From the NCBI GenBank assembly GCA_017440425.1, contig JAFSHJ010000072.1, positions 1 to 29,113 on the forward strand: a DNA stretch of 29,113 nt, read 5' to 3'. Shown piece after piece: positions 1 to 29,113 of the stretch. How positions within the stretch are numbered: the first letter of the stretch is position 1; every line of letters starts with the position of its first letter. Origin of the DNA: Oscillospiraceae bacterium. Its GTDB lineage: Bacteria; Bacillota; Clostridia; Oscillospirales; Ruminococcaceae. Both the position numbers and the translations under genes were made by a program. The notes under the pieces are model-generated. The model saw only the letters and a program-made list of their open reading frames with translations, did not search any database and had not been told where the DNA came from.

Positions 1-3000
1 ACAAGGCTGCCCTTGCCGCCCTCAAACAGCTCTGTGAAGATGGTGGAGAAGTTCTCTGCTATCACAGCAAATTTTTTGGAGAAGCGGCTTCTCATCTCTG
101 CCGTGAGCTGGTTTATCTGTTCCATTATTCCGTTGCGGGAATTTTCCACGTCCTCTATCTGTGCTTTGAGGAAGATGTAGTGCTCATACACCTCTTTATA
201 TTCCTCGATGGCAGAGAGGTTTACGCTGCCAAGTGCCTTTATTGCGCTGCGCAGCTCGGAAAGTCTCTTGGTTGCCGCTGTGACGTTTTCTATCTCCTGC
301 GCAACCTCTTCCGCCTGCGCTCTTGTGAGCTCATATTCATCCCACAGACGTTTTATCAGCGAATCGTAGTCGGACTGAGCCGCATCTCTGCGCTCCTCCA
401 GCCTTACAAGTTCACGGGATGCCTGCTCGCGGCGCTCGGTTATCTGCTTCTGCTCCTGACGCATCTGCGTTGTCTTTGCCTCAAGTGCAATGCGCTCTTT
501 GGCAAAGTTTTCGATCATTGTGCGTTTTTCGCCGACTGTCTTTTCAATATCCGCAGCTGCTTCCGCATTGACAGTTATCCTGCGGTTTATCTCTTCAATG
601 TGTGCGTTATACTGCTCGATCTGCTCTGTGAGGCTGTTTATGCGCTCCTCACGGTCGCCTATCTGCTGCTGCAGCTGTGCCTCGGAAAGCCTCAGTATCT
701 CGATATCCTTCTCGATTCCGGTCATTTCGACGGCAAGGGCTGCACCCTTTTCACGTGCATCGTTCAGCTCCTGCTTTATGCCGTCATCCTTTTGGATGAG
801 TTCGGTACGTTTTTCGGATACCGCATCAATGTCACGCTGAAGCTCGGAAAGTACCTTTTCGCAGGCATCCTTCATCTCAACCGCTTTTTTCAGCTTTTTG
901 GAGATATCCAGCTGCTGCTTTTCGTTTTCCTCTTCGCTTCTGCCCGCATCTTCTATGAGCTGACCGATGCGCTTGAGCTCTGCCTCGTAGCGTATCTTAT
1001 CCTCTGCGCAGGTTTTGTATTCGCTTTGGGTTGCAACAAGTCCCGCATTCAGCTTGACGCATTCGTCCTTTGCGGAGTTATAGGGCTGCATTGCCGCAGC
1101 AACCTTTGCATCTATTGCTTCGGCATCCGCACCAAGCTTTTCTATCTCGCTCTTTCTGCTGAGTATGCCCGCATTCTTAACAGCGGAACCGCCGGTGATG
1201 GAGCCGCCGCTGTTGACCACCTGTCCGTCCAAAGTGACGATCCTGAAGCGGTAGCTGAATTTTTTGGCCATTGCAACGGCATCGTCCAGCGTCTCGGTGA
1301 CGACAACGCGTCCCAGCTGATTGAGCACGATGCCCTCATATTTTTTATCGCAGCGGACAAGGTCTGCCGCAATGCCCACAAAACCGATGCAATCATCCAC
1401 ACCGCGCTCCGCAAGGCGGTTTCCCTTTACGGAGGTGAGCTGCATAAAGGTGGCACGGCCTGCGTTTGTGCGCTTGAGCTCTGCAACGGCTCGCTTTGCC
1501 ACATCCTCGTTATCGGTGACTATGTTCTGCATTGCGGCACCGAGAGCTGTCTCCACCGCAAGGGCATATTCAGGCTCCACGCTGATCAACTCTGCAACGG
1601 TGCCGTGGATGCCCCTGAGAAAACCTCTGGATGCCTGACCGAGGACGAACTTTACGCTTCCCGCAAAGCCTTCCTTGGATTTTTCCATATCCTCAAGCAG
1701 CTTTGCACGGGAGAGCTTTGCCTCTTTTTCCCGTTTGTAACCGATAATCTCGGAATCGATCTTTTCAAGCTGCTTCTGTTTGCCTGCAAGCTTCATCTCC
1801 ATGCCCTTTGCCATGTTGGAGAGGCTTGTCATTCTGTCTTCAATTTCCTCCAGCAGCTCGGAGCACTCACGCTTCTCATCCAACAGCCGGCTGATGCGCT
1901 CCTCACGCTCTGCCTGAGACTGTTCCAGCAGCTGTGCTCTGCTGTTGAGCTGCTCCATCTCGGACTGTGCTCTGGTCTTTTCCAGGTTTGCTGCGTTATA
2001 TTTTTCAACAAATGCTGCGGAATCCCGCTCAAACTGCAGCAGTACCTCTGCAAAATCCGCTCTCTTTGCGGAAAGCTGAGCAATGTTGTTGTTCTGCTCG
2101 TTCGCTTTTTCGGCAGTTGCTTGATATTGACCCTCTTTTTCCGCAATCCTTTGTGCTATGCTTGCCTTTTGCTGCTCCGTCTGCTCCGCGTTTCTCTGCA
2201 TTCCTTCGATCTCTGCCTTAACGCGTTCGATGGATTCCTCGTCGTGCTTTATATCGTTGAGAAGAACAGCCTTTTCTGCGCCCATTTCGGCAACTCTGTC
2301 CTCAAATGCCTTTATCTCGTCACGGCGCAGCTCAATATCTGCCGCAATTTTCTGCATTGCGGCAAATACGGCATCTATCTGTTCTTCGGTCTCTCTGTAT
2401 TCTGCCTCTATCTCATCGTAGCTGCTTCTGCAAAGCAGTATCTTATCCTCCTGCTCTCGCAGACTTTGGCGTGCCTTTTTGATGTTGTTCATCCAAATGG
2501 AGACTTCCAGCTGCTTTTTCTCTTCCGCAAGCTTCAGGAATTTTTGTGCGGCTTCGCTCTGCTGTCTCAACGGTTCAACGCGCGCTTCTTCCATCACGAA
2601 GATATCCTTGAGTCTGAGCAGGTTTTCCTCCGCCTGACCAAGGCGCTTCTCCGCCTCTTCCCTGCGGTAACGGAATTTGGAGATGCCGGCCGCCTCTTCA
2701 AATATCTCACGGCGCTGTGCCGGCTTTGCGCTGACTATCTCTGCAATGGCGCCCTGACCCACGATGGAATAACCATCTCTGCCGATACCGGTATCCATCA
2801 ACATCTCGGTTATGTCACGCAGTCTTACTGCAACGCCATTGATGCGGTATTCGCTGTCGCCGCTGCGGTAATATTTTCGGGAGATAATGACCTCGTCTTC
2901 GTCACGGTTCATGCCTCTGTCGCTGTTGTCTATAACAAGACGAACTTCAACAAAACCGTGAGCCTTTCTGTTCACAGTTCCGTTGAAGATAATGTCCTCC

Positions 3001-3182
3001 ATCTTTGAGCCTCGCAGAGTCTTGGTGGATTGCTCGCCCAAAACCCAGCGAATCGCATCGCTGATGTTACTTTTTCCGCTTCCGTTGGGTCCAACTACCG
3101 CCGTCAGTCCTTTGCCGAACTCCATCCTTATCTTATCCGGAAAGGACTTAAAGCCTATCATTTCAAGCGCTTTTAAATACAA
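1..3182 (-). CDS. smc: Chromosome segregation protein SMC (3' end runs off the window)
   Basis: Not in the ORF track because it has no stop in the window. Read manually: TTG start at 3182 after AGGATGTG gives MYLKALEMIGFKSFPDK. Walker A GPNGSGKSNISDA near 3060-3100, then long coiled coil and hinge. The window edge reads ENFSTIFTELFEGGKGSL, typical of the SMC C-terminal head approach. Confidence 0.96.
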   Translation of the reverse strand, partial: MYLKALEMIGFKSFPDKIRMEFGKGLTAVVGPNGSGKSNISDAIRWVLGEQSTKTLRGSKMEDIIFNGTVNRKAHGFVEVRLVIDNSDRGMNRDEDEVIISRKYYRSGDSEYRINGVAVRLRDITEMLMDTGIGRDGYSIVGQGAIAEIVSAKPAQRREIFEEAAGISKFRYRREEAEKRLGQAEENLLRLKDIFVMEEARVEPLRQQSEAAQKFLKLAEEKKQLEVSIWMNNIKKARQSLREQEDKILLCRSSYDEIEAEYRETEEQIDAVFAAMQKIAADIELRRDEIKAFEDRVAEMGAEKAVLLNDIKHDEESIERVKAEIEGMQRNAEQTEQQKASIAQRIAEKEGQYQATAEKANEQNNNIAQLSAKRADFAEVLLQFERDSAAFVEKYNAANLEKTRAQSEMEQLNSRAQLLEQSQAEREERISRLLDEKRECSELLEEIEDRMTSLSNMAKGMEMKLAGKQKQLEKIDSEIIGYKREKEAKLSRAKLLEDMEKSKEGFAGSVKFVLGQASRGFLRGIHGTVAELISVEPEYALAVETALGAAMQNIVTDNEDVAKRAVAELKRTNAGRATFMQLTSVKGNRLAERGVDDCIGFVGIAADLVRCDKKYEGIVLNQLGRVVVTETLDDAVAMAKKFSYRFRIVTLDGQVVNSGGSITGGSAVKNAGILSRKSEIEKLGADAEAIDAKVAAAMQPYNSAKDECVKLNAGLVATQSEYKTCAEDKIRYEAELKRIGQLIEDAGRSEEENEKQQLDISKKLKKAVEMKDACEKVLSELQRDIDAVSEKRTELIQKDDGIKQELNDAREKGAALAVEMTGIEKDIEILRLSEAQLQQQIGDREERINSLTEQIEQYNAHIEEINRRITVNAEAAADIEKTVGEKRTMIENFAKERIALEAKTTQMRQEQKQITERREQASRELVRLEERRDAAQSDYDSLIKRLWDEYELTRAQAEEVAQEIENVTAATKRLSELRSAIKALGSVNLSAIEEYKEVYEHYIFLKAQIEDVENSRNGIMEQINQLTAEMRSRFSKKFAVIAENFSTIFTELFEGGKGSL

Positions 3183-3206
3183 TATAACACATCCTGCGGT
3201 TTATTT

Positions 3207-4250
3207 TTAACTTTCTGTCTCTATCTCGCCTGCCGCAACTCCCTCGCGTGGGCATATACACACATCATATCCCAAGCTGCTGAGCCGCACAATATTTTTT
3301 CTTTTTTGTCCCACCGCTTTGGAAATTGAATGCGGTTCGACATATATTTTTGCCTTTTTATCCGCTTTTTTCTCTACAATTCGTAATATTTTTCTAAAAT
3401 ATAACTCATTGTCGCATAATTCACGGAAAGCAGGGTGGTAAACACCAGCTATAACGTCTGCCTCCACCGTTTCCGATGCGTGAAGTCCCACACGGAGCAC
3501 GGTTATGTTTTTCTTTTCGAAAAACTCCATCACATCGGCGCAGCACTCAACTGCCATATCGACGCTTGGTGGGAAATACACTCCCGCCTCAAACAGTCTT
3601 GCGAGCTCCGTGCCTTTCAGCACCGCTGTGGGGTATATTCTCACGCCGTCGGGCTTTAGTGCGGCAATGCGCTCTGCGGTATACATCGTGCGCTCCGTCA
3701 AGGTTTTGTCTGCGCCTTCGGAAGGGATATCCCCCCTGTTTTCACCGTAGAGTCCCACCATCATCTGCAGACCCAATGAAAAGCCTGCCTGTTTTATCAG
3801 CCGTGATGCCTTTTCCACATCCTCTGCCGTGTGACCTCTGCGGTTGAGACGCAGCACTCTGTCATCCATACTCTGCGCACCAAGCTCTATATCGGTGACG
3901 TGATACCGCTTCAAAATGGAGAGTATCTCTTCATCTATGCAGTCCGGGCGGGTGGAGATGCGTATTCCCGCAAATTTTCCCGTTTCCACATATTCTGCCG
4001 CCGCCTGCAGAAGCGACACCATCAAAGCTCTGTCTATGGCTGTGAAGCTGCCGCCGAAAAAGGCTATCTGTGCATTCTGCGGATCCACCGTCATGCTGTT
4101 CAGGGCATCTTCGCAGGTTTTTCTCACAAACTCGCCGTCCGGCTGGGCGCTCTGCCCCGAAATTGTGCGCTGGTTGCAGAAGCTGCACATGTTTGGACAG
4201 CCGTTGTGGGGCACAAAAATTGCCACGTTGCCGTGCTTTGCCTTTGCCAT
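3207..4250 (-). CDS. Radical SAM protein (Elp3/YhcC-like, no acetyltransferase domain)
   Basis: CxxxCxxC motif (HNGCPNMCSFCNQ), FFGGSFT, STRPD and ELGAQS motifs. Lies between rnc and smc, a position common in Clostridia. Confidence 0.88.
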   Translation of the reverse strand: MAKAKHGNVAIFVPHNGCPNMCSFCNQRTISGQSAQPDGEFVRKTCEDALNSMTVDPQNAQIAFFGGSFTAIDRALMVSLLQAAAEYVETGKFAGIRISTRPDCIDEEILSILKRYHVTDIELGAQSMDDRVLRLNRRGHTAEDVEKASRLIKQAGFSLGLQMMVGLYGENRGDIPSEGADKTLTERTMYTAERIAALKPDGVRIYPTAVLKGTELARLFEAGVYFPPSVDMAVECCADVMEFFEKKNITVLRVGLHASETVEADVIAGVYHPAFRELCDNELYFRKILRIVEKKADKKAKIYVEPHSISKAVGQKRKNIVRLSSLGYDVCICPREGVAAGEIETES

Positions 4251-4251
4251 G

Positions 4252-4923
4252 TTACAGACCCATCAGCCGCAAAGCTTCGTGAGCAGCCATCTGCTCTGCC
4301 TCTTTTTTGCTTTTGCCCTCGCCCACACCGATAACGTTGCTGTTGAGGTGCACCTCTGCGGTGAAGCGTTTATCGTGGTCGGGTCCGCTCTCTCCCACCA
4401 TAACGTAGGTGAGCTTCTCTTCGGGATTCTGCTGAATAACTTCCTGCAGCTCTGTTTTGTAGTCCTTTGTCTTTTTGGGTGCCTTCTCCAATGCCGGGAT
4501 GACAAAACCCAGCACAAATTTTTTGGCAGGCTCTATTCCGCCGTCAAGATAGATGGCGGCGATGAGTGCCTCAAAGGCATCTGCAAGGATGGAGGCGCGG
4601 TTTGCTCCGCCTGTCTGTGCCTCGCCCTTGCCGAGATACATATATTTGCCCAGATCTATTGTTTTTGCAAAATCGCTGAGAGTTTTTTCGCACACAAGAG
4701 AGGCCCTCTTTTTGGTGAGCTGACCTTCAGGAAGCTGTGAAAAATTCTCAAACAGATAGTCGGATACTATTATGGAAAGCACGGCATCTCCCAAAAATTC
4801 CTGACGCTCGTTGTATTCCACCGCACCCTTCACCTCGTTTGCATAGGAAGAATGGGTGAGCGCAATGGTGAGAAACCGCTCATCTTTAAAATTGTAATCG
4901 ATAACCTTCTGTAACTCTTTCAT
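4252..4923 (-). CDS. rnc: Ribonuclease III
   Basis: ALTHSSYANE, signature NERQEFLGDAVL, ADAFEALIAAIYLD, C-terminal dsRBD (DYKTELQE...GPDHDKRF...SKKEAEQMAA). Confidence 0.97.
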   Translation of the reverse strand: MKELQKVIDYNFKDERFLTIALTHSSYANEVKGAVEYNERQEFLGDAVLSIIVSDYLFENFSQLPEGQLTKKRASLVCEKTLSDFAKTIDLGKYMYLGKGEAQTGGANRASILADAFEALIAAIYLDGGIEPAKKFVLGFVIPALEKAPKKTKDYKTELQEVIQQNPEEKLTYVMVGESGPDHDKRFTAEVHLNSNVIGVGEGKSKKEAEQMAAHEALRLMGL

Positions 4924-4962
4924 AATACACCAATCCAGCCGTTTTGCTGATTTTGGAACCTA

Positions 4963-5961
4963 TTATTCTCCTTTTGCAGCCTTGACCGCATCTGCCATAA
5001 GTCCCACAACGTTCATTTCGTCCATCTTTACAGCCTGCTCCATTGCCTTGACAAAGGTTTTTGCCACGGAATCTCCGTGGACCTTTATAACGGGCTTGCT
5101 GATGCCCAGCATTGCAGAGCCGCCGTATTCGGAATAATCCATTTTATTTTTAAGCTTTTTAAGGTTCTTTTTAAGAATGAGAGACGCAATTTTGGTGATG
5201 GGCGTTGCATAGAACACGCCCTTGAGCTCGCCAAACAGCGAACTGACGGTGCCCTCCAGAGTTTTGAGCACCACGTTGCCGGTGAAACCGTCTGCAACGG
5301 CAACATCGCAGGCACCTTCGGAGAGATAACGGGGCTCCACATTGCCGATGAAGTTGATGGGAGCTTCCTTAAGCAGCTGATATGTAGCGACCTGCAGCTC
5401 CTGACCCTTGGTCTCCTCTGCACCGATGTTGATGAGACCGACTTTGGGGTTTTCTACTCCCAGCACCTTTTCCATATATATGGAGCCGAGGATTGCGAAC
5501 TGGTTAAGCATTTCGGGACGGCAATCCACGTTTGCACCCACGTCGACCATCATATATTTTCCGTTGCGTCCGGGGATAACGGGAGCGAAAGCCGCTCTCT
5601 TAACACCTCTGATGCGCTTTACGATAAAGGTTGCGCCCACAACAAATGCTGCTGTGCTTCCTGCGGAGATGACCGCATCCGCATCGCCCTGAGCAACCAG
5701 CTTGAGTGCCACGGCCATGGAGCTGTTGGCATATTTTTTGGTTATCTCTGTGGCTTCCGCCTCAACGGGGATGACATCCGGTGCGTGAACAACGGTTATG
5801 CCCTCCAGCGAGATGCCCTCTGCAGCGGCAACTTCCTTTATCTGTGACTCGTCTCCGACTGCAATCACTTCTGCCAGCCCTGCTTCTTTTGCCATAACAC
5901 ACGCCTTAAGGGGCTCCAGCGGGGCATTGTCTCCTCCAAAAATATCAATTGCAATCCTCAT
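4963..5961 (-). CDS. plsX: Phosphate acyltransferase PlsX
   Basis: MRIAIDIFGGDNAP, DVGANVDC, NIGAEETKG, DGFTGNVVLKTLEG and KVHG motifs. Start placed at ATG 5961, which follows AAAGGA, rather than 5970. Confidence 0.95.
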   Translation of the reverse strand: MRIAIDIFGGDNAPLEPLKACVMAKEAGLAEVIAVGDESQIKEVAAAEGISLEGITVVHAPDVIPVEAEATEITKKYANSSMAVALKLVAQGDADAVISAGSTAAFVVGATFIVKRIRGVKRAAFAPVIPGRNGKYMMVDVGANVDCRPEMLNQFAILGSIYMEKVLGVENPKVGLINIGAEETKGQELQVATYQLLKEAPINFIGNVEPRYLSEGACDVAVADGFTGNVVLKTLEGTVSSLFGELKGVFYATPITKIASLILKKNLKKLKNKMDYSEYGGSAMLGISKPVIKVHGDSVAKTFVKAMEQAVKMDEMNVVGLMADAVKAAKGE

Positions 5962-5994
5962 ACGAATCATCCTTTCAAAATTGGTTTGCTCTCT

Positions 5995-7311
5995 TTATCT
6001 GTAAAGAGAAAGCGTTTCTTCCATTGCATTGAGCGCACGCTCGGAATAGGCGGCATAACGGGCTTTTTTGTCCCTTATTCTGCTCTCCAGCTCCGGAAGC
6101 AAACCCATTGCTGCGCCCATCGGCTGAAAATCCTTTGTGTCTGCCGATGATATATATGCCGAAAGCGCACCCGTCATTGTTTCAACGGGCAGCTTCATGG
6201 GTTCAAGACCTTTAACTCTGCGTGCGGCATTTATTCCCGCTATAATTCCCGATGCGGCGGATTCCATATAGCCCTCCACACCGGTCATCTGTCCCGCAAA
6301 GTAGATGCGTTTGTCGCTGCGGAGGGAGAAATCCGCATCCAGCAGCTCCGGACTTTTTATGAATGTGTTGCGGTGCATTACACCGTATCTTACAAACTCG
6401 GCATTTTCCAGTCCCGGGATCATTCCGAAAACACGTTTTTGCTCGCCGAATTTGAGGTTTGTCTGAAATCCCACCAAATTGAACATGGTGGCATCCGCAT
6501 CCTCTCTGCGAAGCTGCAGGTTTGCCCAGGGACGGTGTCCCGTTTTGGGATCGGTGAGTCCTTTCGGCTTAAGCGGACCGAAACGCAGGGTATCGATGCC
6601 TCTTGATGCCATGACCTCCACCGGCATACATCCCTCGTATACACGGAAGCTCTCCTTGTCAAACTCCTCCAGCTCTGCACGCTCTGCGTTGACAAGCTCG
6701 TTCCAGAATGCCTCATACTGCTCCTTGTTCATGGGGCAGTTGAGGTAATCGTCGCCGCCGCGTCCGTATCTTGCAGCGAAAAACACCTTTTCCATATCGA
6801 TGCTGGATGCCTCCACGATGGGTGCTGCCGCATCAAAAAAGCTGAGTCCGCCGCCGAGACGCTCCTTCAGATATTCCGCAAAGGGCTCCGATGTGAGAGG
6901 TCCCGTTGCAACTATCCATATCTCATCCCCCTGGGGTGAGAGCCCGGTCATCTCACGGTGCTCCACCGTTATCAGCGGGTGTTCTTTTATTTTTTGTGTA
7001 ACAAGTGCGGAGAATTTTTTTCTGTCCACAGCCAGCGCACCGCCCGCATCAACTGCGGTCTGCTCTGCGCAGGCAACGGTCAGCGAGCCGAGACGGCGCA
7101 TCTCCTCCTTGAGAAGACCTGCCGAAGTCTCTATGCGTGCCGCTTTAAGGGAGTTGGAGCACACAAGCTCCGCAAAATCATCGGTGGTGTGGGCGGGCGA
7201 GCGTTTTATGGGTTTCATCTCGATCAATGTTACCTCAATGCCTGCTTCTGCCGCACTCCACGCGGCCTCGCATCCCGCAAGTCCTGCGCCGATTATATTT
7301 ATCCTGCTCAT
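5995..7311 (-). CDS. trmFO: FAD/folate-dependent tRNA (uracil-54) methyltransferase TrmFO (Gid)
   Basis: IIGAGLAGCEAAW, ELVCSNSL, FFDAAAPIV, GVMHRNTFI, AGQMTGVEGYMESAA. Confidence 0.96.
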   Translation of the reverse strand: MSRINIIGAGLAGCEAAWSAAEAGIEVTLIEMKPIKRSPAHTTDDFAELVCSNSLKAARIETSAGLLKEEMRRLGSLTVACAEQTAVDAGGALAVDRKKFSALVTQKIKEHPLITVEHREMTGLSPQGDEIWIVATGPLTSEPFAEYLKERLGGGLSFFDAAAPIVEASSIDMEKVFFAARYGRGGDDYLNCPMNKEQYEAFWNELVNAERAELEEFDKESFRVYEGCMPVEVMASRGIDTLRFGPLKPKGLTDPKTGHRPWANLQLRREDADATMFNLVGFQTNLKFGEQKRVFGMIPGLENAEFVRYGVMHRNTFIKSPELLDADFSLRSDKRIYFAGQMTGVEGYMESAASGIIAGINAARRVKGLEPMKLPVETMTGALSAYISSADTKDFQPMGAAMGLLPELESRIRDKKARYAAYSERALNAMEETLSLYR

Positions 7312-7343
7312 AGGCTATCCTCTTTTTTTGTTGCGGGATACGG

Positions 7344-9431
7344 TTATTCCGCATCCTCCATACCTTTAACGTATCCGCAGCCCTCTTTGGCGCAGTAGGT
7401 CTTGCCGCCGCGGCCTTTCTTGCGGAAAAGTGTTGCTCCGCAATCGGGGCATTCCTCTGCCAGCGGCACATCCCAGCTCATAAATTCGCACTCGGGATAT
7501 CTGGAGCAGCCGTAGAACTCTTTGCCGTTTTTGCTCTTCATAGACATCATCTTTGCGCCGCAGATGGGACAGTTGCCCGCTGTCTCTTTTTTGATCTTCT
7601 GTGTATAGGTGCATTCGGGGAATCCGGAGCAGGCAAGGAATTTTCCGAATCTGCCGCTCTTTATCACCATTTTTTTGCCGCAGACCTGACAGATCTCGTC
7701 GGTCTCCTCATCGGGAATTTTAATGCGGACACCCTTCATCTCTTCCTCTGCTTTTTCCAGCGTGGACATAAAGGGAGAATAGAAATCCTTGAGGGTGCCC
7801 ACCCAGTTGCTGTTGCCCTCCGCCACGTCGTCCAGCGTTTTCTCCATGTTTGCGGTAAACTCCACGTCAACAATGTTGGGGAAGCGCTCGCACATCAGCT
7901 GTGTTGTAACTGTGCCGAGGATGGTGGGTTTGAGAGATTTTCCTTCCCTCTCCACATAGCCTCTTGAGAGAATGGTGGAGATGATGGGCGCATAGGTGCT
8001 GGGGCGACCGATGCCGTTTTCCTCCAGCGTTTTTATCAGCGAAGCCTCGGTGAATCTTGCGGGCGGCTGTGTGAAATGCTGACCGCCGTCGATGGAAAGC
8101 AGCTTGAGCATATCGCCCTGCTCCAGTTCGGGAAGGCGGGTGCTGTTTTCCTCTTCGTCATCCTTGCCCTCTTCGTAGAGCACGGTGTAACCGTCGAACT
8201 TGACGGAATAACCCGATGCTTTGAAGCTGTAACCGTTTGCGATTATCTCAACGGAGACAGTTTCAAGCTGTGCGTTTGCCATTTGGCTTGCAATAAAGCG
8301 CTCCCAAATAAGCTTATACAGCTTATACTGGTCGCTGCTGAGGCTTTTCTTAAGGCTGGCAGGGGTCATCTCCGGCATTGTGGGGCGGATAGCCTCATGG
8401 GCATCCTGCGCGCCGGATTTGCTCTTGAACACTCTGCGCTTGGGTGTGCGGTATGCCTTGCCGTATATCTCGTCTATATAATTTTCAGCTGCAAGAGCTG
8501 CCTCATCGGAGATGCGCAGCGAATCGGTACGCATATAGGTTATGAGACCCACAGCGCCCTGACCCTCTACGTCGATACCTTCGTAGAGCTCCTGAGCCGC
8601 TTTCATTGTTCTTCTCGCCTGGAATCCCAGCTTGCGGGATGCCTCCTGCTGCAGGGTGGATGTGATGAAGGGAGGTGCGGGAGCCTTTTTGCGAAGACCC
8701 TTTTTAACTCCGACCACTTCATATTCTGCGCCTTCCAGCTCTTTGAGAATGGCGTCGGCATCTTCCTTGGTGTGCATCTCAAGCTGTTTGCCGTCTTTGC
8801 CATAGAATTTGGCGGTGAATTCACGTCTGTCTGTGGGAGCAAGCAGCTTTGCATCGATGGACCAATACTCCACCGGCACAAAAACCTTTATCTCGTCCTC
8901 TCTGTCGGAGATGAGGCGCACCGCAACAGACTGAACTCTGCCCGCAGAAAGACCTCTGCGGACCTTTTTCCACAAAAACGGGCTGAGCTTATAGCCAACT
9001 ATTCTGTCGAGGATACGTCTTGTCTGCTGGGCATCCACCAGTGCCACGTCTATCTGACGGGGATTATCCATGCCGTGCTTGACACCGCTCTTGGTTATCT
9101 CGTTGAAGGTAACGCGGTTTTTCTCGCTGAGCTTCATGCCGAAAACCTTTGCCAAATGCCAGGAAATAGCCTCTCCTTCGCGGTCGGGGTCGGTTGCGAG
9201 AAAGATACCGTCGCTCTTTTTGGCCTGCTTTTTCAGGTTTTTCACCAGCTCGTCCTTGCCCTCTATGGTGACATAGTCGGGAGCAAAGTCGTTGTCCACA
9301 TCCACGCCGAGCTTGCTCTTGGGCAGGTCTATGATATGACCCATGGATGCAACCACGTCATAGCCTTCACCCAGATATTTTTTTATGGTTTTGGCTTTCG
9401 CCGAGGATTCCACAATAACCAGTTTGGACAT
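7344..9431 (-). CDS. topA: DNA topoisomerase I
   Basis: TOPRIM N-terminus MSKLVIVESSAKAKTIKKYLG, ATDPDREGEAISWHL, SAGRVQS, ITYMRTDS (catalytic Tyr), GIGRPSTY, C-terminal C4 zinc ribbons. Start placed at ATG 9431 after AAAGGTG. Confidence 0.97.
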   Translation of the reverse strand: MSKLVIVESSAKAKTIKKYLGEGYDVVASMGHIIDLPKSKLGVDVDNDFAPDYVTIEGKDELVKNLKKQAKKSDGIFLATDPDREGEAISWHLAKVFGMKLSEKNRVTFNEITKSGVKHGMDNPRQIDVALVDAQQTRRILDRIVGYKLSPFLWKKVRRGLSAGRVQSVAVRLISDREDEIKVFVPVEYWSIDAKLLAPTDRREFTAKFYGKDGKQLEMHTKEDADAILKELEGAEYEVVGVKKGLRKKAPAPPFITSTLQQEASRKLGFQARRTMKAAQELYEGIDVEGQGAVGLITYMRTDSLRISDEAALAAENYIDEIYGKAYRTPKRRVFKSKSGAQDAHEAIRPTMPEMTPASLKKSLSSDQYKLYKLIWERFIASQMANAQLETVSVEIIANGYSFKASGYSVKFDGYTVLYEEGKDDEEENSTRLPELEQGDMLKLLSIDGGQHFTQPPARFTEASLIKTLEENGIGRPSTYAPIISTILSRGYVEREGKSLKPTILGTVTTQLMCERFPNIVDVEFTANMEKTLDDVAEGNSNWVGTLKDFYSPFMSTLEKAEEEMKGVRIKIPDEETDEICQVCGKKMVIKSGRFGKFLACSGFPECTYTQKIKKETAGNCPICGAKMMSMKSKNGKEFYGCSRYPECEFMSWDVPLAEECPDCGATLFRKKGRGGKTYCAKEGCGYVKGMEDAE

Positions 9432-9485
9432 TATTTTACATTCACCTTTTAGTTTTATTTGTTTCCCTTTTTGCATCTCACCCGT

Positions 9486-11075
9486 TTAGGGAAGGAGATA
9501 CCTTGCGCCGGGCAGCGACACCACATATCCGTTTATCTCGAGCTCCGACAATGCTGCTGCAAGCTTATCCACCCGCACATCCAGCTTTACCGAGAGCTCA
9601 TCCATTCCTATGGGAACATCAGACATCTCTTTGAGAACCTTTCTTGCCACATCCGAAAGTTCATCCATCTCCACATCGAAGAAGTCGTTTTCCGCTTTTT
9701 CTTCTTTGGGGATAACTTTTTCCGTTTTGGCAGGAGGTTCTTCCGTTTTTTCAGGCACCCTGTCTATTCTTCTTATAAGAGGCATTTCGCTTCTCTTCTT
9801 TTCCTGAGCAGCAACTTCCTGCTCCAGCATTTCATCGTTGAACTCTTCAAAAGTAATGACAGTTCCGCCGTTGATACCTCTTTGTGTTTTTATCTTCTTT
9901 AAAAATCTGCTGAACTTTTTGGTTCTTGGGTCTGCGGCATACTGCGGAGCCTCCGGCCAGCCGCTTTCGGGAAGCATTACACGCACACCGATGGGAGGCG
10001 TTGCATTCCAATCGCCCTTATAGTCATAGCTGCCGCTGTATGAGGAGTCTCTCAGTTTTTCTTTTTCTCTCACCCATTCGGGTTCGTCAAAATCCTGCGG
10101 TTCGTTGTCTCCGTCCCACGCAAGATATCTGTCGTCCCATATCTCATCACCCTGTTCGGGTGCATTGTCCTCTTTTTTGCTGTAATATTCCAATATTTCC
10201 TTTGCGCCGGAAACTTTCACCGCGCCACGTGCCGCAAGCACACGGCAGCCCTGAAAATCTCCGATGCTTTTATCGTCATCGATCATATCCAGCACGAACA
10301 CGTCTCTGCGCTGACGCTCCGCATCCTTTGCGGTGATGAGTGCGCCGCTCTTGCCGCCTGCCTCGACCACAACGATGCCGGATGACATACCCGATATTAT
10401 GCGGTTGCGCTGCGGAAAATTCATTGCCTTGGGAGGTGTGCCGGGAGCATACTCCGAGACCACCGCACCGCAGCTTACAATTTGGCTGAAAAGCTCTTTG
10501 TTGCTTGCGGGATAAACTCTGTCCAGTCCGCATCCCACCACAGCCACGGTGGGTCTGTTTACGCTCAGGGCAGCTTTTGCCGCCGCTGTGTCTATTCCCT
10601 CCGCAAGTCCGCTTACCACGGTGGCGCCGCCGAGAGACAGCTCTTTGCAGAGCTTTAAGGTTGCATTCACCGAATGATGAGAGCATTTTCTGCTGCCCAC
10701 CACACCGATCATCGGTACTTCTTTTGCTTTGGGCAGCACACCCTTTATATATAATAACGTGGGTGCGCCGGTGATGTTTCTCAGTTTTTGCGGATAGAGG
10801 CTGTCTGTAAGTGTGAGCAGCCCCAAATCAAGGCGGTATGCCTTTTCCAGAATGCGTTTTGCATCATCCAAAGCCGCATCGCTGAAGCTGTCCTTTATTC
10901 TTTCCGCTTTTTCGTTGGAGAGCCTGATGAGACCTCTCCTGCGCATTTCGTCTATCACGGCTTCGCCCTCATCAAAAAACTCACGGGGTTCACCGTATTC
11001 CTCTATGATGGCGCGACAGTCAAACCCGGGTCCGAAGGCTTCCGCAAGCCACACCCAATACAACCAGTTTCTCAT
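9486..11075 (-). CDS. dprA: DNA-processing protein DprA with an unusually long internal linker
   Basis: YPQKLRNITGAPTLLY, VVGSRKCS, VSGLAEGIDTAA, FPQRNRIISG, EAGGKSGALITA and a C-terminal winged helix. Lies upstream of topA as usual. Confidence 0.93.
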   Translation of the reverse strand: MRNWLYWVWLAEAFGPGFDCRAIIEEYGEPREFFDEGEAVIDEMRRRGLIRLSNEKAERIKDSFSDAALDDAKRILEKAYRLDLGLLTLTDSLYPQKLRNITGAPTLLYIKGVLPKAKEVPMIGVVGSRKCSHHSVNATLKLCKELSLGGATVVSGLAEGIDTAAAKAALSVNRPTVAVVGCGLDRVYPASNKELFSQIVSCGAVVSEYAPGTPPKAMNFPQRNRIISGMSSGIVVVEAGGKSGALITAKDAERQRRDVFVLDMIDDDKSIGDFQGCRVLAARGAVKVSGAKEILEYYSKKEDNAPEQGDEIWDDRYLAWDGDNEPQDFDEPEWVREKEKLRDSSYSGSYDYKGDWNATPPIGVRVMLPESGWPEAPQYAADPRTKKFSRFLKKIKTQRGINGGTVITFEEFNDEMLEQEVAAQEKKRSEMPLIRRIDRVPEKTEEPPAKTEKVIPKEEKAENDFFDVEMDELSDVARKVLKEMSDVPIGMDELSVKLDVRVDKLAAALSELEINGYVVSLPGARYLLP

Positions 11076-11109
11076 TTGACCGTCACCTCCATCTATATAT
11101 AATAGTATA

Positions 11110-11928
11110 TTATCTTTCTTCCATCAGTTTATATGTAAGTATAGATGCCGCTGCTGCCGCATTCAGCGATTCTGCACGGCCCCGCATCTCTATCTTCACA
11201 GTTTCGTGGCAAAGTTCAATTATCTTTTGAGGCAGACCCTTGCCCTCGTTGCCGATGACGACTGCGCTGCCCTTTTCAAAGTTCACCCTGCCAAGGGGAA
11301 TGCTGTTATCGGACAAAGCCGCCGCATACAGCTTTATCCCCGCATCTCTCAAGCCACAGACAACTTCTTCGCCCTCTCCACCGATCATGACCGGAAGATG
11401 GAAAAGACTTCCCATTGTGGAGCGAAGCAGCTTGGGGCTGTAGATATCGGGGCAATCTTTGGTGAGCACCACCGCGGTGACGCCGAAAGCATCGCAGCAG
11501 CGTATGATGGTGCCTATATTTCCGGGATCCTGCAGGGAGCACAAAAGAACATACTTCCCATTATGATCCATATAGTCTATTTTATCAGCGAAATTGCGAT
11601 TGTCAAGCATATCACACAAACAAAATACGCCCTGAGGGGACTTGACATCGGAAATTTTCGCCGCAATACTCTCCGAAATAACAATATTCCTTCCGCAATT
11701 TGCAGCAATCGCCGCCAGTTCTTCGGAATATTTTTTAATTGCCGCATCGGTTGCAAGAAGCACCTTGACCAAACCTGCCGATGCCGCTTCGGAACAAAGC
11801 TTTATACCCTCTGTTACAAACGCTTGTTGCTCATATCTGTCCGCTCTGCTGTCGCAAAGCTGTTTGAGCTGCCTTACAAGCGGATTATCTCTGCTTGTAA
11901 TGTTTTCTTTAAACATTTCTGCCGTCAT
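11110..11928 (-). CDS. TrmH/SpoU-family RNA 2'-O-methyltransferase
   Basis: ITSRDNPLVR, LQDPGNIGTIIR, LLRSTMGSLF, IGNEGKGL, ESLNAAAAASI (SPOUT motifs). Confidence 0.92.
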   Translation of the reverse strand: MTAEMFKENITSRDNPLVRQLKQLCDSRADRYEQQAFVTEGIKLCSEAASAGLVKVLLATDAAIKKYSEELAAIAANCGRNIVISESIAAKISDVKSPQGVFCLCDMLDNRNFADKIDYMDHNGKYVLLCSLQDPGNIGTIIRCCDAFGVTAVVLTKDCPDIYSPKLLRSTMGSLFHLPVMIGGEGEEVVCGLRDAGIKLYAAALSDNSIPLGRVNFEKGSAVVIGNEGKGLPQKIIELCHETVKIEMRGRAESLNAAAAASILTYKLMEER

Positions 11929-11965
11929 ATATTTTTCGTCTTTCTTTTTGGATTTAAAAATTCAA

Positions 11966-12000
11966 TAAACGACCGAGCACTTAAAATACCCGGTCGTTTA
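11966..12000 (-). terminator. Probable intrinsic terminator after rplT
   Basis: Inverted repeat TAAACGACCG...CGGTCGTTTA followed on the minus strand by TTGAATTTTT. Confidence 0.6.
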
Positions 12001-12084
12001 TAATGATACGAAAATATATCTGCTGTGACAACGCACCTGCGTGTCTCTGAATCAGTTGCTAACCGGAATATCAGATATTCTTAA

Positions 12085-12438
12085 TCAGAGAGCAGCCTTA
12101 GCCTTTTCTACGAGTGCGGTAAATGCAGCCGCATCATTGATAGCGATCTCAGAGAGCATCTTGCGGTTGAGTGTGATGCCGGCCTTCTTGAGTCCGTTCA
12201 TGAATGTGGAATAGTTCATTCCGTTTGCACGGCAGCCCGCAGAGATACGGGTGATCCAGAGGCGACGGAAATCTCTCTTCTTAAGTCTTCTGCCGATGTA
12301 AGCATACTGACCGGATTTCATAACTGCCTGTTTAGCAACTCTAAACAGTCTGCTCTTGCTGCCATAGTAACCCTTGGCAAGCTTCAATACCTTTTTTCTT
12401 CTCTTATGCGCCATAGTTGCGCGCTTAATACGTGCCAT
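12085..12438 (-). CDS. rplT: 50S ribosomal protein L20 (bL20)
   Basis: MARIKR...[16 protein letters not shown]...[13 protein letters not shown]...[11 protein letters not shown]. Confidence 0.98.
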
Positions 12439-12494
12439 TACAATTCTCCTCCGTTGTAGGTGTTTTCGCCGACGCCTTGCGTGGCTTTTTTTCC

Positions 12495-12695
12495 TTATTT
12501 CTTGTTGGGAAGCAGAGCCTTTATAGCCATTGTGTTGGTCTTATCGGCATAAACTACCTTACGAAGTCCGCGCTTACGCTTGGTATCCTTCTTTGTAAGA
12601 ATGTGGGATTTGTAAGCATGCGCACGCTTTACCTTACCGGTTTTAGTAAAGGAGAAGCGCTTTTTTGCGCCGCTGTGGTTCTTAAGCTTAGGCAT
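12495..12695 (-). CDS. rpmI: 50S ribosomal protein L35 (bL35)
   Basis: [36 protein letters not shown]; located between infC and rplT. Confidence 0.98.
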
Positions 12696-12770
12696 TTGGT
12701 AGTCCTCCTGTTAATAATTTCCTGAATAAAGGGCAAATTTCATCGGCTTCCGCCGTGTTTATTAGATAAC

Positions 12771-13301
12771 TCACTCGCGTCCTTGCTTCAAGCTTTTGGG
12801 TGTAAGAAACATAATCATGCTGCGGCCTTCCATTTTGGGCAGTTTATCAACGGTTCCGGAATCCGCACAAGCGTTTGCAAAACGCTCCATCAAACCTTCA
12901 CCAAGCTGCTGATGTGCCATCTCTCTTCCTCTGTAACGCAGTGAAACCTTCACCTTGTTGCCGTCGCCCAAAAATCTCAACGCATGGTTTACCTTTGTGT
13001 TGAAGTCGTTGGTATCGATATTGAGGGAAAGACGAACCTCTTTGATCTCGATGACTTTCTGGTTCTTTTTAGCTTCCTTCTCACGTTTAGCCTGCTCGAA
13101 GCGGTATTTACCGTAATCCATGATACGGCAAACCGGCGGCACAGCCTGAGGAGCGATCTTTACCAAATCAAGACTTTTCTCTGCTGCCAGATGAAGTGCA
13201 TCCTTTGCGGACATGATTCCCAGCTGGGATCCGTCTGCATCTATGACGCGTATCTCCTTGTCCTTGATCTCCTCGTTGATAAGCAGTTCCTTGTTGCTGA
13301 T
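12771..13301 (-). CDS. infC: Translation initiation factor IF-3 (non-canonical ATC start)
   Basis: The track ORF starts at 13214, but the frame stays open upstream (ISNKELLINEEIKDKEIRVIDADGSQLGIM) to an ATC at 13301-13299, 7 nt after GGAGGTG. Contains PPVCRIMDYGKYRFE and KVSLRYRGRE. Confidence 0.95.
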   Translation of the reverse strand: MSNKELLINEEIKDKEIRVIDADGSQLGIMSAKDALHLAAEKSLDLVKIAPQAVPPVCRIMDYGKYRFEQAKREKEAKKNQKVIEIKEVRLSLNIDTNDFNTKVNHALRFLGDGNKVKVSLRYRGREMAHQQLGEGLMERFANACADSGTVDKLPKMEGRSMIMFLTPKSLKQGRE

Positions 13302-13332
13302 AGCTCAACACCTCCATAGCTTTAAAGCCAGT

Positions 13333-13470
13333 TAAATAAAAAATAATACGCGAACGATATTCCCGTCCGCGCACAAATCAATACCGCCACAGCACAACTG
13401 TCTGCAGCAAACATATTGACCATGCACGTTATCCGTAAAACGGCAGGTGGGAACAATCCACTTTATTGTC
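13333..13470 (-). promoter_or_regulatory. L20-leader-type transcription attenuator upstream of infC
   Basis: About 165-nt 5' leader between a consensus promoter and infC, with an AAAGTGG...CCCACCTG segment. It ends in hairpin GCGCGGACG-GGAATAT-CGTTCGCGT (13348-13372) plus a U-rich tail. The position matches the Firmicutes L20 leader; no covariance model was run. Confidence 0.7.
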
Positions 13471-13476
13471 TAAAAT

Positions 13477-13505
13477 ATTATAACACCCATTGACCTCTTT
13501 GTCAA
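13477..13505 (-). promoter_or_regulatory. Consensus sigma-A promoter of infC-rpmI-rplT
   Basis: TTGACA-17 nt-TATAAT with extended -10 TG. Confidence 0.85.
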
Positions 13506-13547
13506 TAGGTTTATTGCTGTTTTTTCAACTATTTTTCGCAATTTTCG

Positions 13548-13600
13548 GTCAGGATACGGACGGCGGAGTTACAGCCTCGCCGCCCATCCTCACTCTGACA
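13548..13600 (-). ncRNA. Candidate small structured RNA or stabilising 5' hairpin (unassigned)
   Basis: GC-rich long hairpin AGGAT-GGGCGGC-GAG-loop-CTC-(C)-GCCGTCC-GT-ATCCT in an AT-rich intergenic region, directly downstream of a TTGATA-17-TATAAC promoter. Confidence 0.35.
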
Positions 13601-13629
13601 GTTATAGCACATTTTCGGTATAATATCAA
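13601..13629 (-). promoter_or_regulatory. Putative sigma-A promoter driving the intergenic hairpin RNA
   Basis: TTGATA (13629-13624)-17 nt-TATAAC (13606-13601) with TG at -15/-14. Confidence 0.5.
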
Positions 13630-13632
13630 GCT

Positions 13633-15090
13633 TTATCGGATATATTTTTCTCCGCAGGCGGGCAAATCGGTGAATGGGTCGTTCGCTGTGCCGTAGGCAT
13701 AGATGCGCTTTGGCACCTGAGTGTTTTCCATGCCTGCAATGACATCGAAATATTCGGGAGCAACGCCCTTCTCACACCACAGCTCCATAATGCGGTACTG
13801 ATAGTCGTACACGTCTTTTTCTTTGTCCAGCACTATGTTTCCGTTCATCACGGCATTGCCGTTGAGGATCATATTGCATCTTCCGTGGTCCTGTCCCGGC
13901 ATTATAAAACATCTCGCCTGACTGTATATTTTATCGAGACCGCCTGCCTTTTCCGTAACTCTTCTGTAATAATCCATCGTGTTGTGGCTGGGCACGATGG
14001 GATCCACCGAGCCGGTGAGGATGAACAGCTTGCCGCCGCGGTCAAAGAAGGGAGAGAGGTCGGTATCGTTTGCGTTCATATCGCCAGCCAGCTCTCTGTC
14101 CACTTCATCCATGTCTGCGGCAAAATCGAAATCCGTTCTGTTGAAACCCTTGCCAAAGGTCCAGATAAATGGATACATATGTGGAGTATCACGCTGCATC
14201 TCCAGCACGCCCACCTGCTCCGCACCGATGGGTATACCGTTGTATATCTTCTCGCCGGTGACAGGGTTGACGGGTCCGATATACATTTCACGCAGGGCAT
14301 TGCGCTTTGCCTCTGGGAGTTCGTGGTAGTTCTCCTTCAGATATCCGATGAAACCGTCTATATATTCGTCATCACAGCAAATTCTTGTTACAAACTTGTC
14401 TTCGGGGTCGCTGTTTCCGTTGTCTTTGCTGTATTCCACGGCTTTTTCTGTTATAACGTCTATCTCCGCCTGCTCAAAACGCACGTCATATTTTCTTGTT
14501 ACCACATAGCTCCAAAGGAAATAGGTGTGTAAGTGTGTGCGGTTGTTTGCAGGGGCACCTGCCCAGATGGCATCGTAGCATTCGGGACATCTCTGTGCCA
14601 TGGCAAGCGACTGCTGTCCGCCGGTGGAGGCGCCCATAAAATAGGAATAGTCCGGCTTTCTGCCATAGTATTCTTCAGTTATCATTTTGCCGACGATACT
14701 CATTATATATGTAGCTCTCCAGCCGAAATCGCGGGAGACATCACGGTTGTCTATGCCGCTCTTCACACCTTTTGACGTGCCCATATCGGTGTGTGCTACC
14801 GTATATCCCTCTTTTGCTCTGTAAACAAGGTCGGGATAGGATATGGCCCCTGCCATACCTCCGCTGCCCAGCCCCAAAAACCTGCCGTTCCATGCATCGG
14901 GGAGCCACAGCTCATGGCAGCATCTGCCGCTGCCGAAGCGTGTGGTGAGCATTATACGCTCTATTCCGGGCAGATCTTTACGCTCAACGCCTCTCGGGTC
15001 AACAAAGTCACCCTCGATCCGCTCCGTTTTTATCTCGGTGTTATATTCTTTAAGTGCCGCTCTGAGTTTTTTCAAAAGTTTCGGATCCAT
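13633..15090 (-). CDS. Tannase/feruloyl esterase family alpha/beta hydrolase (MHETase superfamily), no signal peptide
   Basis: ELWLPDAWNGRFLGLGSGG, TDMG, YSYFMGASTGGQQ (nucleophile Ser), YDAIWAGAPA, GGKLFILTGSVDPIVP (Asp), MPGQDHG (His). Start ATG 15090 is 6 nt after AGGAGG. Confidence 0.88.
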   Translation of the reverse strand: MDPKLLKKLRAALKEYNTEIKTERIEGDFVDPRGVERKDLPGIERIMLTTRFGSGRCCHELWLPDAWNGRFLGLGSGGMAGAISYPDLVYRAKEGYTVAHTDMGTSKGVKSGIDNRDVSRDFGWRATYIMSIVGKMITEEYYGRKPDYSYFMGASTGGQQSLAMAQRCPECYDAIWAGAPANNRTHLHTYFLWSYVVTRKYDVRFEQAEIDVITEKAVEYSKDNGNSDPEDKFVTRICCDDEYIDGFIGYLKENYHELPEAKRNALREMYIGPVNPVTGEKIYNGIPIGAEQVGVLEMQRDTPHMYPFIWTFGKGFNRTDFDFAADMDEVDRELAGDMNANDTDLSPFFDRGGKLFILTGSVDPIVPSHNTMDYYRRVTEKAGGLDKIYSQARCFIMPGQDHGRCNMILNGNAVMNGNIVLDKEKDVYDYQYRIMELWCEKGVAPEYFDVIAGMENTQVPKRIYAYGTANDPFTDLPACGEKYIR

Positions 15091-15136
15091 GATCATCCTC
15101 CTCGTTCAGCCCTTTTTCAGGTATATCTGCGCTTTA

Positions 15137-15165
15137 ATTATATCATTTTCTTTTTTGCGCTTCAA
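15137..15165 (-). promoter_or_regulatory. Sigma-A promoter of the esterase gene
   Basis: TTGAAG-17 nt-TATAAT with extended -10 TG. Confidence 0.7.
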
Positions 15166-15191
15166 CCGTCAACGTTATTTTCCACATAACA

Positions 15192-15216
15192 AAGAGACCG
15201 CCGAAAGCGGTCTCTT
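15192..15216 (-). terminator. Intrinsic terminator after the HTH gene
   Basis: Perfect 10-bp stem AAGAGACCGC-loop-GCGGTCTCTT followed by TGTT on the minus strand. Confidence 0.7.
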
Positions 15217-15238
15217 ATGCATATATCAGTTGATTTTC

Positions 15239-15664
15239 TCAGCACAAGGTCTCTTCGTTTTCCGCAAAGAGCTTGTCGTTTGTCTCAAACAGGTTAAGAC
15301 CGTGGACAAGACCGTAAATTATTATTGCATCGCGCTTGAACTTGGGATAGAGCAATGCCAATCCGCACAGCTTCAAAAGATCCTGCGCCTCCTCAAGCGA
15401 TACCTGAAGTCCGAAACAAAGGCACAGCAAACGGTTGCGGGAGGGACATCTTCTTCCCGCAAAAATCTGGTAAAGATATATTTCACTCATTCCCGACTGC
15501 TTTGCCAGCATTGCCTTTGAAATATCTCTTTTGTTAAAAAGCTCGTTCAGCACATCGGGGATGCTCTCATTCACAAACACGTCCTGGTTTTCAGCAAGAA
15601 ATCCATCCAAATTAGGAGAATCCATCAGCGCCTGTTGCAAGTCGTCGGTGTTTTTCCTTTTCAA
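15239..15664 (-). CDS. XRE-like helix-turn-helix protein
   Basis: ISKAMLAKQSGMSEIYLYQIFAGRRCPSRNRLLCLCFGL resembles a Cro/C1 HTH. TTG start after AAAGGGG; divergent from the kinase gene. Confidence 0.8.
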   Translation of the reverse strand: MKRKNTDDLQQALMDSPNLDGFLAENQDVFVNESIPDVLNELFNKRDISKAMLAKQSGMSEIYLYQIFAGRRCPSRNRLLCLCFGLQVSLEEAQDLLKLCGLALLYPKFKRDAIIIYGLVHGLNLFETNDKLFAENEETLC

Positions 15665-15675
15665 AATACTACCCC

Positions 15676-15729
15676 TTTACAAAAAAAGAACAATCTTCTA
15701 TAATTATATCACTATATAATATTTTACAA
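15676..15729. promoter_or_regulatory. Overlapping divergent promoters (kinase operon on +, HTH gene on -)
   Basis: Plus strand: TTTACA (15676-81)-17-TATAAT (15699-704). Minus strand: TG-extended TATAAT at 15708-15703. The two -10 hexamers overlap by 2 bp. Confidence 0.55.
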
Positions 15730-15770
15730 TTTTAAAATGATAAAAACAATATGCTGGGAGCATAGGAAAA

Positions 15771-16483
15771 GTGGAAAAAATAACTATTTATGATAATTTT
15801 TTAGAATCTCTCGGTCGTGAGTTCGATATTTTGAAGGAACTCAAGGCGGGATTGCGCGGCAGCGTATCCGTTGTGAGGCACAAACAAAGCGGCAGCAAAT
15901 ATATTTTCCGCCACTTTGCGGGAAACGGAGACGTCTACAAAAAGCTGCTCATCGTTGCATCCCCTCACCTGCCGCAGATAATGGAGGCCGCCGAGCAGGA
16001 CGGCAAGGTTATTGTGCTGGAAGAATTTGTACAGGGAGACACTTTGGATTTTATTCTTGAAGGCGGTCTTCTCACACCTGCCCAGGCAAAAAAATTATCC
16101 TTAAGCTTTGCTCCGCACTCCATATCCTCCACTCCTTCGGGGCTGTGCACCGCGATATCAAGCCCGAAAACATCATCATCTGCGGCGGCAATGCCGTGCT
16201 GATAGACTTTGATGCCTCCCGCATATTCAAAGAAGAGAGCGAGACCGACACGCAGATTTTGGGCACCACCGGCTTTGCCGCTCCCGAGCAATACGGCTTC
16301 TCCCAATCCGACCCAAAAGCCGACATCTATTCTCTCGGCATTTTGCTGAACGTTATGCTCACCGGCAAGCACCCCTCCAAAGAGCTTGCAAAAGGCAGAA
16401 TGGGACGCATTGTTCAGCGCTGCACCATGACCAACCCCAAAAAGCGTTTTAAAAGCGTGCTCCACCTGATGGAGATGCTTTGA
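15771..16483 (+). CDS. Stand-alone Hanks-type Ser/Thr protein kinase split by a -1 frameshift at an A7 tract (error, pseudogene or recoding)
   Basis: N-lobe in ORF 15771-16202 (HLPQI...VLEEFVQGDTL); C-lobe in the -1 frame (KLCSALHILHSFGAVHRDIKPEN, LIDFD, LGTTGFAAPEQ, DIYSLG). Adding one A at 16088-16094 gives a continuous 237-aa kinase. Confidence 0.88.
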
Positions 16484-17775
16484 CCCCAACAACAGGACGT
16501 GATAATTTGATCAACACCGATAACCGCTGCAATATGTGCGGAAAAGCGCTGCCCGAGGGCGCGGCCTTCTGTCCCCACTGTGCAGGCAGCCAAATTAAAA
16601 AAAGCTCTGCCCGTACGGCAAAGCCCTGGCGAAAGAAGCTGCTGATTTGTTTTGCGGTTGTTTTTGTTCTGGCTTTGGCGGCCTTTGGGCTTTATAAAAA
16701 ATTCGGTCCCCAAACCTATGAGGGCGGCGCATCCGTCCTCTATACCGACGAAAACGGTGAACAATACAATGTATACTTAAAATTTTTCGGTGAGGGACAA
16801 TACGACAAATTCACCCCCGATGAAGACTACTTCTTCCAGATGACCTGCGAAGAGATATCTTCCGCACCCTCCCGTATTTACGTTGCCTACAACGACAGCT
16901 TTGACGTCCGTGAAAAGTTCCGCGCTCAGGTGAAGGATATCACGGTGGAATCCGTTCCGACAGATGGCGGCGAGGCGCTGGTCTGCGAGATCGTTGAGGA
17001 GACCGCACTTGCATCCAATGCGCTGATATCTGCCGAGTATCTTTACACATACAAAAACAAGACCAACGATATCCGCTGGACTGTCACCATGAACAACGGC
17101 GACAAAATAATCCTCACCCACACCGTGACCATGGAAGAGGTGCCGCTGGTGCACATCTATCCCGAAGACTACCCCATGAACACCATTAAAGAGCTTCGTG
17201 CGCTTTTCGACAAGCTGGAAACGGAATATCCGCCCAACACCTCCATCGCCATCCATCTGCCTGCAGTCACATATGACGGAGGCTTCATCTACGACACAAG
17301 GGCCTACAACCTTTTCGGAAGCAGAGATGGAGATGCCGTCACCACCTTCACGGGAAACGTGACTGTCTCCAACCGCAACCCCACACTTGCTTTTTTCGAC
17401 GGCATCTGTTTTAAAGGAGACGGCGCAGAAAGCATCGGTCTCACAATGACCACGGCAGCGGTGATAGACAACTGCATTTTTGAAGACCACGCCATCGGTC
17501 TAAACGTGACAGACGGCGGCTGGGCAATTGTTGAGGGCTGCGAATTTTTGCAAAACGGCATCGGCATTAATTTAAACAACCCCGGCATTTCAAGCGCTTC
17601 CTCCAACTCCTTTGCCTATTGCAGCTTTGAGAAAAACGGCACCGCAATCTCCTTTAAACAACTGCCCTTTACCGACAACTTTATTTTTACCGAAACAAAA
17701 TTCATCGGCAACGATACCGATATCATCAATTACACCGATTGCACCCTGGATCTCTCCGGCGCCACCTTTAAATGA
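16480..17775 (+). CDS. Zinc-ribbon / single TM / extracellular domain with C-terminal right-handed beta-helix-like repeats (paralog 1)
   Basis: CNMCG...FCPHC, basic patch, hydrophobic helix LLICFAVVFVLALAAFGLY, C-terminal repeats (IDNCIFEDHAIGLNV, VEGCEFLQNGIGINL, AYCSFEKNGTAI). True start may be TTG 16507 after AGGA. Confidence 0.75.
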   Translation: MTPTTGRDNLINTDNRCNMCGKALPEGAAFCPHCAGSQIKKSSARTAKPWRKKLLICFAVVFVLALAAFGLYKKFGPQTYEGGASVLYTDENGEQYNVYLKFFGEGQYDKFTPDEDYFFQMTCEEISSAPSRIYVAYNDSFDVREKFRAQVKDITVESVPTDGGEALVCEIVEETALASNALISAEYLYTYKNKTNDIRWTVTMNNGDKIILTHTVTMEEVPLVHIYPEDYPMNTIKELRALFDKLETEYPPNTSIAIHLPAVTYDGGFIYDTRAYNLFGSRDGDAVTTFTGNVTVSNRNPTLAFFDGICFKGDGAESIGLTMTTAAVIDNCIFEDHAIGLNVTDGGWAIVEGCEFLQNGIGINLNNPGISSASSNSFAYCSFEKNGTAISFKQLPFTDNFIFTETKFIGNDTDIINYTDCTLDLSGATFK

Positions 17776-17803
17776 CGACCAAAACACGAAAGGACGGAAT
17801 TTG

Positions 17804-19045
17804 ATGAGCAAAAAATGCATTTCCTGCGGCACTCAAATTGACGATTCCTCCTCTTTCTGCCTGCATTGCGGCACATCGCAAATTCAGAAAAATGCCGCCA
17901 CGCTGCCCAAAATTTGGCGGCGCAAAACCCTTATTGCAATTTCTGCAGCGGTTTTGGTGCTGCTTTCGGTGCTTTTGGCATCGTTTATCCACATCCCCAA
18001 AACCTATTCCGACGAGGGCAACCTCTCCTACAGCTTAAAGAACAAAGAATACATTCTTGTCTTACGCCCCGACAAGGCGGACGACGAGGCTGTTCCTTCC
18101 CCCATAAAGCAGCTCAATTATTCCGTTGCCAAAAACGGCTCCACCCAAACCATCACCCTCAATCTGTTTGTCTACCGCAACGGTCAGCTGCTCTCCCCCG
18201 ATGAGTTTCTCTCCAAGGTGAAAAACATCTCTTTTGAGGCTATCCCCGTGGACGGCGGACAGACCGTAAAGCTCTTTGATGCCGAAAACCACCTTCAGGC
18301 ATCTCCCCTTGCATTGATAAGCTGCCGTGTAAAATTCAGCGCCGAAAGCCAGACCAACAAGCTGCTCTTTACAGTAAAAATGAAAAACGGCGACACTTTG
18401 GAGATATCCCAGCGTTTGGTGGCGCGCCCCATGGCCGTTCTCAACTACTATCCCGATTCAACCCCGCTTGCAACGGTGGGTGACATTGAAAAGCTTTTGG
18501 AATCCCTTGAGCAATACAACTCTGGGGACACCTCCATCAACCTGCATCTGCCTCCCGTAACCTATAACAGACCTCTCACCCTTCCATTTGGCAACATTCA
18601 TTTGTACGGCAGCTCCGACGGCGAAAACACCACCACCTTCACCAAAACCTTAACATTTTCCGAAAACATACGCCACAAGGTCACCGTCAACGATATCACC
18701 TTTGCCAACAGCGAAGGGGCAGGCATCCATGCGCTGGCATATGGCAATGCACGCGGATGCACCTTCACCGGATGCAGCATCGGCATCTCCTTTTGCGACC
18801 GCGGCTGGGTTGCGTTTGAAAACTGCACCTTTGCAAACAACGATATCGGTGTGCTTTTCAATTCCGAAAACGCCACGCAATATTCCGTAAATTTTCAGGG
18901 TAACCAATTCATCGGCAATTTGGTTGGTGTTGAGCTCCGTGCTATCCCCTTCACCTCTCCGCTTAATTTCACCGGCAGCGTTTTCCGGCACAACCGCACC
19001 AATGTGGAAAACCTCACCGGCAACCCCGTCAACATACCCGATTGA
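17804..19045 (+). CDS. Zinc-ribbon / single TM / extracellular beta-helix-like protein (paralog 2)
   Basis: MSKKCISCG...FCLHCG, TM LIAISAAVLVLLSVLLASFI, repeats RGCTFTGCSIGI and ENCTFANNDIGV. Start at TTG 17801 or ATG 17804 after AAAGGA; the track's 17612 start overlaps paralog 1. Confidence 0.75.
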   Translation: MSKKCISCGTQIDDSSSFCLHCGTSQIQKNAATLPKIWRRKTLIAISAAVLVLLSVLLASFIHIPKTYSDEGNLSYSLKNKEYILVLRPDKADDEAVPSPIKQLNYSVAKNGSTQTITLNLFVYRNGQLLSPDEFLSKVKNISFEAIPVDGGQTVKLFDAENHLQASPLALISCRVKFSAESQTNKLLFTVKMKNGDTLEISQRLVARPMAVLNYYPDSTPLATVGDIEKLLESLEQYNSGDTSINLHLPPVTYNRPLTLPFGNIHLYGSSDGENTTTFTKTLTFSENIRHKVTVNDITFANSEGAGIHALAYGNARGCTFTGCSIGISFCDRGWVAFENCTFANNDIGVLFNSENATQYSVNFQGNQFIGNLVGVELRAIPFTSPLNFTGSVFRHNRTNVENLTGNPVNIPD

Positions 19046-19103
19046 CGGTTTGAATATCTCCCTCTTTTATTCGGTTAATTCCCTTTTATTTCCACTTTAG
19101 TTA

Positions 19104-19132
19104 TTGACACCGTGAAAGCATAATGTTATAAT
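19104..19132 (+). promoter_or_regulatory. Consensus sigma-A promoter
   Basis: TTGACA-17 nt-TATAAT with TG extension; GGAGG RBS at 19165-19169. Confidence 0.85.
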
Positions 19133-19176
19133 TCTAATATATACCTGCACACATTAACTATAATGGAGGATTACTT

Positions 19177-19773
19177 ATGAAAATCTGTCCCAACTGCAAT
19201 ACCAAACTCAATGATGAGAACATGTTCTGCACAAACTGCGGCGCAAACTGCAAAGAGGTTGAAATTCTCTCCGATGTAACAGAAAACGTATCCGTTGTTG
19301 AGGAAGCTCCCGTTGTTGAGGAAGCTCCCGTTGTTGAAGAGGCTCCCGTTGTTGAAGAGGCTCCCGTTGTTGAAGAAGCTCCCGTTGTTGAAGAAGCTCC
19401 CGTTGTTGAAGCTCCCGTTGTTGAAGCTCCCGTTGTTGAAGCTCCCGCTGCTGAAGCTCCCGCTGAAGATCCCGGCAAGACCCTCGGTCTCGTAGCTATG
19501 ATCCTCGGTATCGCATCCCTTGTTCTCTGCGTGGCTTGCTCCTGCTTCGGTCTCGGACTTTTCTCCGGCATCCCCGCAATCGCAGGCGTTATCTGCGGAT
19601 TCCTCGCCAACAAGAAATCCAAAGAAGTTGGCATCAAGAACAAAAAGGCATCCATCGGTCTCATTCTCTCCATCGTTGCCATTGTTCTCACCGTCGTATT
19701 CTATGTTGGACTTCTCCTTCTCGGCGGCGCAGCAGCTCTGTTCTCCGGTCTTGACAGCGGCTACTATTATTGA
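19177..19773 (+). CDS. Zinc-ribbon protein with acidic VVEEAP repeat linker and two C-terminal TM helices (DUF4190-like)
   Basis: MKICPNC...FCTNCG, repeat linker, [16 protein letters not shown]...GVICGFLA...[14 protein letters not shown]. Confidence 0.75.
19294..19473 (+). repeat. Coding tandem repeat: 6 x 18 bp (VVEEAP), 3 x 15 bp (VVEAP), then degenerate AAEAP and AEDP
   Basis: GTTGTTGAGGAAGCTCCC x2, GTTGTTGAAGAGGCTCCC x2, GTTGTTGAAGAAGCTCCC x2, GTTGTTGAAGCTCCC x3. Confidence 0.97.
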
Positions 19774-19792
19774 TTTTTAACCTGAACTGACG

Positions 19793-19838
19793 AGCACCCG
19801 AAAACGCCAAGACTTTTGGATGTTTTCGGGTGCTTTTT
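19793..19838 (+). terminator. Intrinsic terminator between the repeat gene and the DUF2752 gene
   Basis: 13-bp stem AGCACCCGAAAAC / GTTTTCGGGTGCT followed by TTTT. Confidence 0.75.
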
Positions 19839-19849
19839 ACAACACGATC

Positions 19850-20260
19850 ATGTTTGCTTTTTTTAAAAAATTTTCACCAAAAACCGTTTTGGTGGTGTGT
19901 GACCTACTGCTCATTCCCGCACTTATAGCCTGCGAGCGGTTGAGCGACCGTATGCTCGCAAAAAATGCCACCTGCCCCTGGAATTTTTTTGGCGGAAAAT
20001 GCATCACCTGCGGCGGCACACACTTTGTCAACTCTGTTTTGAATTTTAAATTTGCAGAAGCTTTCGGGCACAATCAATATCTTTTTGTGCTTGCTGTGTT
20101 TTTTGCGCTCTCTTTTCTGCTTTTGAATCTGCACAAGCTTTTCGGCATACAGTTCGCCAAAAGGGTGCTGCGGAAGATGTATAACATCCCCATGCTTATT
20201 GCGGGCTGCGTTTTGATGGTGCTTTTTGTCATTCTCCGCAACCTGCCGCTGTTTTTCTAA
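19850..20260 (+). CDS. DUF2752-like membrane protein
   Basis: TCPWNFFGGKCITCGGTHFVNSVLNFKFAEAFGHN resembles the DUF2752 CP...CPGCG.TR...A...N motif, flanked by TM helices. Start moved to ATG 19850 because 19820 lies inside the terminator stem. Confidence 0.65.
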   Translation: MFAFFKKFSPKTVLVVCDLLLIPALIACERLSDRMLAKNATCPWNFFGGKCITCGGTHFVNSVLNFKFAEAFGHNQYLFVLAVFFALSFLLLNLHKLFGIQFAKRVLRKMYNIPMLIAGCVLMVLFVILRNLPLFF

Positions 20261-20290
20261 ATGGAACATATATCGAATAACACTATATTC

Positions 20291-20332
20291 AAACCCCGCA
20301 TCTTGTGCAATGGCAAGGTGCGGGGTTATTTT
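20291..20332. terminator. Bidirectional terminator between convergent DUF2752 and YihY genes
   Basis: Stem AACCCCGCATCTTG / CAAGGTGCGGGGTT with A/T-rich flanks on both sides. Confidence 0.7.
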
Positions 20333-20352
20333 ATTGAAATCAGTTTTTTGTT

Positions 20353-21273
20353 TTAACGCTGCTCTGCCGGCTGCATTTTTTTGTGTTCTGAAACTTTTGT
20401 CATCTCTGCCCTCACGGCAATCAACGACGCGTTGAATTCTGCACCTAAAATGAGCAAAAAAGATGTCATATAGAGCCACACCAGCATGACAATAACTGTT
20501 CCCAGTGCTCCGTATATCACGGAATACTTTCCGAAATTTTCCACATACAGCGAAAAGCCAATGCTTATGATTATCCACGCCACCAATGAGAGGACAACAC
20601 CCGGCATAATGGATTTAACCGTGCATCGCTTATCCTGTGCAAATGTATAAAGCATAGCAATGGCGGAAAACATCAAAATGCTCAACAGGGCAAACCTCAG
20701 ATATTGCCAAAGGTTCAATGCGGCATCGGAAACCTGCAAAATCTGCTCTATTCCTAACCATTGAGCTGCACCCAAAATAAACTTTCTGCCAAAAACAGAC
20801 AAAATCAATGTCAACGCGATGACAACAAGAAAGATTACGGTCAAAAGCAGCTGTCTTAGGGCATAGACAATTGGTTTTTGTGGTCTGTCAAGGTTATATG
20901 CACGGCGGATATCCTCCATAAGGCTTCGGACTGCACGCAGAGGAAACCAGACACAGAAACCAAGCGAAAACCAAAACAACACTGTGCTGGAGGTGTTGCT
21001 CACATGGCTCAGATAAGCCTCCAGAAGATACACTACTTCGCTCGGCACAATCGGGCGTAGTGTTTCAGATATGTACGTTATATTCAGGTCCAGCAGACCC
21101 AGAAGATTGCTGACAAATATCATCAACGGAAACATGGCAAACACCAGATAATATGTCAATGCCGCGGCACCTTTTCCAACGCCGTGCTCTGCCGTATTTA
21201 TCGCCGTCCTGCGAATTGACCTTCTCAGCAATCCTTTTTTTAGCTGTTTCACCTGTGCCACCTCATTCACCAC
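20353..21273 (-). CDS. YihY/BrkB-family multi-pass membrane protein
   Basis: AAALTYYLVFAMFPLMI, PGVVLSLVAW, FSLYVENFGKYSVIYGALGTVIVMLVWLYMTSFLLILGAEFNA. Confidence 0.9.
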   Translation of the reverse strand: MVNEVAQVKQLKKGLLRRSIRRTAINTAEHGVGKGAAALTYYLVFAMFPLMIFVSNLLGLLDLNITYISETLRPIVPSEVVYLLEAYLSHVSNTSSTVLFWFSLGFCVWFPLRAVRSLMEDIRRAYNLDRPQKPIVYALRQLLLTVIFLVVIALTLILSVFGRKFILGAAQWLGIEQILQVSDAALNLWQYLRFALLSILMFSAIAMLYTFAQDKRCTVKSIMPGVVLSLVAWIIISIGFSLYVENFGKYSVIYGALGTVIVMLVWLYMTSFLLILGAEFNASLIAVRAEMTKVSEHKKMQPAEQR

Positions 21274-21306
21274 CCTCCAACAGTTGTCTTATAAAATTAT
21301 TTTAAA

Positions 21307-22179
21307 CTATCTTCCCTGTTTATTCAAGCCATATACCGCTCTGTATTCAGTTACATCTTGAATTGTTTCTCCGTCTATCTGCAGTGGTGTGGGTCTGTCA
21401 AATTCCACTCTGATATTCCGACCTGTGTGAACCGCCAACAACTTCTTTTTCTTCACATGGGTCCCCTTGAATAACTTTGGAAACACACATAGTGTGCGTA
21501 GTCTGCCTGCGCCGTGAAACACCACCAAGGAGAGTTTTTTCTCTTTATTCTCTCTGTTTTGATCCGGCGCCGCCATCATTCCGCCGCCATAATATCTTCC
21601 TAACATAGTCGGTGCAATCCACACCTTTTTATATGTATATTCTCTGCCGTCAACCGTGACTTTGGCGTTTCTCGGTTTAAAATGGAACAGCAGCCCCTTA
21701 ACCGCAACGGATGCATAATTGACCTTTTTTCTCTGCTTTTCTTTCAGCTTATCCCCCACCTGACAGCAATATCCGTCAATGCCAAAGCCTACGCCATTGA
21801 TAAAGTGGTATGTTTTTCCTTTTACTGTTACACTTGGCAGCTCTTTGAGATATTGTGTAACCGGGAAAGGATAGTTAAATACATTCTTCCCCACATCTCT
21901 TGCAAAATCGTTTCCGCTGCCTGTTGGAAAATAGTATATCTCCTGCTCTATACCGATGCCCGCAGTATCGTTGACAAAGCGATTAAGAGTTCCGTCCCCG
22001 CCCGCTATCACAAGATAGTCCTCTTTATCCATGCTGCCGATAAATGCGGCATAGTTTGTGATGTGGGTCATATCAAAATATTCCTGCTCATCGTCCATAA
22101 CTATCTCCAGCAGCCTTACATTTTCTTCGTTTTGGCCTTCTCCTGCCAGAGGATTATAAATAATATATGCTTTTGGCAT
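21307..22179 (-). CDS. Diacylglycerol kinase family lipid kinase (DgkB/YegS-like)
   Basis: IYNPLAG, AGGDGTLN, PTGSGNDFAR, FINGVGFGID, LQIDGE. Confidence 0.88.
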   Translation of the reverse strand: MPKAYIIYNPLAGEGQNEENVRLLEIVMDDEQEYFDMTHITNYAAFIGSMDKEDYLVIAGGDGTLNRFVNDTAGIGIEQEIYYFPTGSGNDFARDVGKNVFNYPFPVTQYLKELPSVTVKGKTYHFINGVGFGIDGYCCQVGDKLKEKQRKKVNYASVAVKGLLFHFKPRNAKVTVDGREYTYKKVWIAPTMLGRYYGGGMMAAPDQNRENKEKKLSLVVFHGAGRLRTLCVFPKLFKGTHVKKKKLLAVHTGRNIRVEFDRPTPLQIDGETIQDVTEYRAVYGLNKQGR

Positions 22180-22200
22180 TACACATCTCTCTTTTCCACA

Positions 22201-23334
22201 TTATTTACAACACTCTGCGCTCAAGCACCCATTACACATTATCTCGCAGATTTGCTCTGCTGCGTTTTTGTTTGGCAGCGCCTCCAACGCACTTTTCATC
22301 AGCGCAAGTTGTTTTTTATCACGCAGCAAATTCAGGCACAGCTGCGCCAAAGCTTCCGCACTCTCTGCTGTCACCGCACCGCCAATGTTGACAAAATAGT
22401 TCAGGTTATATTCTTCACAACCCGCTACCGCATCCACAAACACCATCGGCAACCGTTTTGCTGCCGCTTCCGTTGTGCTCAATCCGCCCGGCTTGGTCAG
22501 GTAAAGCTCTGCGCTGTCCATCATCACACCAATATTATCAACAAAGCCGTGAAGGTGGATGTTTGGTACATCTCCGAATGCTTCCTTTAGATTTTCAAGC
22601 AGTTTTTTGTTTGTGCCGCACACAATGGAAACCTCTATGGTGTCATCCATTCCTTTGCTCAGCAGTTTTGTCAGCTTTTCAATGGGACCACACCCCATGC
22701 TTCCACACATAATCATCAGATGACTATGCCCTGTGTGGATTCCCTGCATTTTTTTGGCTTCTGCCCGGTTGCCACACTTGTAAAACTCCTTTTTCACCGG
22801 TATTCCTACAGAGAATATCTTTTCTTCAGCCACACCCTGAGCAACAAATGTCTCCTTCAAGCTGTCATCCGGAATAAAACAGTAGTCCACTTCACTTGCG
22901 GCAACCCCCGGACTGCAGGTGTAATCTGTGGCAACAAAAGCCGTTTTCAGTTCAAGATGATATTCCAACACAGTCTGCCTGAGCAAAAAACCCGCAAAAA
23001 CATGGGCACATATGACAGTATCGTAATCGCCCTGCTCTATATAGTTATACAGCTGCTTAGTGCCGTCGCTCAACAGCTTATAGACAGCTGTGTCATCCCC
23101 CAGCACCGCAGGATGTTTTTCCGCAAAGCCATAGCCCGCACGGAAAAGCCCCGGAATATGGCGATACATCGTAGTGTGTCCCCATGACACAAATTTGGAC
23201 AGTTTATCTGACACAAATCCCAGCGAATCCGCAATATCACAGGTGTGTCCCCGCTCTTCAAAAGCCACCTTTATTGCATCAGCGCAGGAATTATGACCTC
23301 CGCCTGTGTTACAGCTTAATATCAAAGCTTTCAT
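22201..23334 (-). CDS. GT28 diacylglycerol glycosyltransferase (UgtP/MGDG synthase family)
   Basis: LSCNTGGGHNSCA, VATDY, SVGIPV, MCGSMG, TKPGGLSTTEA, GCEEYN. Confidence 0.88.
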   Translation of the reverse strand: MKALILSCNTGGGHNSCADAIKVAFEERGHTCDIADSLGFVSDKLSKFVSWGHTTMYRHIPGLFRAGYGFAEKHPAVLGDDTAVYKLLSDGTKQLYNYIEQGDYDTVICAHVFAGFLLRQTVLEYHLELKTAFVATDYTCSPGVAASEVDYCFIPDDSLKETFVAQGVAEEKIFSVGIPVKKEFYKCGNRAEAKKMQGIHTGHSHLMIMCGSMGCGPIEKLTKLLSKGMDDTIEVSIVCGTNKKLLENLKEAFGDVPNIHLHGFVDNIGVMMDSAELYLTKPGGLSTTEAAAKRLPMVFVDAVAGCEEYNLNYFVNIGGAVTAESAEALAQLCLNLLRDKKQLALMKSALEALPNKNAAEQICEIMCNGCLSAECCK

Positions 23335-23807
23335 ATATCTCCTTCTTTCTTCACCGACAGCTGCCGCTGTAAACGAATTAACCGAGGTCTGTTATACCTT
23401 TGAATCAGTATATACGGCAGATTTAAAAACAAGATGTTGATGACTGCTACAGTTATTCCTCCCATGCCTGGCCAAATACACACACAGTAACCCCCAAAGA
23501 TGCTGATGGCAATGTGTATAACCTCTGCCACACAGGTCTCATCAATCATAACCTGCAACCGCTCTTTGTAATTTCCCTTCAGGTTTTTGGCAGGCATCCA
23601 GAAAGGCAGAATACGGCTCATATCCAACACCTTGTTCTGCCATCTGCGGATTTTCAATTTCCCGTATATTTTACCGTCTTTTTCAAAACTAAAACTGCTA
23701 AACAACCCTTTTTGCGGATTCAGCCATTGTCTTGGTATAATTCTGCCTGCAAAAAAACCAATTATCCCTGTAATTGACAAATATATTGCACATTTCAGTA
23801 GCTTCAT
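23331..23807 (-). CDS. CrtO-like (glycosyl-4,4'-diaponeurosporenoate acyltransferase family) membrane protein
   Basis: GKIYGKLKIRRWQNKV, ETCVAEVIH, NLPYILIQRYNRPRL resemble the CrtO family signature. 4-nt overlap with the glycosyltransferase gene. Confidence 0.72.
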   Translation of the reverse strand: MKLLKCAIYLSITGIIGFFAGRIIPRQWLNPQKGLFSSFSFEKDGKIYGKLKIRRWQNKVLDMSRILPFWMPAKNLKGNYKERLQVMIDETCVAEVIHIAISIFGGYCVCIWPGMGGITVAVINILFLNLPYILIQRYNRPRLIRLQRQLSVKKEGDI

Positions 23808-23823
23808 TTGTCTCTCTCCAAAA

Positions 23824-24546
23824 TCAGTTGGTGACTTTTGTGTTTCTGTTATCTCTGATCAGGCTATGTCTTCCCCTGTTCAAAAGCAATATTATGCAGG
23901 TTATCAGCGCACCGAGGCTTTCCATCATCATATCCAACATACTGTCTATCAGTCCGATGTCGATGTAACCATTTACCGGCAGCGGTATGCCGTCCACAGT
24001 CACCGACTGAATGTTTTCCAGACTTCCTCTCACACCAATTCCCTCATCCAGCAGATAGGATGTGATTCCGTTTATTACCGTATCGTCCTGCATATCCATT
24101 CCAAGGAATTGGTCGGCACCAAACTCTGCAAACTCCCAAAATGCGGCAATTGTCACAGAAAAGCACAGCGCAAAAACAGCAGTTGCAAAAAAACTATTTT
24201 TTTGTTTCACCATTAGCTCAAAAAAGTATGCCCCAACAATGGCAAACATCACCCCTCCGCAGATGTGCAGCAGCTTATCCCACCAACTAATGGTGTAATA
24301 GAAATTCCAGCACTGTCCCATCATTGGCCCCACGGCATACAGCAGCGCAAAAACATAAAACGGTAGGGAAAGCTTACATTTGAAGATGCGCTCCATTACT
24401 TCAGGCAGAAGCACTATCAGCAGCGTTGCAAAGGCAAGCGGAAGTCGCTCATACCGCTTTGCTGCAAAAAGGAATATCACCGTGCCCACTGCAAGCAGCT
24501 CACCCAAAACAATACCTGTGTATCTTATTATTTTATACTCTTTCAT
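23824..24546 (-). CDS. Multi-pass membrane protein, DUF2238/YjdF-like
   Basis: Several TM helices with polar motifs WWDKLLH..GG, FWEFAEF and DSMLDM. Confidence 0.55.
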   Translation of the reverse strand: MKEYKIIRYTGIVLGELLAVGTVIFLFAAKRYERLPLAFATLLIVLLPEVMERIFKCKLSLPFYVFALLYAVGPMMGQCWNFYYTISWWDKLLHICGGVMFAIVGAYFFELMVKQKNSFFATAVFALCFSVTIAAFWEFAEFGADQFLGMDMQDDTVINGITSYLLDEGIGVRGSLENIQSVTVDGIPLPVNGYIDIGLIDSMLDMMMESLGALITCIILLLNRGRHSLIRDNRNTKVTN

Positions 24547-25105
24547 CGCTCTTCTCCCCGTTCAACAGGATACTCAGGTTTCTGATGCCATAGCCAATGG
24601 CAGACACCAACACCATTGCTGTGCAAATTCCAACCAAAGTCCATGACACAGCAGAGGGAATATTAAACCAAAGAATGTGAATTATTATCATGCTGTAAAG
24701 ACATACCGTTGCGGCCTTGCCGTGCCAAACCGCCCCCAGCACAACCCCTGTTTTGCGTATTATGAGCAAACCCGTTACTGCAGCAAATATCTCCTTCACC
24801 ACAAGAAGGATGAGCGGAACCAACAGCTCAGGAAACCTTGTGATAAGGCAGAGCAACGTTGCCATCTGCGTCAGCTTGTCTGCCACGGGGTCAAACGCCT
24901 TTCCAAAATCGCTTATCATATTGAATTTGCGCGCAATAAAGCCATCCACAACATCGGTTATTCCCGAGATAACCAAAATTACAGCTGTCCAAAGATAATC
25001 CTGCTTGTAAACATATAGCCACACGATCATTGGCACAAGCAACAGCCTGAATATGGACAACACATTTGGAATGGTCATTATCCTGTGCTTATACTTGTCT
25101 TCCAT
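24533..25105 (-). CDS. CDP-alcohol phosphatidyltransferase (PgsA-like)
   Basis: TIPNVLSIFRL and signature TDVVDGFIARKFNMISDFGKAFDPVADK (DxxDGxxAR...GxxxDxxxD). Confidence 0.92.
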   Translation of the reverse strand: MEDKYKHRIMTIPNVLSIFRLLLVPMIVWLYVYKQDYLWTAVILVISGITDVVDGFIARKFNMISDFGKAFDPVADKLTQMATLLCLITRFPELLVPLILLVVKEIFAAVTGLLIIRKTGVVLGAVWHGKAATVCLYSMIIIHILWFNIPSAVSWTLVGICTAMVLVSAIGYGIRNLSILLNGEKSDERV

Positions 25106-25139
25106 ACTTTTTTAGCCTCCAGCTCCATTTTACAAAACC

Positions 25140-25177
25140 AGTATAAAATGTGAGTTTCAACCGAACATAAATTCAAC
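25140..25177 (-). promoter_or_regulatory. Lipid-operon promoter with candidate OmpR-family direct-repeat operator
   Basis: TATACT -10 (25145-25140) with no good -35. GTTGAATTT-AT-GTTCGGTTG (25177-25158), 11-bp period, covers the -35 region. Confidence 0.5.
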
Positions 25178-25191
25178 CTCAATTTTTGTTG

Positions 25192-25243
25192 AAAAAACGG
25201 CATCTGCCATAAAAGCAGATGCCGTTTGGGCGGTTTCACCGCC
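25192..25243 (-). terminator. Double hairpin / intrinsic terminator after the sensor kinase
   Basis: GGCGG-TGAAA-CCGCC, then a perfect 13-bp stem AAACGGCATCTGC / GCAGATGCCGTTT continuing into a U tract. Confidence 0.8.
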
Positions 25244-25253
25244 TTTAGCTATG

Positions 25254-26306
25254 TTATTTTGTCTGAAGCGTAACTGTAAATTTACTGCCGCCCGATGGCA
25301 GGTTTTCTGCGGCTATCTCACCCTTTTCAATGGTTAGAATGCGTTTGACCAAGGCAAGTCCAAGACCGTTGCCCTCCTGCCTGTGGCGGCTGCTGTCCTG
25401 ATAGAATTTATCAAAAATATGGTTGAGCGACTCTTCTGTAAGTCCCGGACCATTGTCTTCTATTGTGAAGACCAGCTTTTTTGATTTCTGCGTCAGCCGC
25501 AGCTTCACTGTGCCTCCATCCGGACTGAATTTGATGGCGTTTGAGATCAGATTGTCCCACACATGGTGCATCATTGTTTCGTTTCCCAAATAGTTTATTC
25601 TCTCCAACTCCACATCAAATTCGATGTTTTTCTTCTCCCACGCAGATTCCTGCACCACAATCGACTGCCTGATCTGCTCATCAAGACGATAATTTGTGCG
25701 GTTGGTTGGTATCTGTTGGTTTTCCAGCTTGCTAAGCAACAAAATGCTCCCCACCAAAGATGAAAGCCGCCCTGTATTGAGCAAAATTTTCTCAACATAT
25801 TTTTCCTGCTCTTCATTCAGGTTGTCGCTGTCCTGAAGCAATGTGGAATATCCCTCAATTGCATTTATCGGCGTTTTGAACTCATGAGAGACATTGGAAA
25901 CAAAATCTGTCTGTAAAATTTCGGTTGAGCTGAGCTCGTTTGCCATTAGATTGAAGCCGGTGTATATCTCCATTATCTCTTTTGAGCTTGATTTTTCATT
26001 CAATCTTACTGAGAAATCCCCGTCTGCAACCCTATCCATTGCTTTACGAAGCTTTTTTATTGGGTTGAAAAAATATTTTGACAACTGACCTGTAACCAGA
26101 ATTCCAACCAACAGACATACCAATATCATCTCCAGTTCCAATGGAATTTCCCACGGAAACACTTTGTTAAAGAGAATATCCAAACCATAGGAGATCACCA
26201 CGCAGACAAGCATTTCCATTGTCACCAGCAAGGTCAATCGTGTCCGAAGGCTGAAACGATTCCGTTGCTCGTTTCTCACCTTTTCAAAGCGTTCTCTTGT
26301 GTTCAC
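25254..26306 (-). CDS. Sensor histidine kinase (2 TM, minimal extracellular loop, HAMP, HisKA, HATPase)
   Basis: H-box DFVSNVSHEFKTP, N-box VWDNLISNAIKFS, G1 DNGPG, F-box IFDKFYQ, G2 GNGLGLA. Confidence 0.95.
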   Translation of the reverse strand: MNTRERFEKVRNEQRNRFSLRTRLTLLVTMEMLVCVVISYGLDILFNKVFPWEIPLELEMILVCLLVGILVTGQLSKYFFNPIKKLRKAMDRVADGDFSVRLNEKSSSKEIMEIYTGFNLMANELSSTEILQTDFVSNVSHEFKTPINAIEGYSTLLQDSDNLNEEQEKYVEKILLNTGRLSSLVGSILLLSKLENQQIPTNRTNYRLDEQIRQSIVVQESAWEKKNIEFDVELERINYLGNETMMHHVWDNLISNAIKFSPDGGTVKLRLTQKSKKLVFTIEDNGPGLTEESLNHIFDKFYQDSSRHRQEGNGLGLALVKRILTIEKGEIAAENLPSGGSKFTVTLQTK

Positions 26307-26974
26307 AGCTTCACCACCTTATAGCCAACACCGCGAATGGTGACAATTTTGAAATCCTTACTGTCACGAAAGCGCTCCCTCAGTCTGCCGATGTGCACAT
26401 CCACCGTGTGTGTATCACTATCGGAATCGTATCCCCAAATTTCATCCATCAACTGCTGACGGGTGGAAATTTTGCCCGGAAATGCCGCCATTTTATAAAG
26501 CAGCATAAACTCCTTTTGCGGAAGCACCATACTCTCTCCTCCGGTGATTACTGTCAGAGAATCACACTCCAAAAGAGTGTTTCCAATGGTCAGCCGTCTG
26601 TCGTTTATCATCTGTGCACGGCGCAGCAATGCCTGCACCCGCAGCACCATCTCATTCACGTTGATGGGTTTAACCATATAATCATCCACACCCGATTGGA
26701 AACCGATTCGCATATCATCAAAGGCATCCTTTGCGGTGATCATCAGCACAGGTGTGTTGCTTCCCGCCTCTCGAAGCTGCCGCACAAGCTCATAGCCATC
26801 CATCACCGGCATCATAATATCGGAGATGATCATATCATAAAACTCTGCATCCAAAGCCTCCAGTGCCTCCTGTCCGTTGGAAACACCCACAACCGTATAT
26901 CCGTTACGACTGAGAACATGTGAAAACAACTGCCGAAGCTCTCTGTCATCTTCCGCAATAAGAATTTTCAGCAT
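26303..26974 (-). CDS. OmpR/PhoB-family response regulator (HssR-like)
   Basis: ILIAEDD, ISDIMMPVMDG, ITAK, DDYMVKP, winged helix EIWGYD...TVDVHIGRLR...TIRGVGYK. 4-nt overlap with the kinase gene. Confidence 0.95.
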   Translation of the reverse strand: MLKILIAEDDRELRQLFSHVLSRNGYTVVGVSNGQEALEALDAEFYDMIISDIMMPVMDGYELVRQLREAGSNTPVLMITAKDAFDDMRIGFQSGVDDYMVKPINVNEMVLRVQALLRRAQMINDRRLTIGNTLLECDSLTVITGGESMVLPQKEFMLLYKMAAFPGKISTRQQLMDEIWGYDSDSDTHTVDVHIGRLRERFRDSKDFKIVTIRGVGYKVVKL

Positions 26975-27005
26975 AGTAAAACCTCCTGAAAGAGCATATT
27001 ACATC

Positions 27006-27041
27006 ATTATAATAGCACTGTTTTATCAACAAAACTTCAAC
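27006..27041 (-). promoter_or_regulatory. Two-component operon promoter with the same direct-repeat motif
   Basis: TATAAT (27011-27006) with GTTGAAGTT-TT-GTTGATAAA (27041-27022) over the -35 region. Confidence 0.5.
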
Positions 27042-27072
27042 AATCATCCGTCTTTGCTGTAAAATTTCTGCA

Positions 27073-27100
27073 AATAAAAAACCGCCTGACGGCGGTTTTG
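27073..27100 (-). terminator. Intrinsic terminator after the XRE gene
   Basis: AAAACCGCC-GTCA-GGCGGTTTT followed by TTATTT. Confidence 0.75.
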
Positions 27101-27135
27101 AAAAAAGATGCAATTTTTCTGTTTGCTGATGAATT

Positions 27136-27747
27136 TTATTCTTTGCTGATAACCTTTTTCTGCCAGGATCTTTTGCCGCAGGCGGGACATTTCATATATC
27201 TTGTTCTGCCCATATGCATTGCCCAAAAAACATTGCCGTATTTGGGAACATATTTGTGACCGCACTCCTTACACACATAGTATCCTGCTTTCTGCTCAAT
27301 TTTTAATGCGAAGGGTGTGGCAATAAGCAGCGGAATGATCCCTGCAAGAACGATGACGGTTTCCATCCACTCCTCAAGTGATATAACATTCACCAGACAC
27401 ACCGCAGCCAGCAACGGAAGCAGGCACACAACGCACATAACAATTTCTATTGTAAGCAGCCTTTTGTCTGCCTGCTCTTTTTGTCTGACCATCTCGATCA
27501 GGTTAGTTTCCAATTCTCTGTTGTAGTTTTCCATTGTAACTACCTCCCCACTTAATAAATCGTTTACGGTAATTTTAAGGATACCGCAAAGCTCAAGCAT
27601 AATTGAGGAATCCGGCATTGCTTTGCCCGTTTCCCATTTGGATATCGCTCTGTCGGTGATACCCAGCATTTCTGCCAGCTGCAGCTGCGTTAGACCTGCA
27701 TTTTTTCTGCGCTCGGCAATGAATCTTCCAATTTTAATCTGATCCAT
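27136..27747 (-). CDS. XRE-family HTH regulator with two TM helices and a C-terminal C4 zinc finger
   Basis: MDQIKIGRFIAERRK..GLTQ.QLAE.LGITDRAISKWETG..PD, two hydrophobic helices, then CKECG...CPACG. Confidence 0.88.
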   Translation of the reverse strand: MDQIKIGRFIAERRKNAGLTQLQLAEMLGITDRAISKWETGKAMPDSSIMLELCGILKITVNDLLSGEVVTMENYNRELETNLIEMVRQKEQADKRLLTIEIVMCVVCLLPLLAAVCLVNVISLEEWMETVIVLAGIIPLLIATPFALKIEQKAGYYVCKECGHKYVPKYGNVFWAMHMGRTRYMKCPACGKRSWQKKVISKE

Positions 27748-27868
27748 CGGCTTCCTCCTTTCGCTTTAAGTATAGAGCATATTTCAGGTAAAATACACAC
27801 ACCAAGGGTTGAGTGGGGAGAAAACAACCATTGGTAGAGTTAAAATTGCCGTTGATTTGTTGTTTTGT

Positions 27869-27914
27869 AAAAAAGAAACACCTTCTGCCCACCGGACAAA
27901 AGGTGTTTCTTTTT
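27869..27914 (-). terminator. Terminator abutting the tRNA 3' end
   Basis: 15-bp inverted repeat AAAAAGAAACACCTT / AAGGTGTTTCTTTTT. Confidence 0.75.
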
Positions 27915-27990
27915 GGTGGACGCACACGGGATCGAACCGTGGACCTCCTGCGTGTGAAGCAGGCACTCTAACCAGCTGAGCTATGCCTCC
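27914..27990 (-). tRNA. tRNA-Val (anticodon CAC), CCA encoded
   Basis: GGAGGCATAGCTCAGCTGGTTAGAGTGCCTGCTTCACACGCAGGAGGTCCACGGTTCGATCCCGTGTGCGTCCACCA: 77 nt, folds as a cloverleaf, anticodon loop TT-CAC-AC, discriminator A73, one G4:G69 mismatch. Confidence 0.95.
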
Positions 27991-28007
27991 GAATTTACTG
28001 CCTTAAT

Positions 28008-28036
28008 ATTATACAACAGCGGCAGCAAATAATCAA
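28008..28036 (-). promoter_or_regulatory. tRNA promoter
   Basis: TTGATT-17 nt-TATAAT, about 17 nt upstream of the mature tRNA. Confidence 0.7.
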
Positions 28037-28057
28037 GTATTTTTAAAAATTTATTTT

Positions 28058-28816
28058 TCACTCAAGATAAAAGCTCATCACCAGCATAAGGCAGAAGCCT
28101 ATGAGCAGCGCATAGGTTGAGCCGCGCTCGCCGCCGTGGGCGTGAGTTTCGGGGATCATCTCGTCGTTGATGACATAGAGCATAGTTCCGCCTGCAAATG
28201 CAAGGGCAAAGGGCAGAATTGCAGAAGAAATGCTGACAGCAAAATATCCGATGAGGGTGCCGATCACCTCTACAACTCCGGTTGCCGCAGCGATCATAAG
28301 TGTGCGGCTCTTGCTCATTCCCGTTGCAAGCATTGGCGCAATTATAACCATGCCCTCGGGAATGTTCTGCAGGGCAATACCGCCTGCAATGGTGAATGCC
28401 TCTGCGGTGTTGCCCGTGCCAAAGCCTACGCCTGCGGCAATTCCCTCCGGCAGGTTATGTATTGCAATGGCCATTACGAACAGCAGCACCTTGCTGAGCT
28501 TTTCGCTCTTTTCCGGGTGAGCTTCCACCTCAACTCCGCTCATTCTGTGCAGGTGCGGCACAAGTTTATCCAAAACGTTCAGGAACAGCGCTCCGCAGAA
28601 GATGCCTGCTATTGTGATGAGCACGGCAAAATCTCCACCGTATTCAAGCGACGGCAGCACGAGACCTATAACCGCAGCCGCCAACATTACTCCTGCAGCA
28701 AAAGCCATTACAAGATCGCTGAAGCGGTGGGATATATTTTTAAACAAAAAACCGATTATGGCGCCGACGAGGGTTGCCCCGCCGACTCCAATAGCGGTGA
28801 GAAGCACCATTTCCAT
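28058..28816 (-). CDS. ZIP-family (ZupT/GufA-like) divalent metal transporter
   Basis: MAFAAGVMLAA, AIAIHNLPEGIAAG, IALQNIPEG, LAFAGGTMLYV..DEMIPE. Start placed at ATG 28816, 8 nt after GGAGG. Confidence 0.92.
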   Translation of the reverse strand: MEMVLLTAIGVGGATLVGAIIGFLFKNISHRFSDLVMAFAAGVMLAAAVIGLVLPSLEYGGDFAVLITIAGIFCGALFLNVLDKLVPHLHRMSGVEVEAHPEKSEKLSKVLLFVMAIAIHNLPEGIAAGVGFGTGNTAEAFTIAGGIALQNIPEGMVIIAPMLATGMSKSRTLMIAAATGVVEVIGTLIGYFAVSISSAILPFALAFAGGTMLYVINDEMIPETHAHGGERGSTYALLIGFCLMLVMSFYLE

Positions 28817-28892
28817 AAAAACTTCCTCCGAAATATCTTTTTTTACATTATACCACATTTTATTATACAATTCTATCTTTTTCAATTTTATT

Positions 28893-28921
28893 TTGCCTTT
28901 TTTAATCATATGTGGTATACT
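28893..28921 (+). promoter_or_regulatory. Sigma-A promoter for the GNAT gene
   Basis: TTGCCT-17 nt-TATACT with TG extension. Confidence 0.6.
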
Positions 28922-28958
28922 GATGCTTAGTGATTTTATTCGGAAAGAGGAAAATATC

Positions 28959-29113
28959 ATGTCCGCTGCATTCAGATATGCCGAAAGAGGCGATACCGCC
29001 AGGATACTTCAGTTTATAACCGAGCTTGCCACCTACGAAAATTTGCAGAGCGAAGTGGTTGCAACCGAAGAAATTCTTGCCGAATGGCTGTTTGACAAGC
29101 AAAAGGCCGAGGT
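28959..29113 (+). CDS. GNAT N-acetyltransferase, diamine/spermidine acetyltransferase-like (5' part only)
   Basis: Not in the ORF track. ATG 28959 after GAGG gives MSAAFRYAERGDTARILQFITELATYENLQSEVVATEEILAEWLFDKQKAEV, resembling the SSAT-type N-terminus. Confidence 0.8.
   Translation, partial: MSAAFRYAERGDTARILQFITELATYENLQSEVVATEEILAEWLFDKQKAE

Follow-up and report, generated by a model that had tools for sequence, protein, structure and literature searches.

A candidate receptor serine/threonine kinase encoded in pieces next to an XRE-type regulator in a gut Clostridia bacterium

Can a serine/threonine kinase that lacks a membrane anchor and the membrane proteins encoded beside it be the separate pieces of one receptor? 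This question is raised by positions 15239–19045 of the window (the whole 29,113-nucleotide stretch of DNA that was analyzed), which originates from a gut Clostridia bacterium and carries four genes. These encode a divergently transcribed 141-residue XRE-type helix-turn-helix (HTH) regulator, a 237-residue Hanks-type kinase made up of the kinase domain only, and two paralogous membrane proteins, termed ZnR1 and ZnR2 (Table 1). The gene content given in a preliminary description, made from sequence alone and listing an HTH protein, a kinase without a transmembrane (TM) segment, and two Zn-ribbon/TM/beta-helix proteins, held throughout. The interpretation that we lean toward, without excluding others, is that of a three-part transmembrane signaling cassette whose receptor Ser/Thr kinase is divided among separate genes.

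Table 1 Coordinates of the features at the kinase locus.
Feature	Position	Strand	Evidence and remarks
Terminator-like hairpin 3' of the HTH gene	15192..15216	(-)	11-bp stem, 6 GC pairs, T-rich tail
XRE/HTH_3 regulator, 141 aa	15239..15664	(-)	Pfam HTH_3; linkage to family kinases; Thr conservation
Sigma-70-like promoter of the kinase operon, TTTACA-17-TATAAT	15676..15704	(+)	11/12 consensus matches
Candidate operator, palindrome AACAATATGC-N5-GCATAG	15745..15765	(+)	Ends 6 nt 5' of the kinase start
Hanks-type kinase, 237 aa if A8	15771..16483	(+)	Pkinase match; split here into frames 15771-16202 and 16145-16483
A7 homopolymer, where a 1-base deletion disrupts the kinase frame	16089..16095	(+)	A8 in other sequences
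ZnR1, 422 aa	16507..17775	(+)	C4 Zn ribbon, basic juxtamembrane stretch, TM helix, beta-sandwich, right-handed beta-helix
ZnR2, 413 aa, ZnR1 paralog of like architecture	17804..19045	(+)	RBS AAAGGACGGA upstream; start checked

The anatomy of the locus is established, and the four-gene arrangement is far from a chance association, as the same four genes stand together in a congeneric genome and the three-gene core of HTH, kinase, and ZnR-TM-ectodomain protein recurs amid many unrelated flanks. The cassette has a chromosomal location near infC in two species of the genus. The -35 and -10 columns of the kinase promoter are conserved in an alignment of eight related intergenic regions. The cassette contains no phosphatase gene, no sigma factor gene is present at the locus, and searches of Pfam and NCBIfam returned no RsgI_N-type matches for the cassette proteins.

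The kinase reading frame is broken at the A7 run in this MAG only. Contig L095, which is 98.8% identical over 3268 bp with A7/A8 as the sole gap, carries A8 and encodes an intact 237-residue kinase, and the Logan contigs of four runs from four studies all possess one extra A at the run. The frameshift is thus private to this MAG and not a feature of the population; the intact, near-identical form of the kinase is P0002. The C-terminal half of the kinase matches Pkinase (PF00069; 67.9 bits, gathering cutoff 31.7), and its intact relatives match PF00069 and PF07714. Profile searches detected nothing besides the kinase domain, neither a TM segment nor PASTA repeats, and the match to the PASTA-kinase equivalog NF033483 is confined to the kinase core (100.4 bits, cutoff 450). 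The best sequence matches among solved structures are the kinase domains of StkP and PknB.

The kinase active site is atypical. The HRDIKPEN, DFD, and APE motifs are present, and the beta3 Lys is replaced by Arg (I-F-R-H-F). Across 37 sequences, no variation is seen in the H and Asp of HRD, the Asn of the catalytic loop, the Asp of DFG, or the P and E of APE; the beta3 Arg and D-F-D are invariant in 21 close relatives. A single Gly remains in the GxGxxG loop. The beta3 Arg falls within strand 39–46 in the AlphaFold2 (AF2) secondary structure, albeit in a low-confidence model, the predicted alphaC helix begins with E/D, and the TM-fused relatives of the kinase possess Lys at the column aligned with the beta3 Arg. 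The soluble clade has lost the beta3 Lys (Arg in most members, His or Leu in some), along with the Gly-rich loop and the Gly of DFG, and the DFG position reads DFD, DFN, or DLN. Because of these losses catalysis is uncertain; phosphorylation has not been shown, and it is possible that phosphotransfer is weak or absent. The preliminary description had missed the beta3 Arg and the DFD, and on account of this atypical active site we leave a pseudokinase reading open.

The kinase stop codon (16481–16483) overlaps a TTG at 16480, an alternative ZnR1 start; the TTG at 16507 is more likely the start, since it gives the 422-residue P0121, with the first Cys pair included. The overlap or abutment of the kinase stop with the first sensor gene that had been claimed earlier holds for the start at 16480. 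ZnR1 and ZnR2 share 28% identity over their full length (E 4e-46), and in each, four invariant Cys residues are followed by one TM helix. These Cys residues, arranged as two CxxC knuckles, are invariant across 106 sequences; on the Zn_Ribbon_1 profile (PF13240, cutoff 25), ZnR2 scores 27.1 bits and ZnR1 24.1 bits, slightly below the cutoff. The AF2 model of ZnR1 (pLDDT 94.6) comprises a TM helix (residues 41–66), a beta-sandwich (70–217), a helix (227–240), and a beta-helix (246–420). Residues 214–422 align with tailspikes and with pectate and alginate lyases (VIA-align Z 19.5–14), the Z of 19.5 being that to a phage tailspike beta-helix. ZnR2 yields weak Pfam matches to the NosD and Adeno_E1B beta-helices, and relatives match Pfam Beta_helix and NosD. 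Taken together, the AF2 model, the structural alignments, and the Pfam matches of relatives assign a right-handed parallel beta-helix fold to the C-terminal ~180 residues. Within this beta-helix, only Gly, Cys, Phe, and Asn residues are nearly invariant; judged by sequence conservation, with no active-site superposition performed, Asp, Glu, Lys, and Arg are not among its conserved residues. The ZnR2 ortholog in genome G002 is 46% identical.

The evidence that the kinase and the sensors belong together is comparative. In an order-wide sample of 300 genomes, 40 HTH-family loci with a full-length HTH were counted, and a family kinase is located within 2.4 kb of the HTH gene in 34 of them. Every locus of the soluble-kinase clade (16/16) carries one to three ZnR-TM genes of one specific cytoplasmic subtype, with the 44-residue cytoplasmic parts scoring 29–63 bits on the module's profile. 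Where the kinase is long or carries a TM segment (18 loci), the top Zn ribbon scores 27 bits, and the other Zn ribbons of this genome score at most 26 bits. Within the 300-genome sample, kinases with a TM or LRR part of their own have no ZnR partner of the kinase-linked subtype; this subtype adjoins the soluble kinase clade only, whatever the ectodomain. The sensor gene is present in one, two, or three copies (three at L100), and the ectodomains differ, with the beta-helix found here, BspA-type LRR_5 in the HTH-ZnR-kinase gene order, and LRR_4 in the fused relatives.

Fusions of the pieces also exist. In P0297 (653 residues) and P0299 (648 residues), a family kinase is joined through a TM helix to the ectodomain of the ZnR proteins, and the Zn ribbon is absent; the kinase parts are 53–54% identical and possess the beta3 Arg, and each fusion adjoins a divergent 140-residue HTH. 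L097 retains a separate ZnR paralog besides the fusion. Each kinase-ectodomain fusion is known from one short Logan contig only. Conservation of the parts is uneven: identity to the congener is 79% for the kinase, 76% for the HTH, 67% for ZnR1, and 46% for ZnR2, and family-wide identities are 68–79% for kinases and 29–40% for sensors. In the kinase tree, the split state constitutes one clade (44 rows, support 96/71), and the association between a soluble kinase and a ZnR partner is essentially one ancient event that was subsequently retained. As the split state arose once, the locus counts are not independent and the Fisher p of 5e-6 for soluble kinase versus ZnR partner overstates independence.

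Several earlier claims can be judged on these data. The proposal that sensor and kinase are separately encoded and cooperate is supported by the fusions, the distribution of the ZnR subtype, and the presence of one to three sensor copies, and the neighborhood analysis that had been suggested as a check did find HTH and kinase genes together with a varying number (1–3) of ZnR-TM genes. Neither of two outcomes named in advance as refuting was borne out: the membrane genes do co-occur with the kinase, and the kinase is intact, not decayed, in relatives and conspecific strains. That the Zn ribbon is the cytoplasmic docking site remains an inference.

The regulator matches HTH_3 (PF01381) over residues 41–91 (27.7 bits, gathering cutoff 23) and, distantly, C.AhdI. 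The domain is preceded by a ~35-residue N-terminal tail that bears a conserved Thr (K-N-T-D-D-L) and is followed by a ~50-residue C-terminal extension. The Thr is the sole conserved Ser/Thr column and is kept in 57 of 61 HTH members; no family kinase adjoins the four members without it, and one of these loci is decayed. Upstream of the kinase gene, the core ATATGC-N5-GCATA is present in 9/9 related loci of the type described here that were scanned; the arms are invariant, and the spacer varies. A search of 1.27 Mb of fetched loci placed the palindrome beside the module in all 14 loci with a match, and the 2.04-Mb genome contains the full 21-nt palindrome three times in perfect form, the reversed control not at all. 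Conservation of this cis motif is shown; its role as an operator is a possibility for which there are no binding data, and a 5'-UTR element is the alternative. The motif spans roughly +35 to +55 relative to the predicted transcription start, an odd placement for an operator. The earlier suggestion that the HTH protein is the output or the substrate of the kinase is consistent with the linkage at 34 of the 40 loci, the Thr retained in 57 of the 61 members, and the conserved palindrome; phosphorylation of the HTH protein is still inferred and has not been shown.

A mechanistic model for the cassette can be proposed. ZnR1 and ZnR2 would span the membrane, with the Zn ribbon facing the cytoplasm and the ectodomain of beta-sandwich and short beta-helix exposed outside; judging from its fold, the ectodomain may bind an extended surface ligand such as a glycan. 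The soluble kinase would be recruited or activated by the cytoplasmic part of ~44 residues, made up of the Zn ribbon and a basic juxtamembrane stretch, such that this part stands in for the covalent TM link of related kinases, an inference from the fusions and the subtype distribution. The kinase would target the divergent XRE regulator, most likely by phosphorylating the Thr of the N-terminal tail, and the regulator may in turn bind AACAATATGC-N5-GCATAG before the kinase operon and at two further genomic sites, altering transcription. With paralogous sensors, a single kinase/regulator pair could read several signals. Docking and HTH phosphorylation are both inferred, with no direct evidence for contact or for catalysis.

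Of the rival explanations, a pseudokinase scaffold survives best, though we consider it unlikely. Here, no phosphate is transferred; the kinase is a nucleotide- or ligand-gated adaptor, held at the membrane by the ZnR sensors, that sequesters and releases the HTH protein like an anti-sigma factor, with the signal passing by binding. In its favor are the replacement of the beta3 Lys in the soluble clade, the degenerate Gly-rich loop, and the DFD, DFN, or DLN at the DFG position, together with the published DYD family, which likewise combines a beta3 Arg with an Asp at the third DFG position and was classed as ~60% pseudokinase (PMC12599244). Against it, a pure scaffold would not usually keep the HRD Asp, the Lys and Asn of the catalytic loop, the DFG Asp, and the APE motif invariant or almost invariant, as they are here, the DYD study predicts ATP binding via an Arg-Asp salt bridge (PMC12599244), and the HTH Thr is missing only where no family kinase adjoins, as expected of a phospho-acceptor.

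Very little speaks for mobile-element or phage-defense cargo, in which an infection-triggered kinase like Stk2 or PD-T4-6 is accompanied by fast-evolving, tailspike-like surface proteins as phage decoys or detectors. The PADLOC PD-T4-6 and MAD6 models do match the kinase (best E 9e-33), some loci are near TrbL, resolvase, integrase, or IS1595 genes, and the ectodomain evolves fast, with phage tailspike and depolymerase beta-helices as its top structural matches. However, the PADLOC matches are confined to the generic catalytic core (residues ~58–200; models of 290–660 residues), much as for PknB-type models, the sensors have no PADLOC match, and that of the HTH is marginal (E 0.0023). The chromosomal position near infC, the adjoining dedicated regulator with its conserved palindrome, the absence of an effector domain, and relatives that are ordinary TM-LRR receptor kinases also argue against this explanation. 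Equally improbable is that the Zn ribbon binds the HTH protein and not the kinase, the sensors tethering the regulator at the membrane until the kinase modifies either partner and brings about release: the topology is that of Zn-binding anti-sigma factors and RsgI-type sensors of Clostridia, and one gene order puts the ZnR gene between HTH and kinase, often overlapping the HTH stop, but in the fusions the TM helix bears the kinase at its cytoplasmic end, exactly where the Zn ribbon is otherwise found, as would be expected if the job of the ribbon were to hold the kinase, and relatives with TM-fused kinases retain the HTH and need no Zn ribbon.

Returning to the split-receptor reading, a bolder extension is conceivable, for which the evidence falls just short. 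The HTH-linked kinases would constitute a widespread, dedicated "two-component-like" signaling class of gut Firmicutes and Coriobacteriia, in which each Hanks-type kinase serves a single small XRE regulator, the N-terminal Thr tail of which is the receiver. The receptor would be split in one large clade, where a portable Zn-ribbon/TM adaptor plugs interchangeable ectodomains (beta-helix, LRR) into the same atypical (beta3-Arg) kinase.

No description of this module was found in the literature searched; the words "zinc" and "helix-turn-helix" are absent from the text of the bSTK atlas (bioRxiv 10.1101/2025.01.12.632604) and of PMC12599244, and "LRR" and "operon" from that of the atlas. The DYD family of Ser/Thr (pseudo)kinases, found in Firmicutes and Actinobacteria and membrane-associated (bioRxiv 10.1101/2025.01.12.632604; PMC12599244), shares with the cassette kinase a beta3 Arg, a second Asp in the DFG position, and a retained HRD (definition from PMC12599244), with membership of the family untested. 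The cassette kinase differs in reading D-F-D, with Phe and not Tyr (D-F/L-N in the sister clade), and in lacking a TM segment of its own, such that any membrane link would be in trans. A further mark of the DYD family is a lost alphaC Glu, a region in which the cassette kinase has the E/D noted above. Two other Firmicute Hanks-type kinases without PASTA sensors are Bacillus subtilis YbdM/PrkD and Clostridioides difficile CD2148 (PMC9674922). The latter is a suspected pseudokinase that is monocistronic, TM-anchored, and devoid of the catalytic Asp and Asn (PMC9674922), whereas the cassette kinase family retains both residues and has HTH and ZnR partners.

The PASTA kinases of Gram-positive bacteria (PknB/PrkC/StkP/Stk1) resemble the cassette in combining an intracellular Hanks-type domain, one TM pass, and an extracellular sensor, and count transcription factors among their substrates, as is proposed here. 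In the cassette, by contrast, kinase and sensor are separate genes, PASTA repeats are absent, the beta3 residue is Arg and not Lys, a dedicated adjacent regulator takes the place of pleiotropic targets, and the operon lacks a cognate PP2C phosphatase. Kinases paired with a single regulator have precedents: PknS of Xanthomonas, a membrane Ser/Thr kinase, phosphorylates its one paired neighboring transcription factor, EcfK (PMC13147305). PknH of Mycobacterium tuberculosis likewise phosphorylates its cognate adjacent transcription regulator, EmbR. Unlike in these pairs, the cassette regulator is a small XRE-type HTH protein with an N-terminal Thr tail and not an ECF sigma factor or FHA/SARP protein, and the kinase is soluble, reaching the membrane only through a separate protein.

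Cellulolytic Clostridia sense polysaccharides by multiple paralogous single-pass proteins of the RsgI-SigI system. The cassette is similar in its small N-terminal cytoplasmic module, variable extracellular carbohydrate-related domain, and dedicated transcription factor; it differs in having neither a sigma factor nor RsgI_N, in its C4 Zn ribbon, and in a kinase placed between sensor and regulator. Plant LRR receptor-like proteins signal via the separate kinases SOBIR1/BAK1. They resemble the cassette as kinase-less receptors that borrow a separate kinase, and the sister clade here has LRR ectodomains; the lineages are unrelated, the topology is opposite, with the cytoplasmic part N-terminal in the cassette, and the kinase borrowed in the cassette is a soluble protein and not a membrane receptor.

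The entire window is one contig of a MAG, 80% complete, and close relatives of its kinase carry the label Oscillospiraceae. The module consists of a helix-turn-helix (HTH) regulator gene and, divergent from it, the genes for a kinase and for two putative sensors, ZnR1 and ZnR2, each a C4 zinc ribbon followed by a transmembrane (TM) helix and an ectodomain. Profile searches detected no domain besides the Hanks-type kinase in the kinase gene product, and ZnR1 and ZnR2 share 28% identity along their entire length. Metatranscriptome contigs (run X14) span the operon; they are uninformative on transcription level and may include DNA, and were not counted as evidence. A further zinc-ribbon gene downstream (19177–19773) was rejected as a cassette member: it possesses its own 12/12 promoter, it is absent from the corresponding locus of the congeneric genome G002, and its ribbon is generic, scoring 19 bits on a profile built from the 44-residue cytoplasmic part of the sensors in the module. 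The product, an unrelated third zinc-ribbon protein, carries tandem P-V-V-E-E-A repeats and a DUF4190 membrane domain, and its gene is followed by one for a DUF2752 membrane protein with a CxxC motif (19820–20260).

Coordinates of the module features and of further palindrome copies in the same genome (G000)
Feature	Position	Strand	Remarks
HTH gene	15239–15664	-	141 aa; HTH_3 domain at residues 41–91; terminator-like hairpin at end
Promoter-like site	15676–15704	+	TTTACA-17-TATAAT; strong; upstream of kinase
Kinase gene	15771–16483	+	Hanks-type kinase domain; two frames in MAG assembly
ZnR1	start 16507	+	TTG, most likely start, favoured because it yields the 422-aa form (P0121) and takes in the first Cys pair
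ZnR2	17804–19045	+	good ribosome-binding site upstream
Palindrome copy	G000:C23:13676–13696		between OmpR-type response-regulator operon and gene for a 320-aa Zn-ribbon protein
Palindrome copy	G000:C219:2333–2353		upstream of small membrane-protein ORF, just downstream of a gene that we take, by eye, to be YebC-like

The break in the kinase frame amounts to one A missing from an A-run (A7, 16089–16095). L095, a near-identical contig from another sample (98.8% identity over 3268 bp), has its sole gap at this run, where it reads A8 and leaves the 237-aa kinase unbroken. One additional A is likewise present there in all the Logan contigs, which come from four runs in four studies, and the G002 kinase is intact at 234 aa. 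Because every other source reads A8, the A7 is either an assembly error or a private mutation, between which only reads of the MAG itself could distinguish, and it is not a feature of the population. Programmed frameshifting or phase variation at this site is rejected, as a trait of the population, on the same grounds. Decay of the kinase in most relatives, which the preliminary description held would refute its proposal, was not borne out.

G002 possesses the same four genes as the window. A core of divergent HTH, kinase, and one ZnR sensor recurs, in very dissimilar surroundings, at loci from both metagenomes and genomes, and the related locus L100 carries three sensors in tandem; the expectation that HTH and kinase would co-occur with a variable number of ZnR-TM genes was borne out, with one to three sensors per locus in the soluble-kinase clade. 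Between the window species and G002, identity is 79% for the kinase, 76% for the HTH, 67% for ZnR1, and 46% for ZnR2, and across the family it is 68–79% for kinases and 29–40% for sensors. Such a contrast in rates is what one would expect where the cytoplasmic core is conserved and the surface receptors diversify. Several cassettes (L009:1–6246, L011:3203–4198, L013:478–1872) lie beside TrbL (conjugation), DNA methylase, resolvase, integrase, or IS1595 genes, and these neighbors suggest occasional carriage by mobile elements. A decayed cassette was also observed (L114:4935–5896, on G305:C55), in which the HTH gene has an in-frame TAA and has lost its Thr, the ZnR is cut to 161 aa, and the kinase is absent; the same genome, G305, harbors an intact second cassette (L105).

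A locus search with the kinase alignment followed generic kinase patterns and returned distant loci without a census, cultured carriers of a fused form (Otoolea muris DSM 111138 and Roseburia zhanii BX1005) among them, and an HTH-family profile was used instead against 300 genomes sampled across the order. About 45 near-full-length matches were obtained, with the HTH family present in about 11% of the genomes. A further ~80 matches, covering profile positions ~29–139 and lying mostly in open frames of ~330–370 aa, delineate a second and wider-spread family in which a related HTH with a C-terminal extension resides within a ~340-aa protein that is without the N-terminal Thr tail.

We fetched 40 full-length HTH loci from 32 genomes. 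A kinase of the module's family lay at most 2.4 kb away in 34 of them, and one further locus had a PASTA kinase as the only kinase nearby. In 16 loci the kinase is soluble (about 232–276 aa), and at least one ZnR-TM gene sits beside it in all 16; the other 18 encode long kinases, mostly with their own TM helices and often with LRR_4 ectodomains, and a separate ZnR-TM gene was near just two of these. Chance adjacency is unlikely, because the window's genome holds only about five ZnR-TM candidates in roughly 2000 ORFs. The cytoplasmic profile scored 29–63 bits on the partners of soluble kinases irrespective of their ectodomain, against at most 27 bits on zinc ribbons near long kinases and at most 26 bits on all other zinc ribbons of the window's genome. 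Partners of the window type bear beta-helix ectodomains; in the HTH-ZnR-kinase gene order, six of ten partners scanned bear a BspA-type LRR_5 ectodomain, and no recognized ectodomain family was found in the other four.

Two other arrangements were observed in the survey. At L119, L123, L128, L130, L132, L134, and L135, the HTH is linked to single-chain kinase-TM-LRR_4 proteins of 545–782 aa, which amount to bacterial 'LRR receptor kinases' with the kinase N-terminal, each paired with the same small regulator. At L136:3910–8655 and L137:10–6499, from a genus in the family of the window's genome, three paralogous kinases surround the HTH, each with an N-terminal C4 zinc ribbon fused to the kinase, and one of them has in addition a TM helix and an extended C-terminal region; these form a separate long-branch clade in the kinase tree.

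This maximum likelihood tree of 75 kinase domains was midpoint rooted, with the PASTA kinase and a zinc-ribbon-kinase group on the opposite side. The soluble kinases group with two ectodomain fusions in a single clade (support 96/71), which falls within the TM-bearing, HTH-linked kinases and comprises two subgroups, the window type and the HTH-ZnR-kinase type. The split is therefore essentially a single event. A Fisher test of the association between soluble kinases and ZnR genes overstates independence for this reason, and the case for a split receptor rests instead on the fusions and on how long the split has been kept. The split state has been retained since, across two gene orders, two or more types of ectodomain, changes in copy number, and one or two re-fusions.

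The two fusions, P0297 (653 aa) and P0299 (648 aa), were found among the ectodomain relatives and comprise an N-terminal kinase of the module's family, a short linker, one TM helix, and the same ectodomain of beta-sandwich and beta-helix as the sensors. Their kinase parts have 53–54% identity with that of G002 and likewise bear Arg at the beta3 position, neither possesses a zinc ribbon, and each gene adjoins a divergent 140-aa HTH; at L097, a separate ZnR paralog follows the fusion gene. Each is known from one short contig only, although the two differ in sequence and in linker, which is unlike an assembly artefact. In both, the kinase sits exactly where the zinc ribbon would be, and this replacement is the strongest argument that the ribbon is the means of bringing the kinase to the sensor, a role that we infer as likely in the absence of binding data. 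A complex prediction for the kinase with ZnR1 residues 1–44 and zinc scored 0.00, with partner pLDDT of 46–50, and speaks neither for nor against binding. Of the claims in the preliminary description, that sensor and kinase are encoded apart yet paired is supported by the 16 of 16 loci and the fusions; that the zinc ribbon is the cytoplasmic docking site is favored by the fusions, physical contact remaining an inference to which the suggested structure prediction gave no answer.

The ZnR1 model (AlphaFold2, 106-row alignment, pLDDT 94.6) progresses from a zinc knuckle and a basic stretch through a TM helix (41–66), a beta-sandwich (70–217), and a linking helix to a right-handed beta-helix (246–420). 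The beta-helix was placed by VIA-align, with Z of 19.5 to 14 against phage tailspikes, capsule depolymerases, and pectate/alginate lyases; the beta-sandwich was barely probed by this method. A Foldseek search of the whole model against the PDB gave weak multi-domain matches to GH49, GH28, and GH87 enzymes and Siglec-like sandwiches. The four ribbon Cys are invariant, and the best-conserved ectodomain motif, W-x5-N-G-D, is located in the beta-sandwich. In the sensor alignment, conservation within the beta-helix is limited to Gly, Cys, Phe, and Asn, and no acidic or basic position is conserved that might serve in catalysis. From fold and conservation we lean towards a binding domain more than an enzyme, a matter that is not settled. 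A profile search found 276 clusters of the ectodomain family at E ≤ 1e-30; a single-query ZnR1 search had recovered the ectodomain in just one of 40 close relatives, because it diverges quickly. In one metagenomic sensor relative, P0230 (675 aa), an additional extracellular region of ~270 residues separates the TM helix from the shared ectodomain.

The HTH family has a single conserved Ser/Thr column, a Thr near the N-terminus (five or six residues away) that 57 of 61 members possess; two of the four Thr-less proteins are in the locus with only a PASTA kinase, one is in a kinase-less locus, and one is in the decayed locus. Given this conservation, and exceptions without a family kinase nearby, the Thr is the obvious candidate phospho-acceptor, which stays a possibility without phosphorylation data. 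The earlier view of the HTH as output or substrate is backed by this Thr and by the kinase linkage in 34 of 40 loci, with phosphorylation itself still inferred.

A palindrome, AACAATATGC-N5-GCATAG, lies 20–40 nt upstream of the kinase start in all nine related loci scanned, with invariant arms and a variable spacer. In 1.27 Mb of fetched DNA, its core was matched at 14 loci, in each case beside the module, and the 21-nt motif has three perfect copies in the 2.04-Mb genome, one of them at 15745–15765 in the window, and zero in a reversed control. The genes beside the copies on C23 and C219 might be regulon members. All three copies lie 56–100 nt upstream of an opposite-strand gene, a placement more in keeping with a DNA operator than with an RNA element, though not decisive; in the absence of binding data, we give the operator a modest preference. 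C219 also encodes a protein (L141:3–965) that we take by eye to be FtsZ, with a C-terminal C4 zinc-ribbon motif (CPKC...CIKC).

The main alternative is that the kinase is a pure pseudokinase scaffold, which we consider unlikely. All close relatives have Arg in place of the VAIK lysine, a single Gly in the Gly-rich loop, and DFD for DFG; conserved elements are HRDxKPxN, the Asp of DFG, APE, and a D-T...G-T in the activation loop. The sister clade has Arg at beta3 in nearly all members, His in two, Lys in one, and Leu at L016, with DFN or DLN at the DFG position, and TM-bearing relatives mostly keep the Lys and DFG. AlphaFold2 on a shallow 21-row alignment gave a poor kinase model (pLDDT 54), of which secondary structure alone was used. 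A beta3 Arg accompanied by a second Asp at DFG is the hallmark of the DYD family (PMC12599244), which is described as membrane-associated and about 60% pseudokinase, with members in Firmicutes and Actinobacteria (PMC12599244; bSTK atlas, bioRxiv 10.1101/2025.01.12.632604); its authors predict an Arg-Asp salt bridge for ATP binding (PMC12599244). On this signature, without comparison to family representatives, the module kinase may well be a DYD member. The terms 'zinc' and 'helix-turn-helix' are absent from the text of both reports, and 'LRR' and 'operon' from that of the atlas preprint.

A second alternative, in which the zinc ribbon binds the HTH instead of the kinase, accords less well with the fusions than kinase docking does. 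A defence or mobile-element role has little in its favor, namely PADLOC matches that involve the generic kinase core alone and mobile flanks at some loci. A HipBA-like toxin-antitoxin is rejected, the kinase being a bona fide Pkinase with sensor partners and not of the HipA family, as is membership of Clostridioides difficile CD2148, which is monocistronic and without the catalytic Asp and Asn, in the same family.

The split-receptor cassette has good comparative support and no experimental support yet, and on balance it is the reading that we prefer. No description of an HTH, kinase, and zinc-ribbon sensor module was found in the literature searched, which was incomplete and cannot prove absence; to that extent, it agrees with the preliminary remark that the architecture was not recognized as a described system. 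Bacterial Hanks-type kinases are usually seen as few, pleiotropic, single-chain receptor kinases per genome. The cassette suggests a dedicated sensor-kinase-regulator pathway with a logic comparable to that of a two-component system, and kinase relatives in metagenomes number several thousand. It offers a first functional context for the very abundant, unstudied N-terminal zinc-ribbon membrane proteins of Clostridia, and a biological setting and candidate substrate for a kinase lineage in which Arg stands in for the catalytic lysine. Its predictions are sharp and cheaply testable: a docking peptide, an acceptor Thr, and an operator sequence. The ligands sensed may be dietary, host, or microbial glycans, in which case the cassette would be relevant to how gut anaerobes perceive their surroundings.

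The cassette stands outside the PASTA-kinase, RsgI, and defence-kinase families. In logic it is akin to a PASTA-type receptor kinase with its cognate regulator, as exemplified by PknS-EcfK (PMC13147305). PknH-EmbR, a receptor kinase with a cognate regulator, is similar in working. Unlike in these systems, the receptor of the cassette consists of separate, exchangeable ZnR-TM proteins, somewhat as the RsgI sensors that serve SigI in cellulolytic Clostridia.

What the first reader, a model, noticed from the sequence alone, without database searches (positions are those of the whole stretch)
20353..25105. Six-gene membrane-lipid operon: candidate pathway for an undescribed acylated glycolipid
Seen: CDP-alcohol phosphotransferase, DUF2238-like protein, CrtO-like acyltransferase, UgtP/MGDG synthase, DAG-kinase-family protein and YihY are co-oriented, with overlaps or gaps of at most 33 bp. 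A terminator lies upstream and another downstream. Established: UgtP/MGDG synthases glycosylate diacylglycerol; CrtO acylates the sugar of a glucosylated carotenoid in Staphylococcus staphyloxanthin synthesis; DgkB recycles DAG to phosphatidic acid; in C. difficile a two-component-controlled glycosyltransferase/tailoring-enzyme/flippase operon (HexRK-HexSDF) makes a glycolipid that confers daptomycin resistance. Inference: an analogous but chemically different module that makes glycosyl-DAG, acylates the sugar (CrtO-like), may add a phospho-headgroup (CDP-alcohol enzyme), balances DAG/PA and exports or flips the product (YihY). I know of no description of this gene combination.
Basis: partly seen in the sequence, partly recalled or inferred. 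Interest (0 to 1): 0.85.

Follow-up and report, generated by a model that had tools for sequence, protein, structure and literature searches.

The report
Sensor-controlled glycolipid remodelling operon

Summary
The six minus-strand genes exist as described: CDP-alcohol phosphatidyltransferase, DUF2238-like, CrtO-like, GT28/MGDG-synthase-like, BmrU/YegS-type lipid kinase and YihY. Spacing and flanking terminators also match.

The functional unit differs from the one proposed. An OmpR-type regulator and an intramembrane-sensing kinase lie directly upstream. A 38-nt TTGA-repeat operator sits between the kinase terminator and the operon. It is conserved without gaps in 28 of 30 orthologous loci and is unique in this 2-Mb genome (43.9 bits against 17.3 for the runner-up).

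Among 39 related loci with full context:
- GT28 follows CrtO-like in 36.
- The sensor pair is present in 18 and PAP2 in 21.
- DUF2238 and the kinase are each present in 9, and CDP-OH in 7.
- YihY is present in none.

CrtO-linked GT28s form their own clade. The CDP-OH enzyme and the kinase are accessory paralogues of housekeeping PgsA and DgkB. No carotenoid genes were found.

Most likely this is an envelope-stress regulon that makes a sugar-acylated glycosyl-diacylglycerol. The product is inferred, not shown. A YihY export role is unsupported.

No paper in the searched library describes the module. This scan had already flagged it in other genomes (e1-5232429, e1-2156354, e1-2158939).

The parts
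27078..27099 (-). Intrinsic terminator that isolates the two-component genes from the upstream HTH gene
   Evidence: 9-bp stem with 5 G-C pairs and a T-run.
27006..27041 (-). Regulator-gene promoter: GTTGAA and GTTGAT direct repeats 11 bp apart (27041-27036 and 27030-27025), then a TATAAT -10 (27011-27006). Probable autoregulation.
   Evidence: Read from the sequence. Comparable GTTGA repeats stand upstream of the orthologous regulator genes. The operator matrix scores 24-44 bits there in many loci.
26303..26974 (-). OmpR/PhoB-type response regulator
   Evidence: Response_reg plus Trans_reg_C. It is 75-90% identical to the regulators beside CrtO-GT28 modules in other genomes.
25254..26306 (-). 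Intramembrane-sensing histidine kinase: two TM helices joined by about 9 residues, then HAMP, HisKA and HATPase_c
   Evidence: Pfam, translation, orthologues at 49-80% identity.
25192..25225 (-). Intrinsic terminator after the kinase gene (11-bp perfect stem, 7-nt loop, T6)
   Evidence: Sequence. A hairpin plus T-run is present at the same place in the orthologous loci.
25155..25192 (-). 38-nt operator: a TCAAC half-site followed by three TTGA-type direct repeats at 10-11-bp spacing. It takes the place of a -35 element.
   Evidence: Gap-free conservation in 28 of 30 loci. A matrix built without the window scores 43.9 bits here, against 17.3 for the next best site in the genome. It also recurs upstream of the operon in loci not used for training.
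25140..25145 (-). -10 hexamer TATACT of the lipid operon
   Evidence: Aligned with the conserved TAnAnT column.
24533..25105 (-). Accessory PgsA/Cls-like CDP-alcohol phosphatidyltransferase; acceptor unknown
   Evidence: PF01066 at 118.8 bits. The full DxxDGxxAR..G..D..D motif is visible in the alignment to S. aureus PgsA 7DRJ. It is below the PgsA equivalog cut-off (84.9 against 109.1). The housekeeping pgsA lies elsewhere, on C296, at 161 bits.
23824..24546 (-). DUF2238-family polytopic membrane protein with invariant acidic and His residues (D90, H94, E138, E141, D145, D151, D155, D196, D201, D205); function unknown
   Evidence: No solved structure matches.
23331..23807 (-). CrtO-family membrane O-acyltransferase homologue; a core gene
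   Evidence: PF18927 at 100.1 bits. The model has pLDDT 80.6. Foldseek's top hits are S. aureus CrtO, at TM 0.70-0.74 and 31-33% identity over the full length.
22201..23334 (-). UgtP/MGDG-synthase-type GT28 lipid glycosyltransferase of a CrtO-linked clade; a core gene. Its start overlaps the CrtO-like stop by 4 nt.
   Evidence: Pfam. Best solved relatives are processive DAG beta-glucosyltransferase 9wde and MGD1 4wyi. GxGH His14 and Glu289 are invariant. The clade has 100/96 support.
21307..22179 (-). Accessory BmrU/YegS-type lipid kinase
   Evidence: DAGK_cat plus YegS_C. The GGDGT and GSGNDF motifs are visible in the alignment. It is below the family cut-off (81.3 against 118.65). A better DgkB-like gene lies on C114.
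20353..21273 (-). YihY/BrkB-family membrane protein. It is probably co-transcribed here but is not a conserved member of the module.
   Evidence: PF03631 at 171 bits. Found in 0 of 80 related loci. Not found in same-genus genomes. A promoter-like site lies at 21327-21299.
20292..20327 (.). Bidirectional intrinsic terminator shared with the convergent DUF2752 gene
   Evidence: 15-bp stem with 8 G-C pairs.

Best explanation
This is a sensor-controlled membrane-lipid remodelling regulon.

Proposed control: an intramembrane-sensing histidine kinase phosphorylates an OmpR-type regulator. The regulator binds TTGA-type direct repeats that replace the -35 element, both at its own promoter and at the promoter just behind the kinase terminator. 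That switches on the lipid operon.

Proposed chemistry: the conserved core is a specialised UgtP/MGDG-synthase-type GT28 enzyme, which puts a hexose on diacylglycerol or on an existing glycolipid. A translationally coupled CrtO-type membrane acyltransferase then esterifies a fatty acid onto that sugar. The product would be a neutral, three-chain acyl-glycosyl-diacylglycerol that changes membrane charge and packing under envelope stress.

Add-ons in this genome: the core is extended by recurrent but optional accessory paralogues, namely a PgsA/Cls-like phosphatidyltransferase, a DUF2238 membrane protein and a BmrU/YegS-type lipid kinase. These probably feed or further decorate the lipid pool. 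YihY is a lineage-specific tail gene.

Shown: the gene identities, the conserved core, the conserved operator, the accessory-paralogue status and the absence of carotenoid genes.
Inferred: regulator binding, the inducing signal, the substrates and the product.
For: - Family assignments.
- GT28 lies directly downstream of CrtO-like in 68 of 80 loci and 36 of 39 full-context loci. The orthologous regulator (75-90% identity) and kinase are upstream in 18 of 39.
- The operator is conserved gap-free in 28 of 30 loci and unique in the genome (43.9 against 17.3 bits). It also stands upstream of the operon in more than 20 loci not used to build the matrix, and upstream of regulator genes.
- CrtO-linked GT28s form one clade with 100/96 support. 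In four genomes this clade is separate from other PF06925 paralogues of the same genome.
- CrtO-family genes pair with three glycosyltransferase families: GT28 here, GT8 plus PlsC on contig C288 and in 5 other genomes, and GT2 plus a desaturase in a carotenoid-type cluster.
- No CrtM and no real CrtN were found in the genome.
- Housekeeping pgsA and a dgkB-like gene lie elsewhere.
- The precedent for a sensor-controlled glycolipid operon is HexRK-HexSDF (PMC10128005).
Against: - No lipid product, enzyme activity or regulator binding has been measured for any member.
- CrtO's acyl donor and mechanism are unknown even in Staphylococcus.
- The acceptor of the CrtO-linked GT28 is undetermined, and in several genomes it coexists with another UgtP-like enzyme.
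- The genome is an 80%-complete MAG, so absences are provisional.
- The roles of CDP-OH, DUF2238 and the kinase are guesses.
- Expression evidence is only low-depth contigs from one metatranscriptome, which could be DNA carry-over.
Confidence: 0.6

Rival explanations
1. One reading: all six genes form one dedicated pathway. It makes glycosyl-DAG, acylates the sugar, adds a phospho-headgroup through the CDP-alcohol enzyme, balances DAG and PA through the kinase, and exports or flips the product through YihY.
For: The six genes are co-oriented and tightly spaced between two terminators. CDP-OH, DUF2238 and the kinase recur beside the core in a subset of loci. The CDP-OH enzyme and the kinase are accessory paralogues rather than the housekeeping copies.
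Against: YihY is in 0 of 80 related loci and was not found in same-genus genomes. A promoter-like site precedes it. CDP-OH is in 7, DUF2238 in 9 and the kinase in 9 of 39 full-context loci, in varying combinations, so none is needed for the core chemistry. No YihY/BrkB-family member is known to be a lipid flippase (my own knowledge).
Confidence: 0.12
2. The GT28 and CrtO pair does not start from diacylglycerol. It decorates an existing glycolipid or lipoteichoic-acid anchor by adding a second sugar and then an acyl group, as HexS adds to monohexosyl-DAG.
For: CrtO-linked GT28s are a clade apart from other UgtP-like paralogues and coexist with them in at least four genomes. HexS, also of the MGDG-synthase type, needs UgtA-made monohexosyl lipid (PMC11898633).
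Against: In this genome it is the only PF06925 gene found, though the assembly is 80% complete. Its nearest solved relatives act on DAG itself.
Confidence: 0.2
3. There is no special product. The regulon simply raises the output of ordinary lipids (PG or cardiolipin, PA, monoglycosyl-DAG) through extra paralogues under stress. The CrtO-like protein would have a non-acyltransferase or unrelated membrane role.
For: The accessory genes are paralogues of general lipid enzymes. Module content varies between genomes and includes PAP2, PlsC, DegV and RelA_SpoT.
Against: The near-invariant, translationally coupled CrtO-GT28 pairing and the separate GT28 clade argue for a dedicated joint function. CrtO-family genes pair with glycosyltransferases of three different families.
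Confidence: 0.1

Closest known systems
HexRK-HexSDF of Clostridioides difficile (PMC10128005, PMC11898633)
   Same: An OmpR-type two-component system sits next to, and is required for, a small operon headed by an MGDG-synthase-type glycosyltransferase plus a tailoring enzyme. The product is a modified membrane glycolipid that protects against membrane-active antibiotics.
   Different: The tailoring enzyme here is a CrtO-type acyltransferase, not a polysaccharide deacetylase. There is no MprF-like flippase. The predicted product is acylated rather than an amino-sugar lipid. Orthology of the sensor pair to HexRK/YrkPQ could not be tested.
CrtQ/CrtO steps of staphyloxanthin synthesis (Staphylococcus aureus crtOPQMN)
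   Same: A glycosyltransferase is followed by a CrtO-family membrane acyltransferase that esterifies the newly added sugar. The window protein is a full-length homologue of CrtO, at 31-33% identity and TM 0.70-0.74.
   Different: The partner is GT28, not GT2. No CrtM or CrtN was found in the genome, so the acceptor is presumably a glycerolipid rather than a C30 carotenoid.
UgtP/YpfP processive diacylglycerol glucosyltransferase and plant MGD1 (GT28)
   Same: The same two-domain fold family, with conserved GxGH histidine and C-terminal Glu. These are the best solved relatives.
   Different: It scores far below the equivalog cut-off (143.6 against 500 bits) and belongs to a separate CrtO-linked clade. 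The sugar and the acceptor are unknown.
GT8 plus PlsC-like plus CrtO-like cassette of gut Clostridia (uncharacterised; contig C288 of this genome)
   Same: It follows the same logic of a glycosyltransferase coupled to a CrtO-family protein, and it is conserved across genomes.
   Different: It uses a different glycosyltransferase family and always includes a PlsC-type acyltransferase. No operator for this sensor was found there.

Membership tests
CrtO family (PF18927, glycosyl-4,4'-diaponeurosporenoate acyltransferase) | Sequence match above Pfam's gathering score | tested here: met
   100.1 bits against a cut-off of 27.3.
CrtO family (PF18927, glycosyl-4,4'-diaponeurosporenoate acyltransferase) | Same fold as the characterised S. 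aureus CrtO over the full length | tested here: met
   Foldseek TM 0.70-0.74 and 31-33% identity across residues 1-155. Both structures are predictions.
CrtO family (PF18927, glycosyl-4,4'-diaponeurosporenoate acyltransferase) | Carotenoid pathway context (crtM, crtN/P, crtQ) | tested here: not met
   No SQS_PSY hit, and only trivial Amino_oxidase hits, in the 80%-complete genome. No such genes are in the window.
CrtO family (PF18927, glycosyl-4,4'-diaponeurosporenoate acyltransferase) | Sugar O-acyltransferase activity | not testable with these tools
   This needs lipid analysis of expression strains.
UgtP / MGDG-synthase GT28 lipid glycosyltransferases | MGDG_synth N-domain plus GT28 C-domain above the cut-offs | tested here: met
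   60.9 bits (cut-off 25) and 34.9 bits (cut-off 22).
UgtP / MGDG-synthase GT28 lipid glycosyltransferases | Conserved GxGH histidine and C-terminal glutamate | tested here: met
   G11, G13, H14 and E289 are invariant in 17 CrtO-linked sequences. Equating them with catalytic residues rests on my knowledge of MGD1 and MurG.
UgtP / MGDG-synthase GT28 lipid glycosyltransferases | Equivalog of diglucosyl-DAG synthase | tested here: not met
   PRK13609 scores 143.6 bits against a cut-off of 500. The protein is in a separate clade from other PF06925 paralogues.
PgsA (CDP-DAG:glycerol-3-phosphate phosphatidyltransferase) | CDP-alcohol phosphotransferase motif | tested here: met
   D-x2-DG-x2-AR-x8-G-x3-D-x3-D is visible in the alignment to 7DRJ.
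PgsA (CDP-DAG:glycerol-3-phosphate phosphatidyltransferase) | Equivalog score | tested here: not met
   TIGR00560 scores 84.9 against a cut-off of 109.1. The C296 copy beside a RimO/MiaB-type radical-SAM gene scores 161.2 and is the housekeeping gene.
DgkB / YegS / BmrU lipid kinases | DAGK_cat plus YegS_C domains with GGDGT and GxGNDF motifs | tested here: met
DgkB / YegS / BmrU lipid kinases | Family-level NCBIfam score | tested here: not met
   TIGR00147 scores 81.3 against a cut-off of 118.65. The C114 paralogue scores 187.3.
HexRK-HexSDF-type sensor-controlled glycolipid system | Adjacent OmpR-type two-component system and an MGDG-synthase-type glycosyltransferase operon | tested here: met
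HexRK-HexSDF-type sensor-controlled glycolipid system | HexD-type deacetylase and HexF MprF-like flippase | tested here: not met
   Neither domain is in the operon.
HexRK-HexSDF-type sensor-controlled glycolipid system | Operon expression depends on the regulator | tested here: inconclusive
   The conserved, genome-unique operator argues for dependence. No binding or expression data exist.
YihY/BrkB as a member of this module | Conserved co-occurrence with the CrtO-GT28 core | tested here: not met
   0 of 80 loci. Not found in the two same-genus genomes.
DUF2238 | Pfam gathering score | tested here: not met
   19.5 bits against a cut-off of 26.4. Language-model features (0.98 to DUF2238 clusters) and AlphaFold DB fold matches (TM 0.55-0.68) still place it in or next to the family.

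The most novel reading that the evidence does not exclude
CrtO-family proteins may be the general, so far unassigned, sugar O-acyltransferases of Gram-positive membrane glycolipids. They would work with whichever lipid glycosyltransferase they are coupled to (GT2, GT28 or GT8). On that reading, this regulon is an inducible defence that swaps in a three-chain acyl-glycolipid when an intramembrane sensor detects membrane damage in the gut, for example from bile salts or antimicrobial peptides. In genomes like this one, the linked PgsA/Cls-like enzyme could further phosphatidylate the glycolipid. That would identify the unknown synthase of phosphatidyl-glycolipids.
Probability: 0.35. Interest if true: 0.75.

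Novelty: new variant of a known kind. Interest (0 to 1): 0.55.

Why it matters
Acylated and phosphatidylated glycosyl-diacylglycerols have long been known chemically in Gram-positive bacteria, including as lipoteichoic-acid anchors. To my knowledge, no bacterial gene for the sugar-acylation step has been assigned.

The module offers a compact, testable candidate: two core genes plus a defined sensor and operator. It is spread patchily through abundant but mostly uncultured gut Clostridia. CrtO relatives were found in 386 species genomes, and about 4% of an even sample of the order carry the GT28-linked form.

Such lipids shape membrane charge, tolerance of antibiotics and bile, and possibly host immune recognition. 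The conserved operator also gives a ready handle for finding the inducing signal.

Tried and rejected
- Complex prediction of GT28 with the CrtO-like protein gave no verdict (score 0.00, controls not run). It counts neither for nor against binding.
- Foldseek of the DUF2238 model against the PDB found nothing (best E 2.6).
- Literature searches for CrtO-like or CrtO-homologue proteins with glycolipids, and for acylated bacterial glycolipid enzymes, found no description of this module. A search for the origin of the NCBIfam 'ClsA' CDP-alcohol model was uninformative.
- Metatranscriptome contigs lie on parts of the operon with 0-3 differences, but at depth 3-4 and without strand information. They are too weak to show transcription or co-transcription with YihY.
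- Orthology of the sensor pair to HexRK or B. subtilis YrkPQ could not be tested, because no tool gave me those sequences.
- A carotenoid role was rejected: no crtM or crtN was found.
- I asked whether the operon's CDP-OH gene is the genome's pgsA. It is not.
- I asked whether PAP2 and CDP-OH are mutually exclusive alternatives. They are not, because they co-occur in several loci.


Full report
**Observation**

The window has six co-oriented minus-strand ORFs at exactly the stated coordinates. Pfam names them as follows:
- CDP-OH_P_transf, 24533-25105, 118.8 bits.
- A weak DUF2238 match, 23824-24546, 19.5 bits, below the gathering score.
- CrtO PF18927, 23331-23807, 100.1 bits.
- MGDG_synth plus Glyco_tran_28_C, 22201-23334.
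- DAGK_cat plus YegS_C, 21307-22179.
- BrkB/YihY, 20353-21273, 171 bits.

The junctions are a 14-nt overlap, a 16-nt gap, a 4-nt overlap, a 21-nt gap and a 33-nt gap. An 11-bp-stem terminator with a T-run lies at 25225-25192, upstream of the first gene. A 15-bp bidirectional terminator lies at 20292-20327, after the last gene.

The finding left out two genes directly upstream on the same strand. One is an OmpR-type response regulator (26303-26974). The other is a HAMP histidine kinase (25254-26306) whose two transmembrane helices are joined by about nine residues, which marks it as an intramembrane sensor. A terminator at 27099-27078 precedes them.

**What is conserved**

A pattern scan of one genome per species found 386 genomes that encode relatives of the CrtO-like protein. 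The 80 best are almost all gut or rumen MAGs labelled Oscillospiraceae, Faecousia, Acutalibacteraceae, Ruminococcus or simply Clostridia.

I laid the window's eight proteins on these loci by tblastn. I then restricted the count to the 39 loci with at least 4 kb upstream and 5 kb downstream:

| Neighbour of the CrtO-like gene | Loci (of 39) |
|---|---|
| GT28 (immediately downstream, same strand) | 36 |
| PAP2 phosphatase/phosphotransferase | 21 |
| Regulator plus kinase | 18 |
| DegV | 10 |
| DUF2238-like | 9 |
| Lipid kinase | 9 |
| CDP-OH enzyme | 7 |
| PlsC-like acyltransferase | 3 |
| RelA_SpoT alarmone synthetase | 2 |
| YihY | 0 |

- Across all 80 loci, GT28 follows the CrtO-like gene in 68 and YihY appears in none.
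- The regulators are 75-90% identical to the window's, and the kinases 49-80%.
- Where the PlsC-like gene was called in the ORF maps, the kinase gene followed it.
- Two metagenome contigs read through the look-up of encoding contigs show the same pattern with precomputed Pfam labels.

The conserved unit is therefore the CrtO-like gene plus GT28, very often under this sensor pair, with a changeable set of lipid-enzyme add-ons. The exact six-gene set was not seen elsewhere.

**The regulatory link**

In 28 of 30 loci with the orthologous sensor pair, the stretch after the kinase gene aligns without a single gap. It holds a terminator hairpin and T-run, then TCAACAA-n3-TTGA-n7-TTGA-n7-GTTG-n-A, then a TAnAnT -10 about 13 nt further on. 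This holds whichever gene comes first in the operon: CDP-OH, RelA_SpoT, DUF2238 or the CrtO-like gene itself.

- A position matrix built without the window's own sequence scores 43.9 bits at window 25192-25155. The next best site in the whole 2.04-Mb assembly scores 17.3.
- Across 1.14 Mb of related loci, sites above 20 bits fall in three places. Some lie about 80-140 nt upstream of the CrtO-like gene or the first operon gene, including more than 20 loci not used for training and several with no adjacent sensor genes. Some lie upstream of regulator genes. A few lie in front of a downstream PlsC-kinase sub-module.
- The window's own regulator promoter has two GTTGA repeats 11 bp apart, just upstream of a TATAAT.

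Direct repeats at helical spacing that replace a -35 are the usual architecture of OmpR/PhoB-activated promoters (established knowledge). Binding itself is inferred.

**The proteins**

- **CrtO-like protein.** It is a full-length homologue of S. aureus CrtO. The model has pLDDT 80.6. Foldseek gives TM 0.70-0.74 and 31-33% identity.
- **GT28.** Its nearest solved relatives are processive DAG beta-glucosyltransferase (9wde) and plant MGD1. The GxGH histidine and a C-terminal Glu are invariant in 17 CrtO-linked sequences. It scores far below the diglucosyl-DAG synthase equivalog cut-off. In a maximum-likelihood tree, all 14 sampled CrtO-linked GT28s form one clade with 100/96 support. Within four genomes that clade is distinct from the other PF06925 paralogue.
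- **GT28 and CrtO frequency in the order.** About half the genomes in an even sample of the order carry some PF06925 gene, and about a fifth carry a CrtO-family gene. By comparing coordinates in the two tables, only about 8 of 201 have the two adjacent.
- **CDP-OH enzyme.** It has the complete catalytic motif but is below the PgsA cut-off. The genome's housekeeping pgsA sits beside a RimO/MiaB-type radical-SAM gene on contig C296, and a further paralogue lies on C88.
- **Lipid kinase.** It keeps the GGDGT and GSGNDF motifs. A much better DgkB-like gene lies on C114. Both enzymes are therefore dedicated extra copies.
- **DUF2238-like protein.** It has a striking set of invariant acidic and histidine residues but no solved or annotated relative beyond DUF2238 and remote VanZ-like models.
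- **Carotenoid genes.** No CrtM and no real CrtN were found in the genome.

**CrtO-family genes pair with glycosyltransferases in general**

- The same genome has a second CrtO-family gene on contig C288, in a GtrA, GT8, PlsC-like, CrtO-like operon. The GT8-PlsC-CrtO triad recurs in five other genomes.
- Two genomes of the order have an Amino_oxidase, GT2, CrtO arrangement that looks like a true staphyloxanthin-type cluster.
- Other CrtO-family genes are orphans.

This pattern fits a family whose job is to acylate the sugar installed by a neighbouring lipid glycosyltransferase.

**YihY and the genomic setting**

- YihY has no counterpart in any related locus and no match in the two same-genus genomes. 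Its best hit among 30 relatives is 31% identical.
- A sigma-70-like site (TTGAAT, 17 nt, TAAAAT) overlaps the end of the kinase gene just upstream of YihY.
- In a same-genus genome the flanks are syntenic: the zinc-ribbon proteins on one side and the ZIP transporter on the other. Window positions of about 19.1-27.9 kb are replaced there by three unrelated genes.
- G+C is somewhat lower across the module, at 0.43-0.46 against about 0.50 in the first 11 kb.
- Other genomes of the window's own family lack a real CrtO match.

The module therefore sits in a variable region and was probably acquired laterally. Whether YihY arrived with it cannot be told.

**Interpretation**

The best reading is an envelope-stress regulon whose core makes a sugar-acylated glycosyl-diacylglycerol. 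In this genome it has extra paralogues that feed or decorate the lipid pool.

- The closest characterised system in logic is HexRK-HexSDF of C. difficile (PMC10128005; PMC11898633).
- The closest in chemistry is the CrtQ/CrtO pair of staphyloxanthin synthesis.
- The product, the acceptor (DAG or a pre-made glycolipid), the sugar, the acyl donor and the signal are all inferred.
The idea that YihY exports the product is not supported.

**Prior knowledge**

Full-text searches found no paper linking CrtO-family proteins to GT28 glycolipid synthesis.

This scan had already flagged the same module on other DNA:
- e1-5232429 is a DegV, CrtO-like, GT28, PAP2 cluster with its own sensor. A follow-up agent read it much as I do.
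- e1-2156354 and e1-2158939 report the same core.
- e1-1204355 and e1-1529342 report the GT8 variant.

These notes are not independent evidence. My counts, operator analysis and tree were made here.

**Weak or null results**

- The complex prediction gave no verdict.
- Metatranscriptome contigs match parts of the operon nearly perfectly but at very low depth.

Noticed in passing
G000 contig C288 (L089:592-3635, minus strand): A second CrtO-family gene in the same genome sits in a GtrA, GT8, PlsC-like acyltransferase, CrtO-like operon. The GT8-PlsC-CrtO triad recurs in five other genomes of the order (L105, L106, L107, L111, L112).
   Followed up: partly
L108:2174-5366 and L109:1491-4718: Two genomes of this anaerobic order carry an Amino_oxidase (CrtN/P-like), GT2, CrtO arrangement. 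It looks like a genuine staphyloxanthin-type C30 carotenoid glycoside-ester cluster.
   Followed up: no
window 19100-27900 compared with L127 (G202:C45:38500-50500): The whole block from the zinc-ribbon/DUF4190 gene to the HTH gene, which includes the lipid regulon, is replaced by three unrelated genes in a same-genus genome with conserved flanks. The block is a variable region with slightly lower G+C.
   Followed up: partly
L042 about 6460, L023 about 1988, L024 about 3073: In some related clusters a second copy of the operator lies inside the cluster, about 1.6-4 kb downstream of the CrtO-like gene. In L042 it stands just ahead of the kinase gene. This suggests two regulator-dependent transcription units.
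   Followed up: no
window 21299-21327 (minus strand): A sigma-70-like promoter match (TTGAAT, 17 nt, TAAAAT) overlaps the 3' end of the lipid-kinase gene just before YihY. The listed GTG start of YihY abuts its GGAGG, so the true start may be the next in-frame GTG at 21270.
   Followed up: no
window 25110-25135 and the aligned positions in related loci: A short conserved element (AATGGA/ATGGAAC) lies about 10-15 nt downstream of the -10 in the operon leader of many loci. Its role is unknown; it could mark the transcription start region or a leader signal.
   Followed up: no
L015:8628-9335 and five other related loci: In six related modules a small RelA_SpoT-type alarmone synthetase gene lies close to the lipid genes. 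In L015 it sits directly downstream of the operator, which hints at a link between this sensor and (p)ppGpp signalling.
   Followed up: no
G000 contig C88 (L090:4846-5442, minus strand): A third PgsA/Cls-like CDP-alcohol phosphatidyltransferase paralogue, 39% identical to the operon's copy, lies beside CvpA-like and DUF5711 genes. Its function is unknown.
   Followed up: no
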